From a virus (lineage: Duplodnaviria; Caudoviricetes): 26,641 nt of DNA. The first letter of the stretch is position 1, and the number at the start of each line of letters is the position of its first letter. The position numbers and the translations under genes are program-made. Below are positions 1 through 26,641 of this stretch, piece after piece. A model generated the notes under the pieces. The model was not told the origin of the DNA. It made no database searches and saw only the letters and a list, made by a program, of their open reading frames with translations. The stretch is from positions 1 through 26,641 of IMG/VR virus record IMGVR_UViG_3300044724_002573; one strand, written 5' to 3'.

Positions 1-1
1 C

Positions 2-226
2 CCTGCATTGCTAACTTGCTGGGCATGGAATCATAATCTTTTGCGCCGAGTTCAAAAGACTAAAGGTGGTCTTTCTGGTTGGGTTCTAGATGAGCATATG
101 AATGCTATGAACGCATGGCGTAGAACCGCCAAGAAAAAAGAATTGGGTGGAACTAAAGGTTTTGTATTGTGGCAACTATGGTTGGATAATTGGCTCCATC
201 ACATGATGCTAAAGGTGAAAGTATGA
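2..226 (+). CDS. 3' part of a hypothetical protein (frame open to the window edge)
   Basis: Frame is open from position 2 to TGA at 224-226, and the stop overlaps the next ATG (ATGA). Confidence 0.55.
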   Translation, partial: PALLTCWAWNHNLLRRVQKTKGGLSGWVLDEHMNAMNAWRRTAKKKELGGTKGFVLWQLWLDNWLHHMMLKVKV

Positions 227-321
227 TATCAGATATTCAAAGGAAAGAGGAGAGGAATACTATCTTTGGTGCTACTCTCCTCTGTATAACTTTACTTTTA
301 TTCTTCTCAGTAGCGTACTAA
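223..321 (+). CDS. small membrane peptide, 32 aa (MISDIQRKEERNTIFGATLLCITLLLFFSVAY)
   Basis: Translated by hand. ATGA overlap with the upstream stop, and a hydrophobic C-terminal helix. Confidence 0.5.
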   Translation: MISDIQRKEERNTIFGATLLCITLLLFFSVAY

Positions 322-466
322 TATAAGTCTGACCACTATATCATGTGGTTGGACCTTGTTTTTTATATATATTAGAACATACGATCTGTTCACATCTGTC
401 GCTCAAAACTCAAGAACTATTAAGAATTGGCTATATTGTAGGCCACCACAATATATTGTATGAAGT

Positions 467-519
467 GGGAGGGTAGCACCTTCTATTCAAGCAACAAATC
501 TACTAAATGCTACCCTCCC
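467..519. repeat. 12-bp inverted repeat GGGAGGGTAGCA/TGCTACCCTCCC
   Basis: Perfect arms at 467-478 and 508-519. Confidence 0.85.
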
Positions 520-688
520 TTCGATTAGGAATATGTCGTAGTAGATTTGTATAGTATAATCAGAGTAGTTTAGAGTTTGTATTAAACATCCTCTAAACTT
601 TTCTCCCCGACCAACCCACCCCATCTAAACTTGGATCAAAGCCTACTCGGATGGGGTGTGTAAGTTTTGTTTTGAGTCAAGCAAACAG

Positions 689-792
689 ATTTGACTTTTC
701 TTATATGTGGGTCAAACCACTTATTATATTTGACTTTTCTTAACCAGTTTATAATGAGCTATGGTAGAGGGGTCTATATTTGACTTTTCTTA
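689..792 (+). repeat. three direct repeats ATTTGACTTTTCTTA
   Basis: Identical 15-mers start at 689, 728 and 778. Confidence 0.9.
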
Positions 793-817
793 TCCCTTCC
801 TACACCTGTATAGTAGA

Positions 818-1522
818 TCACCAAATGGGGTAATCAAAGTTCTCTTTAAATATTTCCCCCACTTGGCTATCCTTGAGGTACACTTTTCTACACTCTACAT
901 TTGACTTTTGGTATGTGGTATGTCTTTGAGCTACTCTTTTACACATGTCGATAAAGTCTTCTTGAGTTTGTCCTGCTTTGGCTATATTGCAATCATAGCA
1001 GCAGGGTACAACATTGTCTAGATGATAACCTTTATCATTCTCTACTCTATCTAGACCATGAATCTTGATTCCTTCTTGTGATGGTTTCCCACAATAGTAG
1101 CATTCGCTTAGGAATAGAGCGGAGGTATCATGTTGTTCTAGTGTCCACTTGTAACCTCTTCTCTTTGCATCGGATTTCATGCTAGAGTGTTTATGTTTTG
1201 GTTTTTGACTTTTTATTTTACAGCATGACTTGCAGTAGTGTCTATAACCATCTGGTGTTGAGAATGATTTATCGAATGAGGTTTCTGCGTTGAATGTTCC
1301 TTCGCATGAGGGGCATACTTTACTGTAGTTTGGATCCCATACTTTATTAGGATCTGAGTTTGCTTTCTTGTATGCTTCTCTTTCTTTTTTTCTTTCTATT
1401 AGTAGGCAATCTAGACAGATGCGTCCTTTTGCGAAGTTCTTTTTCCAGTTAACATTCTCAATGAGTGTATCGGAGCATACTCTACAAAATGTAGCATCGA
1501 AGTCTATTTCCTCTTGCATCAT
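818..1522 (-). CDS. HNH-type endonuclease with N-terminal CxxC zinc-finger modules
   Basis: CYYCG...GLDRVENDKGYHLDNVVPCCYDCNIAK is a typical phage HNH motif, with several CxxC pairs upstream. Confidence 0.8.
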   Translation of the reverse strand: MMQEEIDFDATFCRVCSDTLIENVNWKKNFAKGRICLDCLLIERKKEREAYKKANSDPNKVWDPNYSKVCPSCEGTFNAETSFDKSFSTPDGYRHYCKSCCKIKSQKPKHKHSSMKSDAKRRGYKWTLEQHDTSALFLSECYYCGKPSQEGIKIHGLDRVENDKGYHLDNVVPCCYDCNIAKAGQTQEDFIDMCKRVAQRHTTYQKSNVECRKVYLKDSQVGEIFKENFDYPIW

Positions 1523-1899
1523 CTCTTGCCTCCGTAGTATGGAGTAGCATGTCCTTCTTCTACTAGCATCTGGTTTACATCTGTTCTAGTATCATGGTCA
1601 GGTCTACAATCTTGAATGATGATGATGCCTAGGTAGCGGCCAAACTTACCTTTCTCTTTTGTCTGTAGGATCAGATGATGGCCCATGTGTACTGCTTTGT
1701 TAATGATCTCATTCAGCCTCTCTTTGGCTGCTTGTCCCCTGGCCTTCTCTTCTAGGTCCTTGGTCCGTGTTTCAGGGGTGTTGATGCCATACAGACGCAC
1801 TCTGGTCTTGTAGAGGACATCGAACCCTAGATCAATAGTAGCATCTACCGTGTCACCATCAATAATTCTGTCGATCTCTTTTATCTTGTACTCGTACAT
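1519..1899 (-). CDS. thermonuclease (SNase-like) family nuclease
   Basis: Motifs IIDGDT, RVRLYGINTPE, KFGRYLG and NQMLVEEGHA. Confidence 0.9.
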   Translation of the reverse strand: MYEYKIKEIDRIIDGDTVDATIDLGFDVLYKTRVRLYGINTPETRTKDLEEKARGQAAKERLNEIINKAVHMGHHLILQTKEKGKFGRYLGIIIIQDCRPDHDTRTDVNQMLVEEGHATPYYGGKR

Positions 1900-1963
1900 T
1901 ATACATTTACCTTCTTACCTATCATAGTAGGCCATCCTATTTGATTGAGGAAGAGTACAGCAG

Positions 1964-2161
1964 TCATAGGGTCCGTGTCCCACGCCCACTTTTGTTCTTT
2001 GATGAACTCCTTGGCTTCCTCGTATTCCTTTTTCGTGAACTCCCATTCCAGGGAAACTTGAACTTTAATGTTTTCCATAGCGACTTATCCTCAGGGTAGA
2101 TCATTAGCCAAGAGATAATAACTCCTGCCTCTAACACATATACTAGTTCCCAGATGGTCAT
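1964..2161 (-). CDS. small hypothetical membrane protein with basic tail
   Basis: Hydrophobic N-terminus, and ATGA overlap with the upstream gene. Confidence 0.6.
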   Translation of the reverse strand: MTIWELVYVLEAGVIISWLMIYPEDKSLWKTLKFKFPWNGSSRKRNTRKPRSSSKNKSGRGTRTL

Positions 2162-2670
2162 ACTTCAATCCTCACATAGTAGTCGTTAAAGTTACTCGTC
2201 TGTAGTGCTTTCACCATGATAGTCATGTAGGCGTTATTCTCTGTGGGCTCGATATAATAGCTTCTTGTCTCCTGCCCGTCAACCTCAAACTGATCTAAAA
2301 TAGTGAAGCTGTTATCTTTTAGTGCATTGGGTAGATCCTCAGGCCATTCTACAATTGTTACTTGAGTGACCGTGTACCCATAAGTTGCAGTTTCAAGATT
2401 GAGAGTGAATGGTGTTTGAAGATAACTAATACTTAGCCAATCCTGATCCGAACTAGCTTCTCCGCAAAGATGATATGCCTCGTTTGCAGGGAAATCTCCC
2501 ACATAACCAAAGCTGTCTAGCGTGCTATCATGGACTGTACACAGATCGCTCAGATTGGCGTTCGTAGATCCCTCTCCCCACGGTGATCCTCCTCCACCTG
2601 TCAGGTCATCATGGATGATCTCAAGGGGCTCACAGGACGCTAGGAGGAGCAGAGGGAGCAAATACTTCAA
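2158..2670 (-). CDS. putative lipoprotein
   Basis: MKYLLPLLLLASC lipobox. The TTG start overlaps the upstream stop. Confidence 0.7.
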   Translation of the reverse strand: MKYLLPLLLLASCEPLEIIHDDLTGGGGSPWGEGSTNANLSDLCTVHDSTLDSFGYVGDFPANEAYHLCGEASSDQDWLSISYLQTPFTLNLETATYGYTVTQVTIVEWPEDLPNALKDNSFTILDQFEVDGQETRSYYIEPTENNAYMTIMVKALQTSNFNDYYVRIEV

Positions 2671-2792
2671 TGGCCTCGTCCGTTGCTTTTCTTGTAAGGG
2701 AAATACATCTCCTTACCTAATGCTCCAATCGTACAGACCACAGCGACCAGCAGGAAACATTCGTACCATTCTAGTTCAGCGAACCACTTCAT
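2667..2792 (-). CDS. small membrane protein, 41 aa (MKWFAELEWYECFLLVAVVCTIGALGKEMYFPYKKSNGRGH)
   Basis: Translated by hand. It exactly fills the gap, with 4-nt overlaps on both sides. Confidence 0.65.
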   Translation of the reverse strand: MKWFAELEWYECFLLVAVVCTIGALGKEMYFPYKKSNGRGH

Positions 2793-3088
2793 TTGCTGTT
2801 CCTAATCCTTTTCTTGAACTCCTCGAAGTCCTCAACAATAGTAAGTTTTCTACCATCAGTAAGGTAAACATCCAGGTAATTGATAACAGGTTTACGACTC
2901 ATGATCGTCTCACCATCAAACACAGGATGAATGCTCACGATGTTGTCTGTGTTGATCAGGGCTGTCTGCACCTGGGACTTGTCATCAAGCCACATGGGGA
3001 TCCATCCATCGGGCTCACTACGAAGTGTGGAGAGGAGGGGAGCAGAGGCGATCAAGCCAAGTCCGAATGCGAGTACAGGGTCTTTCAT
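2789..3088 (-). CDS. hypothetical protein with N-terminal hydrophobic anchor
   Basis: Coupled to both neighbours by ATGA overlaps. Confidence 0.7.
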   Translation of the reverse strand: MKDPVLAFGLGLIASAPLLSTLRSEPDGWIPMWLDDKSQVQTALINTDNIVSIHPVFDGETIMSRKPVINYLDVYLTDGRKLTIVEDFEEFKKRIRNSK

Positions 3089-3573
3089 CTTGCACCTATT
3101 GTTATCTTGTATGGTTGTGGTTCTAGTGTGTCTAGTATACAGGGGACCACAGCGATCACTAGACGATCATAACCATCCACAGGGTAGATGGTCAGTTGTG
3201 TGCTATGGCTCTGGCCCATAATAGTCTCTTCCTTAGGCCAACTCCAAATAATCTCCCCGTTTTCTTTCTTTCCCATCTCTCTTATGACAAGATGTGCCTC
3301 AGAGTTTTCTGGTCCCTCGTACTGTATCTCCACATCTATGGGAGCAAGGTTAGGATAGGTGAAGTGGTAGTAATCATCCTCCAATAGATCCATGTCACCA
3401 CAAATAACAACAGGATAGAAAGGTGCAACTCCAAGATAGGCGTAGTTGCCCTCTGATAACTCTGCCTCAGATACACAGCCAGCATAAGGATCTTGTGGGC
3501 TGTTATACTTACCCCAATCCTTATAAGGAATACAGCAAGTAAGTAAGATAAGCGGAACATACTTTAACTTCAT
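3085..3573 (-). CDS. putative lipoprotein, paralog of 2158..2670
   Basis: Start reassigned to MKLKYVPLILLTCC, a lipobox-like N-terminus 5 nt downstream of a CTATCAT -10 box. Confidence 0.7.
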   Translation of the reverse strand: MKLKYVPLILLTCCIPYKDWGKYNSPQDPYAGCVSEAELSEGNYAYLGVAPFYPVVICGDMDLLEDDYYHFTYPNLAPIDVEIQYEGPENSEAHLVIREMGKKENGEIIWSWPKEETIMGQSHSTQLTIYPVDGYDRLVIAVVPCILDTLEPQPYKITIGAR

Positions 3574-3586
3574 ACCATATGATAGT

Positions 3587-3614
3587 GGGGCTGACCCCGT
3601 GAAGAGCCAGCCCC
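3587..3614 (-). terminator. GC-rich hairpin GGGGCTGGC...GTCAGCCCC; possible terminator or processing site
   Basis: Intergenic stem-loop with no clear U-tract. Confidence 0.4.
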
Positions 3615-3673
3615 GAAGGAGATTTAGTGCATTTTCCAGATCACATGGATCGTGAATGCTACGATGAGGTAGA

Positions 3674-3964
3674 TCAAAGCCCTGCTGCTCCTTTGCCGTA
3701 GTCAGAGTAGACAGCGATTGCCCCATACTTGATAGCCTCATGAGCATCATCGTGACCCACATGCTTGCCATTAGCTTTCTCAGGAAGCTCACGGCGAAGG
3801 GTCAGGTAGAGGTCGAGCAGATCCTTCACCTCCTCCTCCCAATGAGGGTTGAGATCAGAGAGAGTCTTGATGGCAGCACCGACCAGCATAGATGCCTCAT
3901 GGATCTTGAGGTCAGCGATGTCGTGGATGCCCTGAGGGAGTTTGTTGTAGTTGTTGATCTTCAT
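3674..3964 (-). CDS. hypothetical protein (leaderless, early-type)
   Basis: ATG lies 6 nt downstream of a sigma70-like -10 box. Confidence 0.75.
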   Translation of the reverse strand: MKINNYNKLPQGIHDIADLKIHEASMLVGAAIKTLSDLNPHWEEEVKDLLDLYLTLRRELPEKANGKHVGHDDAHEAIKYGAIAVYSDYGKGAAGL

Positions 3965-3970
3965 GTCGTT

Positions 3971-3999
3971 ATAGTAGCTCAGTTGAGGTCAGATGTCAA
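3971..3999 (-). promoter_or_regulatory. sigma70-like promoter TTGACA-17-TACTAT
   Basis: -35 at 3994-3999 and -10 at 3971-3976. Confidence 0.85.
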
Positions 4000-4202
4000 A
4001 ACCAAATGTAATGTTCTTTGTCCCAGGCGATCATATCACCGATAAGTTTACCTGCTTTGTCCAGAAGATACATGTTCACATCACCTTGGTAGTGTGAGGG
4101 AATGTTCTCTTTGAGATCAGAGTCAGAGGAGTTGAACTCTTGCTCGAAAGCATAAAGTCGTTCTCGTAGTTCGTCTCCCAGTTGGATCGTGTTCTTCTTC
4201 AT
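3996..4202 (-). CDS. small acidic hypothetical protein (MKKNTIQL...)
   Basis: ATG at 4202 is 1 nt after the upstream stop. Similar to 4435..4647. Confidence 0.7.
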   Translation of the reverse strand: MKKNTIQLGDELRERLYAFEQEFNSSDSDLKENIPSHYQGDVNMYLLDKAGKLIGDMIAWDKEHYIWF

Positions 4203-4203
4203 A

Positions 4204-4350
4204 TCAGTTGTATGCTGCTTTGAATTCGTAAAGGTAGATGTCGTGTAGAAGGTTGAGCGCACGCTCAAGTTTCTCTTCGTCGTCCATGTCAGTCATGGCA
4301 AGATCCTTGTGGAACTGGGTAAGTTCCTTCCAGAGGTCGCGTCCTACCAT
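4204..4350 (-). CDS. small acidic protein, 48 aa (MVGRDLWKEL...EFKAAYN)
   Basis: Translated by hand. TGATG coupling with the upstream gene and a GAGGAG SD. Confidence 0.65.
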   Translation of the reverse strand: MVGRDLWKELTQFHKDLAMTDMDDEEKLERALNLLHDIYLYEFKAAYN

Positions 4351-4433
4351 CAGTTCTCCTCGTCAAAGTAGATCCACTCTTTAGTCACAGGGTCTTGCTC
4401 TGCGATCAAGGTAATAGTTTCGATAAAACTCAT
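4350..4433 (-). CDS. 27-aa peptide (MSFIETITLIAEQDPVTKEWIYFDEEN)
   Basis: Translated by hand. Tiles the gap with coupled start and stop codons. Confidence 0.55.
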   Translation of the reverse strand: MSFIETITLIAEQDPVTKEWIYFDEEN

Positions 4434-4434
4434 A

Positions 4435-4647
4435 TCAGTTCCAGTATTCTTGTCCTTCACGCATAAGTTGTTCTTCTTCACTCATCTCTTTGGCAAGCTC
4501 CTCTAGATGAATATCATACATGATATCGAAAGCACAATCCATAAGATAAGAGTTAATGTCCTCTGCTGGCATGGTTTGTTCAAGTAGACTACTATCTTCG
4601 TAGTCAGCCATCCATGCAGTCAGTCGCTCGTAGAGTTCTTTCTTCAT
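4435..4647 (-). CDS. small acidic hypothetical protein (MKKELYERL...)
   Basis: ATG lies 6 nt after the -10 box of a consensus promoter. Confidence 0.75.
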   Translation of the reverse strand: MKKELYERLTAWMADYEDSSLLEQTMPAEDINSYLMDCAFDIMYDIHLEELAKEMSEEEQLMREGQEYWN

Positions 4648-4653
4648 GCCTGT

Positions 4654-4682
4654 ATAGTAGTACAATCAGGGTCAGATGTCAA
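4654..4682 (-). promoter_or_regulatory. sigma70-like promoter TTGACA-17-TACTAT
   Basis: -35 at 4677-4682 and -10 at 4654-4659. Shares TTGACATCTGACC with the promoter at 3971-3999. Confidence 0.85.
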
Positions 4683-5164
4683 GTGTCATGTCGGCCAGTC
4701 TTGTAGTGATCGAGCATAAGCTTCACCCAAGCGTCATTCCAACCTTTGCGATAGAAGTATTGAGAAACCTCATGCCTAAACATGGACCAGAAAGCAAGCC
4801 ATTTCAGGGTTTCACCAGTAGTCCTGTCACTAAAATCATCATTAGGCCAACGGTGTCCCAGCACATCGAACAGAGCAGTAGCACCACCATAGGGATCAAT
4901 GTCACCGTCGTAATCTTTCTCGTTGCGATCCGCCACAAGATTCCAAAGATCATCACAGCGGTTCAGAACTTTGAGTTGCATCTTCTCGGTCTTCATCAGA
5001 TTGATCATACGATAAGTAAACTCATCGCAGAGATCTGCCTTGGCAGCGTGATAAAGATTGTTCTCATCATGCCAGATGTGAGTAGGCTCAATCTTCTGAG
5101 TGTGCATAGGTTCCATAGGAGCGTTGTTACGCGCGTCTTCTTCTTGCTGTTGCATACTAACCAT
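4679..5164 (-). CDS. hypothetical protein (leaderless)
   Basis: 161-aa ORF with TACTAT 6 nt upstream of the ATG. Confidence 0.75.
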   Translation of the reverse strand: MVSMQQQEEDARNNAPMEPMHTQKIEPTHIWHDENNLYHAAKADLCDEFTYRMINLMKTEKMQLKVLNRCDDLWNLVADRNEKDYDGDIDPYGGATALFDVLGHRWPNDDFSDRTTGETLKWLAFWSMFRHEVSQYFYRKGWNDAWVKLMLDHYKTGRHDT

Positions 5165-5177
5165 GTATGCATAGTAG

Positions 5178-5555
5178 TCAGTTGCGGCCCGCTTGGAAAG
5201 GTAAATCGTTTTTAGCTTTCTGCGCTCGTCTGGCTCGTTCGCCTTCTTTTGTGGTTATGAAGTTAGGCTTCCCTTCATCTTGACCAGACCCTTGCCTCAA
5301 TTTTCTATACTTAGCGTTAACCTTCGCTACTCTCTCAGGGCTTCTATTAGAAGACTCTAGCTTAAACAAAGGTCTTTGGTTTGGGTTATTTTTTCTAGAA
5401 GGTCCACCTTTTCTTCTATTAATAGATACATTTAAACCCGCCCGTGATCTTCTCACGCTACGGATTAATTTTTTATTATCTTCTTTTTCTTGGTGGAAAG
5501 GAAAGGTTCTTTGAGTTTCACCCTCTATAAGAAGCTTTACTAAACGATCATACAT
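5178..5555 (-). CDS. basic hypothetical protein, possibly virion-internal
   Basis: Start reassigned to MYDRLVKLLIE, with a TACATA box and AGGTG SD upstream. Confidence 0.7.
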   Translation of the reverse strand: MYDRLVKLLIEGETQRTFPFHQEKEDNKKLIRSVRRSRAGLNVSINRRKGGPSRKNNPNQRPLFKLESSNRSPERVAKVNAKYRKLRQGSGQDEGKPNFITTKEGERARRAQKAKNDLPFQAGRN

Positions 5556-5589
5556 AACAAAACACCTACTATTATGTAGGTGTTTTGTT
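5556..5589. promoter_or_regulatory. perfect 14-bp hairpin covering the RBS of 5178..5555
   Basis: AACAAAACACCTAC-TATTAT-GTAGGTGTTTTGTT, abutting the ATG. Confidence 0.75.
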
Positions 5590-5660
5590 TTCACTTCTCT
5601 TTTTGGCTCTGATAAATCTTGGTGAACTTGTAATCGTCAGACAAACTTCGTGCCATAGTA

Positions 5661-5819
5661 TCACTCACCAGATTCAGCATCGACGCCGCTAGTCTCCAGA
5701 ACATCATCGTCCTCCTCTTCAATGCCTTTGAAATCCTTGAAAACTTCGGACACAATGTCCTCAATCATCTTCTCAAGGTCGATGTCTTTATTTTTATCTT
5801 GGTCTTCGGCCATGTTCAT
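5661..5819 (-). CDS. very acidic 52-aa protein (MNMAEDQDKNKDIDLEKMIEDIV...)
   Basis: Translated by hand. ATG lies 6 nt after TACTAT. Confidence 0.65.
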   Translation of the reverse strand: MNMAEDQDKNKDIDLEKMIEDIVSEVFKDFKGIEEEDDDVLETSGVDAESGE

Positions 5820-5852
5820 GTCTCCATAGTAGTGTATCGGTGGTCCCTATTA

Positions 5853-5931
5853 AAATTTAACTCAGGAACTAACTCTCCTAGTATCGTCAGGAAAAGCTAC
5901 CTCGCACACACGCAGGCTTCGAGTTAAATTT
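5853..5931 (-). ncRNA. candidate structured RNA closed by an 11-bp stem
   Basis: AAATTTAACTC/GAGTTAAATTT arms enclose internal stem-loops in an intergenic gap. Confidence 0.4.
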
Positions 5932-5933
5932 AA

Positions 5934-6131
5934 TCAGTTCCCGTGCTTCATTTCTGAAACATTCTTTGGGCCCTGAAAATTTGCTGGCTTCTTGAATCCT
6001 TTCTTTGGTCCTTGATGCATGGCAGGATGCTTTGCCTTTTCGTGAGGGCAAGTGCAATCCTTGTCACCGCAAAGAACCATACAACCAGATAGTAGTACAA
6101 GACCAGCAAGTGCTGAAACGAGTTTCTTCAT
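5934..6131 (-). CDS. small lipoprotein
   Basis: MKKLVSALAGLVLLSGC lipobox and an AGGAGG SD. Confidence 0.8.
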   Translation of the reverse strand: MKKLVSALAGLVLLSGCMVLCGDKDCTCPHEKAKHPAMHQGPKKGFKKPANFQGPKNVSEMKHGN

Positions 6132-6151
6132 AAGTAAACCTCCTAATGTAT

Positions 6152-6358
6152 TTACTTAGGTTCCATGCGGAAAGGAATGGGATCTCCCAACTCCATAGCT
6201 ACCATATACAGTTCGTCACGAATCTCACGAACCTTTTGGTAACTATCTCGGTATGCACCTTCACTTCCAACACCTTTAGCAAATGCTAGATGTGCGTTCT
6301 GTGCGTACTCAAGCCTCTTCTCTAGTTCTTCTCGTTTCTTCCGTAGTTCAGCGTTCAT
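6152..6358 (-). CDS. hypothetical helical protein
   Basis: Start MNAELRKK with GGAGG upstream. Confidence 0.7.
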   Translation of the reverse strand: MNAELRKKREELEKRLEYAQNAHLAFAKGVGSEGAYRDSYQKVREIRDELYMVAMELGDPIPFRMEPK

Positions 6359-6380
6359 TGTTGCTTGCCTCCGTTGCTTG

Positions 6381-6590
6381 TTATTTTGTATAAGGAAAAT
6401 CCTTATCATTCATTAGATTGAACAATGCATTCATCTGGACATGCAGCTTACTTGCTACATCGAGGTCAGGATGATCCTCAGGAATGTCCCCTATAATAGA
6501 GATCAGCCCCTCACAAATCAAATCAACTTCCCATTTCGAGAGGTTGACATCCCCGTTAACTTCTCCGTTGTGGTCATTCCCAATCTTCAT
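6381..6590 (-). CDS. hypothetical protein
   Basis: Start MKIGNDH with GGAG upstream. Confidence 0.65.
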   Translation of the reverse strand: MKIGNDHNGEVNGDVNLSKWEVDLICEGLISIIGDIPEDHPDLDVASKLHVQMNALFNLMNDKDFPYTK

Positions 6591-6807
6591 CGTCTTCGTC
6601 TCCAAAAGGATTATAGTCCCAGTTGATGTACTTTTCAAACTCTTTGTCGTTCATTGTCTCGATATACTCATCTAGTATGTCTGGGATGATGAGGTAAACA
6701 AACTGTCCATCGTCCACTCCCATATGTATTAGATGCTCGTTATCTCTGTAAAAGTTGAGATACCAGAAACGACTTTCCTTGGCTAAATCATTCAGATAAA
6801 CTTTCAT
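6574..6807 (-). CDS. acidic hypothetical protein
   Basis: Start MKVYLND with GAGGG upstream; tiles the operon. Confidence 0.65.
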   Translation of the reverse strand: MKVYLNDLAKESRFWYLNFYRDNEHLIHMGVDDGQFVYLIIPDILDEYIETMNDKEFEKYINWDYNPFGDEDDEDWE

Positions 6808-7138
6808 ACAGTTCCCTCTCATTATAAACTGTGATGCCAAGTTCTTCTGCAAGATACTTTTCTAGCCTTGCTCCCTTGCTAATGTGATAATTATCCATGA
6901 GGACAATAGCATCACACAGAGACAATGCACGCACAGCCTGTTTCATGTACCATGACCACCTCTCCATCTCGTCCATCTTGACGGGAGGAGCCATGAAGTC
7001 TAGTGGGTTATAAATCTGCTGTGGTAGGAACTTGCGTACCTTTGCTTCTAGATCTACAAATTTGACTTTTGCCTCAGTCCAATCTACCTTTGAGATAGGA
7101 CCAGCAAGGTAAACAATCTTTCCTTGTAGATCAGCCAT
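6788..7138 (-). CDS. DUF4406-like (nucleoside deoxyribosyltransferase-like fold) protein
   Basis: Motifs VYLAGPIS, YNP, CDAIVLM and SKGARLE. Confidence 0.8.
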   Translation of the reverse strand: MADLQGKIVYLAGPISKVDWTEAKVKFVDLEAKVRKFLPQQIYNPLDFMAPPVKMDEMERWSWYMKQAVRALSLCDAIVLMDNYHISKGARLEKYLAEELGITVYNERELYESLSE

Positions 7139-7280
7139 CTATACGCTCCGTCTTAGGCTTTGATGCAAGGATAGTCAGTTCGTCTACACTCACCGTTTCA
7201 ATGTGCCAACCTTTGTTTTCTAGATCTTCTGTAAGCACAGCAAGCTGGCGAATATCATCCGCAGTCTTGATTGTCCACAT
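7131..7280 (-). CDS. 49-aa hypothetical protein (MWTIKTADDIRQLAV...)
   Basis: Translated by hand; fills the gap. Confidence 0.6.
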   Translation of the reverse strand: MWTIKTADDIRQLAVLTEDLENKGWHIETVSVDELTILASKPKTERIDG

Positions 7281-7290
7281 CTTAGTAGTG

Positions 7291-7875
7291 TCACTTGTCT
7301 TCTTCATTGAGTTTACTCTGAATGTTAGTCATGCGTGTCTTGACAATGTAAAATGATTTACCTGCTGCCCTGCTCAACGCATTGAAGTTGATGGTGCCAT
7401 TCTCTCTAACACAAGTGGGATTAGCTACCAGTACCGATAGTAGATCCCTCTCGTCCTGATTAAATTTATTATGGAAGTAATTAAATACCTCATCGTCACC
7501 ATCTACAATACTGGTTGTATCATCAATAACCAGATCATCTTTATTATCTATAGTGTCAATAGATGTGGGCATGAAGTTTTTGTACTTTGTAGCCTTGTTG
7601 CCCTTAAAGTTCTTGGCATTCCATAGCACAGTCTTCGTATACTGTTTAAACAGAGGACACTCAATCACTTCTTTAACTGCCATATCGGCAGTCGTGATCT
7701 TGTTCTTCTTGTAGTATCCGTTGATGCTGTTGATCGCTGCAATATAAAGATCCTGTACATTCTCTTCATAATCACAGCACATAGGATCACCAGTAATCCT
7801 TTGGGCAATAAAACTAATCAGATCCCCGAACTTGTCTTGATAAAGTTCCCAGTCATCGTTTGCAATCTCGATCAC
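7291..7875 (-). CDS. sigma-70/ECF-like RNA polymerase sigma factor
   Basis: Region-2-like DYEENVQDLYIAAI and F..YTKTVLWN, and a C-terminal HTH-like NFNALSRAAGKSFYIVKTRM. Confidence 0.6.
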   Translation of the reverse strand: MIEIANDDWELYQDKFGDLISFIAQRITGDPMCCDYEENVQDLYIAAINSINGYYKKNKITTADMAVKEVIECPLFKQYTKTVLWNAKNFKGNKATKYKNFMPTSIDTIDNKDDLVIDDTTSIVDGDDEVFNYFHNKFNQDERDLLSVLVANPTCVRENGTINFNALSRAAGKSFYIVKTRMTNIQSKLNEEDK

Positions 7876-8216
7876 TTAAAACACTCCACAAGACCATCTA
7901 GATAGAACTGAGCCTTCCTAAGATCCTCCTCACGCTTACCTTTGTAAGGACTTCTCATTAGATACTTCATGACATTCCCCATGAGATATCCTCGATACAT
8001 CTCATTGGTTGGACCTCCAAGCTTGGCCTCGATAACAGCAAGTGCTTCAATCCCACCTACCATATAGTGATCAGGATGATTCACCATATCGCTCTCATTA
8101 TCTTCGTAATCAGGTTCTCTGAAACCTTCGTGTGATCTAACCTTGGCAGTCATGTGATCGTAGTTAGCATTGGCCCTCATGGCCTCATTGTCATAGACAT
8201 CATAGTAATTGTTCAT
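7872..8216 (-). CDS. DUF3310 (SaV-like) domain protein
   Basis: VNHPDHY..GGIEA...GNVMKYLMR..YKG..EDLRKAQFYL. Confidence 0.85.
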   Translation of the reverse strand: MNNYYDVYDNEAMRANANYDHMTAKVRSHEGFREPDYEDNESDMVNHPDHYMVGGIEALAVIEAKLGGPTNEMYRGYLMGNVMKYLMRSPYKGKREEDLRKAQFYLDGLVECFK

Positions 8217-8601
8217 GTTGTACTCCGCAGTTTGATAGTAGACAAAGCCCGTCAATATTTCTATACTGACTTCGATAAATTACACGATTGATCCCTGCCT
8301 GCACGATAAGTCTAGCGCAGCGAATACAAGGAGAAAGAGTGAGGTAAAGAGTAGCACCTTTGCAAGATTGGGAGGAGCGAGCGACTTTAAGTATTGCATT
8401 CTCTTCTGCATGGACAACTTCATCCTTTGTTTTACCATCTAGACATTCACAAACATTGGGCCTACCATAGCATGTGCCATTGTATCCCTCTGCGATGACG
8501 CTGTTATCTTTTACAATAACAGCACCAACCTTATTTCTCTTGCAATAGGATCTTTTAGCTACTACCTCAGCTATTTGCAGATAACTCTCGTCGTGCTTCA
8601 T
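8200..8601 (-). CDS. dCMP deaminase
   Basis: Motifs RSYCKRNKVGAVIV, GYNG, HAEENAI and LSPCIRC. Confidence 0.9.
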   Translation of the reverse strand: MKHDESYLQIAEVVAKRSYCKRNKVGAVIVKDNSVIAEGYNGTCYGRPNVCECLDGKTKDEVVHAEENAILKVARSSQSCKGATLYLTLSPCIRCARLIVQAGINRVIYRSQYRNIDGLCLLSNCGVQHEQLL

Positions 8602-9088
8602 TGTATTCCTCATAATCAAACCACATGGGCTTGGTGCTAGGGTTCCAAGTCCAAGTAGCGAACTTGCGCTTCTCTTGGCAGTAGAACCTACGATACGCCT
8701 CTACACAATCAGGACCTTTGAGGTAGTCAGGCATACATTGAGGAGGGTCCTCCCAGCCAGCGTGAGGGAGAGGAGGGCTGTAACACAGGATGTGGCCTAG
8801 TTTGGTCCACGATGCGTGGTCCTTGCCTCGACGCTCACGGAACTGGTTGTTGAGTTCACGCCACAGTTCGTAGAGCCAAGCGTAGTGGTCGATGGATGCA
8901 CGGGTCCAGATGGTGCTGGGATGGTTGAGGTGTGCGATCTTGTAGCATTGATCGGCATACGGGCTGTCAGTCACACGATGAGCCGTGGACATAAGCTGTG
9001 CATACTCGATGATCATCTTGCTACAATGTTGATCACAATGCCACTCAGCGCAAACACGCGGGTTTTTTGCAAGGAAGAAGATGTTCAT
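8567..9088 (-). CDS. pyrimidine-dimer DNA glycosylase / endonuclease V-like protein
   Basis: MNIFFL...HCDQH..KMIIEYAQLMSTAHR, HLNHPSTIW and PQCMP, as in the DenV-related phage family. Confidence 0.8.
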   Translation of the reverse strand: MNIFFLAKNPRVCAEWHCDQHCSKMIIEYAQLMSTAHRVTDSPYADQCYKIAHLNHPSTIWTRASIDHYAWLYELWRELNNQFRERRGKDHASWTKLGHILCYSPPLPHAGWEDPPQCMPDYLKGPDCVEAYRRFYCQEKRKFATWTWNPSTKPMWFDYEEYNEARRELSANS

Positions 9089-9094
9089 GGGTAT

Positions 9095-9122
9095 ATAGTA
9101 GCAGGTGATTTAACCATGTCAA
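9095..9122 (-). promoter_or_regulatory. sigma70-like promoter TTGACA-16-TACTAT
   Basis: -35 at 9117-9122 and -10 at 9095-9100, with the ATG 6 nt downstream. Confidence 0.75.
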
Positions 9123-9616
9123 GGATAGACGAACTAAAATGTTGGCCTGGGTACAGAAGAGTTAGGGGCAAGGTCCCTGGCTCCAAAGGTTCATGCAAGC
9201 GAATGGGCGAGAGCATCTATGATAGAATAGGTGACCTGTTAGTAGAAGACCTACGCAAGTGGGTAAAAGAAAGATGGGTAGACATTGGCGCACCTAAGAA
9301 AGGTGGAGGATTTAAGCCTTGTGGTAGATCCAAGGGTGAGAAGCGTAAAGGATATCCCAAGTGTGTTCCTGCTGCTAAAGCTTCTCGCATGAGTAAGGGT
9401 CAGCGTAAGTCTGCTGTCAAAAGAAAACGAGCCGCTGGTAACCCTGGCGGTAAACCTACCATGGTTTCAACCTTTAAAGAAAGTATTCTCGCTTCCATAG
9501 CCACAGGAGCAGCAACGGATTTGTCCAAGGCAGCAGGGTCATACCTTGCTAACAAACTCATTAAGAAATTTAAGAAAAAACCTACAAAAACTACAGACAA
9601 TGAAACGCAGAGATAA
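9116..9616 (+). CDS. basic modular phage protein (CWPGY and LRKW..E.WVDI..CGRS..YPKCVP modules)
   Basis: Start reassigned to ATG 9116 with an AGGTG SD. The modules recur in phage hypothetical proteins. Confidence 0.75.
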   Translation: MSRIDELKCWPGYRRVRGKVPGSKGSCKRMGESIYDRIGDLLVEDLRKWVKERWVDIGAPKKGGGFKPCGRSKGEKRKGYPKCVPAAKASRMSKGQRKSAVKRKRAAGNPGGKPTMVSTFKESILASIATGAATDLSKAAGSYLANKLIKKFKKKPTKTTDNETQR

Positions 9617-10148
9617 AAAAAGTTTGCCATTTGCTGTCTGCACAAAGAATGTAGGCAGGAAGAACAAATCTAAATATGAAAGGTGCGTTATGAAAGTAAA
9701 AGCAAGTGTTAACGAAGGTAAGTTATGCCCCAAGGGCAAAGCAGCAGCAAAGAGAAAATTTAGTGTTTATCCCTCTGCCTATGCTAACATGTATGCCTCT
9801 GCCGTTTGTAGTGGCAAGGTCAAGCCAGGAGGCAAGAAAAACGAAGCTTACGAGCGTCTCGGCTCATTGTTAATGGAGAAATCCCCTGCTTGGCAAAGAA
9901 GTGAAGGAAAGAACCCTGAGGGTGGATTAAATGCTAAGGGCGTTGCTTCCTATCGTGCTGCTAACCCAGGTTCAAAGCTTAAAACTGCTGTGACAACCAA
10001 GCCCAGCAAGTTAAAGAAGGGTAGCAAGGCAGCCAAGCGTAGAAAGTCCTTCTGTGCTAGAATGAAAGGGATGCGTAAGCGTCAGAAGTCCAGCAACAAC
10101 ACAGGTAAGGATCGTCTATCTCTTTCCTTAAAGAAGTGGAACTGCTGA
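9600..10148 (+). CDS. basic modular phage protein with a DUF6321-like C-terminal domain
   Basis: AWQRSEGKNPEGGLN...RRKSFCARM...KWNC, plus a YPSAYAN module. Confidence 0.75.
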   Translation: MKRRDKKSLPFAVCTKNVGRKNKSKYERCVMKVKASVNEGKLCPKGKAAAKRKFSVYPSAYANMYASAVCSGKVKPGGKKNEAYERLGSLLMEKSPAWQRSEGKNPEGGLNAKGVASYRAANPGSKLKTAVTTKPSKLKKGSKAAKRRKSFCARMKGMRKRQKSSNNTGKDRLSLSLKKWNC

Positions 10149-10206
10149 TCTGAAATTTGACTTTTCCACAATGTCATGGGGTATATACTTATGAGGTATA
10201 TGCCCC

Positions 10207-10647
10207 ATGTCTACTTTAAGTGAAAATACCGAACTTACGCTACCTTTGCGTAATATCATAGCTTTGCTAGTTGCTACCGCTGCTGCTGTGATGTCTTACT
10301 TTCAGATCAATGAGCGTCTGAATAAGTTGGAAAATAACCAAACTATTACATCTATGGATGTGGATAAAAATACGGAATTCCGTATTCGCTGGCCCAGAGG
10401 AGAGATTGGATCTCTACCTGCTGATGCCGAACAGTTTATGTTGATAAAGAACCTATCCGAAGAGATAGACAAGATTCAATCTATGATCGAGACAGGACAA
10501 GCTCCTCACGATCAGCAACAAGAACTCACCTTAAACTTTTATCGTGAGCGTATTGCAGAGTTAGAATCTGCTGTAAATGTATTAAAGGACCGTCAGGTCG
10601 AACTTGTTCATTCGATAAAAAGTGGTGTGAACATTACTGATAGATAG
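10207..10647 (+). CDS. membrane-anchored coiled-coil protein
   Basis: One N-terminal TM helix and a heptad-rich remainder. Confidence 0.75.
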   Translation: MSTLSENTELTLPLRNIIALLVATAAAVMSYFQINERLNKLENNQTITSMDVDKNTEFRIRWPRGEIGSLPADAEQFMLIKNLSEEIDKIQSMIETGQAPHDQQQELTLNFYRERIAELESAVNVLKDRQVELVHSIKSGVNITDR

Positions 10648-10670
10648 TATATAAAATAGAGGTGCCTACC

Positions 10671-11054
10671 ATGCCTACTAGAAATGATGAGAAATATATT
10701 GATGTCGAATCCGCTGTCCGACTTAAGGAAGCAGAGGGAAAAATTGAGATCCAGCGTTATGAGCTTGAGACAGCCGCCAAGTTCAGGGAGCTTGAGATTA
10801 CAGAGAGTGCTAAAGAGGTTGCGTCCAAGCACCTTGCCAAGTGGGCTGGACTGTATCTTACTTTCCTCGTTTCTCTTTTTATCTTTTCTATTGAGTTCGT
10901 TCCTAGCGAGAGTTTGGCTGTAGTCGCAGGACTCATCACTCTTGTGGTCACTAACCTATCCACCATTCTCAAGCACATTGTAGAGAATGGTAAGAGAGAT
11001 AAAGAAGAAGAGGAGCCAAAAGCTCCTCTTCCAAAACCTCCTGTTAAGAAGTGA
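10671..11054 (+). CDS. two-TM membrane protein (holin-like topology)
   Basis: Two hydrophobic segments, a charged C-terminal tail and a GAGGTG SD. Confidence 0.65.
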   Translation: MPTRNDEKYIDVESAVRLKEAEGKIEIQRYELETAAKFRELEITESAKEVASKHLAKWAGLYLTFLVSLFIFSIEFVPSESLAVVAGLITLVVTNLSTILKHIVENGKRDKEEEEPKAPLPKPPVKK

Positions 11055-11870
11055 TCACCATTGAGGCCAGTTGTCCCAAGTATTGATGGGCCAAGGACCT
11101 CCTGTTAGTGGAACTCCATCATCCATCACATTCCAGTTGATTTGGATGGTGGGTGCAGTATCAATGGATGCTAGACCGTAGCGGTAATCATAACCAAAGG
11201 TATTAGCATTCATACGAATACGATACGGGTCAGGAGTGGTGATAGTAGGATGGTCTTTATTCTTGATATAGACCGTGTAGCTACCACCTTCAAAGTGATT
11301 GCCCCAGATATAAATATCGTGTAGAGGAGCGTGGTGTGCTTGCAGGATGAGGCAAGCATTACTAAGATACCCGTTGGCGTCAGCAAAGCTAACGGGGATA
11401 TCGAAGTGGTTGCCGATGATAAATACATGGCTACCACCTGTCATTTGGAGTGCATCAGCGTGAGCGCCTTCTTGTAGACCGATGCGGGCAACATAGTTGT
11501 TTCGGATCATACAATGGCCTCCCGTAGCCACCTTGATACCATCCTTACCTGTCTCCTGAATATCACAGCCGATGACAGTAGCGTGCTGGACATATACGCC
11601 AGTAGTACCGCCACGAACAGTGCAGTTTTCTAGACGGAAGTTGGTAGCAATAGGGTTACCAGCATCATCGTTGTAAACATTCGTTACTGCATACCAGTTA
11701 GGGTCAAAAGGCCCTGTTTCAAATGTGCAGTTGCGAAGGGTTACATTGTGTGCCTTCACCTGAACCATGCCATAAAAGGTCTGGTTTTCAATGAATGTGC
11801 CATCAGTAGTGATGACATCTGCCTGCGTAACAGGCGCGAGTAGCATTAGTGCTGCGAGAAATTTCTTCAT
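11055..11870 (-). CDS. secreted right-handed parallel beta-helix (pectin lyase-like) protein
   Basis: Signal peptide, repeated (V/I)xxNxF/C coils and a HADALQ motif. Confidence 0.8.
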   Translation of the reverse strand: MKKFLAALMLLAPVTQADVITTDGTFIENQTFYGMVQVKAHNVTLRNCTFETGPFDPNWYAVTNVYNDDAGNPIATNFRLENCTVRGGTTGVYVQHATVIGCDIQETGKDGIKVATGGHCMIRNNYVARIGLQEGAHADALQMTGGSHVFIIGNHFDIPVSFADANGYLSNACLILQAHHAPLHDIYIWGNHFEGGSYTVYIKNKDHPTITTPDPYRIRMNANTFGYDYRYGLASIDTAPTIQINWNVMDDGVPLTGGPWPINTWDNWPQW

Positions 11871-11882
11871 GCACTATTATAG

Positions 11883-11959
11883 TGGTACACCCATCAGGAT
11901 TTGAACCTGAAACCTACAGATTAGAAGTCTGTTGCTCTATCCAATTGAGCTATGGGTGC
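11883..11959 (-). tRNA. tRNA-Arg(TCT)
   Basis: Cloverleaf with anticodon arm ACAGA-CTTCTAA-TCTGT, T-loop GTTCAAATC and encoded CCA. Confidence 0.95.
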
Positions 11960-11960
11960 G

Positions 11961-12035
<75 letters not shown>

Positions 12036-12041
12036 AGGTTG

Positions 12042-12200
12042 TCACTTGGATTCCCGAGCGATCATACCTGATAGTAGAAGGGTAGGAACCCAAAGTCCAA
12101 TGAAAATGCCTGCTGCGTGATCCTGCTGGAAGTAGGTAAGAACAGACAGGGGGATGCTGGCGTAACCAGCGAAATAACATAGTTTAGTAAGATTTTTCAT
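12042..12200 (-). CDS. 52-aa two-TM membrane protein (MKNLTKLCYFAGYASIPLSV...GIFIGLWVPTLLLSG...)
   Basis: Translated by hand. TATAAT lies 6 nt upstream of the ATG, and the ORF sits between tRNAs. Confidence 0.75.
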   Translation of the reverse strand: MKNLTKLCYFAGYASIPLSVLTYFQQDHAAGIFIGLWVPTLLLSGMIARESK

Positions 12201-12219
12201 AGTTCTATTATAGTGTGTA

Positions 12220-12306
12220 TGGTAGCTGAGACGGGACTCGAACCCGTAAGCCCTACTGGGCGTCAGATTTTAAGTCTGATGCGTATACCGATTCCGCCAC
12301 TCAGCC
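12220..12306 (-). tRNA. tRNA-Leu(TAA)
   Basis: Anticodon arm TCAGA-CTTAAAA-TCTGA, long variable arm and encoded CCA. Confidence 0.95.
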
Positions 12307-12663
12307 TCGATGATCGGTGTAGAAGATGTTCCTCACACCTGCTTCTCTCAATGCATTATAGCACGACTTACAGGGTTTTGCAAGACGATATCCCTTTCTA
12401 TAGATATAGACATCACATCCTGTCACATCGACACCATTAATCTCTGCTTTATAAAGAGCGTTAGTCTCTGCATGAAGATAACCCCAGGGGTTGCGACCCC
12501 ATTTAGGATGCGTCTTGTTATCATTTCTGCCTGTAGAAAGGACCTTCTTTCCTTTTACAAGCACGCATCCCAGTTTATACTTCGGGTGGTCTGATTTCTC
12601 GGCTTCACGCCGTGCAAGTTCGTAGTACCGCAAAAGCGGTCGAGGGGGATCAATAGTCTTCAT
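12301..12663 (-). CDS. zinc-dependent cytidine/dCMP deaminase-superfamily protein
   Basis: Motifs LGCVLV..GRN, HAE and AKPCKSC. Confidence 0.85.
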   Translation of the reverse strand: MKTIDPPRPLLRYYELARREAEKSDHPKYKLGCVLVKGKKVLSTGRNDNKTHPKWGRNPWGYLHAETNALYKAEINGVDVTGCDVYIYRKGYRLAKPCKSCYNALREAGVRNIFYTDHRG

Positions 12664-12670
12664 GGTTGTA

Positions 12671-12746
12671 TGGTCCTCCTGGGTGGAATCGAACCACCTA
12701 CCAATGCTTTATAAGAACACTGCTCTGACCAGTGAGCTACAGGAGG
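12671..12746 (-). tRNA. tRNA-Ile(TAT)
   Basis: Acceptor stem CCTCCTG/CAGGAGG, anticodon arm GTGTT-CTTATAA-AGCAT, T-loop GTTCGATTC and encoded CCA. Confidence 0.9.
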
Positions 12747-12837
12747 ATAGGTCTATTACAGTAGGAGCCGTGTTCTGACAGCCGTTGTTACCTCAGGCTG
12801 CTCCTACACCCCATTATAGAACGATGGGGGACCTATT

Positions 12838-13041
12838 TCAAAGACCTTGCCGTCTCTTTGCTATTACCCCTCTCAAACCTCTTGCCGTCTTAGGCATACG
12901 CTCTCTACGAGGCTTTCGTTCTTTGTTCACTTGAGAGGCGATAACAGACTCCATACCTTTTTTACGACCAGTCCCATCACCACCTGGGCGGCTACCAAAC
13001 TGGTTCTCAATAAGTAAATCAAGTATTCTATCGTACATCAT
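12838..13041 (-). CDS. small basic protein
   Basis: Starts MMYDRILDLLIE, with a GAGGTG SD and ATGA overlap. Confidence 0.7.
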   Translation of the reverse strand: MMYDRILDLLIENQFGSRPGGDGTGRKKGMESVIASQVNKERKPRRERMPKTARGLRGVIAKRRQGL

Positions 13042-13268
13042 CTCACCTCAGGAATTTCAATGGTAGGGTTAGCCATCTTAAGTTTTAAGGACCAGTTTTC
13101 CATCTCCGTGGAACTCCATTGGTCCTCTAACTTACCTTCAACCTTATCAAGTTGAACTTGTATATCACTTAGTTTTGAACTAAGCCAAAAGGTTCCTATT
13201 ACTAGGCTAATCGCAAAACTCATTGGCATGAGTGTATCTCTTGATAGGATTGTTGGTGTTCTATCCAT
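13038..13268 (-). CDS. small membrane-anchored coiled-coil protein
   Basis: One TM helix; start MDRTPT assumed. Confidence 0.65.
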   Translation of the reverse strand: MDRTPTILSRDTLMPMSFAISLVIGTFWLSSKLSDIQVQLDKVEGKLEDQWSSTEMENWSLKLKMANPTIEIPEVR

Positions 13269-13327
13269 GGTAAAAATGCTCGTCAAAGTTATTTACTATA
13301 GTATATACCCCTAAGCGATTTTATTAT

Positions 13328-13353
13328 AAAAAACCTGCCCCCGAAGGGGCAGG
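13328..13353 (-). terminator. rho-independent terminator
   Basis: CCTGCCCC-TTCG-GGGGCAGG followed by TTTTTT. Confidence 0.9.
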
Positions 13354-13417
13354 CGGCAGCGAAGTTCATCTCCAGCACGAAAGGCGTATTGCACACGCCC
13401 AAGGCGGCTAAAGGTGA

Positions 13418-13597
13418 TCAGTCTTGGTCCTTTTTCTTACGAATGCTGCGCTTTTTACGAGTTGTCTTCTCTTGATACTCTAGTTCTGCTGCATCCTCTT
13501 CTTCCTCTACAACTTCTTGTAGAGGAGCGGGTGCAGGTTGTACACCTTTTCTAGCGGCTTTACGCTCTCTCATCCTCTGTGCTAAGTTCTTCTTCAT
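13418..13597 (-). CDS. 59-aa charged protein (MKKNLAQRMRERKAARKG...)
   Basis: Translated by hand. ATGA overlap with the Clp ATPase stop. Confidence 0.65.
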   Translation of the reverse strand: MKKNLAQRMRERKAARKGVQPAPAPLQEVVEEEEDAAELEYQEKTTRKKRSIRKKKDQD

Positions 13598-14964
13598 ATT
13601 ACTAACTTATTGTTTTTCACTTTTACATCGTAAAGCTTACCAGTCTTAGGCTGCTCTCCACTCAGTATACTGTCAGCTAGGAGAGACTTAACCTCACGGG
13701 TGATAAACTTTGCAATGAAACGGGCTCCGTATTGTTCCGAAGTACCGTTCTCAATTATATAGTTAAGAAGTGCCTTGGTTTTACGAACTGGTAGGTTTTT
13801 TATCTCAAGTTTTGCTACCTTGAGCAAGTCCTCCTTGCTAAGATAGTTAAAGTGTACCATCTCATCAACCCTACCAATAAACTCAGGGCTGAACTTCTTC
13901 TTCACAGACTTCTTTATAGCCTCCTTAGAACCCTCGTAGGTGATTGTTTCCTTCCCGAAGCCCAAGGTACTCTCTCCAATGTTTGCGTCCTTTATACCTT
14001 CGTTAGAGGTCATTAGAATGATGCTTTCGGAGAAGTCTAGCTCCTGCCCATTAGATGCCATAACCTTGCCATCATCCATAAGGGCAAGCATGAAGTCGAA
14101 TAGTTTAGGTGATGCCTTCTCAATCTCATCAAAGAGAAGCACCCACTTGTTGCTCTTCTCTGCTTTTACTTGTAGGATAGATTTCTCTGTGCTACCAACA
14201 TAGCCAGGAGGAGATCCAATAAGTTTAGCGTATTCGTGCTGCTGTGCGTATTCAGAACAGTTGATCTTAAAGAAATTACCTGAGTAGTGATCTCCTAGGA
14301 CCTTAGCCAGTTTGGTCTTACCAACGCCTGTAGGCCCAATGAACATCAGGGAGACATTCTGGGCGAGTTCAGCTACCATGAGCTTCACATAGCGTACTAC
14401 GCTGTCAATGGCCTCATCCTGGCCTATAACCTCTTTGCGTAGCTCTGCCTCTAGCTTGTGAATATCAGCAAGGGTTTTAAGAGAGCGTTCTTCACCCTTT
14501 GGCTGATCGTCAACGAGTTTACTTCCTGTCCTACGCCTAGTTCTTTTCTTAGGCGCTTTTTCATCAGTTTTATCATATAGTTCTTCTAAGAACGAGTTAA
14601 GAAAACCTTTGAGAGTCTCTTGGTTTAGAGATTGCACAATGTTTTCCAGTTGCAGGTTAGGATACACCTGACAAACTGACATATAAATGCTTTCGATAAT
14701 GCCTGCATAGACCTGATCGAAATCCTCTTCATAGGCTTCTTTAATAGTCTGCTCACACTTTGCAAGCAACTTATTGCCTTCGACAACAAAATCGTTAATA
14801 ACCTTGATCTCGTAATCCAGAAGATCTATTGATGTAGACTTCTTGATCATCTTATAGACATCTTGCCTATACTTCTCAAGACTATTGGTATCTAACGCAC
14901 GAACAGAGATAATCTCGTTGATTGCGTCACAGAATACTTTAAAAGTGTTGCCGTCTTTGGACAT
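13594..14964 (-). CDS. ClpA/ClpB-family AAA+ ATPase with a single (D2-like) module
   Basis: Motifs VIGQDEA, GPTGVGKT, LIGSPPGYVG, LLFDEIEKA, PEFIGRVD and YGAR. Confidence 0.9.
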   Translation of the reverse strand: MSKDGNTFKVFCDAINEIISVRALDTNSLEKYRQDVYKMIKKSTSIDLLDYEIKVINDFVVEGNKLLAKCEQTIKEAYEEDFDQVYAGIIESIYMSVCQVYPNLQLENIVQSLNQETLKGFLNSFLEELYDKTDEKAPKKRTRRRTGSKLVDDQPKGEERSLKTLADIHKLEAELRKEVIGQDEAIDSVVRYVKLMVAELAQNVSLMFIGPTGVGKTKLAKVLGDHYSGNFFKINCSEYAQQHEYAKLIGSPPGYVGSTEKSILQVKAEKSNKWVLLFDEIEKASPKLFDFMLALMDDGKVMASNGQELDFSESIILMTSNEGIKDANIGESTLGFGKETITYEGSKEAIKKSVKKKFSPEFIGRVDEMVHFNYLSKEDLLKVAKLEIKNLPVRKTKALLNYIIENGTSEQYGARFIAKFITREVKSLLADSILSGEQPKTGKLYDVKVKNNKLVI

Positions 14965-14969
14965 ATTAA

Positions 14970-15314
14970 TTACTCGCTTAGATCCTTCCATGAAGGGGGT
15001 GCCTCGTCCTTCATAGTAGTAGTGCTTTTGCTCTTGCTGAGTTTTTCTTCTGCTTTGATAAAGGTATCTAAACCTTTAATCGCCGTATTCTGGGCAGATT
15101 GCATAAGCTTTAAGCACTCGATCATACATTTGCGAGCGTCCATGTCTCTGATATCATCAGAGTGCGCTGAGTTGTCTACAATGTCCTTGAAGAACTCATA
15201 CGCTTGTTTGGCTAGGTTTCTGTCCTCTCTAGCCTGCTTGAGCATATCAGCACAAGCCTTCTTTAATCTCTCAGGAGATAAATGATCTGTCTTGGGAATA
15301 TATACTTTCGCCAT
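14970..15314 (-). CDS. hypothetical helical protein
   Basis: ORF tiles the operon. Confidence 0.7.
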   Translation of the reverse strand: MAKVYIPKTDHLSPERLKKACADMLKQAREDRNLAKQAYEFFKDIVDNSAHSDDIRDMDARKCMIECLKLMQSAQNTAIKGLDTFIKAEEKLSKSKSTTTMKDEAPPSWKDLSE

Positions 15315-15549
15315 CGCGTTCCTTCTCCGTTCTAATAGTTATATAGTCACTAATGAACGCTTGATAACCTTCTAAATCATAGATCTTCCAGACATCTGGG
15401 CTTGATTTGTAAGGTTCAGGAACCATAGATTGCTGCCATTCCATCCAATCCAGGAACTTTTCAGCGTCCTGCATCATGATGGAGTTTGGCAGAGATAGAT
15501 CGAAATAGTTGGGGTCAGTATCGTATGCAATCGGAATGGAGTCACTCAT
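15271..15549 (-). CDS. hypothetical protein
   Basis: ORF tiles the operon. Confidence 0.65.
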   Translation of the reverse strand: MSDSIPIAYDTDPNYFDLSLPNSIMMQDAEKFLDWMEWQQSMVPEPYKSSPDVWKIYDLEGYQAFISDYITIRTEKERDGESIYSQDRSFIS

Positions 15550-15826
15550 TTATATAAAATCCCTTGCTCTTGAGAGTATCCATGACAACGCCTTCCTTTG
15601 GGAAAGTAAAGAGAGCCTCACCAGACTCATGGTCCCATCGGAGCGTTGCCACGGTATTATCTTCTTCGTATAGGTCGTTAATCGCATTGTACATGGACCA
15701 CATTTGGACATAAGTATTAAGAGCGGCCTTGGTCTTATCGTCTGTGGCACGGTTCAGGAAGAACCTCAGTTGATCATCGTAGATGTAGTTCTTGTCGCCA
15801 ATCTTAATTTTAGTGCGGGTCATCAT
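15542..15826 (-). CDS. hypothetical protein
   Basis: AGGAGGTG SD upstream. Confidence 0.75.
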   Translation of the reverse strand: MMTRTKIKIGDKNYIYDDQLRFFLNRATDDKTKAALNTYVQMWSMYNAINDLYEEDNTVATLRWDHESGEALFTFPKEGVVMDTLKSKGFYINE

Positions 15827-15850
15827 GTGACACCTCCTATACTATGTAGG

Positions 15851-16066
15851 TTACTTAGTGGGGAACATCTCAGCGAAGGCTTCCTCACGGGACAGACCAC
15901 GCTCTTTCTGCTCTTTCAGCATACGGAAACGCTTGCCTGTCTTACGCTGGTAATCCTCAATGTCCTTGTACTCCTGTATAGTAGGTTCAGGTGTCTTGGC
16001 CTTACTAAGTTCTTTTTTCATCGCCTTCTCGATGAGCTTATCGAGTTGCTTGATAAAGTCTGTCAT
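15851..16066 (-). CDS. hypothetical protein
   Basis: ATGA overlap with the recombinase stop. Confidence 0.7.
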   Translation of the reverse strand: MTDFIKQLDKLIEKAMKKELSKAKTPEPTIQEYKDIEDYQRKTGKRFRMLKEQKERGLSREEAFAEMFPTK

Positions 16067-17037
16067 AGTCCTATCTTCTCCCTTAGTGTCTTGAACTTAT
16101 CGTCAGTCATAAACCCTTCGTTGAATGTCTTGGCTTGGAACTTGGCCTCTTCGCCAAATTGATACCAAGCACCTGACCGTTCTACTATCTTGTCCTTGAC
16201 CAGAAGATCAAGCACTCCATAGTGAGGAGTTAGACCCACATCATATAGTAGTTCAAACTCTGCATCTTGGAAAGGTTTTGTGACCTTGTTCTTTACATTA
16301 GCTATCTTACCACGGATACCTACGACGCTTTTATTATCGTCTTGTATCCTTTCATTCTTAGGTGCGGAGGTCATAAAGTTAAGACCGAGGTAGTATTCAA
16401 GAGATTTACCACCCGCTGCTGGTGTTCTAGGATCACCGTACATCACACCTACCTTGTTACGGATCTGGTTCACAATAACCAGAGCAACTTTATGTTCCCG
16501 TAGGAGTGGGTTGATCTTTCTCAAACAGGCTCCTGTAACCTTTGCACGCATAGCACCAGTCATCTGGTGTGATTCGTAATCGGTCTTCTCCATCTCCTCT
16601 CTGCTAGGTGATACAGCAATACTATCGTAGCCAATAACGATTGGAGTATCCTTATCAATCTCTCTTATCTCTTTGATAAGAGCCTCCATACTTGCGAAGC
16701 AATCTTCTAGCGTAGGTGGTGCAGTATAGATAAGGTTCTGTGGATCAATACCTAGTGTTGAGGCAAACTCTGAGTTGTAAGCATTCTCAGCGTCGATAAG
16801 AACTGTATGATACCCTTGCTTCTGTGCATTGGCAAGTATGTGGGTGACGAATACAGTCTTGGCTGTGGATGCCTCACCATGGAACTGGGTGATCATACCG
16901 ATAGGGATTCCCTTTTGGTAGTCACCGGAACAGATCTTGTTGAGAGCGTAGGACCCTGTTGAGACGAACCCAAGGTCAAGGTTCTGGTCGGAGAGAAGTC
17001 CCGCAGTTTTGAGGGACTTGATTACATCATCGCGCAT
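16063..17037 (-). CDS. recA: RecA/UvsX-like recombinase
   Basis: Motifs STGS..LN, LIDAENA, YDSIA, NQIRNKVGVMYGDP, GGKSL, VKNKV and GAWY. Confidence 0.9.
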   Translation of the reverse strand: MRDDVIKSLKTAGLLSDQNLDLGFVSTGSYALNKICSGDYQKGIPIGMITQFHGEASTAKTVFVTHILANAQKQGYHTVLIDAENAYNSEFASTLGIDPQNLIYTAPPTLEDCFASMEALIKEIREIDKDTPIVIGYDSIAVSPSREEMEKTDYESHQMTGAMRAKVTGACLRKINPLLREHKVALVIVNQIRNKVGVMYGDPRTPAAGGKSLEYYLGLNFMTSAPKNERIQDDNKSVVGIRGKIANVKNKVTKPFQDAEFELLYDVGLTPHYGVLDLLVKDKIVERSGAWYQFGEEAKFQAKTFNEGFMTDDKFKTLREKIGL

Positions 17038-17066
17038 AGTCTATAATAGTTGAAATTTGACTTTTA

Positions 17067-17459
17067 TCAGACTAAATCTCTGAGATCTGGTGCTTGGTAG
17101 TTAGGTCCTTTGAGGATCTTGCCGTCCTGTCTACGGATTGGCTTACCTTCTTCATCAAGCTTACTCATGTTGCTTTCATGCACTCTTTTGAATGCCTCAT
17201 CAAAGTCCCAGCCGAACTCTACGAACATGCCTAGAATAACATAAACTAGGTCACATGCCTCCTTCATAATCTCAGCAGGAGTGTCCGCATTCACTAGCTC
17301 ACGAAACTCCTCGTTGTTGAGATCGAAGCGTAGCTTGATACGATCCGCATCCTCCTTAGTGAGCTTGGTGAAGTCCTCGCTCATAGTAACAGTTCCTCTT
17401 GGCATATCGTATGCTTTGTGGAACTCGTCTACTCTTTTATAATGGATTGATTTTGCCAT
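17067..17459 (-). CDS. MazG-like / PRA-PH family NTP pyrophosphohydrolase
   Basis: Motifs V.EFHKA, EEF.EL, KEACDLVYV, VHESNMSK and DGKILKGPNY. Confidence 0.9.
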   Translation of the reverse strand: MAKSIHYKRVDEFHKAYDMPRGTVTMSEDFTKLTKEDADRIKLRFDLNNEEFRELVNADTPAEIMKEACDLVYVILGMFVEFGWDFDEAFKRVHESNMSKLDEEGKPIRRQDGKILKGPNYQAPDLRDLV

Positions 17460-18424
17460 AATATCTCTTTCACCTTCTGTGCTGACTTGCCATCACCGTA
17501 AGGGCAAGGCTCGTTTATAATAGGATCATTAACCACATCATTGAAGACTCTTTCCAAATCTTTTGGAGATAGGCATAACTTCAAATGATTGACAGCCTCA
17601 GGTCTTTCCGTAACAGTTCTACACACAATACTCTTCTTATTTAAAAAAGTAGCTTCTTCTTGTATACCACCACTATCAGTTATCGTACACAAGCATGTTC
17701 TTAGAAGTTCTATGAGATCAGAATGTTGAAGAGGATCAACAACAGTAACCGACTTCAAAAGATGTCGATGCTTTTGCACATTTGGGTTAGGATGGATCGG
17801 TAGTATAAAATCTATATCAGCGTTTCTTCTAGCCAATCTATCAAGCTCCTCGAACCACTCTGCTATCATGTCATGGTTCTCTCTTCTGTGGAGAGTAACT
17901 AGAACTTTATTATCATAAATTATGTTGTCTTTATACTGGACTATATTGTCCAATACTGTGTTACCTACTACTTCAATGCTACCCAAACACCTTTCGTCTA
18001 GTAACCTACCCTCAGCAAGTTCTGTAGGGCAAAGATGTATAGTAGCAATTCTAGAAATCATCTGCCTGTAGCCTTCTTCTGGGTAAGGGTTCTCAAGATC
18101 ATATGACCTAAGACCAGCCTCTAGATGAATCACTCTTAGTCCTCTATTGAATGCGGCTAGGGCACAGCCAAAAGCAGAAGCAGTATCACCTTGCACTAAC
18201 ACACTGTCAATATCTGGATCATCTGGAAAAGATCCTAGGCAGCTTGAGATCACATCATCTAGTCTGTTACCAGTTGTTGATTTATAACTAGGTGTGTAAT
18301 CGAAGTTTATTTCCTTTACTAAATCCTCATGCTGACCTGTAAACAAAAGCTTGCAGTCTAAGTGAGGCAGAAGAGGTTTAATCTTCAACCACTCAGGTCT
18401 TGTTCCGAAGCAAATTAGAATCAT
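17429..18424 (-). CDS. wecB: UDP-N-acetylglucosamine 2-epimerase (non-hydrolysing)
   Basis: Motifs FGTRPE, TGQH, VQGDT, HLEAGLRS, PYPEE, LHRREN, TDSGGIQEEA and PYGDG. Confidence 0.95.
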   Translation of the reverse strand: MILICFGTRPEWLKIKPLLPHLDCKLLFTGQHEDLVKEINFDYTPSYKSTTGNRLDDVISSCLGSFPDDPDIDSVLVQGDTASAFGCALAAFNRGLRVIHLEAGLRSYDLENPYPEEGYRQMISRIATIHLCPTELAEGRLLDERCLGSIEVVGNTVLDNIVQYKDNIIYDNKVLVTLHRRENHDMIAEWFEELDRLARRNADIDFILPIHPNPNVQKHRHLLKSVTVVDPLQHSDLIELLRTCLCTITDSGGIQEEATFLNKKSIVCRTVTERPEAVNHLKLCLSPKDLERVFNDVVNDPIINEPCPYGDGKSAQKVKEILWQNQSIIKE

Positions 18425-18993
18425 TTATCACACTTCCTTATAACCATGTATCCACATGTAAGACTTCCATTGGATATCTTCTTGTCTGAAGACTCAAATT
18501 TTTTATTGAAGTATTCCTCAAACTCATTAATCTTTAATCCAGGAATATCGAAGGTGACGATTAAGTAACCTCCTACCTTTACCATGCTCAACAGATTTTG
18601 GAAGATATCTACTTGCCCTACTGGGATTTCTTCCAGGGTTGATATGTTAAGAACGAAATCATATTTTTCTAACCATTCTTTTTTTGGACTATGCGTCAGA
18701 TCATAAACTTCTGTGTTTTCTAGTTTAGATTTCTTTTGATCAGTGCTTAATACATTACCTTTTTCAAACATGCACTCCAAGTCTTCCTTAAAAGATACAT
18801 GAATAGATCCCACATCTCTCCAATATTCATTTCCCCAAGAAGTGTTATGTACTAAAGAGCTAGAGTCTGAATACTTTGATAGTAATTCTAAAACAAGAGG
18901 ATATTCATATATTCTAGACCAGTGCCTGTATTTTAAGTTTGATTCTAGGCTAGTTTCTATGGATTTAAATTCTAAAACTTCAAATATATTCAT
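18421..18993 (-). CDS. class I SAM-methyltransferase-like protein (divergent)
   Basis: RIYEYP, YDFVLNISTLEEI and VKVGGYLIVTFD; motif I is degenerate. Confidence 0.6.
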   Translation of the reverse strand: MNIFEVLEFKSIETSLESNLKYRHWSRIYEYPLVLELLSKYSDSSSLVHNTSWGNEYWRDVGSIHVSFKEDLECMFEKGNVLSTDQKKSKLENTEVYDLTHSPKKEWLEKYDFVLNISTLEEIPVGQVDIFQNLLSMVKVGGYLIVTFDIPGLKINEFEEYFNKKFESSDKKISNGSLTCGYMVIRKCDK

Positions 18994-19729
18994 ATAAGTG
19001 GACCTTTGTTAGATTAATTAGATCTTTTATGGAAGCACTGTTTATTTTTTGAAATAGGATATGGTTTTTAGAACCTTGTCCTCCTAGTTCCTTATGCCTT
19101 GTCACTCCTGCATAGTGCATGACCCAGGAGTTTTCTGACGAAACGATATCCCTTCCAGATGATAGGATTCTCCATACTAAGTCATCGTCTTCGCATCTTT
19201 GAGGATGATAATCTTTTAAGTAATATCCTCCTACCTCATCAATCTTTTTGAGCTTTATCAGCCAAGGATGTACCTGTCTAGATTTATTATGTACTTTTTT
19301 AACCCTTCTTCTGGTACAATGCTTTTCAAGATCTTCCACACTGATAATATTTTTAGACAAGAAGATACCGGGCTGTAGAATAATGGCATTGTCCGTATCA
19401 ACCTCTAACAGTGCATTAAACCATTGTTTTGGAAAAAGCATGTCAGCATGTAGTTCAAGGAGAAAATCAAAACCTTGATCTTTAATTTTATTGAACAAGT
19501 TAATTCTTGGGATAACAATTCCTTGATTATCTTGGCTGACGGTTACTTCCTTGTCAATATCCAGTTGCTCTACAAATTCATTAATACCATCGGTTGAGTT
19601 GTTATCCCAATGAAATAACTTTACTTCATGCTCAAAAAGATCTGATTCAAGTAATGAAGAAATGCAGTCTTTAGAGTATTTAAAATCATTGCAGGTGAGC
19701 AACGATATGGCTATTTTAATTTTTCTCAT
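18980..19729 (-). CDS. glycosyltransferase family 2
   Basis: Motifs WDNNSTDG, LHADM, EVGGY and CEDDDLVWR. Confidence 0.85.
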   Translation of the reverse strand: MRKIKIAISLLTCNDFKYSKDCISSLLESDLFEHEVKLFHWDNNSTDGINEFVEQLDIDKEVTVSQDNQGIVIPRINLFNKIKDQGFDFLLELHADMLFPKQWFNALLEVDTDNAIILQPGIFLSKNIISVEDLEKHCTRRRVKKVHNKSRQVHPWLIKLKKIDEVGGYYLKDYHPQRCEDDDLVWRILSSGRDIVSSENSWVMHYAGVTRHKELGGQGSKNHILFQKINSASIKDLINLTKVHLYEYI

Positions 19730-20265
19730 ATCTTGTAAGCCGTAATATGAGGATAAGGTTGTGAATCATAAACCTCTATAACCTTATAACCTAAATCAGT
19801 CCACTCCTCTACCGTCCAAGATGAAATATGTTTTTCATGGGGATTGCCATACGCCTCTCCTTGTGGTTCTTCACCTAAAGGCATACCGAAAATTAGATAC
19901 TTATACTTCTCTTCCAGGGACGGCAGTATACTTAAAAAATCCTCCTTCAACAAATGCTCTGGTCCGTGCCAAAACATTAGGCAATCGGAGTCGGGAAGGC
20001 TACTTACTTCTTTTATATTTAAATTATGTATCTTGTCCTTTGGGCATCCTTTAGATATAGCATCAAGAACATTTAGCTCAAACACTTCTACGATGGACCA
20101 ATCTATGTTATTAGCTTCACATATTTTTATCCACCAATGCCTTCTCGGATCCTGCCAATCATGGAACCCTACATTTACGAATGAATCCAGGTTTCCTGAT
20201 AGATCAGAAAGAATCTGACAAACTGTTTGTTCTCTTTGCGTATAGTTGTGTTCCGGTATAATCAT
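19726..20265 (-). CDS. methyltransferase-fold-like protein (divergent)
   Basis: Motifs VNVG, VEVF, WHGPEHL and YGNPHEKHISSW. Confidence 0.5.
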   Translation of the reverse strand: MIIPEHNYTQREQTVCQILSDLSGNLDSFVNVGFHDWQDPRRHWWIKICEANNIDWSIVEVFELNVLDAISKGCPKDKIHNLNIKEVSSLPDSDCLMFWHGPEHLLKEDFLSILPSLEEKYKYLIFGMPLGEEPQGEAYGNPHEKHISSWTVEEWTDLGYKVIEVYDSQPYPHITAYKI

Positions 20266-20266
20266 A

Positions 20267-20968
20267 TCACCATATGCATGTTTTACTCAATGTGCTTGCT
20301 CCTCTCAAGTAGCCTCTATCCGCTCCTATTCCAAGCTCAACATTGAAAACACTTCCTAAATCTATAATAGTATGATGTGGGTATTTTTCAAATAGTTTCT
20401 TGCATAGAATATTAGCAAAAGGTCCAGCACATATTAAGACAAGCTCATGCTCAGTAGAAGTGGAAAGTTGCTTGTCTAACTTATCATACACATCTGCATT
20501 ATTAATCCAGGCATTAGCTCCTACACTATAACTGTGGTCTACTTTGAATGGTAGTTTATCTGTATTACCCTTAGCTACTATAGTTACATTGTAATTATCA
20601 AATAAAGGGGTGATCTCGTTTCTAAATGCTTTATAGTTTGAATTAACAAATATGTTTGCCCAGGTTAGTTTACCATCGTCCAACCTCGTCTGCTTCTTCA
20701 TACTCTCCGACTTGTCCTTTCCGACACAGCAAGGACAAGCTACACCTACAAAGTAATTTTCCTGATTGTGTGTGAACGAGTCTAGTAAATCTCTTCTGAG
20801 ATGATCTTGACCATCAAAGTTGAATTCTCCTTTCCAAAGGAGATCAATCTTTTTATTATTTAAGATCATCATCTCACCATCCCCAAATCGTGATATAGAA
20901 AATGGAGTCTTCTCGCTGAGAAGCTTTTTAATGTAGTTCAAATCTCCTTTGAAACTATCAGTCAGCAT
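20267..20968 (-). CDS. GT-D fold (DUF1792-like) glycosyltransferase
   Basis: Motifs SISRFGDGE, LICAGP and IDLGSVF. Confidence 0.75.
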   Translation of the reverse strand: MLTDSFKGDLNYIKKLLSEKTPFSISRFGDGEMMILNNKKIDLLWKGEFNFDGQDHLRRDLLDSFTHNQENYFVGVACPCCVGKDKSESMKKQTRLDDGKLTWANIFVNSNYKAFRNEITPLFDNYNVTIVAKGNTDKLPFKVDHSYSVGANAWINNADVYDKLDKQLSTSTEHELVLICAGPFANILCKKLFEKYPHHTIIDLGSVFNVELGIGADRGYLRGASTLSKTCIW

Positions 20969-21689
20969 CTTTAACTAATCTCCATCCATTTCTTCTAAAC
21001 AACTGTACACAATAGTCCCTCTCTCCATAGTGGATATGTATTGGTTTAATTGATCCATTAGAAGAGGCTTTACTGTCATTACCATATTCTGCTTTTTTAG
21101 AACTAGTCATCTCAGGATCTGACTCTGGATGAGGGGGGCAGTATGATCTAACATTTCCATACTTTTGAGCTAGATAAGACAACTGAATATCTTCTGCATT
21201 GTCTAATGTTACAGGTGTCTCTCTCCAAAGATAGTTAAGATGCTCTCTATGTAGGAACCACGCATGACCCACTAGATCAACTTCTACGATCTCATTATTT
21301 TTACTGTGCCATCCCTCTTTTACATTCTGATGGTAGTGATCTCCTATGATACGCACACCTGCTCCTCCTAAGATTCCAGGGCTAACCTTCATGGTATGTA
21401 AGCAGTTTTCAAACCATTTAGCTCCTGGAATAGTATCGTCATCAAAGAAAGCAACATGCTCAGTCTGTGCTAGTAGCCCAATAGCAAACCTAGCGTGATA
21501 CTTACAGTTAGTGTCAGAGATGAACACCTTATCCAGACCGAGAGATTCAAAGTCGTATCCTTTGTTCTCATCAGTGGTGTTGACCCATAACCAGATGGCA
21601 TCAGGCTTTACCGTCTGTGAACGGAGAGCCTTGATCTGTTCTTCCAAATACTCAGGTCTCTTATAACAGTTTAGGATTACAGTAATCAT
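20958..21689 (-). CDS. glycosyltransferase family 2 (GT-A)
   Basis: Motifs VILNCYKRP, FFDDDTIPG and EDIQLS. Confidence 0.85.
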   Translation of the reverse strand: MITVILNCYKRPEYLEEQIKALRSQTVKPDAIWLWVNTTDENKGYDFESLGLDKVFISDTNCKYHARFAIGLLAQTEHVAFFDDDTIPGAKWFENCLHTMKVSPGILGGAGVRIIGDHYHQNVKEGWHSKNNEIVEVDLVGHAWFLHREHLNYLWRETPVTLDNAEDIQLSYLAQKYGNVRSYCPPHPESDPEMTSSKKAEYGNDSKASSNGSIKPIHIHYGERDYCVQLFRRNGWRLVKDAD

Positions 21690-22474
21690 TTCATCATCTC
21701 CATGAACTCATTGAAGACACGATCCTCTTCCCATAACTCTAGAGTATCGTTAGTGGCGCTCTCGGTTCCTCTGTATTCAATGCCTGCTCGTATACACTCA
21801 GCACGAACTCTGCCGAAGGACTCAGGCACTTTGCTTATAGTAGATTGATACACGCAGGATACGCTGTCATAGATCTTCTGTCTATCCTTCTCCATGCCCA
21901 TGTAAATCACATTATCTGACAGGAGAGGTTTAACCTTCGCATTGAAGTAGTTAGTATCATTCACATTACCGTAAATGCGAACCTCTTTACATCCATCATC
22001 TAAAGCTCTTTGAATAGATTCATGAACTCCCTTGATTGGGTTGACGGTCCCTATGACCGCAGCTATACCCTCCTCGGTGTTCTTACTCTTTGTAATCCCT
22101 CTTACAAGATTAGGGATAACCTTGCCGTCCACTCCTTGCCAATCTTTCTGCCTCTGGCTAACATACCTAATCGCATCAGCGCCAGAAATGTTGTGCTGCT
22201 TGACATCAAAGATTGCTGTCTCATGGCAGGAAAGTATTACCTTTCTGCAAGGAGGTCTTTGAGGCATGTCCATGAAGTGAAACAAGAGAACATCATCAGA
22301 CTCTATCCTAATATTCTGTAACATGTCTGCCTTAGAACACTTGTCCAAGTGCCAATCATGAGGACCGTAAAAGGTACAGTCCAGTCCTCTCTCGTTAAAG
22401 AGATCACATAGTTCCATCAGAGAGAAGGTTGAACCACCTTCTGCTGACCATCCACTAGCTATTTTTACTTTCAT
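21686..22474 (-). CDS. GT-B fold glycosyltransferase (GT4-like)
   Basis: Motifs GGST, VIPN, IGTVNPIKG and ESFGRVRAE; start MKVKIASG. Confidence 0.8.
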   Translation of the reverse strand: MKVKIASGWSAEGGSTFSLMELCDLFNERGLDCTFYGPHDWHLDKCSKADMLQNIRIESDDVLLFHFMDMPQRPPCRKVILSCHETAIFDVKQHNISGADAIRYVSQRQKDWQGVDGKVIPNLVRGITKSKNTEEGIAAVIGTVNPIKGVHESIQRALDDGCKEVRIYGNVNDTNYFNAKVKPLLSDNVIYMGMEKDRQKIYDSVSCVYQSTISKVPESFGRVRAECIRAGIEYRGTESATNDTLELWEEDRVFNEFMEMMK

Positions 22475-23639
22475 TGTTTGCTCCAAGTAGTTGCTCGTAG
22501 AGTTCGTATCTAAACTTGACAACCTTGTTGATATCAAAGTATTCATCAGTTATCTTCTTTAGATTCATACCCATCTCCTCACGACCTTTCTTGTCCTTGA
22601 TCACCTTAGTCATGATACGAACCCACTCAGACTTAGGATTGGACTTGTCTATGAGATAGCCTGTCTCTCCATTACGGATAGTCTCATCATAGCAACCGCA
22701 GTTAGTTGCGACAAGAGGAATACCATAACGACCACACTCAGCTACTTTGATCTCACTCTTACTGTCGTTGAAGTTATTAAACTGTAGAGGGGCGATAGCT
22801 ACATCCATGTTAGTGTAGAACTGACCATACCTATCTGGTCCCATGGCTGGTCGTACAGCCCAGTTCTTAGAGCCTCTCATACCGCTTACAAGCATCCTCT
22901 GGTAGTTGTCCCAGACATCCTGCTGCCAGTCCTTCTTTCCGTCCTGTGGCATTGGAGGGCGTCCATAGAAGTCCCACCACACACGCTCACGACCAGCCTT
23001 TTGATTGACCAGCCATGGAATACCTACGAACTCTTTAAGATCTTGCTCATGGTGAATACCGCCTACCCAACCAACACGGCAAAGGTTCTTTCTTTGAGGT
23101 AGTATCTTTGCCATATTCCAGCAAGGTAGATCATAATCAATTGCATTCTTTACAACAGCTAATGTAGTATTCTCACCACAGAAAGGATGAACCCTCTCTG
23201 CGAACTTCTTCTGTGTAACAGTTACAAGGTCAGAGTTGTTATAGATGAACTTAGTTATATCACTAAGACCTTTCTCTTGATATACTTTCTCTAGTCGGTG
23301 ACCTGCATAAACATCAGTTAGAAGATCATCAGTATCGTAATGCATGAACTTTCCAAACTTCTTAGCCATACCTACGATACGAGCAGTGTAAGGTCCACCG
23401 AAGTTAGAAAGATTCTGGGTGAAGATAATGTCAGCCCACTTCATGTCCTCGAACTGCCAGTCTTCTTTCCATTGACCAGCCTTAGGCCCTTCTTCCTCTA
23501 TACCGAGAGGATTCTTGTTGAACCTAATCTCTACATCATCACCGTGATGTTGAGCCATCTTGTTGAAGGGGAGCCAAGCTCTATAATACGCACATCCGCC
23601 ATCATTAGCGGGAACAACAAGTATCTTTAGTTTACTCAT
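22455..23639 (-). CDS. GT-B fold glycosyltransferase (GT4-like)
   Basis: Motifs GGCAYYR, YDTDDLL, VGWVGG..H, DVAIAPL..FN..KSEIK..E and NGETGYL. Confidence 0.85.
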   Translation of the reverse strand: MSKLKILVVPANDGGCAYYRAWLPFNKMAQHHGDDVEIRFNKNPLGIEEEGPKAGQWKEDWQFEDMKWADIIFTQNLSNFGGPYTARIVGMAKKFGKFMHYDTDDLLTDVYAGHRLEKVYQEKGLSDITKFIYNNSDLVTVTQKKFAERVHPFCGENTTLAVVKNAIDYDLPCWNMAKILPQRKNLCRVGWVGGIHHEQDLKEFVGIPWLVNQKAGRERVWWDFYGRPPMPQDGKKDWQQDVWDNYQRMLVSGMRGSKNWAVRPAMGPDRYGQFYTNMDVAIAPLQFNNFNDSKSEIKVAECGRYGIPLVATNCGCYDETIRNGETGYLIDKSNPKSEWVRIMTKVIKDKKGREEMGMNLKKITDEYFDINKVVKFRYELYEQLLGANNESKNS

Positions 23640-23646
23640 AATAAGA

Positions 23647-23672
23647 AGAGAGGTGGCTTTCACCACCTCTCT
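23647..23672 (-). promoter_or_regulatory. 10-bp hairpin between a TATAAT box (23673-23678) and the start of the GT operon
   Basis: AGAGAGGTGG-TGAAAG-CCACCTCTCT. Confidence 0.6.
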
Positions 23673-23733
23673 ATTATAGTGCAAGTCTGAGTTTTTTAAA
23701 GCGCCCGTCTAACGCTTTTTTCGAGTTTCTAGA

Positions 23734-23812
23734 CTGTCTACTTCGCTGCCCGACAGGATCCCCTAGAACACTCTAGTAGGATCACCTCCTTCGTCGGGAT
23801 TGGCTCAGACAG
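23734..23812. ncRNA. candidate structured ncRNA containing a 13-nt 16S rRNA 3'-end match
   Basis: Four nested stems; GGATCACCTCCTT at 23779-23791. Confidence 0.55.
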
Positions 23813-23821
23813 CATCAAACA

Positions 23822-24379
23822 TCATGCAACAGGTTCTTCGGGTACTTCTTCGTACTCCCACTCAGAATCATCTTCAGCAGCAATCTTAGATGCCTCAGAT
23901 GAGTGTGATAGGCCAAGACCAGCACCAATAGCTTTTACAGTGCCCACAAGATCAACAGAGGTGTCTCCTTTGTGAGGTACAAGAGCTTTGGCTGCCTTGA
24001 CATAATGCTTGCGCTTACGCTGAGAGAAGAGTGTGACAACACCTTCCCATGCAGCAAGGCCAGGGAGGAAGGTACTAGCAATACCAAACCCTGCGTCGAT
24101 CATGGCACCAAGATCCTCACCGCTAGGAGCAGCAGGGATATAAGCAGCATCTTCTTTAAGTTGCTCCTTATCTGCCATTACGACAGTTGTGCCTTCAGGA
24201 ACTTTAGCCTTGATCTCTTCAGGAAGCTGCTCCCATGGGATGACAGCACCTTGTTGACCTTCGGCAAGTTGATCAGCGGTGGTAAAGACAGTACCCTCGC
24301 CTAGGAATTCCTCAAGCATAGCGCAAGATGCAACACCAAACGCTAGGACTGAGGCTGCGATTACATTGATTAGTTTCAT
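23822..24379 (-). CDS. lipoprotein
   Basis: MKLINVIAASVLAFGVASC lipobox. Confidence 0.8.
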   Translation of the reverse strand: MKLINVIAASVLAFGVASCAMLEEFLGEGTVFTTADQLAEGQQGAVIPWEQLPEEIKAKVPEGTTVVMADKEQLKEDAAYIPAAPSGEDLGAMIDAGFGIASTFLPGLAAWEGVVTLFSQRKRKHYVKAAKALVPHKGDTSVDLVGTVKAIGAGLGLSHSSEASKIAAEDDSEWEYEEVPEEPVA

Positions 24380-25149
24380 GACAATAGCCTCTTAGTAAAA
24401 TCATCATCGGAACCCGCATCCGAATCATCTTCTTGAAGAGTGCGTTCCCGTGGCTGTAGTTCAGGCCGCAGGTTGAGAACTGCCTCTTTCACATCATCGT
24501 ACTCTTCAAGCTTCACAAGGGAGTGAATATCGTGAAGAGACTCCATCACCTCTGAGATCATCTTCTTGCTGCCAAGCGGAGTTGCCTTAGGACGGAACAT
24601 GGATTGATCGTACTTGGGCCATTGACCTTCCTTCTTCATGTGAAGCTTGAAGTCGTGGCCGATCTCGGTATCAAGGATACCATTCTCAGACTGCTCGAAA
24701 AGATCAGCGTAGTCGGGATCCATCATAGTCTCGACAATCTTCTGGAACAGGATAACGCCAATGGAGAAGATCTTGACCTCCTCGTTCTCACGATCATAGG
24801 CGTTCAGGTAGTAGCGAGCACGGGGCTTGATCTGGCGAGCAAGATCCTCGTCCTCCTTGGAACCAGTCTTCCACAAGGCGTAGTAAAGATCACAGAGAGG
24901 GCATTTCTCTCCATGCACCTTGCGGCAGTGTACATTCTTCACCGAACCATCAGGCTGAGGGACACGGTGGATTTTAGTCTCTGCGTAGAAGTTCTTGTCA
25001 GAATCAGCAGAGGCGGGAAGGATGCGAAGATAAGCCTCGCCCTCCTTTACTTGGTAGAACTTGTTCAGGAAGTCCTGATCTCCACCAGCGGCTTTAGGGT
25101 TGGTAAGTTGTTGGTGCTTCTGACGAAGCGCGTTTAGGTCAATAGCCAT
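24376..25149 (-). CDS. gp32-like single-stranded DNA-binding protein
   Basis: LRILP, H...C.....CPLC zinc site, GHDFKL, YDQS.F and an acidic C-terminal tail. Confidence 0.85.
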   Translation of the reverse strand: MAIDLNALRQKHQQLTNPKAAGGDQDFLNKFYQVKEGEAYLRILPASADSDKNFYAETKIHRVPQPDGSVKNVHCRKVHGEKCPLCDLYYALWKTGSKEDEDLARQIKPRARYYLNAYDRENEEVKIFSIGVILFQKIVETMMDPDYADLFEQSENGILDTEIGHDFKLHMKKEGQWPKYDQSMFRPKATPLGSKKMISEVMESLHDIHSLVKLEEYDDVKEAVLNLRPELQPRERTLQEDDSDAGSDDDFTKRLLS

Positions 25150-25173
25150 AGTTAGTTTTCCTTATATAGTAGT

Positions 25174-25623
25174 TCAGTCAGTGATCATTCTCGTCTCAGC
25201 GCGAGAATTTGCAGAAAGTTGTACAAGCAGATCCTTTCTATGAGACATAGATTGGACTAGTGACTTGAGGAGACCCTGCTTGTAACGCTTCTCCTCAAGA
25301 TTCTTCTTCATAGTATATAGGGTATCATCACGGCCAACATAGTCATCGACGGCAGCGACCGTTGCCCTTGCTCCAGCCTTGATAATAGCATCACGGGCGT
25401 CATTTTTCAAGTCCACCTCATGCTTTTCCATCTCTACCTCGTAATCCTTTACATTCTTAGTGGCATACTCTAGTAGACCACAGTAGTAGGAATACAGACG
25501 AGAGTGCTTAAGGATCTCATCGTTTACAGAAAACTTATCAATACTAAGCAGGCTGTCCGCGAGGGTAAGGTAAAGATCCATGTCTAGATCCTCGTATGCT
25601 CTCAGTAGATCTTCACTCTTCAT
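25174..25623 (-). CDS. UvsY-like recombination mediator
   Basis: Helical ~150-aa protein between the helicase and SSB genes; context and size fit. Confidence 0.65.
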   Translation of the reverse strand: MKSEDLLRAYEDLDMDLYLTLADSLLSIDKFSVNDEILKHSRLYSYYCGLLEYATKNVKDYEVEMEKHEVDLKNDARDAIIKAGARATVAAVDDYVGRDDTLYTMKKNLEEKRYKQGLLKSLVQSMSHRKDLLVQLSANSRAETRMITD

Positions 25624-25984
25624 CGAATAGTACACTCCATAGTTCAGGATTCAGGTGTCGAAACAATAGTAGTCCACGGGTAGCGGATTCTACAACAAAT
25701 TCGTTAGTTGTTGTAAGATCCACAGTAGCATCCTCGTCGTTAGCCCTCAGGCCCATTGTAGAAAAGATAACATGGAAGATCTCATGTAGCAGCGTCGGGC
25801 GAAGCACTTTGTCCTCGGCAGTATCATCCAATACTATAGCCATCTTATCGAAGTCGGTGAGACCTAAGCACTCATCGCCATCCAAGGTTATCTTCTTCTC
25901 AAATTTGATAGAGAAGGTGCCCCATCCATAGAACACCTCCCCTACATCCTTAATTTTCTGCTTCAGGCTCTTGGTTCTCGTCAT
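25613..25984 (-). CDS. HExxH metallopeptidase-like phage protein
   Basis: CLGLTD...TLLHEIFH...NE..V. Confidence 0.7.
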   Translation of the reverse strand: MTRTKSLKQKIKDVGEVFYGWGTFSIKFEKKITLDGDECLGLTDFDKMAIVLDDTAEDKVLRPTLLHEIFHVIFSTMGLRANDEDATVDLTTTNEFVVESATRGLLLFRHLNPELWSVLFDEE

Positions 25985-26641
25985 GGTCAACCTCTTGCAT
26001 AACCAACACATTATAGTTGATGGTCATGGGGATGACGAACCTAGCCTTGCCGTTCCTGGCTTTCATAACATAGGCTCGCATCATACCCTCATCGAACTCT
26101 TCTTCGTCTTGGTTGAGAGAGATTGCAAGGTCCACCACACGGAACTTACCATAGGAATCTCCTAGGTGTTCATCAGTGATTAGACGGGCTCCACGACCTG
26201 CACGGTTGGTCTGAGTAGCAGTCCAGATCAACATGTCCTGCTCCACACCAATGCCTCGTAGCTCCTCTGCAATACGCTGCTGGGCTTCATACTCACTCAT
26301 GCCTTCACGGACTGGACGGAGTAGTTCCATGTAGTCGATGACAAGCACATCAGGCACAAAGTCCTCGTAGCTCTTAAGTTGATTCAGGTAGGCCCGAATC
26401 GTGTTAACATTCGCCATCCCTGTGGGGAACTCCTTGATACGGAGGTTGGCCTTAGGGAAACGATCCTGAAAGATCTTGTGACGCTGACGGAGCATCTTCT
26501 GCTCACGCTCTTGCCCAAGAAGCTTTTGGGGGATCAGAGTGGAGATAGAGTCGATGCGTTGACCCACTCTATCTTCACTCATCTCCAACGATATATAAAC
26601 AACTTTCAGGTTTTCAATCAGACATTTCACTGCCTGATTGG
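25950..26641 (-). CDS. DnaB/gp41-like replicative helicase, C-terminal part (truncated by the window edge)
   Basis: Motifs YISLEMSE, IKEFPTG, VIDYMELL, WTATQTNR, GDSY and KARNG. Confidence 0.9.
   Translation of the reverse strand, partial: NQAVKCLIENLKVVYISLEMSEDRVGQRIDSISTLIPQKLLGQEREQKMLRQRHKIFQDRFPKANLRIKEFPTGMANVNTIRAYLNQLKSYEDFVPDVLVIDYMELLRPVREGMSEYEAQQRIAEELRGIGVEQDMLIWTATQTNRAGRGARLITDEHLGDSYGKFRVVDLAISLNQDEEEFDEGMMRAYVMKARNGKARFVIPMTINYNVLVMQEVDHDENQEPEAEN

Follow-up and report, generated by a model that had tools for sequence, protein, structure and literature searches.

What does a perfect complement of the 16S rRNA 3' tail do in a place where no gene follows it? The question is raised by a 26,641-nt stretch of viral DNA (IMG/VR record IMGVR_UViG_3300044724_002573, positions 1 to 26,641; hereafter, the window), which is part of a T4-like phage encoding a gp32-like SSB, DnaB, UvsX/RecA, glycosyltransferases and four tRNAs. 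A first-pass annotation had placed nested stems around an SD motif on the minus strand at 23734-23812, and both stems and motif were found there; the conserved unit, on the other hand, is 23698-23798 instead. The reading that we tentatively prefer, giving it somewhat less than an even chance, is that of a start-less docking switch for 30S subunits in the likely 3' UTR of an ssb-'lipoprotein' operon, likely stabilising the mRNA. The parts of the locus are listed below along the minus strand, with folds A and B denoting two alternative structures of the RNA.

24376-25149, minus strand: gene for a gp32-like ssDNA-binding protein (ssb), first of the operon (PHROG 1192, E 1e-29; Pfam gp32, E 2e-17)
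23822-24379, minus strand: 185-aa lipoprotein-like ORF with an N-terminal hydrophobic stretch and a Cys; the element lies after its TGA
23807-23812, minus strand: 5' strand (CTGTCT) of the outer stem, not conserved; another hairpin stands there in L010 and L284
23698-23798, minus strand: conserved 101-nt core, likely 3' UTR; within the window, model R1 matches here only
23792-23798, minus strand: 5' strand of P1 in fold A (partner 23749-23755), with pairing changes among the 7 cores
23779-23791, minus strand: 13-nt 16S complement; in fold A its first 8 nt lie in an internal loop and its last 5 form P2 with 23757-23761
23772-23776, minus strand: left arm, forming P3 with the middle strand in fold A; C-G to U-A in L284
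23763-23773, minus strand: middle strand, common to P3 (fold A) and P4 (fold B); also contains GTG-TTC-TAG
23749-23756, minus strand: strand common to P1 (fold A) and P5 (fold B), from the motif parse of the cores
23734-23738, minus strand: 3' strand of P5 in fold B, retained where the outer-stem partner is missing
23723-23732, minus strand: right arm, which repeats the left arm minus the SD and gives the 3' strand of P4 in fold B; G-C to A-U and bulge removal in L284
23698-23718, minus strand: hairpin C with two U-G pairs, then a run of A; RNA contigs continue beyond it
23673-23679, minus strand: CTATAAT promoter-like box, found in relatives with or without the element
23647-23672, minus strand: terminator-like hairpin D of 11 bp, where the ssb transcript likely ends (region z -5.2; terminator scan); relatives have it
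22455-23639, minus strand: glycosyltransferase gene, likely with its own transcript (PHROG 7162, Pfam PF00534)

The element starts 24 nt behind the stop codon of the 185-aa ORF, which we take to be lipoprotein-like under the lipobox rules. Searches of PHROG and Pfam assigned this ORF to no family, and among the matches listed for its 242 homologues all were unnamed or hypothetical. No relative of the protein was found in GTDB contigs, which were searched for a host. In nearly all relatives (23647-23679 in the window; most of L001-L054) the CTATAAT box abuts the 5' arm of the terminator-like hairpin, so that termination of the ssb operon and, inside the hairpin, initiation of the glycosyltransferase transcript may share a single site.

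The 16S complement, its carriers and its constraint

On the plus strand, positions 23779-23791 read GGATCACCTCCTT, the exact 13-nt 3' tail of 16S rRNA. The sequence has one exact copy in the window and none in any of 100 shuffles, and the expectation of a 13-nt match by chance, calculated from composition, is 6e-4 per window. Tails of 16S rRNA were picked in genomes by the 13-mer standing behind a helix-45 motif. Eight of the 120 loci returned were scanned with Rfam; all eight were SSU rRNA and ended at model position 1533 of 1533, and with this the perfect complement that the first-pass annotation had described is confirmed. As U is the next 16S base in 81 of the 120 tails, a fourteenth pair can come from the A or G that precedes the phage motif on its 5' side, and the complement is therefore 13 nt long when counted as exact and 14 nt with that 5' A/G opposite U. 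The bases flanking the phage 13-mer mismatch the common 16S flanks. The 13-mer is identical across 7 distinct cores, in sets drawn from IMG/VR and metagenome searches that had required it.

The lipoprotein-like gene was located at 57 IMG/VR loci, three of which end too early to be read. Nine of the 54 readable relatives carry the element, in every case behind the ssb-'lipoprotein' operon and all in one subclade of uncultured marine T4-like phages, and the other 45 are without it. Accordingly spaced, the stop codon and the CTAT box lie 141-157 nt apart in carriers, compared to 15-18 nt in most non-carriers. In a tree of 36 rows (built without duplicates, the two loci that lack downstream DNA and two short matches), the 8 carrier rows occupy one side of a branch with support of 93/86, under the starred level; one change is enough to place them, and none of 500 label shuffles gave a number as low. 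One copy of the element is present in relative G001 (L307-L312), a 112-kb T4-like genome, 100% complete by CheckV, whose capsid protein is about 28% identical to the capsids of T4-like coliphages and cyanophages. As read from these genomes, the element is a single-copy, derived insert of one subclade with one origin.

Wider searches agree with this distribution. No copy beyond the subclade came out of pattern scans of IMG/VR, metagenomes and GTDB genomes, where the exact patterns used would miss diverged forms, or of blastn against annotated phages. Of 23 loci matched in the metagenome scan, 13 were the element, all after the same gene and some on the same contigs. In the GTDB genomes one pattern gave 0 loci and another gave 8, and model R1 matched none of these eight. 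The same model found no copy in four element-less relatives, one of them 99% complete, and over 35 of the 36 ssb loci it matched known contigs only.

Other insertions occupy the same place in related phages. In L019, L038, L042 and L045-L047 there are about 230-260 nt where carriers have the element, with an apparent small acidic ORF, and by eye this segment is unlike the element. L028-L030 (74 nt) and L455 have other, unrelated hairpin inserts after the lipoprotein-like gene, and L056, L466 and L467 have an ORF after the operon that by eye looks like an HNH endonuclease. The spot after the lipoprotein-like gene may be a hotspot for 3' UTR structures. A GGG(G)TAGT hairpin motif, in which we see a faint likeness to the ops signal, recurs upstream of glycosyltransferase genes in L010 and L284 (in both, 5' of the core) and in L450 (inside hairpin D).

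Divergence in the core was compared with that at four-fold sites of the adjacent gene. Against four relatives, the 101-nt core shows 0-3 substitutions and 3-4 gap positions, whereas 25/77 to 37/79 of the four-fold sites differ (32-47%; Fisher p<=1.6e-9 in all four comparisons). The unpaired stretches are likewise constrained. From this contrast between neighbouring sequences, the element is judged to be under strong sequence constraint. Recent exchange could contribute to the low divergence: the most diverged element, that of L284, adjoins a near-identical gene end.

The outer CTGTCT/AGACAG stem, which the first-pass annotation had counted as part of the structure, is gone in 2 of the 7 core variants (L010 and L284), where its 5' strand is lost and AGACAG is retained.

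Two mutually exclusive folds

The minus strand of the 79-nt segment originally marked folds at -30.6 kcal/mol (z -2.6), and none of 200 shuffles was as good, as expected from the structured RNA proposed at first; fold B and hairpin C come in addition to that proposal. In the predicted pairing AAGGAG is mostly unpaired (0.5-0.99) and AUCC is paired. Fold A consists of P1, of P2, in which the GAUCC end of the SD pairs with the RNA's own GGAUC, and of hairpin P3, with AAGGAGGU in the internal loop. In fold B the middle strands pair instead to the 3' side, giving P4 (10-11 bp) and P5 (5-7 bp). Ribozyme topologies (HDV-like, hammerhead) were considered and set aside, with no fit by eye to their consensus.

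The helices were followed through the 7 distinct cores with pairs taken from a motif parse, because MAFFT misaligns L284 in the right arm. P1 changes from G-U to A-U in 2 of 7 cores, and three of the 7 show a single C-A break in it. L284 has a G-to-A change at the final base of the shared strand, with C-to-U changes in both of its partners, a triple covariation that comes from this one sequence and that random five-substitution trials yielded 189 times in 3,000,000; moreover, the bulge of P4 is closed there, so that its 11 bp are perfectly paired. Two paired insertions in the L003/L006 lineage lengthen P5 to 7 pairs, and P1 gains a mismatch. On these parsed cores, the helices of both folds are seen to covary, once at the same base.

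Energy predictions give the two folds different standing in the free and the bound RNA. The fold A hairpin has a predicted probability of 0.98-0.999 in the free RNA of all 11 variants, and in the free window RNA fold B lies 10 kcal/mol above it. With the 13-nt complement bound, RNAcofold, which by construction bars pairs enclosing the bound SD, predicts at least 6 pairs of P4 in 11/11 variants and P5 in 10/11. Under a softer constraint, with the SD merely unpaired, the probability of fold B is 0.001-0.82 with a median of about 0.1, compared to at most 0.003 in the free RNA. P4 also forms in all 7 cores when the fragment 3' of the SD is folded; measured against tail shuffles, fold B reaches z -0.7 to -3.7 and is clearly better in 2 of the 7 cores only.

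Covariation of this kind has a second possible source. In PMC7202029 and PMC8604942, template switching between inverted repeats is described as able to perfect their arms without selection, and it could explain part of the covariation. A palindromic insert acting as DNA (a protein-binding site, an origin or a relic), with arms made by template switching and a coincidental 16S match, would suit the lineage-restricted, nested inverted repeats and the perfect arms of L284 and L006, which are what template switching produces. We hold it to be very unlikely, as the 13-nt match is far from expected by chance in one window, the unpaired stretches are constrained, the minus strand retains its G-U pairs and the complete 112-kb relative has a single copy.

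Transcripts across the element

Twenty-four sequencing runs were listed, and the 8 labelled as RNA were examined, all as metatranscriptome contigs, which show neither strand nor level. Contig X3 (1453 nt) extends from about 25137 (extrapolated; 12 nt inside the start of ssb) through the lipoprotein-like gene and the element to about 23685. X4, from the same study as X3 (P3), ends at about 23665 and X16 (study P8) at 23687; all three connect the upstream gene to the element with no loose end. The RNA that the first-pass annotation had supposed is covered by these contigs, together with the upstream genes. They give a weak hint of one ssb-'lipoprotein'-element transcript that ends near hairpin D, past hairpin C, bearing in mind that a contig may stop at a graph branch where strains differ. 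A further contig, X1 (depth 3.3), passes the terminator and reaches 23572. In 4 of the 8 runs the contigs do not cover the element; X2, X8, X11 and X14 contain coding pieces only, and the gaps there should not be taken as absence. Small word shares had suggested a free, abundant small RNA, an idea rejected because those four contain coding pieces only.

Two roles suggested at first fit this arrangement poorly. An SD-type stabiliser of the glycosyltransferase operon is unlikely, because the promoter-like CTATAAT box and the terminator-like hairpin intervene and three RNA contigs stop there. RNA from the plus strand, mimicking the anti-SD and masking host RBSs, was the other. The plus strand also folds (z -2.8, with 4 of 200 shuffles as good), and the C-A break that P1 has in three cores is a G-U pair on that strand. 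The neighbouring genes and the fitting transcript belong to the minus strand, hairpin C depends on G-U pairs of that strand, and folding favours the minus strand in 11/11 variants, partly through its richness in G; in addition, a promoter scan showed no plus-strand promoter-like site between 23137 and 24378. The plus-strand mimic is consequently given hardly any weight, and the start-less docking switch is considered below on the minus strand.

Proposed docking of 30S subunits: known systems and rival readings

Small mRNAs of Alphaproteobacteria, rreB and rreR, have a 17-nt extended SD, and rreB mRNA binds the 30S subunit through it, led by a toehold in a single-stranded seed (PMC5711450). A GUG-to-UAG mutant of rreB is still ribosome-bound, and its half-life increases from 10 to 37 min (PMC5711450). 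In the same study, a 14-nt rreB derivative starting at the SD is mostly not ribosome-bound, which counts against the docking switch preferred here. The element resembles rreB in its very long 16S-tail complement, with the 5' part as a single-stranded seed and the 3' part caged in a hairpin (in the element, by prediction), in the predicted melting on 30S binding, in weak or no translation and in a nearby GUG. The rreB RNA is transcribed on its own, is 165 nt long and has a conserved ORF of 14 aa with its GUG abutting the SD, whereas the element has 13-14 nt of complement in a phage 3' UTR, no conserved ORF and a second covarying fold. Members of rreB/rreR have at least 16 nt of 16S complementarity, and the element has 13 exact and 14 at most; in them the GUG of a conserved small ORF overlaps the complement at its end, and here the GTG is 7 nt away and lost in L284; the single-stranded seed with the remainder in a hairpin is found in the element too, by prediction only.

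STAB-SD of the Bacillus thuringiensis cry3A mRNA is an SD-like site that starts no gene (PMC4113751). The likeness is an SD-like site thought to hold a 30S subunit and so affect mRNA decay; in the element no start is conserved at 0-5 nt, although a minigene keeps some plausibility. STAB-SD is described as a short site near the 5' end of the processed mRNA, where it blocks RNase J1 ahead of the coding sequence, unlike the element, which lies behind the last stop codon within a two-state structure. STAB-SD is defined by its 5' UTR position, and the element comes after a stop codon and before a promoter and terminator. The element stands outside both rreB/rreR and STAB-SD and yet probably acts in a similar way; what sets it apart from both is its place in a 3' UTR and its second covarying fold.

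Translational riboswitches and type I toxin mRNAs have alternative folds that sequester an SD. The element shares with them mutually exclusive helices that cage or free the SD, and differs in having no Rfam aptamer family, no gene after the SD and, as predicted trigger, the 16S tail. An Rfam search (riboswitches, ribozymes, tmRNA, SRP, 6S) placed no family over the element at the gathering score, with a best E of 1.2 in 23600-23900, and a tRNA/tmRNA search gave none at the element. A literature search that covered few subscription papers returned none on the element or on an RNA refolding in response to 16S rRNA.

The only start codon noted downstream of the 13-mer opens GTG-TTC-TAG at 23771-23763, a frame of two codons with its GTG 7 nt behind the 13-mer. 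In L284 the GTG is GTT, and an ATT at +1 stands in the same frame. Among 55 distinct phage contexts of the 13-mer, 18 combine a start no more than 8 nt away with an ORF of 30 codons or longer; in the 14 of these that use ATG and serve as comparators, the ATG lies 0-3 nt behind the 13-mer in 13 and 0-5 nt behind it across all 14. At the 0-3 nt positions the element reads TAC, ACT, CTA and TAG. Two coding readings, an ORF of 25-28 codons that spans the element and readthrough of the upstream TGA, were discarded, as start, frame and stop are not constant. The exposed super-SD without a gene, as first proposed for the minus strand, is supported by the strong constraint, the unconserved GTG and the RNA contigs that span the upstream genes.

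The element could alternatively be the RBS of a weakly translated minigene, like rreB or lambda bar, reading GUG-UUC-UAG, or AUU-AGA-GUU-UUC-UAA in L284, both versions sharing a frame and a stop. These recur in all 9 variants translated, and rreB likewise uses GUG (PMC5711450). In S. aureus, starts at the non-canonical codons AUU/AUA are supported by extended SDs (PMC13009471), and since these help such starts the minigene keeps some plausibility. Its GUG is nonetheless 7 nt from the 13-mer where the ATG comparators have 0-5 nt, the start codon itself is not conserved, the change from TAG to TAA is needed by helices P3/P4 anyway and a product of two codons would not account for constraint on 101 bases. 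We regard the minigene as improbable and return to the docking switch.

If the element is a start-less docking switch, the RNA would first take fold A, in which AAGGAGGU lies open in the internal loop and would serve as a toehold while GAUCC is caged. By pairing with this toehold the 16S tail would displace the RNA's own GGAUC, a copy of the 16S sequence, and the right arm would then capture the freed middle strand, giving fold B. With that strand held by the right arm, the cage could not re-form and the SD duplex would persist. The 30S subunit would be parked without initiation, there being no start at initiation distance and helix P4 standing five bases behind the duplex, and we infer that the parked subunit would slow the decay of the mRNA that encodes SSB, which is required in quantity. 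STAB-SD shields RNA on the 3' side of its site, and here that side has only about 130 nt, which counts against protection of that kind. The further step, in which the 16S tail is the ligand of a ribosome-triggered switch and the SD-less decoy arm locks the RNA open, we consider doubtful; if true, the element would act where a phage ssb message ends, as a one-way trap or sensor for free 30S subunits.

In any case, the element constitutes a compact, fully specified 101-nt test object for start-less ribosome docking in phage 3' UTRs and for the 16S tail as trigger of a natural RNA switch. Should the docking or the switch be true, phages would have an RNA-only route to tune mRNA lifetime or ribosome supply, and expression work a portable 3' stabiliser.

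A broader effect on the host's ribosomes is conceivable, in which the ssb mRNA or a processed 3' fragment of it traps free 30S subunits and favours leaderless mRNAs, which use 70S ribosomes. The arguments for docking apply to such a sink equally, and many window genes have CTATAAT or TACTAT 5-7 nt before ATG, with 10 and 21 raw matches to such patterns, counted with no control, in G001. SD-led genes are present as well, however (28 raw GGAGG-ATG matches in G001), the element is single-copy and the 8 RNA-labelled runs contain no separate small-RNA contig. Overproduction of rreB by 20-fold, with binding to ribosomes, had no effect on growth (PMC5711450), which weighs against a global 30S sink. 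We therefore think this sink unlikely, and for the decoy RNA favouring leaderless mRNAs that was imagined at first, no evidence of a free, abundant RNA came from those 8 runs.

The two covarying folds might also respond to a trigger other than the 16S tail (the phage SSB, an antisense RNA or a ribosome at termination) and control termination or processing at hairpins C/D, with the SD match as a read-out or secondary. The position of the element, 24 nt after a stop codon and ahead of a terminator, would suit such a switch, as would the precedent of T4 gp32, which regulates itself through mRNA structure. But hairpin C is predicted to be unaltered by either fold, no conserved pairing with hairpin D was seen and the 13-nt 16S match is left unexplained, so that we rate this quite unlikely beside the 16S-docking switch.

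Some further features of the window were noted. Genes upstream of which TACTAT or CTATAAT stands 5-7 nt before ATG, and which are probably leaderless, are found at 3964, 5164, 9088, 11870, 12200 and 17037, the one at 9088 with TTGACA 17 nt further upstream; a normal AGGAGG precedes a few genes (6131, 15826). From about 9000 to 11054 a plus-strand island of Lys-rich small ORFs with reversed GC skew interrupts an otherwise minus-strand region. A ClpB-like AAA ATPase is encoded at 13594-14991, and 17429-23639 is a glycosyltransferase/epimerase gene cluster, the content of which differs in G001.
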